64,000 nucleotides of DNA. It comes from Anolis carolinensis. Lineage: Eukaryota. The notes beneath the pieces are model-generated. The model saw only the letters and a program-made list of their open reading frames with translations. It was not told the origin of the DNA and made no database searches. The number at the start of each line of letters is the position of its first letter. Position 1 is the stretch's first letter. Both the position numbers and the translations under genes were made by a program. This document shows positions 1 through 64,000 of the stretch, one piece after another. Where the stretch lies: assembly GCF_035594765.1 (NCBI RefSeq), contig NC_085841.1:227075326-227139325 (forward strand), written 5' to 3'.

Positions 1-39
1 TTCCTTTGCTCAGCCTTCCTTATCATCCTTATGGACATT

Positions 40-570
40 CAGAGCCGTCCTTAGGTAATTTTCAGGAGTAGGCAAACAGAATTTTGCCCCCCCCTGCAGT
101 GCGGGAGGTGGGGCCGCATGGCACGGGAGGCAGGGCCTAGGTCTAGGTCCCTGGCCGCCTTTGCTCCCTCCCCTCCCTCCCTCCTCGCCCCCTCACCTGC
201 TTCCCAGGAGGCGGAACCACGGTGAGGCCCCACATGTGAGGAGTTGGCTTCTTCCTCTTGGGAATGCTTTCTATTCCCTTCCCTGTGCACAGAGGAGGTT
301 CTACCTTGCAGAAGCCGGCTGCGTCTCACGCCCAGAGGCTCGGGGAGGGTGCGCAGTTCGCACAAAGCTCCAGAGTCCCACCACATCTGCTCTCGCCAGG
401 CCGTGCGGGCCACATGGCAGTAAGGCCCAGGCCGTGGAGAGAAAGCCCGTCCCAAAGGTGAAGGAGGTGGGGGAGGGGTGGCGCCACCCTCCCGGGGGCC
501 TCGATGGTGCCCCTGGGACGATGGTGCCACAGGCAAATGCCTAGATTGCCTGGTGGTTGGACCGCCTCTG
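40..570. mobile_element. Non-autonomous hAT-type element (MITE) with GC-rich interior
   Basis: Imperfect TIRs CAGAGCCGTCC / GGACCGCCTCTG; 8-bp TSD TGGACATT (32-39) / TGGATATT (571-578); both ends match the element at 48509-48791 in opposite orientation. Confidence 0.8.
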
Positions 571-1193
571 TGGATATTGGTTGAAGCAGCAGAAAAATCT
601 AGTAAATCTGCACAGGTGACTGGGGCCCATACCTTTCTGAGAGACCCACTGTATTTTGTGAAATGTAACTCTTAACCCTCTTTACAGATCTGATGAAAAA
701 ATCAGGAATGGGAAATCTTTCACTTCCTCCACTTTAATTTTTTTAAAAAAAATTCCATGTGAAAACATTATCACAGTTTTTCTTTTAGTCTGCTAAATTT
801 TGCAAATTCTTTTCAGAACCAACCTAGAGCAATCTTTCCATCCATCAGCACTGCACCAGATGCAGCTATTCCCTACATTAAATGTACCATGTTTTTCAGC
901 CTGCCATGTACAGTGTTTGAGAAGTGCCAATTTTAACAATAAACTACAAAATTCAAAACCAGATTTGTAACCATCAAGTATTAGAGCTCCCTCAGCCAAA
1001 ATATTGCCTTTTTGGTGTTAACTTCCCCGGATGCCATGTCAGTACATGCAGGAATGGGAGAAATTATGATCACTTTGCATCCTATGCTGTTCTGCCCTTG
1101 TGATTTTCTTGGCCACTGTGTTTCCTACCTTCCTGCTTGTTCTGAGCATGGCTGTTGGTGGAATTCTGATGGCTCTTGTTTTATGCCTAAACA

Positions 1194-1325
1194 NNNNNNN
1201 NNNNNNNNNNNNNNNNNNNNNNNNNNNNNNNNNNNNNNNNNNNNNNNNNNNNNNNNNNNNNNNNNNNNNNNNNNNNNNNNNNNNNNNNNNNNNNNNNNNN
1301 NNNNNNNNNNNNNNNNNNNNNNNNN
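1194..1325. other. Assembly gap
   Basis: Run of N. Confidence 1.
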
Positions 1326-2099
1326 TCATCTCATAAGCACGTAACTGTCTTTCTCTCCAATTGGAGACATGCATCTCATGCATCTATAAATATGCCCCAA
1401 ACAGCTTTTTATCCCTGTGGTGATATAAACATCTTGGAAAGATCATCGGGACTGCGTGCAAGTCTTCTGAAACCAAAAGTATTACATAGTGGTGTCTCTA
1501 CTTCTGTTTGCGATGCACTTCCCTTTTGTTTTGAATAGCAGGGGCATAGCAAAATACCTTTTCCCAAGTGGGAAACTTTATTATAAAAGCAGAAAGGTTG
1601 TTATGGTCTTAAGATGGTTTACTGGTGGTTACAATCTGCAGACCAACTCAGTGTTCAAATTCCAGACTATGTTTTTCTTAGGGCTTTTCCAGATGCTGCT
1701 CCTTACCCAGAGAAAAGCAAAACCATATCCTGAGTTTGCTTAGAAAAGACTGCCCAGCACACATTTCCACTGTCAAATGATTTTGGAATCAGCAAGAATG
1801 ACTGATACGTGCCTTCTCAGTATGGAATGTGGTTTCTTTTTCATCTTGGTCATCTATTGCATGGTGTGAGCAATATTACCATGTTGTACAGAGGACCTGG
1901 AGAAAAGACTGCATCTCCAAAAATTCCCAGTTAGCATAGACACTGGTTATACTTATTTTGAGATCCTGGAAGCTTTAGGACAAAAGTTACTTTTTAAGGC
2001 TCTGACATTGTGTCACATGCCCTTCTCCTATCTTCCTTCACCATCACCATTTTCAGTGTCTCATCACTAAATACAAATTTAACCTTTAAAAAAAACCCT

Positions 2100-2416
2100 A
2101 AGGTAAATGTAATGGTTTTCCCTTAACATTAAGTCTAGTTGTGTCTGACTCTGAGGGTTGGTGCTCATCTCTATTTCTAAGCCAAAGAGCAGGCATTGTC
2201 TGTGGGCACCTCCAAGGTCATGTGGCCGGCATGACTCCAAGGAGCACCGTTACCTTCCCCCTGCGGCGATACCTATTGATCTACTCACATTTGCATGTTT
2301 TCAGATTGCTAGGTTGGCAGAAGCTGGGACTAACAGAGGGAGCTCTCCAGATTCGAACTGCTGACCTTTCGGTCAGCAAGTTCAGCAGCTCAACAGTTTA
2401 ACCCTCTGTGTCACCT
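2100..2416 (-). mobile_element. Sauria SINE
   Basis: Reverse complement of the copies at 9541 and 28275; (ACCTTT)-type tail at 2100 and tRNA-like head at 2350-2416. Confidence 0.85.
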
Positions 2417-2437
2417 CACCCATTCAGATGTATATAT

Positions 2438-2887
2438 TAGGGCTGTGTAAAATTATCATTAGTCCCACAATTTGTTATTAATTTGTTAGATTCGTGCAAA
2501 CGAATCGCTACTAAGAAACATGCAAAAAGGGGGGGAGAAAAATGTAAGAATTGGAACACTCAGCAATAATTTTTCTTAAGATTCTGTAACATTCAAAGCC
2601 TCCTAAAGCCAGCTTAATTTTAAGTACAAGCATTAAGCAACTATGGTAAAGCCAAAGAGGCCATTGCTAGATCTAGACTACTTGCCAGTCACCATAAGAA
2701 AGGTCATCTAGCTGGGCTGGGTGGGAGACTGAGGACACAGCATTCTGGGAAATGTAGTTTAGGAAAATGAGATCACCTGTGGCTGAGAATGCAAAAGGCT
2801 CTGCCCTAAACTTCATTTCCCAGAATGCAGTGCTCAACATCAGAAAGCCCAAGGCGGATTGTAACAAACAGCCATTTAGAATCAATC

Positions 2888-2927
<40 letters not shown>

Positions 2928-3528
2928 AATAAATAAAATGATTGAATCTGCAAGAGGATTAAAGTAAGTAATAGAATAAATCTATGCTAAGTTGAAGTTC
3001 TATGGTTACTTGTGTGTCATATACACACATTGTTAGACAGACATTCAAAGGGATTGCTGTTGTGGCTTTTTGGGGGAGAAATGTTTCTGTCTACAATTTT
3101 TAAAATCCCCAAAAATCAGTAGATGTGTGAATCTTTCTGTTGATTGTGAAGATTGATGCCCTGAGTATTTTGTGTATTGTATATAAAATTCAAGTAGATA
3201 GCTCTTGTAGTTTTTGAAAAAGACATATTGTTTATAAAAACTTCAAAATTATTCAAAAATTAGTGGATTGGTTCTGATAGTTGGTGGGCTAACAGTGGAA
3301 ACTGTGTGGCACAATTATAGCGAGTTTCAACAGAATAGCTCTAAAATGAGGGGAAAATGAGCCCATAAAGTTTACCCACTTAATGAAAAAAAAATGAAAA
3401 ATTTGTTACTTCATAATAGCTTTAAAAAAAGGTCCATAATTTCAGAAACATCCTCAAAAATGATTCACCCTTCTCCCCAATTTTGTAATGAGTATTGAAA
3501 CATTTTTTTCATTGATCACACAGCCAAT
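2438..3528. mobile_element. Non-autonomous hAT (TAGGG-end group)
   Basis: Ends TAGGGCTGTG / CACAGCCAAT; degenerate 8-bp TSD GTATATAT / GTATCTCT; interior 2880-3400 aligns with 9180-9990; internal (TAA)n. Confidence 0.65.
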
Positions 3529-3765
3529 GTATCTCTGTGTGTGTATGTGTGTGTGTGTGTATAGGCTGTGCGATCAATGAAAAAAAATGCTGATTATTTC
3601 TATATTATCAAGGCATGTCCAAGACATTTAGTTGCTGGCTTCAGAGCAGCAAATGGAGCCCCTTCACAACACCAAGTCAGGATGTATAATATCCAGCAAG
3701 ATATTTTAACACTTGAGGCAAAAAATCTCATAACTACTTATCCCAGTAAAAATACAATCACAATA

Positions 3766-4102
3766 CAATGTTCCCTCACTTATCACTGGGGTTAGGTTCC
3801 ACCCGCAATAAGTAAAAATCCGTGAAGTAGGGATGCTATATTTATTTTAATATTTATACACTATTTTAGTAGTTATACACTATTTTAAGTCTTTATCAAC
3901 CAATCGTGTGTTGATAAATCGCTTCCTTCTCCTCCTGTTGCCGCTTGGGCTCCTTTTCTCTCCCTTCGGCTTCTCCTCCCTCCCTTCCTTAGGCTGTAAA
4001 TTGTAATTTTTTATGATTTATAATAGTCTTTTAGAGTTTATTGAAAAACCGTGAAACAGCGCATCCGCGAAAAGTGAACCGCAAAGTAGTGAGGGAACAC
4101 TG
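3766..4102. mobile_element. Tc1/mariner-superfamily (Tigger/pogo-like) MITE
   Basis: TIRs CAATGTTCCCTCACT / AGTGAGGGAACACTG; TA on both sides. Confidence 0.85.
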
Positions 4103-4113
4103 TATATTAAATA

Positions 4114-4739
4114 CTGTATATACTCATGTATAAGCTGACCTCATGTATAAGTCAAAGACAGGTCTTGGGTACAAAATTACTGATTTTTATGTGATTCATA
4201 GGTAAGCTGAGGGAGCGAGCCATTTTTCTGCATTCCAAAAGGTCAGATGTAGTGACATGGCAAGGGGAATAGGTGGGATCAGTGCTTCTTTTGTGTTTCC
4301 TAGGTCAAACTGAGCTCTTGCTTAAGAGTTAGTGTATAGTACACATGTTGACCCACTGATAAGTCAACCCTTTTTTTTGGGATTATTGGTTGACTTAAAC
4401 ATGAGTACAGTAGAGTCTCACTAATCCAAGCCTCGCTTATCCAAGCCTCTGGATAATCCAAGCCATTTTTGTAGTCAATGTTTCCAATATATCGTGATAT
4501 TTTGGTGCTAAATTCATAAATACAGTAATTACAACATAACTTTACTGTGTATTGAACTACTTTTTCTGTCAAATTTGTTGTATAACATGAAGTTTTGGTG
4601 CTTAATTTGTAAAATCATAACCTAATTTGATGTTTAATAGGCTTTTCCTTGATCAGTCCTTATAATCACAGATATTCGCTTATCCAAGCTTCTGCCGGCC
4701 CGTTTAGCTTGGATTAGTGAGACTCTACTGTATATCCAG
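4114..4739. mobile_element. Tc1/mariner-superfamily MITE, right TIR interrupted by a second MITE
   Basis: Left TIR CTGTATATACTCATGTATAAG; right TIR reconstructs as CTTAAACATGAGTA|TATCCAG once 4408-4732 is removed; TA flanks. Confidence 0.7.
4408..4730. mobile_element. Tc1/mariner-superfamily (Tigger-like) MITE
   Basis: Perfect TIR CAGTAGAGTCTCACTAATCCAAGC; TA TSD; same family as 10131-10453. Confidence 0.9.
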
Positions 4740-5693
4740 TAAATATAACAATTGACTGCTCTTCCTTAACATTCCATATCTACTGCCTAATGGCAGGGCC
4801 AGCCCTATCTTATCGTTTTAAAAAGCCCCTTACATTTCCTAGCAAGAAAATTTGGTATGCTTCCCTGCTATTATACTGATGAAATAATCAGTACTACTGT
4901 AGTAATATTTGAGGGGGGGGGGGGAGAGAAATTTCCTACACTCCCTTCTCCAGAAAGTGTCTTAGCAAAGATCAGTGTTTCCCATCAATGACCGCAATGC
5001 AGAGAAAAGTATGTGCATTCAACCCAGCTCCACATTATCTTATAGTCTCCTTCTCTTCTTGCTGCACTGATCAGTTTGCCACCAGAGGGTTTCCTGCTGT
5101 GGTTGACCTTTTCCTGCACTTCTGAACAATGCTTATATCCCCAGGGACAATGTTTGGCAGAGGGCTGTACTGGCAAAGTACCAACATTTAGTCACCTTTC
5201 TGCCTGAGTGAGCTTGTCAGTTCTACATTACAATGAATTGAACCTGGAAGGTAGTTCTCAATGTTGTGAGTTCCTTACCTTTATGTTCTCAATCACACAC
5301 CTTGATTCTTTGCCACGAGATAGTTACGCGACCAGGCTGCTGTCTTTTGCGTGTTTCTGTGCTTCCTTCCAGGGTTGTGACAACTTCTTCTTAAGACTCG
5401 ATCCAGCAGGCATTAATTTCTTCCTTAAGAGGAAAATATGACCCATTTCTTTTCAGGAGAGCAGAAGGCTCCTTAAGTGGACGGAATAAAAGATGAGGAT
5501 TTACCACTAATCTTTCTCTTACGGGCCTTTTTTGATTGACATTGCATGAGATCAAATGACAAAACAAAAGAAGCACATGCTGAATTTCAGTCCAAGACCT
5601 TAGAATTAGTCAACCATAGGAAACAAACAGACTGGATAGTTTGTTTCATTTCAATTTGTAAATTAGGTTTGTTAAGAATTAGAATACAGCAAG

Positions 5694-5940
5694 GGAGAGC
5701 TAATGTAGTAGAGTAGTTTCAGTGTTGGACTAGGACTCTGGAAGTCTAGGGTTCAAACCCCAATGAGCCACAGAAACCTATGGGGTGTAAGATACAGGTC
5801 ATATTCTCTCACCTGTAAAGGAAGGCAGTGACAAGTCTCCTTTAAACAAAAATTTGCCAAGAAAAGTCTGTGATAGGTTCACCTTAGGGTTGCCATAACT
5901 GAGAAACAATGTGAAAGCATACAACCACTACCACAACAAG
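5694..5940 (+). mobile_element. tRNA-derived CORE-type SINE (old)
   Basis: A-box/B-box-like head (GGTTCAAACCC at about 5750); (CAA)-like tail; body matches 19503-19630. Confidence 0.6.
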
Positions 5941-6139
5941 GAACACTATCACTTTAACAGCAGTTAGGAAAAAAGTTGGCTTATTTAGTTATTTGTTTAT
6001 ATCCTGCTTTATCTCTCCCGAAGGAGACTCAAAGCAGCTCACCTGATACTTCACCTTAATTTATAATACTTCCAAACAGTCAACTTAATGCTGCATTTAC
6101 CAACTGGCACCTGTCTCAGCACTCAATGGAAAAAGGCTG

Positions 6140-6365
6140 TGGTTTGGCTTTAATTATTGTTTGTTTTATGAATTATAGTTAGTTTTAATTGTACTGTAGT
6201 TTTATATGATGTTTTAAATTTTTGTATTTATGATTTATATTTATGTCGAGTTTTTGTATTGTCTTAGATTCGTGTGGCATCGAATTACTGCTGAGCATTA
6301 GTCGTTCTGAGTCCCTCAAAGAGGAAGAGAGTGCAGGGTATAAAAAAGGAAGTAAATAAATAAAT
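6140..6365 (+). mobile_element. L2-type 3' tail
   Basis: T-rich tract, GTCGTTCTGAGTCCC stem-loop region, (TAAA)n end; resembles 23598-23645. Confidence 0.5.
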
Positions 6366-6435
6366 TGGGCTATGTGCTTTTAGCTTGCCTCCATTTTCAT
6401 TAGGAGACATTGCATTTAGGTACACTCAAGCCTGA

Positions 6436-6594
6436 GGCTGGATTTATACAGCCATATAATGCAGTTTGAGTTGCATTATAGAGTCAATGTAGACCCATGT
6501 AATGCAGTTCAGTGCAGTTCAAACTGCATTATATGGGTCTGCATTGACCATATAAGGGAGTCAAACTGCATTATATGGCAGTGGGGATCCAGCC
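6436..6594. mobile_element. Palindromic PIF/Harbinger-type MITE
   Basis: GGCTGGAT...ATCCAGCC long inverted repeat; TGA/TCA flanks. Confidence 0.65.
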
Positions 6595-7552
6595 TCAGCC
6601 ATTCTTGTCTATAAAAGAGCCTGTGACTGAAAAAGTTTGCTGAGGCTTGTAAGAAAAAAAAGACAAGGACTCCAAAGTTTAAAACAATGTGAAAAGTAAA
6701 CACGTGAAAATGGTAACAATGCAAATAATTTGCAGAAGAGTTTAAAGTCAATGTAATATCTCCTGTCTTAGGCAAGAATCACCCTCACAATTCATACACA
6801 AAAACACAGTATTTGAAGCTAGTAATCACACTGACAAACAGAAGACTGAAGAAAACCTTAGAATCAAGCTTGTGTTTGCATGTTAACAGCCAAACAGCTG
6901 GTTTAAATTTTAAATTTTGTATTTTTATTAGAACACTGACTCTTGTTTATCGTTATTGATTTTATTGGGTTATTATTGACTCACTGCACCCTGTGGGCCT
7001 ATTAGTGCAAAGCTAGTAAAGCATTAAAGGAAAACGTAGGCTTTTCAGTTCCTTGTGCTTACAGTGCTTGCTTTTTATCCCTGACTTTTTAAAGCAGTTG
7101 CTAATATGGAACAGTTTCACCGTAATACCCAAGGTCCAGCTATCATTTACTACTGAACAAATTACATTGTGCAGAGTATTTGGGAGGAAAGCATTCTGGC
7201 TCAGTTTATTCTTTATCATTCCTTGACATATTCAGGCAGAATTCATAGATGGGTCTATATCACATGCCTCCCTTGCCCGGGGGGGGGGGGGGGGGAGGGG
7301 ATCTGGATCTTAAAGAACTATAGGATACCTAGCAATCTGACAAGTGAAGCTTTTTCTTGAAATTGGGTGGAAAAAGCAGCTGATATAACCTTTAAAGGAG
7401 GTAATTAGACAAGGATGAAGAAATAGATTTATCACATCTATGTAAAATGACAATTAAACTAACAGTATTGTCTTGTAATTCAGTTGCATACAAGTTGATT
7501 TTTTAAATGAAAATAAATATGCCCTTCATCCTAGAAAACCTGAAAAATCTAA

Positions 7553-7722
7553 GGACTCTTCCACACAGCCCTATATCCCAGAATATCAAGGCAGACAATC
7601 CCACATTATCTGCTTTGAACTGGAATATATGGAAGTGTGGACTCAGATAACCCAATTCAAAGCACATATTGTGGGATTTTCTGCCTTGATATTTTAAGGT
7701 ATTGGGCTGTGTGGAAGGGCCC
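7553..7722. mobile_element. Palindromic PIF/Harbinger-type MITE
   Basis: GGACTCTTCCACACAGCCC / GGGCTGTGTGGAAGGGCCC; TAA TSD on both sides. Confidence 0.8.
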
Positions 7723-8978
7723 TAAGATTGAAAAAAGGGGGAAAGTCCCCACATGTTGATCCATCAGCTCTTGAATTCCTCCTTCATGTTGTAAGGGCTC
7801 ATATACATACAGGTTACCCATGATGGTAGCAATCTATTGCATGAAATTTCCCCATCCACTTGAAATGAGGAAGAACTAGAAGCTCCAACCCAATGGCAAG
7901 CTCCTACAAAAGAAGGGGGGTTTCAAATATCAAGCAGGTGATGGCCAGCCCAAGACTCTTTTTTTGTTCTCGAGGAGAAGAACACAACTTACCATGTCAC
8001 ATACATGTAGTCCTTCAACAGCAGCAATGAAACTGGCAGTTGACTATTATTTTAATTTATCCCCCATACAAACTAATAGTGGACTGACATGCTGATAATA
8101 TCATGTATTCATTTGCTTTATTAATATCCCAACTTCCCTGCAGTAAGCTCAGGTCAATGTAGATTGTTCTCTTCCCTTTATCAGAAAATAACTCTCAGGC
8201 AAGTGCAGCTGAGAAAGAGTGAGGGCCCTTCCACACAAGGCCAAATCCCAGGAGAAATTGGGATATTTAATCTCAGTTCCTTTTGGATTTTCTTCCCCCT
8301 CCCCCAACCTCCCAATGCACCATATCAGCTAGATACTCTAGGCTTTGTCGTAGTACAATCCATATTTAAAAATGATATTTTAACAGCTGTTTTGGAAAAA
8401 GGGTGCAAACAGGTGCTGTTAAAAAACCATAAAGTATATTATATGAATCCATCAATATTATCCATGCAAAGGCTGTATTAGAGAAAGACCATTGTTCTGT
8501 ATACAGCAAAGGTGTGCAAATGAATCGGAAGTGTTCATCATCCAGAAGTAAATCATATGTTTTATACTTACCATGTGTATTCCAATGCACACACATGGTG
8601 CACGCCAAACATTAAGAAATTGAACCTATTCATTGCTTCAATTCTTAAGGTACAATTTCTTCATAAGTTGCTGTGACACAGTTAAAATTCACACAACTTT
8701 GGTAAAGCAAAGAGAATATAACGTGCTTAAAAACCAATTCTTTTACCTTGGAATTTTGCCCCATCGTTGCCATAAGGAAAATGCTGTGAGCATGACTAAA
8801 CTTAATGGAGATTGAGAACACAGCCATCTTAAATGTAGTTTTGGAAAGTGAGGACTCCAATGGCAGGTAATGCAAAAGGCCCTGCCGTAAACTATATTTC
8901 CCAGAATGCAATTCTGCTGAGGACCCAAATGAGGGCTGAAAGATCCAAATGATATCTGGCTGCAGCAGTCTCCATTTA

Positions 8979-9022
<44 letters not shown>

Positions 9023-9540
9023 CATAAAATTATTGAATCTGCAAAGATGACTAAAGTAAGCAAGTATTAAGGAAGTTTGGCAAAGACAAGAGAACATAAA
9101 GTGCTTTCAAAATCATTCCTTTTACTTTGGACTGTCACCATAAGGAAAGCACTGTGGGGGCAGCCAGCCAGCCGTTTAGAGTCACTAATAATAAATGAAA
9201 TGATTGAATCTGCAAAGAGGACTAAAGTAATAGTATAAATCTCTGCTAAGTTGAAATTCTGTGGTTGTGTGTCATAAAGACAGACATTCATTCAGGGGGA
9301 TTGCTGTGGTCGCTTTTGGGAGGATAAATTGTTTTAGTCTAAAATTTTAAAATCCCCAAAAATCTGCAGATGTGTGAATTTTTCTGAAACTTCTGGTGAT
9401 TGATGCCCTGGTTATCTTTTGCATTGTATATAAAATTCAAGTAGATAGCCCTTGTAGTTTTTTTAAAAAATGTTGTTTATAAAAAAATTAAAATTTGCCA
9501 AAAAGCCGTGGATAAATGAACCATTATGAACCATTACTGA

Positions 9541-9868
9541 CCCCCGGTGGTGCAGTGGGTTAAACCACTGAGTTGCTGAACTTGCTGACCGAAAGGTTGG
9601 TGGTTCGAATCTGGGGAGCAGGGTGAGCTCCCACTATTAGCCCCATCTTCTGTCAACCTAACAGTTGAAAAACATGCAAATGTGAGTAGATCAATAGGTA
9701 CCGCTTCTGCGGGAAGGTAACAGCACTCCATGCAGTCATGCTGGTCACATGATCTAGGGGGTATCTACAGATACTGCCAGCTCCTTGGGTTAGAAATGGA
9801 GATGAGCACCAACCGCCAGAGTCGGACACAACTAGACTTAATGTCAGGAGAAACCTTTACCTTTACCT
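9541..9868 (+). mobile_element. Sauria SINE, near full length
   Basis: GGTGGTGCAGTGGG A-box, GGTTCGAATC B-box, (ACCTTT)n tail. Confidence 0.9.
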
Positions 9869-10130
9869 ATGAAACTTGATGGGCAAAGAGTGGTAAATGC
9901 ATACTAACACTGTAGCAAATTTCACCCCAATTGCTTTAAAAATGAGGGAGATAGGAGTCTCTGAAGTTTTCCCACTCACAGTGATGTTTTCCTTATTGCT
10001 CATGCATAGTTGCCATTAACGAAGTAATTATAAAATTTCGTTAGTCTTGATAGAGTTCTAAAATTTTCGCCACTTAAAGATTAGAAACACTTTAGAAATG
10101 AAGCACCAGTGCCCTCTAATTTTGTAAGTA

Positions 10131-10453
10131 CAGTAGAGTATCACTTATCCAACACTCGCTTATCCAACGTTCTGGATTATCCAACGCATTTTTGTAGTCA
10201 ATGTTTTCAATACGACGTGATATTTTGGTGCTAAATTCGTAAATACAGTAATTACTACATAGCATTACTGCATATTGAACTACTTTTTCTGTCAAATTTG
10301 TTGTATAACATGATGTTTTGGTGCTTAATTTGTAAAATCATAACCTAATTTGATGTTTAATAGGCTTTTCCTTAATCTCTCCTTATTATCCAACATATTC
10401 GCTTATCCAACTTTCTGCCGGCCCGTTTACGTTGGATAAGCGAGAATCTACTG
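10131..10453. mobile_element. Tc1/mariner-superfamily (Tigger-like) MITE
   Basis: TIR CAGTAGA.T.TC.CTTATCCAAC; TA TSD; close paralogue of 4408-4730. Confidence 0.9.
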
Positions 10454-10510
10454 TACTTTAGAAGCATTTTTATGGATCGCATATTCCTAGTATATAGTAT
10501 TGATGTCTGA

Positions 10511-10733
10511 GGTTACACCTAAACTGTAGAATTAATTTAATTTGACACCACCTTAGTAGTCATGGCTCAATGCTATGGAATCATGGGAACTGTAGTTTTA
10601 CAAGGTATTTAGCCTTCTCTGCCAAAGAGTACTGGTTCCTCACTGAACTATAACACCCAATATTCCTTAGCATTGAGTCATGGCTATTAAAGTGGTATCA
10701 AACCAAATTAATTCTACAGTGTCAATCCAGCCT
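10511..10733. mobile_element. Palindromic Harbinger-type MITE
   Basis: Arms ACTGTAGAATTAATTT...CATGGCTCAATGCTA and TAGCATTGAGTCATG...AAATTAATTCTACAGT; TGA/TTA flanks; a half copy sits at about 62375-62437. Confidence 0.65.
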
Positions 10734-12928
10734 TAGTTTTCTCAGAAAACCAATATCTTATTCATAATCAATCAAATTCAGCAAAATAGAAAATCAGAGA
10801 AGATATTCATCATCCCCATACAACAACAACCTGCAATTTAACTTTTCCTGAATAGTAAATAATACCATATATTCATCACTACAATAAACTAGAGAGTGCA
10901 GAAATAGATACAATTACATGAGCTAACTTGCTGATAAACTATAATAGTGCTTTGTGCGTGTCTGTTCAAATTGGTGATGTTTACACAAAAACCTTATTAC
11001 ACCAGATTGTACATAAAGACATCTTTGGGGTAGGCGGGGTGAGAGAGAACTTTTGCAAGTTACTAGTTGGGGGGGGGGATGCTGAACAGTTCAAAACCAT
11101 ACACAACTGCAATCCCATACATGTTTACCCAGGGATCTGCCTCCTTTAAATCAATAGGAGTTATTTCCAAGGAGATATACTGTTATGCTTTCAGAAAACT
11201 GCTATAAGAAAGAAAGAGATGCCATTTAAAAAGCTTTTCTGACAGGTTGGGTAACATACTACTCATCAGACACAAAGAAGACAGTAGTTATTTACAAGGC
11301 AGGTTGGTGATTTCATTCAACTAGTAAAGCAGATCTTTACTTGTCTCACTCTCCTATGTGAGAAAAAAAAGACTACCACAGTGTTCTCTGTGCCTGTTTG
11401 ACAGAAGAAAAAAATTATGTTCGTCTCAACTGAACTTTCTCAATTGCGAGGATATTTTTGTGTTGCTGAAATGTAGTAATTACGGCAATGTTATATGGAC
11501 TTTGAAGAATAAGAAGTCACCAGCTGCTTCTAGTTGATGGCTACTGAAACCTCTGTGAGAAAGTTCTGTGTAAAGCATGGAACCTATAGCCACTGGACAT
11601 CTTATTTATGCAACGGTGCATGCAAAATGAGCTTGCTGTGATGGTGGATATTTCTTGCACCATAGCTTGACAAGAAAAAAAAATCTCAGCGAAAACTGTA
11701 TCAAAGCTCTCCTAATATTTGCAAAATAGCCTGCAAAATACATGAAGTTCAGTGCCTTTATTTTGCTTCCCACCACAACCCACATCTTCCAAATTCCCTC
11801 AGCCTGATGTTGACCATATTTTGCAGGCTTGTTCCCTTCCATTTCTTTTACAGTGGAACTTGAAGTATGAGAATGTCAAATTATGAATCAACTGGCTGTG
11901 TGTATGCCCCCACATAGTCTCCAAGACAGCTGGTGGTAGCCAGATCACACTTGGCTTAGTTGAGGCCAGGAAAAATATTTCTTCAACCTTGGAGGAGGAT
12001 TCTGACAAGAGGTTGGCATGGATAAAACGGTTGGTTGGTAGGAATTATCTGAGTGAATTCAGACCTGTGGACAGCCTGCAATTTATAATTACCTAGAATG
12101 GCAGTTGTTTTTATTATTTGCTGTTGTTTTCCTCTTCTTTCCTCCAATTTCTTGGTACTATTAGTTTGTCTCTTCTTTCTTTTTCTCCAGATCCTTGACT
12201 TTTTCATCTGTCATCCTTACTCTTGTTCTCCTTACCCTCCCTCATTCTGTCCCCTTGATATTTTTCTTCTGCTCACTCCTCTCTAATCCTCCTCTCTGCC
12301 AGCTTTAACAGCCCATGATTTCAATTGGAAAAATCTGCCGCCAGTATCCCTCCTCCGCAAGCATTAATGGCCATACTCTCACAGGCCTGCCCTGCCCTTC
12401 TCTCCCGTCATCTAATTTGAGACACTGAGGGGGCAGAGAAAACAGATGGTTGGCATCTATGATGATGATGATGAAGATGATGATTCACTCCTTGAAATCC
12501 TGGTGAAACATATCTGAAATCAGTGAGAAAGGAGCAGGTCTGACATTTGACAGAGACATGTGAAAAACCAAGAAGTTCTAAGCAAAGGTCAGCCTCATCC
12601 GCTTGTTATTTTCCAGATGTACTGATCATAGGCAATTAATTTGACACCTATATTGAGAATGCACCTCTCTTCCCAACATACCAAATTTCATTTGTACAAA
12701 AGATAAAACTCAGTTTAGGAGGTGGGAGGCAAAGCTATTTAAAAAAAAGCAGAAATTATCCCCAACCCTGTTTACGCGGGATTATAACCTCATAGTCATG
12801 TTGACATAATTATTAAAGGAGTTATTGTACAAAACTTAAGGAGGTTTCTATATGAGCACTGTGGCAGAAGGTTCAAGGACTGACTCCTTAGCTCTAATCT
12901 GTCTTTTCAGTTATTTCTATTCTGTCCT

Positions 12929-13135
12929 AAGGTAAAGGTAAAGGTTTTCACCTGACATTAAGTCTAGTTGGGCCTGACTCTGGAGGTTGATGCTCATCTC
13001 CATTTCTAAGCCAAAGAGCCGGCGTTGTCTGTAGACACCTCCAAGGTCATGTGGCCGGCATGACTACATGAAGCATCATTACCTTCCTGCTGGAGTGGTA
13101 CCTATTGATCTACCTAACTCTCTGTGCCACTGGGG
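12929..13135 (-). mobile_element. Sauria SINE, partial
   Basis: AAGGTAAAGGTAAAGG tail and conserved body. Confidence 0.85.
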
Positions 13136-13224
13136 GCTTCCTCTATTCTGGCCTAAAAGCCTGGAAATAACCTTTCACAAAGATGTATTTTTCCCCAATA
13201 ATTTTGGGTATAGCTATGTTGAGT

Positions 13225-13475
13225 TGTTGAGTATCCCTTGTTCAAAATGCTTGGGGCTCAAAGTGTTTGGGATCTGGGACCCCCCCCCCCCCAGATTTTT
13301 GGGATATCTGTATTTGCTTATTCATACATAATGAGATATCTTGGATATAGAACCCAACACTAATCACAAAATTTGTAATATTTTTATACACATTGTCTGA
13401 AGATAATTTATGCACATCTTTAATAATTTTGTGCATGAAACGGGGTTTTTTTACAATGAACCCTCAGAAAGCATT
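13225..13475. mobile_element. Tigger-like MITE fragment
   Basis: GTTGAGTATCCCTT end, as at 38493-38806. Confidence 0.5.
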
Positions 13476-13761
13476 TATTAACATTTTCAAATTTATTCAT
13501 ATTTGAAACAGAAAAAAACAGAATGTTAAAAATATGAACATGGAAACAATATTTGCAGGAGAAGAACACTGAATGATCAACTCTTGAAAGTCTGGCTTTT
13601 TATCCCAGCATATCTAGCCACCTACCCTTCTAATTGTTGCACCATATACATAAGAACGTGGGCTGGTTCTTCTGTGAATGAATAGAATGTAGCCATTTAA
13701 TAGAAAAGAGCTAATGTGGAAGAAAATGTAAACAGAAAATAAATTTTCAGCAAAAATATAA

Positions 13762-14800
13762 TGTTAGGAGACAGGAGTATAAAATAATAAGTGAAATTCT
13801 GGCTCTACTTTCTGAGACTGGGATCCCAAAAAAATGGAGGTTCAGGTAAATGACCTCTAGTTTCACCTATCATCTTCAGAAGCAGAAATATGCCTCCCGA
13901 TTAGCGACACTGCCAACTTCTTTTCCTCATTTCTGCATGGGCTTTTCAGTTTCATCCCTGGACTTAGCACTGAGATTGGAATACAGATTCACTCAGGGAG
14001 CATACCAATCCCATGGGGACACAATTAATTATCCCCAAAGGAAATCCCAAGCCCATCATCCCAGGACTGCAGTTTGTTGTCTCATCAAGGAACTCACCCC
14101 TTCTCATCCCTGATAGCGATCAGCAACCATTGAGCTGAGTAAAAAGGATCTGGCACAGATACAGAAAGACTCAACATTCTACCAATAAAAGGCCTTAAGT
14201 TTCTCACCACACTGTATACCAATCACAAGCTATAAACATGACAATGAATGTACTCTGAACCAATGAAACTGCAGGTTGTCATTTGTACCAATCAAAGCAA
14301 TGTCTATTCTTTTCAAATGTCTATAAAATGTCAATGTCTGTAAACATGAGGCATGTTAGATGTGGGGAATTCCCCTTACATCAGGCCCGTAGCCAGGATT
14401 TTGATTGGGGGGGGGGGGGCTGTGTCTGAGTGAGAGAGGATCTACCCTAGCAAACCTTTTGTATTGTTTTCCCAATACCCCCATGCATATGGGATATATT
14501 GAGCATGGTGATCAGATCATGATATGAATAAACATAACAGTTTAAATAATAAATGTAAGGCCTTCTCACGGACCACCCTGAAGCCCCTCAAGCCCCCCCC
14601 CCCCCCCGGCTACATGCCTGCCTGACATCTTTCCTTAGAGACTTGAAGCAATGAACTTCTAATTCTGCTAAAGTCACAGAACTTCGATGTATTCAAGATT
14701 AGAACTCGGAGAATGTTTACTGATTTTTAGACTATGTCACCAGAGATGATACCTTCATATTCTCCCTCTAAATCTCTGTTGCTGTGTTATTTGTGTGAAA
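13762..14800 (+). mobile_element. Possible old solo LTR
   Basis: TGTT start, several CCAAT boxes (14220, 14260, 14289) then TATAAAA (14322); no TSD or 3' end resolved. Confidence 0.3.
14382..14620. mobile_element. hAT-type MITE
   Basis: TIRs CAGGCCCGTAGCC / GGCTACATGCCTG; subterminal poly-G and poly-C; TSD CCTTACAT / CCTGACAT. Confidence 0.85.
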
Positions 14801-14811
14801 ATGTGTCAAAA

Positions 14812-15414
14812 TATTTATTTATTTACTGACAGTATTCTCACCTTGAAGGAGAACCAGGGCAGATCACAGAACACATATATGACAAACATTCAATGCCGAT
14901 TATACAATGACAAGACAAACAACAGATAGAGCAGTGGTTCTCAACCTGTGAGTCCCCAGGTGTTTTGGCCTACAACTTCCAGAAATCCTAGCCAGTTTAC
15001 CAGCCGTTAGGATTTCTGGGAGTTGAAGGCCAAAACATCTGGGGACCCACAGGTTGAGAACAACTGAGATGGAGGTATTATAAGCTCCCCACATCATCTT
15101 TTTGGCATCTTTGGAGGCTGTGCTCAGTTCCAGCCACTGGGGATACTCTTGCTCCATTTCTTTGTCGAAGAGCTTTCTTTGTTTGTAAACCCTTTTCTCT
15201 TTTTTCTGATTTGAATGCCATGCCTAAAATACCTCATTGCTTTAATGTGGTTCCTATTTATCTATTCACATTGCTGTTTTTGATCTGCTAGGTGGGTAAG
15301 GAGATGAGCTGAACATTAGGAGCTTACCCTGACCTGGCTTTGAACTGTCAACCTTTTGGTTGGCAAGATTTACTGCAGCTGCAGCTGGTGATTAACCTGC
15401 TGTGCTAAAGCCCC
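14812..15414 (-). mobile_element. tRNA-headed SINE with L2-like tail (Anolis SINE2-like), interrupted by a MITE
   Basis: (ATTT)n and L2-like tail at 14812-14870; tRNA-like head at 15330-15414. Confidence 0.55.
14932..15066. mobile_element. Palindromic hAT MITE with SPIN-like TIRs
   Basis: CAGTGGTTCTCAACCTGTG / CACAGGTTGAGAACAACTG; TSD AGATAGAG / AGATGGAG. Confidence 0.85.
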
Positions 15415-15650
15415 CAAAGATGCCAACCTCTGTCTGATTTTGGAAGCTAAGTAGGGTCAGTTTTAGACTGGGAAACCAACAACCAATACCAGGTGCTGGA
15501 GGCTATATCGTGGAGGAAGAATCTGGCAAAACCACCTCTGAGTATTCTTTTCCTAGAAAATCCCTATGAAATCAATAGGGTTGCCATAAGTGAACCTACA
15601 GCTTGAAGCCACACACTCATACACAGACACAGACACAGACACAGACACAA
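15415..15650 (+). mobile_element. 5S rRNA-derived SINE (5S-Sauria-like)
   Basis: GTCTGATTTTGGAAGCTAAGTAGGGTC...AATACCAGGTGCTGGAGGCT is a degenerate 5S rRNA match; (CA)-rich tail; a tail fragment also lies at 32620-32692. Confidence 0.75.
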
Positions 15651-18554
15651 CTTTGAATTATTATTTTTTGCTCTTTTGACTGGATGCAATTTCTTTCCAA
15701 ATCATTAAACACGGTTGCCTTCAAACACCTAATAAATAATCTTCTTTTATCCTGTAGTTCTCTCTCTGATTTTTTTCACCCACAAACTGTGCAAAAATGG
15801 CAAGCTCCACAAAGCAAAGGACAACAAAGAACCTGGAAAATCACAAAGACTAAAATCTGCAAAATGTACCTCATCTGACATTTATATTTGAACACAACAT
15901 GCTCATGATAATATTAACATCAGAAGGAAATGGCCTCACATTAATTGATTATGCTGATGATGTTACTAACAGAAATGCAAATGGACTAAGCCTCTCATGT
16001 GAGACATTTAAGAATTGTGTGTGACTTTTTGTGTCACTTGTCCTTTTCTAGAAACAATGGACCCAATTCAATTGTCATTGTACATAATTGCATGACTTGA
16101 CTAATGACTTCAGGGTAAGATACAAAACCACTTCAGCAGAGGTATTTCAGTTCAGTAATCCCTGGATAAGCTGTGCACCTACTTCATAATCAAAGGTTCA
16201 TAGTTTGACCAATAAAGTAATCACAAGAATTTCAGGAATCATTATAGTTGAGATAAACACTACAGTTGAATAGAATGGGAAGCAAGACACAAACCCATGA
16301 ACCCATGGTTTACTAGATTTGATTCAACAGATTTTATTCTCTGTTTCAAAGCAGTATTGAAATAACATTTGCAACATTTTATAAAAGAAATCTAATAAGA
16401 TCTGAGTCACTACATCAGAATTTGCCAAATTTTCTCAGTGATCCTTCTGATCTTACACAGTCAAAAAATAATCTGAGGTACTGTCAAAAACCGGAGCTTC
16501 ATTGAATAAAAACTATGATCATTTATTTGGATGTTTTGCAATTGTCTGTCAGGGTGTACTCTCCCCCAAATATCTACCCAAATTTTGAATGCTATTTAAA
16601 GCCCCTGCTCCATGTGTCCCTAGAGCTTACTAGTGGTTGCCTACTGACTATAGAATAATTCCTCGCAATAGCACACTGGAGAGGTTTGCCTAGTATGCCC
16701 TTCATCATCTTTTTAGCACCAGTAAAATATCTTTCCATTTACTCAAGATTTGTTTTGGATATTTTTAAGGAAGGGATGTAGACAGTCATTATGGAAAAGA
16801 AATAGCTGTATGTACATAATCATCATGGTAAAGAGGGAGGTATGATGAAAATAAAGACACCCACAGTGACTCTACATCTTGATTAGGAAAATGTTATTTT
16901 GACTTATTTGCTTCTTGTCTGATGCAAAAATTCAGATAACGGAAATTCTAAGGTTTGATATCAAATGCCAGCATTTTACAGAACTACTCAATTGATGCTA
17001 GCTTGTTTTAATGTGTTCCAGGACACATTTTGAGGGTAGTGCACTTCCATCTGTTTTTCGCAAGTTTACAGTAGTGCATTAAAAATGTTCTAGGAACACG
17101 AAACTTCACAGGCGCCAGTCCCACCTCCGTTCTTTTGCGTGCTTTGGGTGTACTAGACAGGGCACCATTTAAGGATCTTATAAATGCACTTTGTAGTATT
17201 TCCAGCTGTTTGGGTCCTGCCAGTTTCCAGCTATCAGCTACATAAGATATTTGAGAAGAGCTTTCTTTTTTCACCTCTAAAAGTACTCAACGAAATGAGA
17301 GAATCAAGGCTCCTCCCAAGACACATCATCAATTTTCAAAATAATCATTTTTACCATGAAGGAGATGGCCCCTTCTCAATGAAACAAGATCAAGGTACTG
17401 GGTTTTGAGGTTATGTGTCATAGCACCTGCATTTTTCAAGACTCTTGCCTCTCATCTTTTTAATAGTGAGTGAAGCATGGATCCTCCCAACCCCAGCAAA
17501 TTACTCATGTGAAATTGCTTACATATATCTATTCAGGAAGCACTATGTTTTCAGAAAACTTTAAAAGTTCACTTGAGAAGAACCATACTGCATTTGTTGA
17601 GCAACAGGCTTATGTATTTTGGGGTGAATCGCTATCTGTTTCTGCTTGCCAGATACCGAAAGCACCCATATCTGTTTTCCAGTGCCTCCCAAAAATGGGT
17701 GTGTTGCTGAATGGGCGTTTTCATTTATCATGTGAAAAAATGACTCTTTTCAGCCCACTGGTGACAATGGGGAGATTACGAGGCTCCCCTTTCCCCTGGG
17801 AGCCTTTCCCTTCTTCCCTTCAAGGGAGCCTGTGTGTCAGCAGTGGGGTGAAGAAAGCACCCTATCCAGTCCATTTATTGGGGGGGGGGGGATTTCCCAC
17901 AGGCTCTCCTTCCATATCCTTCATTAAGACCTGGATTTAAAAAAACATCAGATTTACCACTCTTAAGTTTCTGGATCCTTCCCCTTCTGTTTGTAGAGGA
18001 GACTGGGTTTACTTATTCTTAAATCTGCTTTACTCTAGAAGAGGGCAAGCGCAAACACTTTCTTCTTTCCCAGCACTAGCAGCTTTCCAAGGCATTTTAA
18101 GGAGGCCCAGGGAAGAAAGAGCGATGACCTGGAGCTCAGTTGAGCTATCCTCCCTGGACTACCTTAAAAATCCCCTCCAATCTCCTTTCTGCTTGGGATT
18201 TTGCTTCCTTAAAGTTGTTTCTACTTTCTACTCTAGAGTAGAGGTAGGCTTCTCTTTTTGGTTGCTGGAATTACTATTATTAATAATAATATTTTAGAAG
18301 TATTTCCTGAAGGAGAGGAAGGGAAGGAGAAAAAGAAGGTAAAAGGGCGAAAGCCTCCAAACACAAATGCGTGCACCCCACCCACCGTCCCTCAGATCCC
18401 CAACTCCCAGTCAGTCCCACTAAATAAAAAGAATCAGGAAAATAAAGGAAAATCAAAAAGATTCAACTGTAATGCCAAATAGTGGAGGAGGATCTGAGAT
18501 TTCCTCCCAGTTGCTTTCGTGTCAGGCAGGTTTTTGTACTGGGAGGACCCTTAC

Positions 18555-18584
18555 CGTTATGGGCTCCTGAAGTACCAAAGGAAA
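18555..18584 (-). CDS. Candidate 30-nt internal microexon of an unidentified host gene
   Basis: Minus strand: tattttgtttcttctgtttcctcag|TTTCCTTTGGTACTTCAGGAGCCCATAACG|gtaagg; branch-point-like CTCAAT upstream; length divisible by 3. Confidence 0.4.
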
Positions 18585-19074
18585 CTGAGGAAACAGAAGA
18601 AACAAAATATATGCACATATCTATTGAGCAGTGCTTTGCTACTTCCTGGGTTTGAATCCCAGCATCTTCAAACTCATGTGGAAAATGTTACCATTTAAAT
18701 GCCTGGGAAGCCATTTCTTGCCACCATAGACAGGACTGAACTAATTTAATCTGTGAGTTGGCAGAAGGTGTCTCCCTTTGTTCTATTAGTCGTCTCCAGA
18801 CATTCTAACTGTCTCTGCTAGGGATGCATATGCATTTCATTTTTTCAGTTTTTTTGTTAATAATGTTTCAAAATCCACATATTTCTTAAAAATAATAAAT
18901 TTGGATATGAAAAAAGCATGGAAGTAGAATTGACAAATGTCTTGATTTCTTTCTTTCTTTCTTTCTTTCTGATCAACTCTTTCCAGGATGATAAGGAGCC
19001 ACTCTTTGGATTCAGTCTATCAACCAGGTATTGATAAACCAGGTACAAAGTTATCTAACACACATTGTCTACGA

Positions 19075-19210
19075 CAGTAATTCCCAAATTCTGGTCTTCT
19101 GGATATTTTGGACTTCAAGTGCCAGCAACCTAAATCAGTTTGGCCAATGGTCAGTGATTCTGGGAGATGAAGTCCAAAACATCTGGAGGACCAGAGTATG
19201 GGAATCATTG
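19075..19210. mobile_element. Palindromic hAT (Charlie-like) MITE
   Basis: CAGTAATTCCCA / TGGGAATCATTG; TSD GTCTACGA / GTCTACAA. Confidence 0.8.
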
Positions 19211-19328
19211 GTCTACAAGAATACCATTGGGGATATAGAGACTGCTGCATAAATCCTTTTGTTCATTTTGGATAAGAATTTACCAATATTTGCAAATGCT
19301 GAATGGAAGGGAAAGGTTTACAGAAATT

Positions 19329-19660
19329 ATGGTTGTTATGTGCCTTCAAGTCACTTCCAACCTGAGGCAACTCTATGATGGTTTTTGTGGGAAAATTGAT
19401 TCAGAGGGAATTTGTCATTGCCTTTCTCTGAGGCTAAGAAAAAATGACGTGCCTAAAGTCATCCAATGGGTTTCCATGGGAGACCAGGGATTTGAACTTT
19501 GATCTCTCAGCCTCAGAGGAAGGCAATGGCAAACCTCTCCTGAACAAATCTTGCCAAGAAAATCCTGTGAAAGGTTCACCTTAGGGTTACCATAGGTTAG
19601 AAATGACTTGAAGGCACACCACAACCACAATTTCTGGAGTCCTAGTCCAATCTTCAAACA
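19329..19660. mobile_element. Two copies of one SINE family nested in opposite orientation
   Basis: 19329-19440 is the reverse complement of 19505-19630; the head of the minus copy resumes at 19633. Confidence 0.7.
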
Positions 19661-22600
19661 ATGTTGGATCTCTCTTTAAAAATAATAGAAAGCAGTAAAT
19701 GCAAAACTGACATTCTTTCATTCTCAATTTTGATCACCAGAGCTTTCTCTGTGGTATCTGTCTCACAGTGAGTGACTGTCTTAGCCCACCGAAAAGAAAA
19801 TACCTGGTCTGTATAGTACACATTGCTGACCAGTGTGGTGGTCTTCAGATAATAGCAGCCATTATACATTTCGATCCATGATATATAGTTCCTATGTGTG
19901 TATTCCATTTCTTTAGGCACCTTTTAGGTCTTATATTTGACATTCACACCAGATTGCAGTATACCTGAGTTACTTCACTGAACAAGAAGTGGCCTAGTTA
20001 TTTTTTATTTTTGGCTTTGTCTTAACTCATTCTTTCAGTAGAAGCAATTTAATCTGAAACAACACCTCCCCCTGTGGGAAGCAGCTTTTCTAATTTCCAA
20101 AATGAATAACATACAGGGGTGGGGAAGGAAATTGCAAAGTGGGCTGGAAAGCACTTCAGAACATTTAAGTTTTCTGACACATGTCCACAGTCACCAGAAT
20201 AATGTGCACGATTTCAAGGAGTTTGTGCAAAGGTTGTTTGAAGGCCCCTTATTTAATTTGTCGGCTCTTATTACAAGGAGGTTCCACAATTTATAGTGCT
20301 ATTCCAACACTTTCATGTGATGTGTTTTGTCCTTTCCCACCAATATCAAACTTCAAAGGCTATAGAGTGCTTTAGATGAAACACAACTTAATGATTTTAT
20401 CTCATAATGGATTCTGGGAATCTTTCCTATCTGATGCTGTTAAATATGACAAATGAAATGAGAGTTTGTATTCCCAGCTGTAATGATTTAACATATGCTA
20501 CCGAACAGCAAAACACTCCTCCACTCAGGTCATTGCAGGGTATGGACTCACAAGAGTGGAGTGGGACTCCTGAGGGCCAAAGGACATGTGGAGTGAGGAC
20601 ATAAAAGATAGAAGAAGATTCCACAGAAAAGGAAAAGGGGAGACACTTGCTTTCCAGCAGCAGAAATGTATCTTTGCTTGAGCCAAAATGTCACTGTTGA
20701 GCACAACTACAGCTTCTCTTCCCTTTGATTCCTTGAGAAGACCTTTGAGGAATAACACATGCCAATAAGCATGTCACTATAAAAAATAACTTCTTTAAAA
20801 CTTAACAGTAAGATTGGTGGAAAGCTGCAAGAGATAAGGATGGCGCATTTAACTCCATCCTCCCCACCCAAAATTCTGATGAAAATTGCCTCTCCCATCT
20901 TACTATAAGCTTGTGATGGGAGTAGGGAATCTCCCATCATTGCCAGTTGTGAGTTGCTATAATATCAAGTTATATGTGCATTAAAAGCTGTTTCTATAAT
21001 TAGGCAAAGTGATAGCTAGGTGGAGGGCTCAGGCAACTTCTGCTCAGGGCTAGGAAGATAACGTTATGGTCAAAACTCAATAATTTTGCTCCCTTAGAAT
21101 AAAGAGTAATTTCAAACAGCCTACCTTGTAATTCCATCCGTTACTGCTGTTGTATCACCAATATTGAAATAAGTTTCTGGTGCCATTCAGATTAGCTTCT
21201 CTAGGTGGAATGACTGGAGTGTCATGTCCTTCACTTTAGACAATGAATTGTGTGTTAGCTTCCCCACAGTGGTTGATGTCAGTGGGATGGTGAATCCATT
21301 CTAGAGATTAATCTGAAGCTGAAAAGAAGTATTATGGGTGCTGAGTCATACAGCCCCAATAGGTTCAGCAACATGGATTACTTCTTTCAAGTTCAGGGTA
21401 AAAAAAGAAGAAGCTGAAATCACTGTCCAACTGATATGGAAGCCACCAATGGCTACTGGCTAGCCCTGAGTAGATATTTATTTTAGAGTTGCTAGGAACG
21501 GAAATTGGTTGTGTAAAGGAGGAAAATTCATCAGGTGTTGCTTGTGTGACAAGCAGCATCAGATGAAATCCCCTCTTTTAAAGAATGATCTAAGGAACAA
21601 GAGCCCAATTCTTTATTTCACCAGGCAACCCATGTCTCTCTGTGTATGAGTGTTTACACATGCACAAGGAGGCATGATGTGTGTATTGTTGATCAAGAAC
21701 ACAGCTATTCTATAGATATAATGAAACTTGTGCTTTATGTCTGATATATTTCAGAATGATACGGTTAGCATCTCATCTACCTTGCCCGTGCCTCTTAGAT
21801 GCCTTCTTCTAATCTTCTCTAGCACCAATGTTGGAACTGCTCTCCAAGGCACAATTCTCTATGCATGTTGATCATCATACTATGTTGAGGACATCAGAAC
21901 TTAAAATGAATGTTGATGGAGGCCCAGTCTGAAAAAGGTCAAAAGAACACTGTCATCACTGGCAGTAGGAACTGGATGGATTTGTTCCCACTACAGTCAA
22001 AAGCCTGGTGCTCTTTCAGTTGACATTTGAGAATCTGAGTCTGATACTAAGATCTGTTGTTATTCTCTTGACAAGTTATATTTACATATTTTAGGGAATT
22101 TCAGATTATTGCTTTATTTTCTCCTCTTCTTCATTAAAGGTCATTGAATGTTGTGGGTGTCTAGAAAATAATGCACTAATTGTGAATGGCTATGGAAATA
22201 CAGTTAAGCAGCTGTCTTGAGACACCCAGTACTGCTTTCAATGTATTGCTTTTGAAGTTAGGGAGTGGGAATGTATAGAAAATAACAGTAAAGCAATGTT
22301 TTTATCTTCTCAAATTATGTTGCTTAAAACAATTGAATGGTTTGGGGACATGGTAGTACTCTGCAGATTCAAAGTGGTGGAGTCTGGAACAACACATTTC
22401 CGAAAAAAGGAATAGTGTGACATGATGAAGTCATTTATTACTGAGCAGCTATGGGATGGTATTATAGGAGATAAGTTTCTTTGTGTAGATCCAAGCAATG
22501 TTAGTTTCTTTCAGAAAAGATAAACCAAGACACAGGGACCAATAAAAATGATAACAAACATCCTTCTCTGGGAAGCATTTTAGCCATGCTTAGAAGTAGC

Positions 22601-22808
22601 CCGCCTAAGATGATAAAATTTAATGAAAACTGATACCGATAATCTTATTCAAAACCCATTACCTCCAGTGGGTTATAGGCTTGTCATTTCAGATACAACA
22701 TATGCCAGATGACCCATGTTCTGTCCCTCAAATTTCAAGGAAGTACTGGGAAAGATGCATATTTCAAACTTGGGGAGACTTCTACCAGTCACTATAGGCA
22801 AGGGGAGT

Positions 22809-23647
22809 GAGAAGTCAGATCTGACCATGGTGGTCCATGCCTTAGTTACCTCTAGACTGGATTATTGCAATGTGCTCTACATGGGGCTGCCTTTGAAGAC
22901 GGCCCGGAAATTACAATTCGTACAACGCTCGGCAGCCAGGTTTCTAACTGGAGCAAAATACAGGGCGCGTTCAACGCCACTGTTTAAGGAGCTCCATTGG
23001 CTGCCGTTTATCTTCCGAGCCCAATTCAAGGTGCAGGTCATTACCTACAAAGCCCTAAACGGTTCGGGACCCACCTACCTTCGAGACCTCATTTCCCCCT
23101 ATGAACCCGCACGATCTTTTCGCTCGTTGGGGGAGGCCCTCCTCTCACTTCCACCACCCTCACAGTCGTGGTTGGTGGGGACGAGGGAGAGGGCCTTCTC
23201 TGTCGTGGCCCCCCGGCTTTGGAACTCGCTCCCCAGGGAGATCAGGCAGGCCCCTACCCTACTCTCCTTTCGGAGGAGCCTGAAAACCTGGCTCTTCCAG
23301 AAGGCCTTTGATGACTGATCCCTGTGGGATTGACCTGTTTGCCTACTCAGTATTAGACCCTCAGGTATGCCTTCCCCAGTATTATAATTGCACTTTAATT
23401 GACTATGACACCTGGGTAATCTCCCCTCCCTGTTGACATTGACATATTTGCACCTTGACCCAGATTATTGGGATTTTAAGATTTTATTTTGTATGTGACT
23501 TTTATGACTGTTTTATTGTTTGATGTTTTATTGTTGATTGATCTGTTTTTACTGTTTGTTTTTGTTTTTATATTGTTGTTCCGGGTTTGGCCCCATGTAA
23601 GCCGCCCCGAGTCCCTTTGGGGAGATGGGGCGGGGTATAAGAGTAAA

Positions 23648-23695
<48 letters not shown>

Positions 23696-23710
23696 GTTAT
23701 TATTATTATT
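22809..23710 (+). mobile_element. 5'-truncated L2 LINE (young)
   Basis: Open RT C-terminal frame to 23318 (HALVTSRLDYCN, LHWLP, RAFSVVAPRLWNSLP, LKTWLF); CpGs retained; 3' UTR with GTAAGCCGCCCCGAGTCCC stem-loop and (ATT)n tail. Confidence 0.92.
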
Positions 23711-25903
23711 AGTCAAAAACCTGTGTTGTTTTTGTCCCATTTTCGTCTGCTTCCTGTTCCATTTACCAGAAAATTCCTGAAATCGGGAGAGGGAAAATAC
23801 CATTTTGTGATCCATCCGCCAGAAGTTCCATTTACATATTGCGAAGATTTGGCCCATTGGAAACAAAGGAGGAATTTGTGAGGCTCCTCTTTCAATAATT
23901 TTTATGGCTATCAGGAAGGAAATGGCCACACTTGGAGAACACATTTATGACTGCAAATCTCCCAACTTTCAGAATGTTTGGGTCATGCACTGTTTTGTAG
24001 GATTTTTTAAAATTTTCTACAAATAAAGGAGGAAGGTTTCTGGACTGATGCAGGAGTACACACAAGCTGGAATGTAGGACTGGTGAGGGAATAGCAGAAA
24101 GTCAAAGAGATGAACTAGAAGAAAGGGCTTTTATGTAATTTGAAAAAAAATTGGGGAGGGGAAGGCAGTTCAGAGTACAGAAGCCAGAAAGTAATGCCGG
24201 GGAGGGATTCAAATTGAAATAATATTCTCCCAGTGAGTACTCCAGGGAGTTAGGCTATTTCCTAAACATATCCCACACTCAGTCAAGTTAATGCAAAAAA
24301 AAGGTAGAACTAAAAAATATTTAAACACACACAAAAGCCCTTTTGAACTCACAACCCCTCCCAATGCCTGCCCACTCACCCACTCCTCTCTAGCAAAATT
24401 AGTAAAATAAAAGAAGGACTATGAGAAAGTTGTTAACTAAGAAATTTTAATGCAGAAGAAAAAAAGTGATCCCCTATGCACTAGAAGCAGCAATGGCACT
24501 GAGATATAGAACATGGAGCTAGCTAGCACATGATCTCTCTCTCTCCTTCTGAAATGTCATGATGCCACAGAAAAATGGCAGAGCTCATCCTGATATATAT
24601 ACATCAGCTTTGCAAAAAGACATGTGATCCTCTTTCTTCTTCTGAATGGGTCTGGCAAGGCTAATGTGAAAAACCCACGTTCACGGATGCTCTTATCATG
24701 TGGCAGCCAGAAGCAGCCAAAGATCAGCCGTCATGTGCTCCATTACTACTGGGGCTCCTGGCCTTGTACGTTTTGGGGGAGGGGACGGCTACTGGATCAC
24801 CAGAATTCCCTGAACCAGGCATCACAAAATGAAATCATGCACACCCCTACTGCAGGCACTGGCAGCACTGAACTAGATTAACCAATGATATGACTCAGTA
24901 TAAGGCAATTTCCTTTATTCTTCTTGTAAGTGAGTATCCTATGTAATCTCCTGATGCAAGCATCTTCTTTATTAAAAGAGTATTGACAATTTCAGTTGCT
25001 TCCCTTTGTACATCCTCCTTTAGTCTGCCTTTATGGGTTATATAATATCCCAAACTTGGCTGCTGCTACTACATCCTCTCCTGCCTATAAGCACTGCATT
25101 TGTTAATTTCAGGTAGCCCATACCTGTTGCGAGTTGGATCATTCCAGATACTTGAAACTTCCTGACACAATTCTGATCAGAAATATATAGAATATATGTC
25201 TTTGTTTATGAAGATATCTGGTGGTGTGTGTGTTTTTTCCAGAATTTTCTTCCATATCCTGTAGCTCTCTGCCTGCAAATTTGTTAGGGTTGGAAGTTAT
25301 TATCATTTCTTTGCCTTTTCACCACCACTGCTGCTGCAATGTTTCCAGTTCACAGGATGTTCCTCCCAAAAAGAAATTGTGTCAAAGCTCAAATTTCTGC
25401 TGATTACTCTACTTGCAGCAAGAACCAAATAGAACACATAACAACCAAATGGAAAACATTGTAAAATGATCACAGCACACCCACTTGACCCACCTTAAAA
25501 TAAAAAAAAATCATGCCCAACTATCCTCTTGTGGAAAAACAAGTCTGTCATTTGTGAGCAAATAACTTACAAATCCTGGGATTTCCATTGTGAGTTCAGA
25601 AATCTGTCTTTTACACACCCAGCCCAGGAAGTCTTTAAACATAAAATGAGGCTGTAAATGTACATTGCCCAGAGTGTGGTCAATGAATCAGCAGTGCTAC
25701 AAAAGTTCAGGGTGAAATGTCAGGTGCTATTTCAGCAGCCTATCTTTCATAACCCTTAAGGCATCCCTCTGTGAAAGTTACTAGAACTTACTAAAAAAAG
25801 TCAAGTAGCAAGTACAAAACCGTATTGCTCCTTAGGAGAAAAAATGATCACAGAACCAATTCTCTGTGAGGTGATAGTCTCCCTAGCTACAGATTGCTTA
25901 ATG

Positions 25904-26601
25904 CAGGGGTCCCCAAACTTTTGAAGCAGAGGGCCAGTCCACAATCCTTCAGACTGTTAAGGGACCAAATTATCATTTGAAAAAAAACAAAACAAATTCC
26001 TATGCATACTGCACATGTCTTATTTGTAGTGCAACAACAACAACAACAAAACAATACAATATTTAAAAATGAAAACAATTTTAACCAACATAAACTTATC
26101 AGGATTTCAATGGAAAGTGTGGGCCTGCTACTGGTCAATGAGATAGTGAAGTTAATTAGGATTGTTGTTGTTGCATGCCTTCAAGTCATTTCAGACTCTG
26201 GCCGAGCCTAAGTCTAAAATTAATTATTTATTTACTGCATTTATTTACTAGATTTATATCCCACCCTTCTCACCCCGAAGGGGACTCAGAGCAGCTGTAT
26301 GTACACACAATATATTATATTATTAGCATAACACAATATTAGCATTATATAATACTATATTGAACTATACCACTATACTATTATATAATATGTAATATAT
26401 AACATATAATTAATATTATTTTATGGTATTACTATCAGTATTATATTGTATAATATTATTATCAATATTATACGCATATACAATATATTATATTATTAAA
26501 ACTGATATAAAAATATTATATTATAAAACTGAGGGCGGGGGCCAGGTAAATGACCTTGGAGGGCCGCATCCGGCCCCCGGGCCTTAGTTTGGGGACCCCT
26601 G
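25904..26601. mobile_element. hAT (Charlie/OC1-like) MITE with AT-rich internal segment
   Basis: TIR CAGGGGTCCCCAAACT; perfect TSD GCTTAATG; paralogue at 48123-48499. Confidence 0.92.
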
Positions 26602-26719
26602 GCTTAATGCATAAAAAGATCAGCCAGTGTAGGCATGTTTGAATCACATCAAATCAGTATCTTACAAATGGGAAAATTAACATTCCTTCATAGTTCTAAA
26701 AGGATTTCTTCTTCTAATC

Positions 26720-27430
26720 TGGGGCGCATCCAGATAGCTCACAAAAAGTCCAAGCTCCCATGCTTTTACTTGGGATGTCCAAATGACGCCTCAGGTAAAA
26801 GTGAATTAATTTGGCACAAAACAGGAAAACCCTGCTTTGTGCTGAATTAATTAGGTACTGGATTACACTCAGGTCTTCCTGAAAGACCTTAGTCTAATCC
26901 AGTATGGCCACTGTTGGGACAGTCCTGGGACTTCTAAGGGTGAAGTCCGCACAGTCCACTTGTGTTTTCCAGCCTCCATAAGTCCAGAAAATGCAGAGAA
27001 CTGTAACCCCCTCCCCCAAAGCCTCAGAAAGCCTTAAAAACTAAACATTACTTACCCGGTTATTCCCCTGCTGCTGGCCCTCTCCTAGCATGTAGAAATG
27101 ATGTGCCAGGAGAAGAAGGGCCAGGAGTGATTTTCCTCCTGCCCCCTTCTCCTGGCACATCATTTCTACAAGTCAGGAGAGGGTCGGCAGCAGCATAATG
27201 ATGACCAGTTAAGTAATTTTAAGGCTTTTCCCGGGGGGTGGATTGCTGTTTGGGTGTTCTGCCAGAAGGTCCGGCAGGACTTTTGAACACCCCCAACCCC
27301 AGGACAGCACATGTTTTCTGCCTGTGTCAGATCAAACTTTTTTAAAGCCATGGTCAGACCAGAATTTTCCCCTGTGTGGAACTGGCGTTTGTCTCTGTTG
27401 AAACACTTCACCATTCTGTTTGTTTGCCCC
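26720..27430. mobile_element. Possible degenerate Harbinger-type non-autonomous element
   Basis: GGGGCGCATCCAGA start and CTGTTTGTTTGCCCC end; weak TIR match only. Confidence 0.3.
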
Positions 27431-27495
27431 AAATATGATAATATATGATTGAAATACATGACAAGCTGGAATGTGTCCAAATGACAGGAAAGGAG

Positions 27496-27700
27496 ATTTC
27501 ACCTGAACATTAGGAAGAACTTCCTACCTGTGAGAGTTGTTTTGCAATGAAATTCTCTGCCCCAGAATGTGGTGGAGATTCCTTCTTTGGAGGCTGGATG
27601 TTTATCTGTCGGGGGTGCTTTGAATATGATTTTTCTGCTTCTTGGCAGGAGGTTGGGCTGGATGGCCCACGAGGTCTCTTCCAATTCTATGATTCTATGA
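27496..27700 (+). mobile_element. CR1 LINE 3' fragment
   Basis: Encodes F.LNIRKNFLPVRVV; ends in (ATTCTATG)2. Confidence 0.85.
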
Positions 27701-28084
27701 GGTGGTATTTGAAGAACCAGAAGAAGGTCCAGACCAGGAAAGGCTGCTATGAAGGAACTCAATAATATTTTCAAGTTTGGTTGACTTCCCATCTGTGTTT
27801 TAGGATCTTTTTCATTCATTCCTTTATTGGTTTGTTCATAATTTTTCTTTTTTTTCTTTTTCTCTTTTTCTCTCTTTTCTCTTTTTCTTTGCTTTTTTCT
27901 TTCTACAAAAATAGTTGTTTTCCCACTTTCGATGTACTCACAACAGCAAAACAAATAAAAATTATTATAAAAAATATTTTCAAGTGTAAGTTTTATCATT
28001 AAATACCAAAATCATAATAATTTATGCCATAGTAATTCAGATTCCTATGTATGGTTGTGAAAGATAAATAGCGAAAAAGGCTTA

Positions 28085-28822
28085 CATGAAGCCCGACCTT
28101 CCTCTTCTTTAAGAAACTGTTAAAGACACATCTATGCACCTTAACGTATAGAGAGGAACAGGATTAACATAATGGGCACCTCTTAGCAGCTATGGTCTAA
28201 ATGAAACTACAACAAATGTCAAACATGTTCTGCAACTTGGTCATTAAATTCTGTATGGGTATACACTCACTATAGGAGCCTCCGGTGGCTCAGTGTGTTA
28301 AAGCGCTGAGCTGCTGAACATGCAGACCAAAAGGTCACAGGTTCAAACCCGGGGAGCGGAGTGAGCGCCTGCTGTTAGCTCCAGCTTCTGCCAACCTAGC
28401 AGTTCAAAAACATGCAAATGTGAGTAGATCAATAGGTACCGCTCTGGTAGGAAGGTAATGGCGTTCCATGCAGTAATGCTGACCACATGACCTTGGAGGT
28501 GTCTACGGACAATGCTGGCTCTTCGGCTTAGAAATGGAGATGAGCACCAACCCCCAGAGTCGGACACCACTGGACTTAACCTCAGGGGAAACCATTACCT
28601 TTACCTTATACACTCGCTTTGTGCAATAATGTTTTTATTGACTGTTATGTTTAAATTTATTGTTTTTTTCTAATTTGGAATTTTTATTATAATGAGTATG
28701 TTATCGTCATTTTATACTTTTTGATATTAAGTGAAGTAGTTGTAGCATTGAATGTTTGCCATTTTATATGTATGTTAACCGCCCCGAGTCCCTCTGGGGA
28801 CAGAGGGCAGTCTAGAAATAAA

Positions 28823-28876
<54 letters not shown>
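28085..28876 (+). mobile_element. L2 3' fragment interrupted by a Sauria SINE
   Basis: Encodes APTFLFFKKLLKTHL; tail AACCGCCCCGAGTCCC...AATAAA(GAT)n. Confidence 0.65.
28275..28606 (+). mobile_element. Sauria SINE, full length
   Basis: A/B boxes, ACCTTTACC tail; flanking repeat TATACACTCAC / TATACACTCGC. Confidence 0.92.
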
Positions 28877-28877
<1 letters not shown>

Positions 28878-29227
28878 GACTCAGCTGAAATCTACTGCTA
28901 GAGGAAAGTTCTGTGGACACCATGAATTGCAAGAAGATGAATAAATAGCCCCAGATAGACTAAACCTGAATTTTCTACAGATACCAAAATAATTAAACTA
29001 TTGTAGTTTTGACATGTGATTGGAAAAGACAATAATGTTTGTTAAAGTGGAAGGCAATAAGAAGTCTACACAGTGACACAAAATTTGCATAGGGTTGATG
29101 TAAATCAAAGTCACCTTGATGGCAACAACAGCAAACTAGTAAGGAATTTATTTAATTTTAAACAAAGAATCTGTCCTTTTATGACTGAAATCCATTAAAC
29201 AGAATTTTGAGCTTTTTCATACTTTTT

Positions 29228-29290
29228 GCAGGGGGTTGGACAGGATAGCCCGCGAGGTCTCTTCCAACGCTACAATTCTATGATTCTATG
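29228..29290 (+). mobile_element. CR1 3' tail
   Basis: GGTCTCTTCCAAC...(ATTCTATG)2; similar tails at 37190-37250 and 49625-49670. Confidence 0.75.
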
Positions 29291-29890
29291 TGAGTGGTTG
29301 TTGCCTTTCCTTGTTATAACCACCCCCTTCCCTAATAAACTGTATTCCTATATTTCCATATTTGGATACACTGGTTTAGAAGGGAATTTTCCATTATGTG
29401 CAAGACTGATAATCCATTCCACATGTTACTAGGACATTCACATTTTCTGAAGTTATGAGCTTCTGTAGCTTTGTGTAAGACAGTCCAACACACCCTTTGT
29501 ATTTATATTTCAATAAATTGGCTATAAGGTGGAATTAGAATTGCTTCATATTGCTGAAGAGTCTAAGAAAGTGGTTTGCTTTATAGTAACAGTTGTTCCC
29601 TTTACCTTGCAGGAGGCCCCAATACATGGAGAACAAGAGATGGAGAAAGACTACTGTACCTTCAAGTCAACTCTCACTGGTTGCAATCCTGTAATAAGAT
29701 TTTTTTTCTACCAAATTCATTCAGCCGTCTTCAGAAGCTGAGAACCTGTGACTTGCCCAAAGTCACCCAGTGAGTTTCCATATCGGATCAAGGATCCATT
29801 CTCCTGAAGTCTTTGTCCAGTTCTCATACCACTATGCTGGTATACCCTCCAAGCTGCCTTCATCATTGACAATAGTGTGTATATGTACAC

Positions 29891-30668
29891 TAGAGGTGTG
29901 CACTAAAATGTTTCCTTCGTGCTGTCATTTTGTTTTCTTTTCTTACTGACAGATGGCTTCTGCTTTGCTTTCCCACTACAGCGGATGTGTATGTACCGAT
30001 GAGTGTTAATAATAATATTAATATAAATAACTATAGTTATTCTGGCATCCTAAACTGAGTCTGAAAGAGGAGTGCCTCCCAATTACATCCAATGTGTCTC
30101 AATGGGTCTTGATGGTAATATTTATTCTGGCACCCTAAGCTGAGTCTGGGAGGGCAGTTCCTCCCAATTCCAGCCGATGTGGATCGATGGGTCTCGATGA
30201 TAATATTTACATTAATATTTAGGACAATGTTTATTCTGGCACCCTAAGCCGAGTCTGGGATAGCAGTGCCTAGCCTACCAATTACATCCAATGTCAATAA
30301 ATGGGTCTTGATAATAAGAATAATATTAATAACAATAGTACCCTGGGGAAGACCCAAACATTTTAAACGTTGGTAGGCTAAAAGGGGTCGAAATGCCATC
30401 CATGTGTGGTCATCCATTTGCCATCCATTTTCACCCCTCTAGCCCAAAAACCGAGCAGGGTGTGTGTGTGGGGGGGGGGGAGGTGAGCCTCAGAAGCCCT
30501 CCCATTGCAGACAATGGTCCAAAAATTTTCATTTTTTTTCGTAAGCTAGATGAAAAATTGTGTCGTATAGGTGGCCCATTTTGTTAGCGGGACACAAATA
30601 CAAAAATAGGACAACACAAATGAAACTGCACAAAATGAACAGCAATTCTATATAAATGTAAACCTCGA
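29891..30668. mobile_element. Non-autonomous hAT (TAGAG/TAGGG-end group) with internal tandem repeat
   Basis: TAGAGGTGTGCA / TGTAAACCTCGA; perfect TSD ATGTACAC (29883-29890, 30669-30676). Confidence 0.75.
30038..30320. repeat. Three imperfect units of about 84 bp
   Basis: TTATTCTGGCA(C/T)CCTAA...CCAATT.CA.CC.ATGT...ATGGGTCT(T/C)GAT at 30038, 30122 and 30231. Confidence 0.85.
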
Positions 30669-33430
30669 ATGTACACATGAAAGAGAATTCAGACATTGTA
30701 TTGGGACCTTTCAAGCTGTGTAAATGTTGGTTGCAGAGCCATGTGACCTAATTCCACCATTTGGCAACATGTCTGGGGCCCATCCTTAGGTAAGAAAGGG
30801 TCTCCTAGCTTACCCATAAGGGTTCCTTGCACAGTTAGGAAACTCTTTTGTGTGGAGAAGCTCTACACATAAACGATAGGATGGCATGGGCACTAGGTGA
30901 AGGGAGACATTTGTGTAAACTTGCTTGTATAATCCTGCATACCCATATGTTCTTTGAGAGGGCTCATCTAATCCTCCCTGTAACTTGGCATTCAAGACAT
31001 TTCCTTGCTAATTCCAAATCTCCCAAATAATCCAAGCAAGTTGCAATTCTAAATAACATGATCATATTTATTTTTCTCCCCCAAATGTCAAAAATTTACT
31101 AAATTACACAAGAGCAGCCAAAAGCAAATTCCCACAGGCAGCCCTCTTGACATCTTTTTAAACCTTTAAAAATGACTTTTGGCCTATGTTTCAAATGTTT
31201 AGTTTAATGGTTTATGAAGCAAAGTTACAGTGAAGGCAAATGTTAAAAGAAAAGAAGCTGCCCTAGCAAACAGCGTGGATTGCAGCAGCACTATGCTAAT
31301 TTGATAAATCAACAACAAACTACTTTTAATTAGCAAGGTTAGATTAATAACAGAATTCTTCCTTCTTAAAGACCCTGGGATTTTATTGGCCTAATACTGC
31401 AATAGGATATTTATTCTTGAGAATTCATTGCATTATGAAAGATTTAGGAAGTATCCTTTTTCATGGTATACTACACTCCTTCTAGACTCTGACATTATTG
31501 GCTTGTAGGTAAACTATTGCTTCCTTTGCTGCATGACTTGAACTTTCACACATTTAGCCCGAAGCTTCAACTAAGTCTGACATCAGCCTCCTGGCACTTA
31601 AGCTTATAATAGCTCAATGTACATGGTAACATTTCTGCAGTTCTCATTTTAGGCAAGCTATTTGTATTTGTACAGCATATGCATTTAAGGAAGGGGATCA
31701 AGCTCCATGGGCAATAAATCACCTAGTGCACTGATATTTTCAGTGAATAAAATATAAGATCTAATGGCAGAAGTCAATGAAAGTTATTGCTACCTTTTTC
31801 ATGAATCAAAGATTATGGTGTAGTAGGATAATAATTAAATACATCTAAGTGTGGGATTACTTGGTTTGCTGAACATATGTGGATACTAGAGGGAAAACTG
31901 AAGACATCATTCAGTACATGGGTCAAATGTACCCGTCACTAACTTACAGCTAGAAATGGGCTGTATCACCAAGCATCCAACCTATCATACATCTTCAGTG
32001 TGGACACTTTCAGGGATCTGGAAGAGGCATTGGAGGATTTGTAAAATGCAACCAGATAAATGTATGTACGTATTTCTTTACATTCTATCCTGCCTTTCTC
32101 TTGGCAAGTGAACCTAAAAGGCTTGCAACATAGGTTATCTCAAAATATGGCTAAAAAAATCTAATAATATTTTTAGGAAAAATAAGAAATAATATTTAAA
32201 CATTTTAAAGCACAACTAAAGATTTTTAAAGCGTAAATATTAATACACATTGTAGCCTATTAAACTCCTTTCTATCATAATAAGTGTTCCCATGTTTTCA
32301 AAATAACAGTAAAAGACAACTGAAATTTATGTCGTATAGGGTTGTGAGGAAGTACGTATTAAGAAGTTTGTTTTGTACCTACATATTAAACAAATGTATT
32401 GCAGTTAGATTCACTATGTATTTCTCTGAAATATTACCACATTATTTGCATTCATAAAGTGGCCGTGAGTGGAAAATGTTTAAGAAGCCTTGCTTTAGAC
32501 TGCCTGCATTTTGAGGTGGGTTTTAAGCTCTACGTGATTTTTTATCTGATCATCAATCAATCGAGATATGGGTTTTACTATATCTTTAAAAAGACCACTA
32601 TCTGCCATCAAGCATAACTAAGGAGGTATTCCTTACATGAGAAATTCATGGGGCCACCATAAGTCGATAGGAAACTTGAAGGCACACACCACAGAGAAGC
32701 TCATCACACCTGATACATTTCTTCAAGATAATGGGCTTTCTCCATGACACTGGGCACCATGACAAGGCAGCTGTGGTACACAGTTTCTTGAAACAGAAAC
32801 AAAAAATTTTGGCCCATTATTTCATCATCCATTATTCCATATGAACTCACTTTTTACACTTTCTTTTTTTCTTTTCAATACCTAATATGGCCTGATATTG
32901 GTAAAATACAATAGGGAGTTTGTAACACAAGGATACATTTCAAATTGAGCCCAGATTTCTAAAAAATCTTTTTTCTTTTTTGCTTGGATATCACTGCTGG
33001 TTATTGGATAGTTGGAAAAGATTTCTGTCCTGCTCAAGAATCTTAAAAGTGAATTGTGATTGAGTGAGTTAGACTTATGCTATTATAGTTCAGGAACAGG
33101 ATACTAGCTGATACATTTGACATATCATTTAATGTGTTATTCTAACAAGTAACTTTTCAAGATCCAGTTTTTGTGCAAACAATCAACGTAGCATGCTCTC
33201 CTCCCACTTTTGGTCTTGCCCACTTGAAGGCTTTGGACTGGCTGCCACAGTTGGCATATGACCCTGGAAAGGAAACCATGACAGAATTAGTTCTTGACCC
33301 ACAACTGTTAGAGCAATATACAAAGAAAGTGCAGTCCTACAGTTTACTCCATTTATACTTTCTGCATTCTCTAAGGCAGAGATCATCATCTCAGTGCACT
33401 ATACATGTTTGGATTATAATTCCTATAGTC

Positions 33431-33781
33431 CAGTGTTTCTCAAACTTTGGGCCATGAGAACGAAAATTCGATCCGCAAACCTCCTTCCTCTTTATTTATT
33501 TATTTTATTTTATTAATTTTATTTCTGCTTCTTTCTGCAGAGCTGACCATTGCATCGGACAGACCACATCAGCTCTAGATTATGAAATATGGTTTTCTAT
33601 GGAAAAGTAGATGGCAACTACTGGTTCTGTATCAGAAACTAGAACTGATGTGGTCTATCCAATGCAATTTTCTGAATCATCACCCAAAATAATCAAACCA
33701 AATCTAAAGTTGACCAAAAACTGATTGGAGAGTGGTCTCTGGTCAAGTGGGCCCTGGTCAAAAAAAGGTTGGCCACCACTG
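33431..33781. mobile_element. hAT (Charlie-like) MITE
   Basis: CAGTGTTTCTCAAAC / GGTTGGCCACCACTG; perfect TSD CTATAGTC. Confidence 0.85.
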
Positions 33782-35474
33782 CTATAGTCCTTGGGCACTA
33801 GCCCTGTAGCCTGAGATTTATAAAAATTGAAATTTTTATTTGTGTTCAAAGATAATTTAAGGATTAATTGGTTACTGATAGCATTCTTGTGTGATAATTA
33901 TTCTGAATTTGTTAGCATTATGGTTATGTGTTAAAATGGTTTTACACTTTTTGAAATTTAATAGCGTTTTTCTCCAACAATTAACAATTGTTATAAGCTT
34001 TTTATTATATATTTTGGCTTATCTTGGTTTAGCCTTTTGCAAGCTGCCTTGGGGCCCCTTGCTAGGAGAAAGATGTCCTGTAAAAAAACAAGTAAACAAT
34101 ATTTTATAACATCTGGAGGGTTGCACACCTTTTTTCTAAAATCAGAAAGAGTTACCTGGCCCCAGTTTAAGCAGTTTTCTCAATGTGAAAAATAATATAG
34201 TTCAGTATTTCTGCTGTCACAAGAAAGAATGTCATCTTACATCTATATCAACAACATTCACTGGTGCGTTCCTTTCATACCTCATGTATGTTTGGGACTC
34301 CTTACATATTTGTCAAATTCCAATTTCTTTCTCTCCAGGCAACAGAGAGTTGAGGCCTTTGACAGGTATCAGCAGGGCATTTTGCAAAGCCAATTAAAGG
34401 AAGGTGAGACATGTTTACAAAAAGGATGCCCCTTTCAACAAGGCTACTTGAGAGAGTGTTTTTTTTCCTCCCTTCGGGTTCATTTTCTCACAGTCCTCAA
34501 TAAGAAAGGCAATTAACAAAGAAAATCAAATATGTTAAACTAATAGCAATAATTAACAATTAATTTAACAATTCATTTCAAAATGAAAAGTCATAGCACA
34601 AGGCATGACTATGGTAAGATTATTTTTGCATGACTTGAGATGTTAAGAATGTATTGTATTAATTACCAACCTCCCTAATAATTTTTTTAAGACAGGAGAA
34701 ACCTGTCAAGCCATTAAAAGAGTAGAGAGCGTCCATACCTGTGCTGTTTCCCTCACACCATGTACATTTCATCACCAAAGACTTGTCGGCTGAATGTTCC
34801 ATTAGGGCTTTTGGTCTATGTGTCAGCGTATGACTGCCAGAGAGTTGTCATCAGAACCTTAGACCTAGTTACCTACAAGTACATGCTGTAGATTGTCGAC
34901 ACCATTCAGGGAATATGTGTTACTAGTGTTAGAGAGGAAGAAACCTATTCTGGGACTGTCACTCATTCTCAATGTCAAGATATTTGAAAAAGAGGACAGG
35001 AGAATACTCCCAACACATTATTAATTCCACTCTTCTGTGACATGCATTATGGGAGTTTCACTATCTGTTCTGAAGAAACTGGAAATGGTCACCAGACAAT
35101 AATCTGTCAGTAACATCTCTGATGGGACAACGGCCCATCCATTTCCCATGAGCTGCTGCTCAGACAACAACACTGCAATGCATTGAAGTATTCTAGGGGC
35201 AGTTTATTCTCTCTGTGAAAAGGAAATGTCCTCATTTTGGACATCAACTGACAGCTTGCTTTAAATAAGGGTTGTAAAGTTGGTGATGTGTGTCTGACTT
35301 GCAACCTGGTCTTCACCTTTAGTGCAAACATCGTATACATTTTCTAAACTATATTGACATTTATGTAGAGTTCAACAAACTCTGCCACCTATGACTATAA
35401 AGGATGCTTCTAAAGGGGATACTATATATGGATACTAAAATGTTTTAAAATTAAATTTCTTGAAAACAACTATT

Positions 35475-35603
35475 NNNNNNNNNNNNNNNNNNNNNNNNNN
35501 NNNNNNNNNNNNNNNNNNNNNNNNNNNNNNNNNNNNNNNNNNNNNNNNNNNNNNNNNNNNNNNNNNNNNNNNNNNNNNNNNNNNNNNNNNNNNNNNNNNN
35601 NNN
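35475..35603. other. Assembly gap
   Basis: Run of N. Confidence 1.
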
Positions 35604-36021
35604 GCCAGTGTTGCAGCAATGGAAAAAAATTGTTTATTTAAATATTCCTTCTACAATGCTTAGTTGAAATGTAATGGGGTGGAAAGGCTAGGAATGGTAT
35701 TTTGGAAAACATGATCTTTCCTTTCAGTTTTCAACATTTTTCCACCCATTTGTGAAAGTTTGCAATATTACACATAAGGATGTGGGTGCTGGATAAGATG
35801 GATTGTATCTTTCTCATCAAGGGAACCAGGCTGATCCAGTTGTATGCAGTTGTGTAGTAGAATCATTGTGCCTGTTTGGATGAGCAACTCAAATCCTTAC
35901 TATTCTTCCCCCTTGCCTTAAAACATCACAGAGGAACCTTCCCAGATTCTTCATGTGGAACTGATCAGCTCAAGATCATTTCTGTGGAAATATGGTCTAA
36001 GGGCTACAAACATAGCATAAA

Positions 36022-36163
36022 AAGGTAAAGGTTTCCCCTGACGTTAAGCCCAGTCATATCTGACACTGGGGATTGGTGCTCATCTCCATTTCTAAGCCAA
36101 AGAGCCGGCGTTGTCCGTAGACACCTCCAAGGTCATGTGGCCGGCATGACTGCATGGAGCGCC
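36022..36163 (-). mobile_element. Sauria SINE, 3' half
   Basis: AAGGTAAAGG tail and body. Confidence 0.85.
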
Positions 36164-37339
36164 GGTGTGTTAAATATGGAGGATCTGTGCCTTATCTCAA
36201 GGATGAAGAAAATACAGCCTGGGGATTTCCTGTGGTTCTTGAACCCCACTTTTACATCCCCCAAGCCCAGTGCTCCCAACTAACTCCACTAGGGCCAATT
36301 TTGGGTCAGACTTTTCAATTGAAAAAAGAGTTTTTAAAGGAAAGAAAACTCTTCACAAATGCAAGCATTTGTCTTTTCCCCCTCCAATCCCCAAACTAAA
36401 GTGGCAATGGGAAGAGATGCTTGATCGCTTTGGATGTGACCTAATGTGCAAGTGTAGCCCCATCCTTGTCCTATGTATGACAGTCCTAAGTATGCAATAC
36501 ATTACACCTTTATTCACAGTGTCAACCTCTGAAGCATTGTTCAAAAACACAGTGTTGCTTTGTGCTTAAACAAGCAACTTGCCTAAATTACAGCCAGATC
36601 ATAATGGAAATGTATAAGACCTATAAACTATTTTCATTTTCTGCTTTTTTTTTAAAGAAGCATTGTAGGCCTAATGTTATATACATAATAGATGGGAATG
36701 GCTCCAAACCAATTCATTGCATAATCACCTAATTAATACAATCTGTAATAATTAAAAATCCTTTGGAGAATTTGAGAAAACATTTCACTGTGCATGTGCT
36801 GTTGATAATTTTAAGACTCAATGTCTCATCTGTTTGCTTATTTTTAATTTGGTCTTCCAAATTGCCAGCAGCCTGATTACTGTCTTGTGGGCCACTCACA
36901 AATTTCCTTTCTAAAATGGAAAGAGGGAGACAGACCTCTGTATATCAGTCCAATACAATGGCTGAATGTTGTATCAATTGTTTTAGGTGGAGCAAGAGCA
37001 AGATGTGGGTTTACACCAAGAGATTGCCCCCATGTCAGGTGATATTTATGGTGTAGTGGGTACGAAACAAAATACACTGAACTATTTTTATGAAAGTGTA
37101 TTCCTATATGCAAGAAGTGATCTCTCTCCTTACTTCGTTTGTCTTGAGAATAGTACCTCTCCATGATATAAAGGACTGTCTTAGGAAGATTTGCAGGGGG
37201 TTGGACTAGATGGCCCATATGGTCTCTTCCAACTCTATGGTTCTAAGATTTGCAAAAATACACCATTTGTTTATGGGGAAAACATAGGAAAGGTTGGAAT
37301 AGAATGAGTTTGGTAAAGAATGAGCATGTTCAGATAGCA

Positions 37340-38165
37340 CAGAATGCTAATTAGTTGTTGAGGAGAAATAGGATGGAAAACAAGGATGGTGGAAATGGAA
37401 TAAAATAGCACTACAACAAACTAATACACAGAAGCTTAAAGAAGAATGGAAACCATTTATTGAATTAATGGGAAACAAGAGGAAGATGACCACAGTAGGA
37501 TTTGTGGACTAAAATAACACAAACAGTATATAGACAATTGTGTACTATTAGCATATTGTATATTTAAGAAACTCTAGAGGCCTTAGATAATTGATTTAAT
37601 AGTACGTTCTAATTTGAACAGAAATTATTGTAAGCCTTGTTATTTAGATATTTTAGAAGGAAATACAGTTATACAAATACATCATTTTTCTGAAGTGTTA
37701 AAAGAGATGAACATATGAAAATGTAATATAGTGAAGTCTATAATATTAATTCGCTAACAAAGGAAACTGATTTCCCTGGATTTATAGGGAAACAATTTAA
37801 ACTAGAAAAATACATACAAAGAACTGGAAAATAATATTGAAAGAGTACTGGAAATGAGAAGATATTACAACAAGAATGTATCTGCTTTGCTATACAGGAC
37901 ATTTGGAACTTTTAAAATTATCAATGATGTGTACAATAATACATGTTTGAAAGACATGGATGTTACAACTAATATGTGTATGTGTGTGTGTGTGTGTGTG
38001 TGTATTATATTACCAAACAAGATATTTATATAACTCGAATCTACTAAGTCGAGCTCCACAACCACACCCTCACACCCACTTTAATTTTTATCTTTTTTAT
38101 GTGTGTAAACAATTTTATGTTTCTATTTCTATTTTTTTTAATAACCTATTACCCAAAAAAGTATG
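37340..38165 (+). mobile_element. Possible degenerate L1 3' end
   Basis: KEEWKPFIEL-like remnant at 37438-37470 followed by an AT-rich UTR-like tract. Confidence 0.3.
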
Positions 38166-38192
38166 TTTTTAGCATGTCTATTACTTTGAATA

Positions 38193-38340
38193 GTAATGGC
38201 ACTCCATGCAGTCATGCCAGCCACATGACGTTGGAGGTGTCTACGGACAGCGCCGGCTCTTTGGCTTAGAAATGGAGATGAGCACCAACCCCCAGAGTCG
38301 GTTACGACTGGACTTAACGTCAGGGGAAAACCTTTACTTA
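38193..38340 (+). mobile_element. Sauria SINE, 3' half
   Basis: Matches 28456-28600. Confidence 0.85.
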
Positions 38341-38492
38341 TTATTTTGAAAGAAATTGAAAGTTTTAAAATCTTTTCAGAAATACTACTGAACGTACCAT
38401 ATTCATGGAGTCCATTAATTTCCTTAAGGGCAGACTTGAATTGTGTGAAGAATTATTTCACGCTATGTGCAACATTTTCCATTATTCATTCT

Positions 38493-38806
38493 CAAGTTGA
38501 GTATTCCTTATCTGGAATTCTGCAAACCAAAATAATCTAGAATTGGGAACATGGGTGGCAGCGATTGTGACATATTTATTTTCTGATGGTTCAATGTACA
38601 CAAAAGTTGTTTCATGCACAAAATTATAAGAATATTGTGTATAAAATTACCTTAACATGTGTATAAGGTTTATATGAAACATTAATGAATTTGATGGGGT
38701 TTCTGTCTTTGAAATATCTCATTATGTACATGTATACAAAGGCAGGTAATCTAAACCCCACAACACGTCCACTACAAAGCATTTGGGATGAGAGATACTC
38801 AACTTG
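38493..38806. mobile_element. Tigger-like MITE (old)
   Basis: TIRs CAAGTTGAGTAT / ATACTCAACTTG. Confidence 0.65.
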
Positions 38807-41257
38807 GATAATGAGAGTGAATGAACATATTTTTGTCTACTTTCTTCACAGTGTGCATAGTTTTATCAGTATTTTTGTCACTCTCCCATTCCTGGTTACT
38901 TTTTGTGTCTTTAAACTAACCATCAAATACTATAACTTTTCCTCAGGCCATTTTGGTAGTCCTTTTCTAACCTAAAAATATCATTTCTTGAGTTGCGTAA
39001 CCAGAATTGAAAACAATATTCCAAGTTTTGTTCTATCATAAATTTGTATACCAATATTATAATGCAAGCATTTTTTTAAAAAATTAGACCCCTTCTTTAA
39101 TTATTCCTTATACAAAATGTGTCTTTTTCATACCATCTGTCCACAAAGTCCACATTCTCAAGGAGCTTCCCATTACAACTTCAAGATCTCATTTGTTTTC
39201 AGACACCACCAGGCAATGTTTGTTTCTTTCATTATTTTGATAATAATTGGAATAAGAAAATAACATTAAATGTACGGTCAATCTAGGAGGCATTCAGTGC
39301 ATGAATATTAGGAAATCAAGGAACTTATGCTAACTTGTAAGTGTAGAGTTGTTCTGATCTGAATCTTAATTGTGAAATTCAGTTATCATTTAAAATGTCA
39401 CTAAATAAGTTTCTCAAAAACATTTATTTTATTTGGTTTTGCATTAGTGCTATTTATTTTTTAAAGTTTATTATAAAAGCAGTATGTGACTAAAGGTTAA
39501 TGCAGCCAAGACCCACAGCATATGTGTCATTTTTTTTTATTTCAGGAGGCTTGGAAAACCAGCTTCCAGCAAGGATGAAAGTATTGAACAATTAAATCCT
39601 CACATTGTGAAAAACAGAACAGAACAGAATGTCTAAACCTGACAATGATTCAGATTTGTAAAAAAACAAGCTTATGAAATTAGAATCCACTCAGAGTCAA
39701 TTTAAGAGGTCTTATTTATCTACTTAAATGTTCAAAATATTAGTACAAATAGGGATGAGCAAGGAATTTATTTTTACTTTTCATAAGAATTTACCTACAT
39801 CAACAGATTAAGGGAAAAAGCAGAAAGATCTACATGTCCTATCTAAGGAGAAATAGCATTCAACTTTCTAGAAAGCCAATGATAAGTCACTAGAACCAAT
39901 GAAGACACAGTCCCTTGTCTAGTGTTTATATAAATCATCTACTCAAAACAGCCTTGGACCCATAGCAAAGCCTAAATAAGAATGAAATTGTTCTAGAGAA
40001 TCTTTCTGACCCAGAAATCCCTAGAGCTGAGATTGCACCATAATTGATCTTTCTTAAAATTAATTTTTAAGCTGTGCAATGTTTTAATATTCAATGTTTA
40101 ACCAGTGCAATGTTTGAACACAGTAATGATTTCTTTAAATTGCCTGCACCCGATCACCCCTTTATAATACCATTCTCAATCTAACTTGATTCATGTAGCT
40201 TTTCTAGTCCACAGTTGCATAAACATATTGATGAGTCAGCATGTCCTCAATTCTGCAAGCAACAGCTTTAGGAACCAAGAAAAGTTGTAAACCTCTGTTC
40301 ACCAGCTGCAGTTTCTGAGAAATGTGTCAAAAAGACTCATGGTCTTCTTTAAAAAATATGGATCGATTTTTTTGTCTAGTTACTAAAGAAAAAGTGCCTT
40401 TACACATGAAATGGATAATTTTAACACGTAATGAGGAATCCTATTTAAAGGTTATAACATAATACACACATCTGGTATCTTTTAATGAACTACTATCTGA
40501 AATAAGAGTGGAGCTGGGATGAGGTCAGAACATGCTAACATGAATAGGTTCTTTTCCCTCACAAGCATCCTTAAGGTTGCATCTCTTCCTCCGTCTTGAA
40601 AAAATGATCTGGTCCTCAATACAACATTTTAATGAGCACAAGAAGCTGCCATGAAATAAGTTGTATTTTATTACATTTGACTGAATAGTAGGCTTGTGCA
40701 CGGATTCATTTTGGTGGTTTGCCTTTAGTTCTTTGGCTTGTTCAGCTTGTTCAGACGCTTATAACGGCAAGGGCTCCGTTGCCATGTTTTTTCAACTAAG
40801 GTGGACAACGTGGCTGCCGGTCACAGCTACCTTCTGTTCTACTCGGGATCACACAGCACGTAGAAAGGCTGTTGTGTGGTCGCACAGGGTTTCCCTGTGA
40901 GTCCTGCCTGTTGGGCCTATCAGAATAGAAGAAACACATGACGCGTCTTACGCAAGCTGTGTCTATTTAATGGGACAAGTGGGTCTATTTATCACTTGCA
41001 TTCTAGCTCTAGAGAGAGGTGTTTCAGTCTGATTGCCTTGCTGCTCACTCTCAGCTTTTGTTTTGGCTTGGCTTCTAGCATTGAATCTTTTTGATTTTCC
41101 TTGATTTTTCTTTATTTTCTTGATTCTTTATTTAGTGGGACTGGAACTTGGAAAGTATAGGTGGATGGGTGTGCGCCATTTGGGGACTTGTGGGTGGATG
41201 TGCTTTTCTTTTAGGGTGGCTCTGAGCTTTGAGTCACCCTTTAGCTTTTACTAAAGC

Positions 41258-41885
41258 TGTCAAGTCTTGGCTCTGCCTTTTCCTCTCCTCTGCTTTAGTT
41301 CCCTGTTTAGGCTTTCCCTATAGTGTAGATTCCTCCATTTGTATTAGTTTTGGGGTGGAGCTTTAAAAAACCCCTAGAGGCCAGTCTCAGTTGGTTCAGC
41401 CCATTTACCTCACAGAGCCTTCTTGCAAGACATTCCCATTTTCTTTCTGTATTAGAGCCACAGAGGTGGTGGCCTAGATCTTGTCTGGAAATTTTAGGCC
41501 CCAGCAATTCAAACAGCATTCTCAGTATGTACAGTACAAACTACATATACCACCAGTCCCAGAGACACCAGAAGCTTGTGGCCAGCCCAATTTTCACAAA
41601 GAGGAGATCAAGTCCTTTGCCTCAGAGACTTCCATAATCCCAGAAAGATGTCTGCACCCAACAAATTTCTCCTTCGTAATGTATTCTTTTAAATTATCCT
41701 TTAATAGTCCTCGGTGGAGGTAGCCCTTTATTCCTCTAGTTTCCAGTAAACTTATTTTGGTTAACTTTTATCCTGTCTAAACTGCTTCTATGTTAAAGGA
41801 CCTGACCTCAACAGAAGGTATTTAGATAGCCCCCAATCAAAGCCAGACATCATAGTTTTCTTTTAAACTCGGGCGTGCCATCATA
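41258..41885 (+). mobile_element. Solo LTR
   Basis: TG...TA ends; perfect 5-bp TSD AAAGC; full-length inverted homologue at 45420-46037; TATA-like TTTAAAA and AGTAAA. Confidence 0.8.
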
Positions 41886-42144
41886 AAAGCCTTTAGCTTC
41901 TTCTCTTATCGCTCCTCCCACCTCTCTTTCAGAAAGTACTTTTAAAAGATAGTTATTAATAATTATAAGAATTCCAGAAAACAGAAAAGCCTAATTCTCA
42001 AAAAAACTATCAACCTATCTACCTAAACAATACCTAATAATTTCTTTGCTTTGCAATCTCACCACAAGTTCTCTCTGTTGTTTATATTTCTCTCTGTGCT
42101 ATTTGACTCCTTAATTTCATTTAATGATAATGATGATGATGATA

Positions 42145-42197
<53 letters not shown>

Positions 42198-42198
<1 letters not shown>

Positions 42199-43156
42199 GT
42201 ACCCCAGAGCTGGAACCCTTCTGACTTTAGACACCACATCAGTTGAGTATTAGCAGCAAGTAGTTTATTGAAGAATATATGAAAGCCAAGCAATAAAAAT
42301 GATGCAAAAAGTATAGTCCAAAAAGGTATCTTCAAAATGTAACAATTAGTCCATGAATTTCAAGGTGCAAAGATAAAACACAAGGTACAAGGTTGTAAAA
42401 TCCAGAAGAACAAGGCAGCGTAAAATTCCAATACAGGAACAGGAACTTATCAATACTGGAACCATGGAGCTAGAAAACCACTTGAAATCTCCAAACAGGA
42501 ATGTGGCAAGACTGGAACCATGAAACTAGAAATCCATTTGGAAGCAAGACTGGCATGAAAAATCAACATTGACCACATGAGGTAAAAAAACTTTCCCTTG
42601 TCTCTGATAAAGCTTTTCCTTTCTCATGCAATGAAAAGAACACATTCTGTTTCACTTTCCCACCAGATAAAGATTTACTTTCCCCTTTTCCCCCCAGAAA
42701 GGAACTCACCTTCGATGGTGAGTTTGTTTACAAAAGTCTGGTTGCCTACCTTCCAGCTCATTAAATTCTGCACCTGACAAATCATCCTCAGAAGATTGAT
42801 TCTCAGAGAAAACCTGCTGAGGGCCTCTCTCAGGAATTTGGCCTTGTACATCCTCACTCAGTTCGCAAGAAACCTCTGGCTCGAAGTCAGGCCTGTCAAG
42901 AAAACTATAAACCCCATTATCAGGCCCAGAAACCCCAGCATCCCCATTGACATCAGATACTATTACAGTCTGAACTACAACAATAATTTGGCTGTTGATG
43001 TTTAATAATAATAATAATAATAATAATGCTGTTTCTGCCTTGCCTTTCTGAGTCAGTGAAGCCAATGACCTGCTCTGAGCAGCTAAAACTGAAAATAATA
43101 TAATATGCTTTAAAACACTGTTTTTTTCCAGACATGGCTAGATTTCCCACAATACA
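42198..43156 (-). mobile_element. Probable solo LTR (Gypsy-like)
   Basis: TGTA...TACA ends; AATAAA on the minus strand at about 42265; inserted at the end of an (ATT)n tract; TSD ambiguous (TTAT/TTTT). Confidence 0.5.
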
Positions 43157-44814
43157 TTTTGAATTTTTTTCCAGTGGATCATACAGAAGTGTTTTTTCTA
43201 ATCAGGAGACATGCTGCTTGCTTGCTTGTGGATGGTGGGATGCAGGCCGCTTCCAGTATGTTGTGAGAACAAGGAAGAAGTTGCTATTGTTTTTTTATTA
43301 GTAAAGAAAGTATAATAGTGGGTTGTGTCATGTAGAAGTGCATCTTTGACATTTGGCAGGAAGAAATGATTACCTGTTTCTGATCCTGGAAAGGTTACAC
43401 GGCAGGGCCAATGGAGGATACTTTTTTTTGGAATTTTTAAAGGAGATTTCATTTCTAGAAAGAAAGGAAATTTGTAAAAATCAGGGGAAACCCAAATGTT
43501 ATGAAACTTGGTGGGCCAACAGAGGTAGATGTGTCCTCCAAGTGTGGCCATTTTCATCCCAAAATCAGTAAAATTTATGGGAAGGGGAGCCCAGGAAGTG
43601 CCCCCCATTGCCGCCAATGGGCCAGATCTTGCTGCATTTTCTGGCTGTGGGCTGAAAATGGCAATTTGAGTACCCACCCATTTTTGGGAGGTGCGCGAAA
43701 ACGGATCCGCAGGTCTCCTGAAATTCAGATAGCAGAAATGGTTTGAGGTTCAGTCAAAATGCACAAGCCCACTGAATAGCCAGGATTCTTTACTGTGATT
43801 GAAAATTGTTCAGGAAGAAATCTTACTCATTGCCTTTTGTGTGTTCAACTGGCTATACAAGAATGATGGGTGATATTCCAATATTTCAGTGGCCTGTCTC
43901 TAAGGCCCCTTCTATACTGCCATATAAAATCCAGATTATCTATTTTGAGCTGTTTGCATCTAAGAGAGCAATTGGTAAGAGAACAATTGCCAAGATTTTG
44001 TTTCTAATGAGAATGGCAATACCACAATGTGAAGGTGTCACCAGTGACATAGCACATAGTAGAGGTAGAAGCTATAGCTGCCATTGCTGCTTATTATATT
44101 ACCTACAAATGACAAATATTATTATTTGGAGTCTAAGAGAAGATTCAAATAGATTTATTTAGGACATTCATGATATATACTTTTGAACTTTGATGACTTG
44201 GAAAACAGATTTACCTTGTCAGCTGTCTTTTTTTGGAGGTTGACAAAACTAGGCTGATAACCTGCAACTTCTCCTTAACCTGTTGTCAGATTTCAGTTGC
44301 CAGCCATAATTTGTATTAAATGTTTTTGAAAAGCAGAAAGACAGCTATGACTAAAGATATCCAATGCTACCTCGTTGTGTTTATTTGCTTGTGCTTCTAA
44401 ACAGTTACAGTAATTCAAAATGAGCAGCGCTCATTTGCATTAATTGTGACCCTTTGGTGTAAGGTGATGTTGTGGATTATTTGAAAAGCCACAGTATGTT
44501 TTGTGACATCATCATGACATGATGTAAAACATCATGTGACAGCTTATAATGCCTGGATGTCATCACACCTTGCATCAAGATCCCCAAAACAACTTTTGTC
44601 AGGATACTAATTGCCATGTGCTTCAGCCTCACTGTTCTCATCTGTTTGATCTTGGAGAAATGAAGTAGGAAGAAAAAACAATATACATTCTGCCACTTGT
44701 CATGTCTAATATTATTAGGAGAATCATTTTTTTAACAGAAGGAAGTTTGTCAAAGAAATATTTTAGAGCTATGGTGCATTGATGTTCCTTCTTTAGAAAA
44801 GAAAATCAAATCTG

Positions 44815-45000
44815 GTGCAGTAGTTATTAGGTTGAATGGCATTTGAGACATTCAGGTTCCAGTATCCACTGAGCCATGAAATTCAACTGATGAACTTGGA
44901 CCAATCACTCTCTTCCATGGAGTGTTGATGTGAGAACAAAATGAGGAAGAAGAGAGCCATGTGTTCATTGGCAAAATATAGGATATAAAGAATACATTTA
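44815..45000 (+). mobile_element. Old CORE-type SINE
   Basis: A/B-box remnants; GAACTTGGACCAATCACT CORE-like segment. Confidence 0.4.
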
Positions 45001-45419
45001 AAATCTCACACTGACCTGTAACTGATGTTATTATTTTGATTGATATCCTTTATTTGGACCATATTTTGGTACATCATATCTTTTTACCAGAATTAGCTTT
45101 CTCTACTTGCTAGGGAGGGGGTCTATTTGCTGGCCTTCACTGAGTGAAATCAGCAGTCAAATAGTCCCCATCGGGACTAATTTCAGGGTCAGGGCTGACC
45201 TAGCTGGGTGGCCTCATCCCTGAGCTCAGTTAAGTTCCAGGAATTGGATAGCAACTGGCACATTTTGACCATTCCATAAAGTTTACATAAAATACTTTTT
45301 CAATGCAATGCAATGTTGTTAATTAGAAGTCTATTCTATTTGAAATTATTATAACATTTAGTTTACATAAGTCCCACCACAAGTTATGAAGCACTGATCT
45401 GCAAAACCATATTGTCAGA

Positions 45420-46037
45420 TGTAATGCCATGCCCGGGCCTTTGGGAGAACTATGGTGTCTGGCTTTACTCGGGGGGCTATCTATACCTTCTGTTAAGATC
45501 AAGTCCCTTAACATACAGAGACACTTTAAGCAGGAGGAAAGTTAACCAAAACATGTTTACTGAAAACAGGAAAATCAAAGGGCTAACTCCACCTGGGACT
45601 ATGGAAAGATAGCTTAAAACAATACATTACAAATGGAGAATTTGTTGAATGCAATCATCTTTCTGGGATTCTGGAAGTCTCTGATGACTTGGTCTTCTAC
45701 TTTGTGGAACTTGGGCTGACCACAAGCTTCTGGTGTCACTGGGACTGATGATATATGAATTTTATACGTGCTAAAAATGCCTGTTTGAATTGCTGGAGCC
45801 TAAGATCTCCAGACAATATCCAGACCTCAGCCTCTGTGGCTCTACTGTAGAAAGAGGAGGGGGCCTAGCAAGAAAGCACTGTACAGACTTATGGACTGAA
45901 CCAACTGAGACTGGCCTCTAGGGAGGTTTTTAAGCTCCACCCAAAAACTAATACAAATGGAGGCATGTACACTATTGGGGAACCTAAACAGAGGGGACTG
46001 AAGCAAAGAAGAGGAAAAGCAGAGCCAAAGCTTCACA
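45420..46037 (-). mobile_element. Solo LTR (same family as 41258-41885)
   Basis: TG...CA ends; TSD TCAGA / CCAGA. Confidence 0.8.
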
Positions 46038-46892
46038 CCAGACAAATCTGAAGCATTTGTTTCTGCTCTCCATCCTTCTGTCTGTATAATAATCAGGTAA
46101 GAAAAAAGAAGGAATGCAGAAGTTGGAGCCCAAATCATAAAGAAACATATCCCATACATTTTAATATAGGCATCTAATGAGTTGCAAAAGGAAGAAACTT
46201 CCTGACTCCAAACAATAGGGAGTATGCTTCTTCAGTATCATCAATGGCTCATGTCATGAATTATCTAGCCATAAATGCAATTGCATTTTCTGATTATGGA
46301 AGTTTCTTTGAGATAGGGATGTAAGCAATTTTTACAAATCATTCCTATTCTCACAGAGAAAAGAAAAACAGTCACTTTGAGAGTTCTTTGCATTTTGTGA
46401 ATTTTGGTGAAAATGTTGTAAAGGTTTATTTTCACAGATAGACTTGGGTACAAAATCCTATTGCAGTTTTGTTTTTACAAAAAATGGTTCAGTACATGAA
46501 AAAAAACCTCCAAAATTCATATGGACTCTTACAGGCTTATCCAGCATGGAAAATTATAATCTAGGCTCACATTGGTGAAAAGGATTCAGGGACATCGTGT
46601 TGATTATCCCTTTCTTCTGCACTCCTCAGTATTGTGGGTCAACTGGCTCAAAGGACAGAGGGAGCTATTGGGAGCAGGAGGAACCAGCAAATAATATCAC
46701 ATCTCCAATCCCTTGGTGGGGATAATATATGAGGAGTTTACACCAGGAGAAGTTAGGACAAGAATTTCCATTTTAGAAAATGTACATGTGTTGCAGTAAA
46801 CAACTGAAAAGAAGTGTTTCTCCTACATCTTTAACACAATATGTGGAATACTTACTCTGAGATGATGCTTGCCCTCAAACAACTTATATTGA

Positions 46893-47128
46893 GGGTTGTT
46901 ATATGTTTTCTGGGCTGTATGGCCATATTCTAGAAGTATTCTCTCCTGACGTTTCGCCCACATCTATGGCAGGCATCCTCAGAGGTTGTGAGGTATGGAG
47001 AAACTAAGCAAGGAAGGTTTATATATATCTGTGGGAAGTCCAGGGTGAGGGAAGAACTTTTGTCAGTTGGAGGCCAGCATAAATGTTGCAGATAATCACC
47101 CTAATTTGCATTGAATGGCTACATATAT
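46893..47128 (-). mobile_element. Penelope-like retroelement terminal fragment
   Basis: Contains a minimal hammerhead motif typical of PLE termini; flanked by 11-bp direct repeat ACTTATATTGA (46882-46892, 47129-47139). Confidence 0.75.
46945..46985 (-). ncRNA. Minimal type I hammerhead ribozyme motif
   Basis: ccu-CUGAGGA-u-gccugc(cauagau)gugggc-GAAA-cg-UC-agg: core boxes, stem I and stem II present; palindromic minimal stem III. Confidence 0.75.
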
Positions 47129-48122
47129 ACTTATATTGAATTGAGCCCAGAATCTGCCTTAGACAGACAATGCTCCTCTGTGTAGCATTTTGGGGACAAT
47201 ATAGAGGTTGCTGCAGGGAGAGAAGCAGGGAAATCTACCTCTCTCAATCCTATATGGCTGCCTGAATTTACATTTAAATCAACTCAGTAAAATGCTGCCA
47301 AATTAAGGGTGCCTATAGTCAATCAAAAGGTTTTCTATAATATCATACAATCTATGATTTGATTAAACATTACCCCTCTATTTTTGGCCCCATTACAGAC
47401 CAGCTAAAGCTACAAGTGAGTAACTTGTTGTTCAGGAAAATGTACAAGGAGCAAATAAATGAAAGGACTGATGTCATGTGCAAAGCAGTTAAAAAATGCA
47501 TATTTTGTACTTTGTGTATAAGCTAAAGTTGAGAAAGCTCCCTGCTGAAACTTTTATGAAAAGGGTAGAGGCGAAAACACTGGGCAGCATCTCTTGTGCT
47601 GATGTATAACCGTTGTCATGGAAATCAGTTACATTTGAAGTTAGTCCAAGCTATTACTGACTTAAGAAGAGAGAGAAAAAATTAGGAGTGTTTCACTTGG
47701 ATCATATAGTTCATCATCAAGCAATGCCAACACCAAATAATGGCTTGCAATCTTTAATCATAGAACCATTTATACATTCCTTTGCTCTGTGTGCTGATGC
47801 CAAGGTAGTTCACAGAAACAAACTTCAAAATGAGATTTTTTACAATTTCAACAAACAAACAAAAGTGTAAACCAACCAAAGGGTGAAGGATTACATCACA
47901 CAAGTTAGAAAAATGAGAAGTGGAGAAGTAATAAATAATGTTTCCAAATAACAGAAAAAATCTAAAACTGCATTCAACAAACATGAATTAAACCAGCAAT
48001 TTCCAAATGCTGGTTTAGTTGGGTGATTGACTTGTGTCACAGTTACGGGTGTTTTCTCATTAATTCATTCTTCCAGCTTTTCCAACTTAATGTTAGACTC
48101 TTAGAGCATTCACCCCCTATAG

Positions 48123-48499
48123 CAGGGGTCCTCAAACATTTTAAGCAGAGGGCCGGTCCACAATCCTTCAGACTGTTGAGGGCCGAATTATCATTTTAAA
48201 AATATACGGACTAATTCCTATGCACATTGCACATATCTTATTCGTAGTGCAAAAAACAACAATAATGACAATGGAAGAACAATACAATATTTAAAAATAA
48301 AAACAGTTTTAACCAACATAAACCTATCAGGATTTCAATGGGAAGCATAGGCCTGCTTCTGGCAAATGATATAGTCAACCATTAGGATTGTTGTTGTTGT
48401 TGTGTGCCTTCAAGTCATTTCAGACTTTGGGAAAGCCTAAGTCTAAAACTGAAGGTGGGGGCAGGTAAATAACCTTGGGCCTTAGTTTGAGGACCCCTG
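48123..48499. mobile_element. hAT (Charlie/OC1-like) MITE
   Basis: TIR CAGGGGTCCTCAAAC; TSD CCCTATAG / CCCTAGAG. Confidence 0.92.
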
Positions 48500-48508
48500 C
48501 CCTAGAGT

Positions 48509-48791
48509 CAGAGCCGGTCCAACAATGAGGCGAATTAAGCGGTCGCTTGGGGCGCAAAACTTATGGGGGCGAAGTCGAGACTGCTTTTTCTGTTGATTTC
48601 TTGTAAAACATGATGTTTTGGTGCTTAATTTGTAAAATCTTAATGTAATTTGATGTTTAATAGGCTTTTCCTTAATCCCTCCTTATTATCCAACATTTTC
48701 GCTTATCCAATGCTTTTATTTTTCAGTGATTGGTTGGGGGGGGGGGAAATTCTGTTCGCCTACACTTGAAGAATACCTAGGGCTGGCTCTG
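48509..48791. mobile_element. hAT-type MITE carrying a Tigger-like MITE fragment
   Basis: CAGAGCCGG / CTGGCTCTG ends; perfect TSD CCTAGAGT; 48581-48710 matches 10280-10410. Confidence 0.88.
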
Positions 48792-51700
48792 CCTAGAGTG
48801 AGACCAAAGCATGAGCATTATCCCAAGGATTAAATAGCCAAGAGCTACACAAAGAAAGCTTTTTACAAAACATGTCTTTTACAAAAAGCCGATTAAAAAT
48901 TATGCTGGATGAAAAAACATACTTGTTCAGCATGAAGTTGTCCAACACAAGGACATGAAGCTGCATGAAAAAAATTGTTCTGGTTGACAGAACTTAAAGC
49001 AGTAGAACTTGTGCTACACTTAATAAGTAGATCATTATAGACTGAGTAGGGCAATCTCCATATTGACCTAGTAAAAATACAGAATAAAAATAACTAGAAA
49101 GTGCATGATGAGCCGATTTGCCTAAAAATGAGTTTCTTCCCCTTGCTCAGGTATCTCAATGTAGGATAGTAAATTAAGAGTCAAAGTCAAATTGCTCAGC
49201 TTGATGGAAAGCATGCTTCTTCCTCCATGTGTCAACTGGCACTATAAGAAAGAGTAATATCATATTGCTGTTATGTAATAAAATGTACATATAGTGACAT
49301 CAACATTATGAAACACAGAGATACTAGAGCTTAATCAAATGTTTAAAAACTGATAAACAATAGGTGTATTCATTTAGACTTTACAGATATAAAAGGTAAT
49401 GATAGCAAAACAAAATATTTCGAGATAATGTCAGGGGACCTAAAATGTGTTTTTCTCTTGTAATGACACACATTGGAATATTTATAGGAACAGGATTGGT
49501 AGAAGGGAGTATATACCTTGAGTGTAATGTGCCATCAATTGTAATGCTCATCTCAATTTTGAAGGGCACATTACAAGAAAAAATGTTGTTCAGTGTAATG
49601 TGCCCCAGGCAAGGGAAAGCTGTGCACCCATGAGGTCTCTTCCAACTCTACTATTCTATGATTCTATGATCCCTCAAGCCTCAGCCTCAGTCTGATGGAG
49701 GAGTGGCAACTCCCCAGCTGGCCTCATTCAAAAGGCCTTCAAAACCCGGAGGTTTGTGAATGAGGCCAAATGGGAATCCACCACGTTTTCCATCAGGCCC
49801 AGGTTTCCTTTACCTATCAACCATTACACCTTAGCTAAAAAGCAAGGGGAAGCTTCCTTGACATGACAGAGGGAAGGCAGAATCCCAACTGGCCTCATTC
49901 ATGCCATAAATGAGGCTAGTTGGGAAGCTCTACCCCCCAGCCAAGCAGAGGCTGGCAAACTCACCAGCTCCAGCTTGATGGTTGAGGTGGAGGGTGCAGC
50001 TTCCCAAATGGCCTTATTCATGTCCTGATTGAGACCAGTTGGGAAGTTGCCAGCTCTCAGTCAGCCAAATTTAGGAACACCACTTTAACATGTCATCAAT
50101 TGTAATGCATACTTATCTTTTGGCTAAGCAATTAAGGTTAAAAAGATGTGCATCACATTCAATTAAATACAGTAGGTCATCCTTGTTCATCTACCTATGT
50201 CCTTTCATACATGATGCCTTGTTCTCAGCAGTTTTTTTTAACCTGGTTTGGAAAAATCGGGGATAGCATCTCCAAAAATCCCCCAACCAACATGGTTAGT
50301 AGCCATACTGGTAGGACAGTTTTCAGATCTATGGGCCAAAATAGCTTAAATTTTCAAATTCAGAAAAAATGACTAAAGTAACAAAGATGGTTTAACAACA
50401 ATCTGACATAGCAACATCTGTTCAGCTGTAAACTAATCATAGTTCTGAGGAGTTCTGCTTGGAGCATGAACCCTATCCATTCCCACCACAGGTAAAAACT
50501 GGGAGATCACTAAGAACCTAAACCAGGCATGGATTTTATTTTTCATTTATCATGCCAATATTATGCAGTCTGTATTATACCTTTCTGCTGAAATGTATGT
50601 TTACAAGACCTTATTATTTCAGTTGTAGTTCTGTTTTACCCTCTAGTTTGGCATAGTTTGAGGTTGTTCTATTCTGTTTATCATTGTAAATTAATCTGAA
50701 CTTCATAGGCGTAAAGAAAATGTAAATGGGAAAAAATAAAAGTAGAGGCATTAAAAAAAAACACCTCGGGATTTTAAAATCTGACTTGGTATTTAGAAAA
50801 ACTGAGGAGAGAAAGCTGCAGAACATTTGGCTTTGGCAATATATTGACTTGGAGAAGGAAAGCTTTTTAATGCTGCTGCCAGCAATTCTAATGCAGAATG
50901 TACGATGGAGAGTCAAGAGCTGATGTTTTCAATCATCATCTTTTTGTGGGTTAATAAGATTGGAGGATACAACAGACCGAGTCTGTGTTACTGAGCTCTT
51001 GTAGATGTCCCAGAGCCCCAGCTTCACAAGGCAAATGAGAAAGGTTTTAATTTAAGGTTTGATTTAAAGGAGAGACACTTTTTCATTAGTGTATCAGTTA
51101 CCCACTCAGTTGGGAGCCATTGGAAGAAATTAAAGTACATTTGGCAATCTATATGCTTCATGTGGGAGTGAAATCTATCTTTCTATTTATCTACCTATCT
51201 GTCTAATCATCTAAATGCCATGGCTTCGAGTGTTAAATTTACCTTTCTCTAAACTTTGCAAAATTCATCTATAAATCCATTGGAACAGAGACAGTCATGA
51301 TTCATTGTTAACAGGGGCCACCCACACCTCCTTCCGCCCTACTATGTCCATTTATATTTCCACAATGCTAATTTCTTTGCAAACAAAATAGACCAATTTT
51401 CTTTTTCCTGACAATGGAAAATATACCTAAAGGCTGTTTATGTTGTGCTCCACTCTATTCAATGACAGACCGGATGTGCATAATAATTACATGGGGTACA
51501 AGGGAATTAATTCCTTTGTAAAGTTAAGACTTCTGTCTAGCCCGATATTGTCTACTTTGATGAACAGCAGTTTTCCAGGATCTCAAGCAGTGATATTTCA
51601 TGTAGTGCTAAACTAACATTTTCTTCAGTGAGAAAATTCTGCCTCAATATTGATGGCACTGGGGTGGTAAAATGAGATTTTCAGGATGAGGGAAAATATT

Positions 51701-52480
51701 ATATGCTTGTCTGTGACAGGAGCTTCTCTGTTAGTGGTGCAAGAGGTAGTGGTAATATAAGCTTTCCCATCACTTTAAAAAAATCCCTAAGTTTGGTATT
51801 ACCTCCATGTGTGGGAGCAGACCTCTTCATCTCAATAAATATTTCCTAGTAGTCATCAATTTTCTCCTTTCCATTGTATTCCCTAGGAAGAGCACAAATG
51901 TCATACATCTCCAGAGATATTTTGTTGTATGTAGGTATACAATGCCTCTGGGTCACTTACAGTGGCTATGCAGATCACTTGGAAAAGTAACTTCTCTCTC
52001 TCTCTTTCTCTCATGTTTCTGACATTAGTTTCAGTTCACAGGATCAGTGTGAGGAAAGAAAATGTGATGGGTACCAATAGGCTCTCTGATATAACTCTAT
52101 TTGTAATCTCCAAGGATCTCAAGTTATGATGGCCTGGATCCTATTGGTTAATAGAAGACTCTAATAGCATCAACTCTTGAATTATGCAATAATAGGTTAG
52201 TTATATTGATTCGAAAGGTCTACTCTACTTGGAACTGACCTTAAGATTCAGACTTGCTGAATCTAGTGATTCAGGCCAGTCATCAAAGTAGTCCATTAAT
52301 TCATCTGGAATCTTTTCAGAACAACTTTTTAGATTGAAATATTCTCAGCACTATTATGTCTTTCAAGATAGCTCAGTCTCCATAGGCATTTTCCTTTCAC
52401 TACAGGACTAGAAGGTTGTGAGTGATACTTGGGTAGAAAAAGGCAGGTGGAGAGCTAGGACAGCATAATATATAGAGTTA

Positions 52481-52793
52481 CTAGCTGTGCCCGGCCACGC
52501 GTTGCTGTGGCGAAGTATGATGGTATGGGAAATAAAGTATTGAGGTATTGGTGGTAATTAAGGTAAAGGGTAAAGGTTTTCCCCTGACGGAGCTTAGCCT
52601 TCTAACTGGCAGCAATTTGATAAAAACAATTATTCCTCTCCCTCTAATTAGGACTTTCTTTTTCTTTTCTTTATGTTGTATGAACGTAGAGGCATGGATG
52701 AGGGGTTGTGTTGCCAAGTTTAGTGTTTCTGGGATGTGTAGTTTTGTTGTTTTGTCCTAGGCTGAAATTTTTTTATCCTTTTATATATATAGA
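52481..52793 (-). mobile_element. Non-autonomous Helitron
   Basis: Minus strand: A|TCTATATATATAAAA...GCCACAGCAACGCGTGGC hairpin...CTAG|T; no TSD; inserted between A and T. Confidence 0.88.
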
Positions 52794-54383
52794 TTGAATT
52801 GAGAAGACAAAAAATTAAGCCTTCACCTAATAATTATATTTATTGGATGCACTGCTTTCATCTTCTCTCTGGTTTTCTTTATAGAACTACTTTGTAAGAA
52901 AATGGGTAAACCAGAGATGTCACATTTTCCTCAACATTTCATAGGAAGATGAGATACAAATAGGGAAATAAGTGAATTGTACAAATCTAAAATACTCACT
53001 ATACTTGTCTCGAGGCACTTGCTCTTAGAAATTCCCAAACACCCAATTTAGTTTGTGTGATGTCATGGACCCAATCAATCTGAATTCTTGACAGTTTTGT
53101 GCCAGGACAGGCACTGAGTGCAAGATCTAGGTCTGGAACATGTGATGTAATATCAACGTGTGCCATTGGGCTTCCACACAATACAGTCCCCTAACAACAT
53201 TAAGTCTCCAAGTGCTTAAGAACTCAACAGGCTTAATGTCATAAAATGCATGCTTCTTAGCCAGATATGCAACTTATATGCAATATGCAAATATAAAATA
53301 AATATGTAACTAGAAATACAATATATATTTCCATAGGAATTGTGATAATAGGCTCTCCCATTATCTAGACAATACAGCCATGAGGTATAGTCTCACCTCC
53401 AGATCAAGAAAGGGTTAGTGATGTGTTGCATTAAGTTACAATTTTTGAGGTCATGAGGAATACCGGAGAACATGAGAAGCAATCTCCCAATGAGGATGAC
53501 CAACTGGGATGGAATGCCAGCCTTCCAGATATTTTTAAGTAAAACGTTATAAGTAAACTTAAGGATGCCACACAGCAGTGAAATAAATTCAGGAAAATAA
53601 AAAGTTTTGGCACCCTGTCTTACCTATGGAACTTGTTTGAGACTGGGAAAAACCACCCAGACCCTCCATTAATATCCAAGCCCAGAAATCCATCAGCATT
53701 GTGAGTAGAATAGGAAATGTTTAGCTGAATGCAGTAGAGCTATGTTGCTTTCTAACTTTGGTTGAAAATGTCCTAGGCTGTTCTGTAACTTCGTAATCCT
53801 CAGTAACTTGTTGCTGGGTTTCAGGGGGTTAAATTCAGTGGCTGGTAGCAGGTAGATGACCTCAAAGGGATCTGTTATTCAGGTGCGAACTACAGATGGG
53901 CAACCTCAAGAACCCTGCTTTCCTTTCTTATGGTTATTTGCTGACAATTTTAACCCTTTGTGTTAAGGTGGTTAGTCCATTGACAACCATTCAAAACTAA
54001 CTTCTGTAAAGAACAACACATAGCTAGTAGCTACACTTCTCATTTGGAGAGTAATAATGCAATGTGAAATCACACCCCAAAGTGTTTCTTACATCTCCTT
54101 TATTAAATTATCTTGCTATTTATTTTCTGGAAACAGATATGGTCATACAATATTTTTGAAGGAATTACAAACTAACCTTGACCGAGAGTGAGAGAGAAAT
54201 CACTTGGAGGACAAACTGTGTTCCTTGTGTAGCTCCATTGTGGACCTACAGTTTCTTCCTCTCTCACACCGAGGTTAGCATAAAGTTTTGCAGATTATTT
54301 TTTGTCAAAAAAAATTATGAAAGTGTCACTTTCCCTTTGCAGTTAATTCAGGAGAGATCCTCAATTTGAGCAGGGCACATTTT

Positions 54384-54651
54384 NNNNNNNNNNNNNNNNN
54401 NNNNNNNNNNNNNNNNNNNNNNNNNNNNNNNNNNNNNNNNNNNNNNNNNNNNNNNNNNNNNNNNNNNNNNNNNNNNNNNNNNNNNNNNNNNNNNNNNNNN
54501 NNNNNNNNNNNNNNNNNNNNNNNNNNNNNNNNNNNNNNNNNNNNNNNNNNNNNNNNNNNNNNNNNNNNNNNNNNNNNNNNNNNNNNNNNNNNNNNNNNNN
54601 NNNNNNNNNNNNNNNNNNNNNNNNNNNNNNNNNNNNNNNNNNNNNNNNNNN
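54384..54651. other. Assembly gap
   Basis: Run of N. Confidence 1.
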
Positions 54652-54867
54652 CCTCCTCGTCTCCGTTTATGAACCTATAAGAAAGTCTGTAAATGGAGCC
54701 ATAAGCATATCACAGCACTCAGTTTCCAGGAGCTATTCCTTTGAATCAAGAGGGTCTATTAATGCAAAGATAGGAGAATCTGACTTTTTAAAAACATAAG
54801 CTGTGTGTATCATATGGCTTATGCTTTAGGGAGATAGAAATTTGCTATAGGCTGTCAACTGGATATA

Positions 54868-54871
<4 letters not shown>

Positions 54872-54914
<43 letters not shown>
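54872..54914. repeat. (TG)n(AG)n microsatellite
   Basis: Direct reading; other microsatellites at 2889, 8980, 23649, 28823, 37975 and 42125. Confidence 0.95.
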
Positions 54915-55249
54915 TTAACTATTTGGTGTCTAATCACAGCTAAATGCATTTGTTTGTTTATTCATTTATTCATTCAGCTATTTTGATTCAGCCTCTGACA
55001 GGTTCCCATTGAAGGTTCTTCCTTGAAGGAAGCTGTATTTTTCTTTCGAGTATAATTGTAACTTGACATTATATGTAACAAAATAAAAACTCCTGTGGTG
55101 TTAAAAGGGAGTCCATTGCTTAATATTTTCCTCATCGATTTCCATGATATGCTTTAAAATCTCAGAAAAGCAAGCAGCTTCACCAGCCTTCAATATTAGG
55201 TAAGCTTACTGCATGCATCTCCGATGAATGCAGAAATTATAGAACACAA

Positions 55250-55401
55250 AAGGTAAAGGTAAAGGTTTTCCCCTGACATTAAGTCCAGTCGTGACTGACA
55301 CTGGGGGTTGGTGCTCATCTCCATTTCTAAGCCAAAGAGCCAGCGTTGTCCTTAGACACCTCCAAGGTCATGTGGCCGGCATGACTGCATGGAGCGCCGT
55401 T
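55250..55401 (-). mobile_element. Sauria SINE, 5'-truncated
   Basis: Tail and body; flanking repeat TTATAGAACACA. Confidence 0.88.
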
Positions 55402-56428
55402 AGGGTTATAGAACACAGGGGTGTACTAATTTCTGATATAACCTCACCTCTAAAGTATGTAAGGCAATATCATTATTTGCTATAGAAACTTACCATTACA
55501 TTTTCACTGTTATTTTCAGGAAGGGTTTTCAAAATTTTATTTCCAAGATGGCCACAAGAGAATGATAAATTTTGTTTAGTCTTTACCAATTTGGGGATGC
55601 ATTATATTCTTCCTTGTACTCCCTGCCCTAAATACCATACACATAGACTATTACTCTGTCAAGATATGTCTCCACACGATTTAATTTCTATGTGGGGAGA
55701 ATTCATTGTTTGAAAGAATATTCAGCCATGTGAGCTAGGTGCGTATGCACACTCACTCTGGCACACATGTATACTTCATTGGCACAGGCTCATCATTTCA
55801 TTGAGAGCATGGTCAGAAAAAGAGTTGCTTTCTTCAAAACTATAAAACAAACAGAGCACAGAAACCATACAGAACCAATAAATGGTGCTATCCATCATTG
55901 GTAGGAAAGGGAAATGTTTTGTTGTTATAACTGAAAGAACTCCACAGATTGGTATTCTAGGACTAAAAAGAGCAATATAACATGCTTAAATGCTTCACTA
56001 AAATTATATGTTTGTCAAAAGTTGACTAGAATATCCATATGAAATTTTAGATGATCCTCATCCTCATTCTCATCATCATAGAAAATGCTAACTTTGCGGG
56101 GGGACACTGCACAATGATAGCATTCTGTTTGCACTTCAATTGTTATGCCAATATCCCTTGGAATATAGCTTTTTTTTTTTGCAAGTACTTTTTATTGAGA
56201 TTTCTTTCAACACGAGGTACACAGACAAACAAGAATTAACTATAGGGGTAGGGGTGGGGTTTGTGGTGACACATACACAGATTGGGGTAAGGGTGCAATC
56301 AGGAAAAAAAGGGGGGGGGATGTGGGACATAAAAAAAAAAAGGGGGGGTAGGGGGGTTGGGCAGAGGGGGGATGGGGAGGTGATATTTCGACTTCCAATT
56401 ATGCTCACTAAGTCCATTACTTCAGTCC

Positions 56429-59400
56429 TTAATTCTTTTGTAGTTTTCTCTTTAAGTATTCCTCAAAATTAGACCAGTCAGTAGCCTTTAGTGGGGTGCC
56501 ATTATTTCTTTTGATCCAGAAGGATAGTTGGTCCATATTCTTGATTTCCATCACTTTTTCCAGCCACTGTTCTTTTGACGGTACTTGCGTTGACTTCCAG
56601 AGTCTTGCAATCAGGAGCCTTGCTGCGGTGATGAAAAAGGTGAAAAGTTTGTCGGTATTAGTGTCGATTCTGTCCTCGGGGTCATATAAACCTAGCAAAA
56701 GTAGTTCCGGCCTTTTCACAAATTTCGTCTTTAATATGTCATTACTCTCTTCCAGGATTGTAGTCCAAAAATTATCTAGTTTCCTACACTTCCACCACAT
56801 GTGGAAATAGGATCCTATTTGGGCTTTACACCTCCAGCATTTATTATTTGCGTCCTTATACATATGCCCTATTTTCTTAGGTGTTAAGTACCATCTATGA
56901 ATAAGCTTAAGCCAATTTTCTTTCATATCTACTGAGTACGTATATTTTATTTTTTTATTCCAAATCGACTCCCATTCGCACAATTGAATGGGTCTGTTTA
57001 TGTTCCTGGCCCATAATATCATAGAATTAGTTATTAAATCTGTTTCAATTTCCCAGGACAGTAGTTTATTATACAGTATGGATATATTCTTCCTCTCCAC
57101 GTGGATAAGTTTATCCCAAAAACCTTGTTCTTGATCAAATCCGACTATTTTGTCTCTTTTATATGCCTCATTAATTTGGAAAAATTGGTACCAGGACACA
57201 TTTTTGTTCAGTTTTTGTATTTCAGCTAATTCTTTTACTTTGGGGGGGTTGGATTTATCCTTTGCCATAATTAACAATTGGCTATAGGTCGGCCAAATCC
57301 GCCAACCTAATAGCCTTCTATGATCAGCTTCAATCGGGGATAGCCATAGTGGTGTTTTAGTGTAGAAGCGGGGTTTATATTTTTCCCATGTTCTCAATAA
57401 AACAGATCTAATAAAGTGGTTGCCAAATTGTTTGTCAATTTTCATTTTACCATACCATAAATATCCATGCCAACCTTTCTTTAATTCATGGCCTTCCAAA
57501 TTCAAAATTTTATTTTTTCCCAATTTGATCCACTCTTTTATCCAAAGAAGAGCACTAGCATCATGGTAAAGTTTTAGATTCGGGAGGCCAAAACCTCCCT
57601 GCGTTTTCGGTGCAATCATTGTGCTAAATTTGATCCTGGGTTTTTTGCCTCTCCAAATAAATTTTGTAATGTCTTTTTGCCAATCTTTGAATATCTTGGG
57701 ACTCCTTATAATTGGTAGGTTTTGGAATAGGTAAAGTAACTTTGGCAGGACATTCATCTTAATTATTGCTATTCTTCCCATTAGAGAGACATTTAGATTT
57801 TTCCATTTTTCCAGATCCCTTCGAATTTCTTTCCATTTCTCAATGTAATTTAAATCTAATAATTGATTATTTTTCGCTGATAGCCAGATCCCTAAGTATT
57901 TTAATTTGGACACTGTTTTTAACCCTGAGATATCGTATAGCTCTTTCTGTTTCTTTTTTGACATATTTTTGGTAAGGATCATTGTTTTCTTTGTGTTGAT
58001 TCTAAGGCCGGCCACCTTTCCATAATCTTCAATTTTTGAAAGCCAATTTTTAATATTCTGGATTGGATTTTCTATAATGCATATCACGTCGTCTGCGAAC
58101 GCCCGATACTTATAATCTTGTTTGTCAACTTTAGGGCCTTGCAAGTTCGAATCGTTTCTAATTACCCTGAGCAGGGTTTCTAATGCCATAATGAATATTA
58201 AGGGTGAGAGGGGGCAGCCTTGTCTCGTACCTTTGTTTATTTCGAATTTTTTTGTCTCCTGGCCATTGATTTGTATTTTTGCCCATTGTTCCTCATAAAT
58301 ACTGTTGATGCCATTTTGAATTTGAAAACCTAGATCCAATTCTTGAAATAACAATTTGAAAGAATTCCAATTTAAGTTATCGAAAGCTTTCTCTGCGTCC
58401 AAGGAGAGAAGGCCCACTTCTGTTTGATTATGTTGTTCATAGTATTCCAAAACATCAATTATTATTCTTACATTGTCCTTAATCGATCTAGCTGGGAGAA
58501 AGCCCGTTTGGTCTTCTCCTATCCACTCTGCAAGGAAGTCCTTCAGCCTATTCGCCAGGATCTTTGTGAAAATTTTATAATCTGTATTTAGGAGGGAGAT
58601 GGGTCTGTAGTTTTTCACATCCGACATATCTAAACCCTCTTTGGGTATCACCACTATCGTTGCCTCCTTCCAAGAATCTGGTATAACTTTGCTTTGGAGG
58701 GCCTGATTCATTAATTTTTTCAGGAAGGAGGTCACTTCTTTTAATCCTAATTTATAAAAGCCCGCAATAAATCCATCCGGCCCCGGGGTTTTATTGCTGT
58801 CTACATTGTTGATTACTTTAAGAATTTCCTCCTCTGTGATTTCTTTATTGAGTTCGCATCTTTGCTCTTCTGTGATTTTATCCAATTGTAATTTACCTAG
58901 GAACTCTGTTATGGCCTCGGGATTGATATTATCTTTAGAGTATAGGTTCTCGTAATATGTTTGAAATACTTCTTTTATTTCCTCATCTAAATTTACTATT
59001 TTGCCTTCGGTTCTGATTTTAATAATTTGTCTGCTCTGTTTCTTCTTCCTTATTAAACGTGATAACCATTTCCCCGGTTTGTTTGCATTTTCAAAAGCGT
59101 ATTGTTTAACCCATTTAATTTGTTTTGCCAATTTCTCTAAGTCTCTACTCTCTTTCATTTTATTTAATAGATCTAGATTTCTTTTTATCTTTTTGTTTTT
59201 GGGGTTGGCTTTTAAGTCCTTTTCCTTCATCTCAATCTCCTTATTTAAACTATTCCATTCTGCTTCTTTTTGTTTTCGTTTAGTAGCATTTAATTGGATT
59301 AAGAATCTTCTCGCCACTGCTTTATAAGCGTCCCATACAATTTGTGGGTTGATTTCGTTGGTGTCATTGATATTAAAGTATTCTTTCGTCATCTCTTTAA

Positions 59401-60193
59401 TTTTATCTATGTCTTTCTTATCTTTTAATAGATTTTCGTTTAGCCTCCATCTCCTTACAAACCTTTTTTTATTAAGTTCCATTACTAATGGGCAGTGGTC
59501 CGATAAGTCTCTAGGTAAAATACGTATGTCCGATACCTTTGTCACAAGGGATTTGGAAGCCCATATCATGTCGATCCTCGACCATGAATGGTGCCTATTT
59601 GAATAGTGTGTAAAGTCTTTTATTCGGGGGTTTAATTCTCTCCACGTATCTACTAAATCCAGTTCATCTTTTAATGCTAGGAGGCTTTTAGGGAGGGAGG
59701 TGGCTTCTTTAACTTTCTTTGGTTGTTTAGTTTTATCTAATTCTTTATCTAATACTCCATTAAAGTCACCAAAAATTATAATATGGTCAAATTCTACGTT
59801 ACTAATATTTTCTCTCAATATTTTGGTGAACTTTGTTTTAGGGCCATTTGGGGCATAGATGTTACAAATTAGGGTTTTTTCCTCCTCCAGGTCAATTAAA
59901 ATTGCTATGACCCTACCTTCGTTGTCTTTAAATACTTCTTTTGCTGTGAGGTTATCATCTACGTATAAAGCCACTCCCCTTTTTTTATTGGCATCCGCCG
60001 AGACAAATACCTTCCCTAGCTGATTGTTAATCAAAAGATTGGAGTGCGTACGTTCAATGTGTGTTTCCTGTAAAGCTATAATACTGTAATTTCCTTTTCT
60101 TAATTTGTTAAATAATCTTTTCCGTTTAATGGGGGTGTTCAGCCCGTTAATATTGTTTGAGAAACATTTTAAATGAGTACAGACATTACTCAT
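56429..60193 (-). CDS. L1 ORF2p: APE endonuclease, reverse transcriptase, C-terminal CCHC
   Basis: NINGLN, LQETH, NIYAPN, GDFN, SRIDM, SDH; PGPDGF; YRPISLLN, DAEKAFD, GTRQGCPLSP, FADD, KYLGI; CWRC..HMWWKC. Start placed at the last in-frame ATG before the EN motif (frame is open to 60241). Confidence 0.95.
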   Translation of the reverse strand: MSNVCTHLKCFSNNINGLNTPIKRKRLFNKLRKGNYSIIALQETHIERTHSNLLINNQLGKVFVSADANKKRGVALYVDDNLTAKEVFKDNEGRVIAILIDLEEEKTLICNIYAPNGPKTKFTKILRENISNVEFDHIIIFGDFNGVLDKELDKTKQPKKVKEATSLPKSLLALKDELDLVDTWRELNPRIKDFTHYSNRHHSWSRIDMIWASKSLVTKVSDIRILPRDLSDHCPLVMELNKKRFVRRWRLNENLLKDKKDIDKIKEMTKEYFNINDTNEINPQIVWDAYKAVARRFLIQLNATKRKQKEAEWNSLNKEIEMKEKDLKANPKNKKIKRNLDLLNKMKESRDLEKLAKQIKWVKQYAFENANKPGKWLSRLIRKKKQSRQIIKIRTEGKIVNLDEEIKEVFQTYYENLYSKDNINPEAITEFLGKLQLDKITEEQRCELNKEITEEEILKVINNVDSNKTPGPDGFIAGFYKLGLKEVTSFLKKLMNQALQSKVIPDSWKEATIVVIPKEGLDMSDVKNYRPISLLNTDYKIFTKILANRLKDFLAEWIGEDQTGFLPARSIKDNVRIIIDVLEYYEQHNQTEVGLLSLDAEKAFDNLNWNSFKLLFQELDLGFQIQNGINSIYEEQWAKIQINGQETKKFEINKGTRQGCPLSPLIFIMALETLLRVIRNDSNLQGPKVDKQDYKYRAFADDVICIIENPIQNIKNWLSKIEDYGKVAGLRINTKKTMILTKNMSKKKQKELYDISGLKTVSKLKYLGIWLSAKNNQLLDLNYIEKWKEIRRDLEKWKNLNVSLMGRIAIIKMNVLPKLLYLFQNLPIIRSPKIFKDWQKDITKFIWRGKKPRIKFSTMIAPKTQGGFGLPNLKLYHDASALLWIKEWIKLGKNKILNLEGHELKKGWHGYLWYGKMKIDKQFGNHFIRSVLLRTWEKYKPRFYTKTPLWLSPIEADHRRLLGWRIWPTYSQLLIMAKDKSNPPKVKELAEIQKLNKNVSWYQFFQINEAYKRDKIVGFDQEQGFWDKLIHVERKNISILYNKLLSWEIETDLITNSMILWARNINRPIQLCEWESIWNKKIKYTYSVDMKENWLKLIHRWYLTPKKIGHMYKDANNKCWRCKAQIGSYFHMWWKCRKLDNFWTTILEESNDILKTKFVKRPELLLLGLYDPEDRIDTNTDKLFTFFITAARLLIARLWKSTQVPSKEQWLEKVMEIKNMDQLSFWIKRNNGTPLKATDWSNFEEYLKRKLQKN

Positions 60194-61256
60194 CTTTGAG
60201 GATTCCATCATCTTCTGTTGGTTCTCCCGTGTCCGAGTCATCTTGGTCTGTGATCAAGTCCAATTCAGCAACTGTTGGGTCACTGTCCTTCGGCGAATCA
60301 AATCTTCTCTTTTTAGTTTCTTTAGGATTTTTACCATTACTTGAGGATAATGATAATCTATTTGCATTTAAATCTTTCTTTAACATCCTGTAAAAGTCCT
60401 TTGCTTCATCCTCCGAAGTGATCCATACTCTGTCATCTTTGTATGTAGCCATTAGGCCTTCATATTTTTCCCATCTATATTTTATTTGTCTTTTCTTGAG
60501 TTCGTCTGTTAGGAAGTAGTACTTCCTTCTTCTGTTTAATATCGATTTTGGCAGTTCCTTTAATATGATCAGCTTTCTGTCTTTGTACCATAAAGGGTTT
60601 ATAGCGTTTTTTCTGAGTACTTCATCTCTTGTGGTTTTCTTCAGGAAGTGAACCATAACGTCCTTGATTACTTTGTTTTTCTTAGTAAAGTTCGACTGAA
60701 TTCTATATACCCTGTCGATTTGGCCGCAGGCTTCCTGTTCCGTGCATTGTAGAATCTTAGCTGTTATTTGTGTGATCACCCAACCAATATTTTCTTTTTC
60801 CTCCTCTTGAATGTTCCTATATCTTAATTGGTATTCCAGTGATTGGAATTCCAGTTTTTCCTGTATTTTTTCCATTTTCTTCTCTCTCTCCTCCATGGAC
60901 TCCATTTTCTCTTGTAATTTCATTTGCATTTTGTCATTTTTCCTGTTCACTATTTTAAGTTCGTTAATGTCATTAGAGTTTTTAATAAGTTCTTTTTTCA
61001 TAGCCCCCATCTCTCCTCTCCACTCTTTTTTCAACTCCGCCAGCTCTTCTTGCAGAGTTTTTTGTTGCAAATCCTGTTTTTTAGCTATCATTTGGACCTC
61101 ACTTTGCAATTGATCCTGTTTCTCCGAAATTTTCTTAATCTCTCTCAAAATATCTTTTAAGCCCCCCTCCTCTGGAAGGGAGGTTCTTCGCACATTTAGC
61201 CTAGAGTCCTTATTATCTTTGTTATCTTTGTCTGTTCTCCACTTGGGTGTCGCCAT
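60186..61256 (-). CDS. L1 ORF1p (coiled coil, RRM, CTD)
   Basis: 356 aa; heptad-rich N-terminal half; QLRYRNIQE and IDRVYRI motifs equivalent to NLRI.GIPE and IERAHR; lies upstream of ORF2. Confidence 0.92.
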   Translation of the reverse strand: MATPKWRTDKDNKDNKDSRLNVRRTSLPEEGGLKDILREIKKISEKQDQLQSEVQMIAKKQDLQQKTLQEELAELKKEWRGEMGAMKKELIKNSNDINELKIVNRKNDKMQMKLQEKMESMEEREKKMEKIQEKLEFQSLEYQLRYRNIQEEEKENIGWVITQITAKILQCTEQEACGQIDRVYRIQSNFTKKNKVIKDVMVHFLKKTTRDEVLRKNAINPLWYKDRKLIILKELPKSILNRRRKYYFLTDELKKRQIKYRWEKYEGLMATYKDDRVWITSEDEAKDFYRMLKKDLNANRLSLSSSNGKNPKETKKRRFDSPKDSDPTVAELDLITDQDDSDTGEPTEDDGILKDE

Positions 61257-61984
61257 AGCCCCGGCTTGTTATGCTCGTTGGGACCACTGGGATTACAATC
61301 TAGTACTAAGGTCAAAGGGTTAATGACTGATGGGGGGAGGAATAGGAGGGACAGGAGAGATAGAAAATCTAGAGACCCGAACGCGGGGGATCCAAGTTCG
61401 GGTACTACCTTCTACTTGATTTATATTTTCTCCTTCCTGCGTCCGTCGCTTTCCTTTGGCCTCGTTTTCTTTGGATTTCCTTTGGATTCAGTATCCCCTG
61501 CTTATTCGGTCTATGAAATCCTCTTCACGTATCAGCCCTGTGTCCTTCTCACTATATCCCCTCCGGAAAATGCTCCCGCCTGGAAAGTTCCTATCTCCTC
61601 CTCGTACTGGTTGCTAGCGGCGCCACTACTTCCGCATACGTCAGGTCCTCCCTCGATTGTTTAAAGAAGGTAGCCCGTAGACTAAACAATATGGCTCCAA
61701 GGTCGTATCAAATCAACAGCCAACTCCAGCACTATGGGGACTGACACCAAACTTCCCACGCTGCCTCCCAGGCGATCCTTTTTCCTTCCCTTTTCCTCTT
61801 TCCACCTCCGTTCTTCCACCTCTTCCTTCTCCTCCCAACCACGCCAGTGGAGTCACAGTAAGATGGCTTGGATTATTTATACTTTGAATATTTGCCTCTA
61901 TCTTAAGTTAACTAAGAAGACTTCTGATATGTCGTATCGCTACTGAGATAACTCACCATACGGCTTAGTCTTCCGGATTACTTG

Positions 61985-62323
61985 TTGTCAAATTAAGCAG
62001 GCGGCGGCGATTTGTTTGCCCGTCGCTGCTGTTTTTTACTCCGATGGGTTCGGCGGTGGCTTGGCTGGCAGATAATGCGGTTGTTCCCGCTTCCCGCTGT
62101 CGACCCGCCGGCCGAGGTCCTCCGGACCCACTAGAACCTCACCCTTGAGGGGCGAGGGTCGTTGGGGCCGTCGGAGCGATCCTCTGCCACCGGCGTCTTT
62201 CCCCCAATCTCGATCCGAGGGGAAAGAGGGAGCTGTCGCTCTACCAGGTCAGATCTGCGGTTGGCACACCAAGAGCTCTCGGTGGACCCAGCCTGTCGCC
62301 ATTGCCCCGCCTCCGGAAGTCCC
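61985..62323 (-). promoter_or_regulatory. L1 internal CpG-rich promoter
   Basis: 5' end GGGACTTCCGGAGGCGGGGCAATGGCG: ETS core, GC box, YY1-like ATGGCG; high CpG density. Confidence 0.65.
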
Positions 62324-62467
62324 CCCTTGGAATATAGCTTAATGAGGCACCAGGCTAAAGATTTTATAAAATCACAAGCATTGAGTCATGGTAGTGAAAG
62401 TGGTGTCAAACTACCTTAATTCTACACTGTAGATACATTCATTGTGCCCATGATATTGTGTAAGAAA

Positions 62468-63117
62468 TAGGTTTGTGCACAGATTAAGAGTGGTCAGTTC
62501 CCTTTGGCCGATATGGCTTGTTTGGCTCGGCTGGATGGCTGTAATGCTCAGCCGTCACATTTTTTCATCCATAATGGGATCCCATAGCAGCCGATCATGG
62601 CAGCCTCTCCCCTATTCAGAATCACGCGGCATGGAGAGGCTGCCTCATGCTTCTCGCATGGGGTTTCCCTATGAGCTCTGCCTGTTGGGCCAATCAGAAT
62701 ACAAAATTGTCTTACACACTGCTTCCTTAACTCCATTGCTCAAACGCAGACTTCCTTGAAAGGAAGAAAGAAAGGGGTCCCAGGAGGGGTGTTTCCTTAA
62801 CCCAGTTCGTCAAACCCAGGCTCCCTTGAAAGGAAGATAGGAACGGGTCCCAGAAGGGGTACTTCCTTAATCCCATTGCTCAAACCCAGACTACTTTGAA
62901 AGAAAGAAAAGAAAGAATCCCAGGAACGGAAAGGGGAACCTCGTAAGTTCTCAGTTCTCATCAATGAGCCAGACCTTCACAGAATTTTCAGTTGCTTGGC
63001 TGAAAACAGATTTTCCTGTTAGCCAATTTTCGGGAGGCTCCTAAAAATGGATCTGGGTACCCAATGAAATTTGGTTACCAAAAATGGATCACCCTCCAAT
63101 CGAAATGCACAAGTCTA
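62468..63117. mobile_element. Non-autonomous hAT (TAGG-end) with internal tandem repeat
   Basis: TAGGTTTGTGCA / TGCACAAGTCTA; TSD GTAAGAAA / GTGAGCAA; three units of about 70 bp at 62723-62930. Confidence 0.75.
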
Positions 63118-64000
63118 GTGAGCAACAACCTATGCTTCAGTTTGATCATTCCGGTGCAGTAAAATTGCCTGAATGCAGTAGCTATGGAACTGTGTCTCCC
63201 CTATTGTTCCTGGAAAATGCAAAAAAGTCACAACAATTCTGATCAACCAAATCAGAATGAACTCTTCAGATTTCTTGCTTGGGTGCCCACTTGTCAATAG
63301 GCTCAGCTGAACTCTGTGTCATGGCCATCTAAAGGAATATAGATTGCATCGACTACTGAGATGTACTTTGCCCTTGGCATTAGAGTTTATGGAACTTGAC
63401 CAATTTCATAGAAATACAATATTTACATAGAACATAACAGCTCAGTACCACCAAATGTTTTTTTTTTTTTTACTGTTTTGTTGCAGCAATAATATCTGCT
63501 TGCAAGAGTGGCAGAAACTGTTGTTATTCTTATAGTGCTAAGGTAAACATCAGTGGGTTCTGGGTTTTTTTTATTTCAATGAAAAATATGTATTTCTGGA
63601 ACACCGTCCTTTGGCCCTGCGCTTTGTTGAACATAACTAATGAGGCTCCAGGATTGCAAGTAAAGTGAACTCTGTTAGACCACAGACAGAAATCCTCCAG
63701 AGAATTTCATGCTCATTAGACTTTGGAGCCTTCAAACTTCTCTGCACAAAGTAGTAAAACCAGTCACCTCAGAAGATAATGAAGATTACTGAATTATTTT
63801 CAGATGCAGGTTTATACTGTTACATTTAAGGTTCATGTTGTGATTCAGTTCCACCAAGACTCACACAAAACAGTTGAGTTAATAGACAGGTGTTAAGTTA
63901 GGTGCTTCCTCTAAGAATCTGAAGCTAAAATCTAAATCTAGAATCTAAAATAAATAAGATTTTAACAGAAGGAAATTTGAGACACAGCTACACCAGACCA

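What the first reader, a model, noticed from the sequence alone, without database searches (positions are those of the whole stretch)
56155..62340. Intact full-length L1, candidate active source element
Seen: perfect 17-bp TSD, GCTT|AA target, short poly(A), both ORFs free of stops and frameshifts, all EN/RT/CCHC motifs present, and an undecayed CpG-rich 5' UTR. Known: most L1 copies are 5'-truncated. Inference: a very recent insertion, possibly polymorphic and retrotransposition-competent.
Basis: partly seen in the sequence, partly recalled or inferred. Interest (0 to 1): 0.7.

Follow-up and report, generated by a model that had tools for sequence, protein, structure and literature searches.

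The report
Young, polymorphic full-length lizard L1
This is a complete, 6.15-kb LINE-1 jumping gene in a green anole genome that is missing at the same spot in other lizards, so it likely jumped recently, but its enzyme carries a change at an otherwise conserved position that likely impairs it, making it an ordinary young copy rather than a proven active source.

Summary
Observation confirmed: a 6,152-bp minus-strand L1 between exact 17-bp duplications, both ORFs open, catalytic motifs present, CpG-rich 5' UTR. ORF2 matches human L1 ORF2p (E 1e-176) and ORF1 is predicted to fold like human ORF1p. The host is the green anole, and the element fits the published lizard clade 1. Polymorphism is now shown: 2 of 6 runs laid carry the empty site with one target copy, 1 carries the filled junction, 3 give no call. 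It is the only full-length copy with both ORFs open in a five-copy youngest subclade (0.2-0.9% apart). Against 'active source': ORF2 has Ser at RT position 627 (aromatic in 139 of 148 homologues, Ser in 0) and Arg at 312 (Gly in 88 of 113), seen in no sibling, and no daughter is proven. Full-length polymorphic L1s are common in anoles (about 40% of polymorphic L1 insertions, PMC5389967). The scan noted other anole L1s before, not this locus. Verdict: new member of a known kind, low interest.

The parts
56155..56171 (.). Target-site duplication, 3' side of the element (17 bp)
   Evidence: exact repeat of 62324-62340; one copy only in the empty allele, joint 56154->62324 with both=17
56172..56180 (-). 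Poly(A) tail, 9 A
   Evidence: sequence
56181..56428 (-). 3' UTR with poly-C/poly-T tracts; AATAAA at 56196-56191
   Evidence: sequence; C/T tracts and AATAAA described for lizard L1 in PMC5381506
56429..60241 (-). ORF2: APE-type endonuclease, reverse transcriptase, CX2CX8HX4C. 1270 aa from the first ATG; likely true start is the ATG at 60193 (1254 aa), overlapping the ORF1 stop by 8 nt
   Evidence: start-codon conservation
58361..58363 (-). ORF2 codon 627 = Ser, private to this copy; aligns to human Phe612 just after the RT motif DAEKAFD
   Evidence: Phe in 14 of 14 sibling copies covering it; aromatic in 139 of 148 homologues, Ser in 0; human alignment
59306..59308 (-). ORF2 codon 312 = Arg, private to this copy; aligns to human Gly297 in the tower baseplate
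   Evidence: Gly in 14 of 14 siblings; Gly in 88 and Arg in 5 of 113 homologues; baseplate is residues 254-300 in PMC10830420
59588..59590 (-). ORF2 codon 218 = His, private but at a variable position (human also has His)
60186..61256 (-). ORF1, 356 aa: coiled coil, RRM, C-terminal domain
   Evidence: predicted model matches human L1 ORF1p, Foldseek E 6e-9; profile hits human ORF1p, E 5e-7
61257..62323 (-). 5' UTR, 1,067 bp, 61 CpG in two CpG-rich zones; begins GGGACTTCCGG...ATGGCG; internal promoter is inferred
   Evidence: lizard clade 1 start consensus in PMC5381506
62324..62340 (.). Target-site duplication, 5' side of the element (17 bp)

Best explanation
This is a full-length lizard clade 1 L1 that is present on some green anole chromosomes and absent from others, likely inserted recently by target-primed reverse transcription, and this particular copy is likely a handicapped young offspring of an active lineage rather than its working source. 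Inferred mechanism, by homology to human L1: the ORF2 endonuclease nicked 5'-GCTT/AA-3'; the T-ending 3' OH primed reverse transcription on the RNA's poly(A); copying ran to the 5' end; a second cut 17 bp away left the duplication. The CpG-rich 5' UTR would act as an internal promoter, ORF1p as the RNA chaperone, and ORF2 would be translated by re-initiation at an ATG overlapping the ORF1 stop. Shown: anatomy, empty site, close siblings, purifying selection on the lineage, three private ORF2 residues. Inferred: that Ser627, and perhaps Arg312, lower ORF2p activity.
For: Empty allele with one TSD copy in X2 (depth 8.9, 89 bases on the short side) and X13 (29.9, 84 bases), from two studies; filled junction in X3 (contig 55378-56245). 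Youngest subclade of 5 copies, support 100/99, 0.20-0.88% from this copy. dN/dS against the 7 copies 2-12% away is 0.03-0.08 (ORF1) and 0.09-0.12 (ORF2), so the lineage was replicating under selection. Of 200 class-conserved ORF2 positions this copy departs at 8; 7 are family-wide and only 627 is private. Sibling L034 has both ORFs open and 0 private ORF2 residues. In human L1 only 16% of trialanine mutants kept near-normal activity (10.1101/721357).
Against: All catalytic residues are intact. This is the only full-length two-ORF copy in its subclade. Its nearest relative L081 is a 5'-truncated copy 2 bases away over 1,718 bp of ORF2, and this copy has a zero end branch in the 3' tree, which fits a parent. 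Arg is seen at 312 in 5 of 113 homologues, and Ala, Thr, Cys or Pro occur singly or twice at 627, though those homologues need not be active. The private bases were not confirmed in reads, so an assembly error is not excluded. No activity assay exists.
Confidence: 0.6

Rival explanations
1. This copy is a competent source element: both conserved-site changes are tolerated, and it is the parent of the truncated copy L081.
For: Only full-length two-ORF member of the youngest subclade. It shares a derived base at 56666 and the 3' UTR tract pattern with L081 alone. Its branch has 4 synonymous and 3 replacement changes in ORF2, more synonymous than neutral drift predicts (P about 0.03), so part of that branch was under selection.
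Against: Ser at 627 is in 0 of 148 homologues. This copy has one private base (58037) inside the span of L081 that L081 lacks, so the two are equally well sisters. L081 begins downstream of all three private residues and cannot show their inheritance. The 3' flank occurs once in the assembly, so no transduction was found.
Confidence: 0.27
2. The insertion was competent when it arrived and produced L081; the damaging-looking bases belong only to this haplotype or are assembly errors, and other filled alleles are clean.
For: The post-split private base at 58037 shows that this sequence changed after parting from L081. Contigs covering 59308 in X1, X2, X3 and X6 show only the family base.
Against: Those contigs merge all family copies and drop minority variants, so they cannot test one locus. 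The private changes are substitutions outside homopolymers, several of them synonymous, which looks like real divergence (inference).
Confidence: 0.12
3. The element is an old, fixed insertion or an assembly artefact.
For: None found.
Against: Empty site in 2 runs and filled junction in 1; 9 private bases of 6,140; CpG not decayed.
Confidence: 0.01

Closest known systems
Anolis carolinensis L1, lizard clade 1 (families L1_AC1 and L1_AC3b; Boissinot and Sookdeo 2016, PMC5381506)
   Same: Length 6,152 (clade range 6,151-6,703), long 5' UTR with two CpG zones, start motif GACTTCCGG.GN8ATGGCG, ORF1 about 1,070 bp, overlapping ORFs, CX2CX8HX4C, C/T-rich 3' UTR. The 5' end is visibly homologous to the published L1_AC1 and L1_AC3b starts (compared by eye).
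   Different: Identical to neither published start (0 of 4 window 19-20-mers found in the part of the supplement held). Its 5' UTR is 1,067 bp against 1,339 and 1,216. The family number among the 20 anole families was not determined.
Polymorphic full-length anole L1 insertions (Tollis and Boissinot 2013, PMC3787681; Ruggiero et al. 2017, PMC5389967)
   Same: Young, full-length, segregating. 454 polymorphic full-length L1_AC1-16 loci were found in 13 genomes.
   Different: This locus was not matched to a genotyped one: 8 published primers were tested (5 flanking, 3 internal), with no hit at the element. Most primers of that table were not tested.
Human L1 (ORF1p 2YKP, ORF2p 8SXT)
   Same: Same two-protein anatomy, EN and RT catalytic residues, TT/AA-type target, TSD, poly(A).
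   Different: CX2CX8HX4C instead of CX3CX7HX4C; ORFs overlap instead of a spacer; C/T-rich instead of G-rich 3' UTR; no conserved ORF0-like antisense frame; activity never assayed here.

Membership tests
L1 clade non-LTR retrotransposon | ORF2 with N-terminal APE endonuclease followed by RT, closest to L1 ORF2p | tested here: met
   Pfam PF03372 and PF00078; human L1 ORF2p E 1e-176 against R2 E 6e-28
L1 clade non-LTR retrotransposon | ORF1 with coiled coil, RRM and CTD | tested here: met
   10 best fold matches are human ORF1p; PF02994 in 5 of 19 aligned members, not in the query alone
L1 clade non-LTR retrotransposon | C-terminal cysteine-rich motif | tested here: met
   CX2CX8HX4C at aa 1135, aligned to the human motif
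L1 clade non-LTR retrotransposon | AATAAA, poly(A), variable TSD, TT/AA-type nick | tested here: met
L1 clade non-LTR retrotransposon | PCNA-interacting (PIP) box | tested here: inconclusive
   the strict pattern did not match; the segment aligns to the human PIP helix with both Tyr kept but Lys for Gln
Anole lizard clade 1 L1 | 6.1-6.7 kb, long CpG-rich 5' UTR, start GACTTCCGGTGN8ATGGCG, little or no spacer | tested here: met
   6,152 bp, 1,067-bp UTR, start motif with one mismatch, ORFs overlap
A named family (L1_AC1, L1_AC3b or other) | Near identity to the family consensus over the full length | tested here: inconclusive
   only the first 400 bases of each published consensus are held; related but not identical
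Young polymorphic insertion | Empty site in other individuals | tested here: met
   2 of 6 runs empty, 1 filled, 3 no call
Active source element | No damaging change at conserved residues | tested here: not met
   Ser627 in 0 of 148 homologues; Arg312 in 5 of 113; damage itself is inferred
Active source element | Daughters carrying its private bases or its 3' flank | tested here: inconclusive
   L081 shares one derived base and lacks another; no transduced flank
Active source element | Transcription and retrotransposition activity | not testable with these tools
   no run on record as RNA; no assay possible

The most novel reading that the evidence does not exclude
This copy is the living source of the youngest L1 sublineage in this anole lineage, parent of L081, and works with Ser at an RT position that is aromatic in nearly every other L1. 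It would be a ready natural clone for a first functional assay of a reptile L1, including ORF2 translation from an ATG overlapping the ORF1 stop and the open question whether lizard ORF1p is a trimer.
Probability: 0.2. Interest if true: 0.4.

Novelty: new member of a known kind. Interest (0 to 1): 0.2.

Why it matters
It matters little alone: young, polymorphic, full-length L1s number in the hundreds in green anoles. It is a clean example of why open ORFs and catalytic motifs do not prove competence. It also supplies natural test pairs (this copy against L034) for a reptile L1 reporter assay; two narrow paper searches found no such assay.

Tried and rejected
ORF0-like antisense frame in the 5' UTR (61323-61664, 113 aa): no Pfam match; open with the same end in only 2 of 9 full-length copies, frame-shifted in L032 and stopped in the other 6; rejected as chance. 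The 93-aa frame over the 3' UTR (56417-56136) has no Pfam match and was not pursued. First-ATG start of ORF2 (60241): present in 6 of 13 near copies covering the junction, and cut off from ORF2 by a stop in 3 of those (L034, L035, L084), whereas the ATG overlapping the ORF1 stop is kept in 13 of 13 near copies and 9 of 9 distant ones. Naming the family with published primers and motifs failed. Expression: no RNA holder listed, no evidence either way. Runs X1 and X6 gave no call at the junction; the X12 contig stops matching at 56171 with 7 unlaid letters, a hint of the empty allele only. Host gene: 0 Pfam matches in 87 of 108 open frames of 75 aa or more in 1-56100; small exons would be missed. 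Per-residue human scanning data for Gly297 and Phe612 could not be seen: the journal version is not held and preprint supplements are closed. ORF1 alone gave no L1 match by single-sequence search; profile and fold searches were needed.

Full report
1. Observation. The element lies on the minus strand at 56172-62323 (6,152 bp) between two exact 17-bp repeats that occur nowhere else in the window and cannot be extended. The tail is 9 A behind AATAAA. ORF1 (356 aa) and ORF2 (1270 aa from the first ATG) are open. The 5' UTR holds 61 CpG, o/e 0.83, against 0.18-0.26 in the flanks; the ORFs are at 0.51-0.62.

2. Identity. ORF2 carries Pfam endonuclease and RT domains and matches human L1 ORF2p over residues 21-1247 at E 1e-176, far above R2. 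The EN motifs, DAEKAFD, FADD, YLG and CX2CX8HX4C are present. ORF1 gave no L1 hit alone. A 19-sequence profile found human ORF1p (E 5e-7), and the predicted model (mean pLDDT 75) had human ORF1p as its 10 best fold matches. Of the 18 ORF1 homologues, 16 are named Anolis carolinensis and 2 Anolis sagrei, and their contig lengths equal those of G000, so the host is the green anole. Length, start motif, two CpG zones, ORF overlap and C/T-rich 3' UTR match lizard clade 1 of Boissinot and Sookdeo (PMC5381506; abstract, Results parts 1, 3, 4, sections 13 and 15, supplement part 1 and searched passages read). The 5' end resembles L1_AC1 and L1_AC3b without being identical. Only 400 bases of each consensus are held, so the family name stays open.

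3. Polymorphism. Six distinct runs were laid, of 20 that hold the stretch. In X2 and X13, from two studies, one contig joins 56154 to 62324, skipping 6,169 bases with 17 bases fitting either side: the empty site with a single target copy. In X3 one contig runs from the unique flank through the TSD and tail 74 bases into the element. X3 may be the individual assembled, so it is not independent support. X12 gives a hint only; X1 and X6 give no call. X13 is labelled 'RNA?' by guess but covers the flank at depth 30. Zygosity and frequency were not established.

4. The family in this assembly. Searches with the 5' UTR, the 3' end and the RT region scored 40 of 100, 703 and 1,035 candidates, so counts are lower bounds for distant copies. 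Thirty copies were fetched. A tree of 28 of 31 rows (L038, L040, L042 left out for lacking the region) places this copy with L081, L082, L083 and L031 (100/99), beside a second young group L034/L035/L084 about 3.6% away. Of 9 complete full-length copies at 86% identity or more, 3 have both ORFs whole: this one, L034 and L035. L031 has an ORF1 frameshift and Glu for the catalytic RT Asp; L032 has a frame-shifted ORF2 end; L033, L036, L037 and L039 have broken ORF2. dN/dS against 7 copies 2-12% away is 0.03-0.12: the lineage has been replicating under purifying selection.

5. Is this copy the source? For: it is the only full-length two-ORF member of its subclade, and L081 (5'-truncated, 1,978 bp, own TSD) differs by 2 of 1,718 ORF2 bases and shares a derived base at 56666. 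Against: each of the two has one private ORF2 base in the shared span, so sisterhood fits as well, and the 3' flank occurs once in the assembly. ORF1 has no private residue; ORF2 has three. His218 is at a variable site. Arg312 replaces a Gly found in 14 of 14 siblings, in 88 of 113 diverse homologues and in human (Gly297, in the tower baseplate, where mutations reduce retrotransposition: PMC10830420, passages read). Ser627 replaces a Phe found in 14 of 14 siblings and in human (Phe612); 139 of 148 homologues are aromatic and none has Ser. These counts come from pairwise alignments of the best 150 hits. Position 627 is the only one of 200 class-conserved positions at which this copy departs from its own family. 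Human ORF2p is intolerant of change (only 16% of trialanine mutants near wild type; 10.1101/721357, abstract and section 14 read), but the residue-level table could not be seen. That these changes impair the enzyme is inference, and the bases are unconfirmed in reads.

6. Mechanism. Inferred from human L1: nick at GCTT/AA, priming on poly(A), full-length copying, second cut 17 bp away. ORF2 likely starts at the ATG in GATGAGTAA (60193), overlapping the ORF1 stop by 8 nt. That ATG aligns with human Met1 by extrapolation and is kept in 13 of 13 near and 9 of 9 distant copies, while upstream ATGs are not. This fits the termination/re-initiation model cited in PMC5381506; it is untested here.

7. 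What is known. Anole L1s are young and often polymorphic, and full-length ones segregate at lower frequency (PMC3787681; abstract, Results part 1, section 7, primer table read). In 13 genomes there were 454 polymorphic full-length L1_AC1-16 loci, and about 40% of polymorphic L1 insertions were complete (PMC5389967; abstract, Results part 1, section 15 read). Novick et al. 2009 was not seen, only cited in these papers. Two narrow searches for a lizard L1 activity assay or intact-copy survey returned 0 papers, which is weak evidence of absence. Earlier scan notes cover other anole L1 copies, none near this locus.

8. Verdict. A real, young, polymorphic full-length L1 of a well-described lizard clade. 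The claim of recency is shown; the claim of competence is open and more likely false than true. Interest 0.2.

Noticed in passing
L034 (G000:C4, from about 10321109), L035, L084: A second very young sublineage about 3.6% from this copy; the three are identical over 889 bp of ORF2. L034 has both ORFs open and no private ORF2 residue.
   Followed up: partly
L085 (G000:C3:194886000-194894400), element ends at 2851 and 7165: A 5'-truncated sibling appears to have a target duplication of about 47 bp, much longer than the 10-20 bp of the others.
   Followed up: no
L031 (G000:C6:25682800-25691200): Closest full-length sibling (0.6%): 1-bp ORF1 frameshift, Glu for the catalytic RT Asp, 25 private bases, and about 11 extra bases between its 5' TSD and the element start.
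   Followed up: partly
L032 (near 1830-2805) and L035 (near 1346-1564): Insertions inside full-length siblings: about 1 kb at the 5' UTR/ORF1 border in L032 and about 217 bp in the 5' UTR of L035; their nature was not examined.
   Followed up: no
P0001-P0014, P0016: Public annotations call anole L1 ORF1 proteins cingulin-like, rootletin-like, myosin-6-like and similar, as if host genes; P0001 is 94% identical to this ORF1.
   Followed up: partly
window 60193-60186: The conserved ORF1 ending Asp-Glu-stop encodes the likely ORF2 start in another frame; overlaps of 25 and 46 nt in the published table may reflect first-ATG calls (inference).
   Followed up: partly
window 55250-55402, also near 2100, 9700, 12930, 28450, 36020, 38190: Copies of a very high-copy short repeat of 145-330 bp (contig depth near 1e6), probably a SINE; not identified.
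   Followed up: no
window 62377-63035: The 5' flank is itself repetitive and includes a 70-bp tandem repeat at 62722-62915.
   Followed up: no
window 61323-61664 (+): A 113-aa antisense frame in the 5' UTR, not conserved among siblings.
   Followed up: yes
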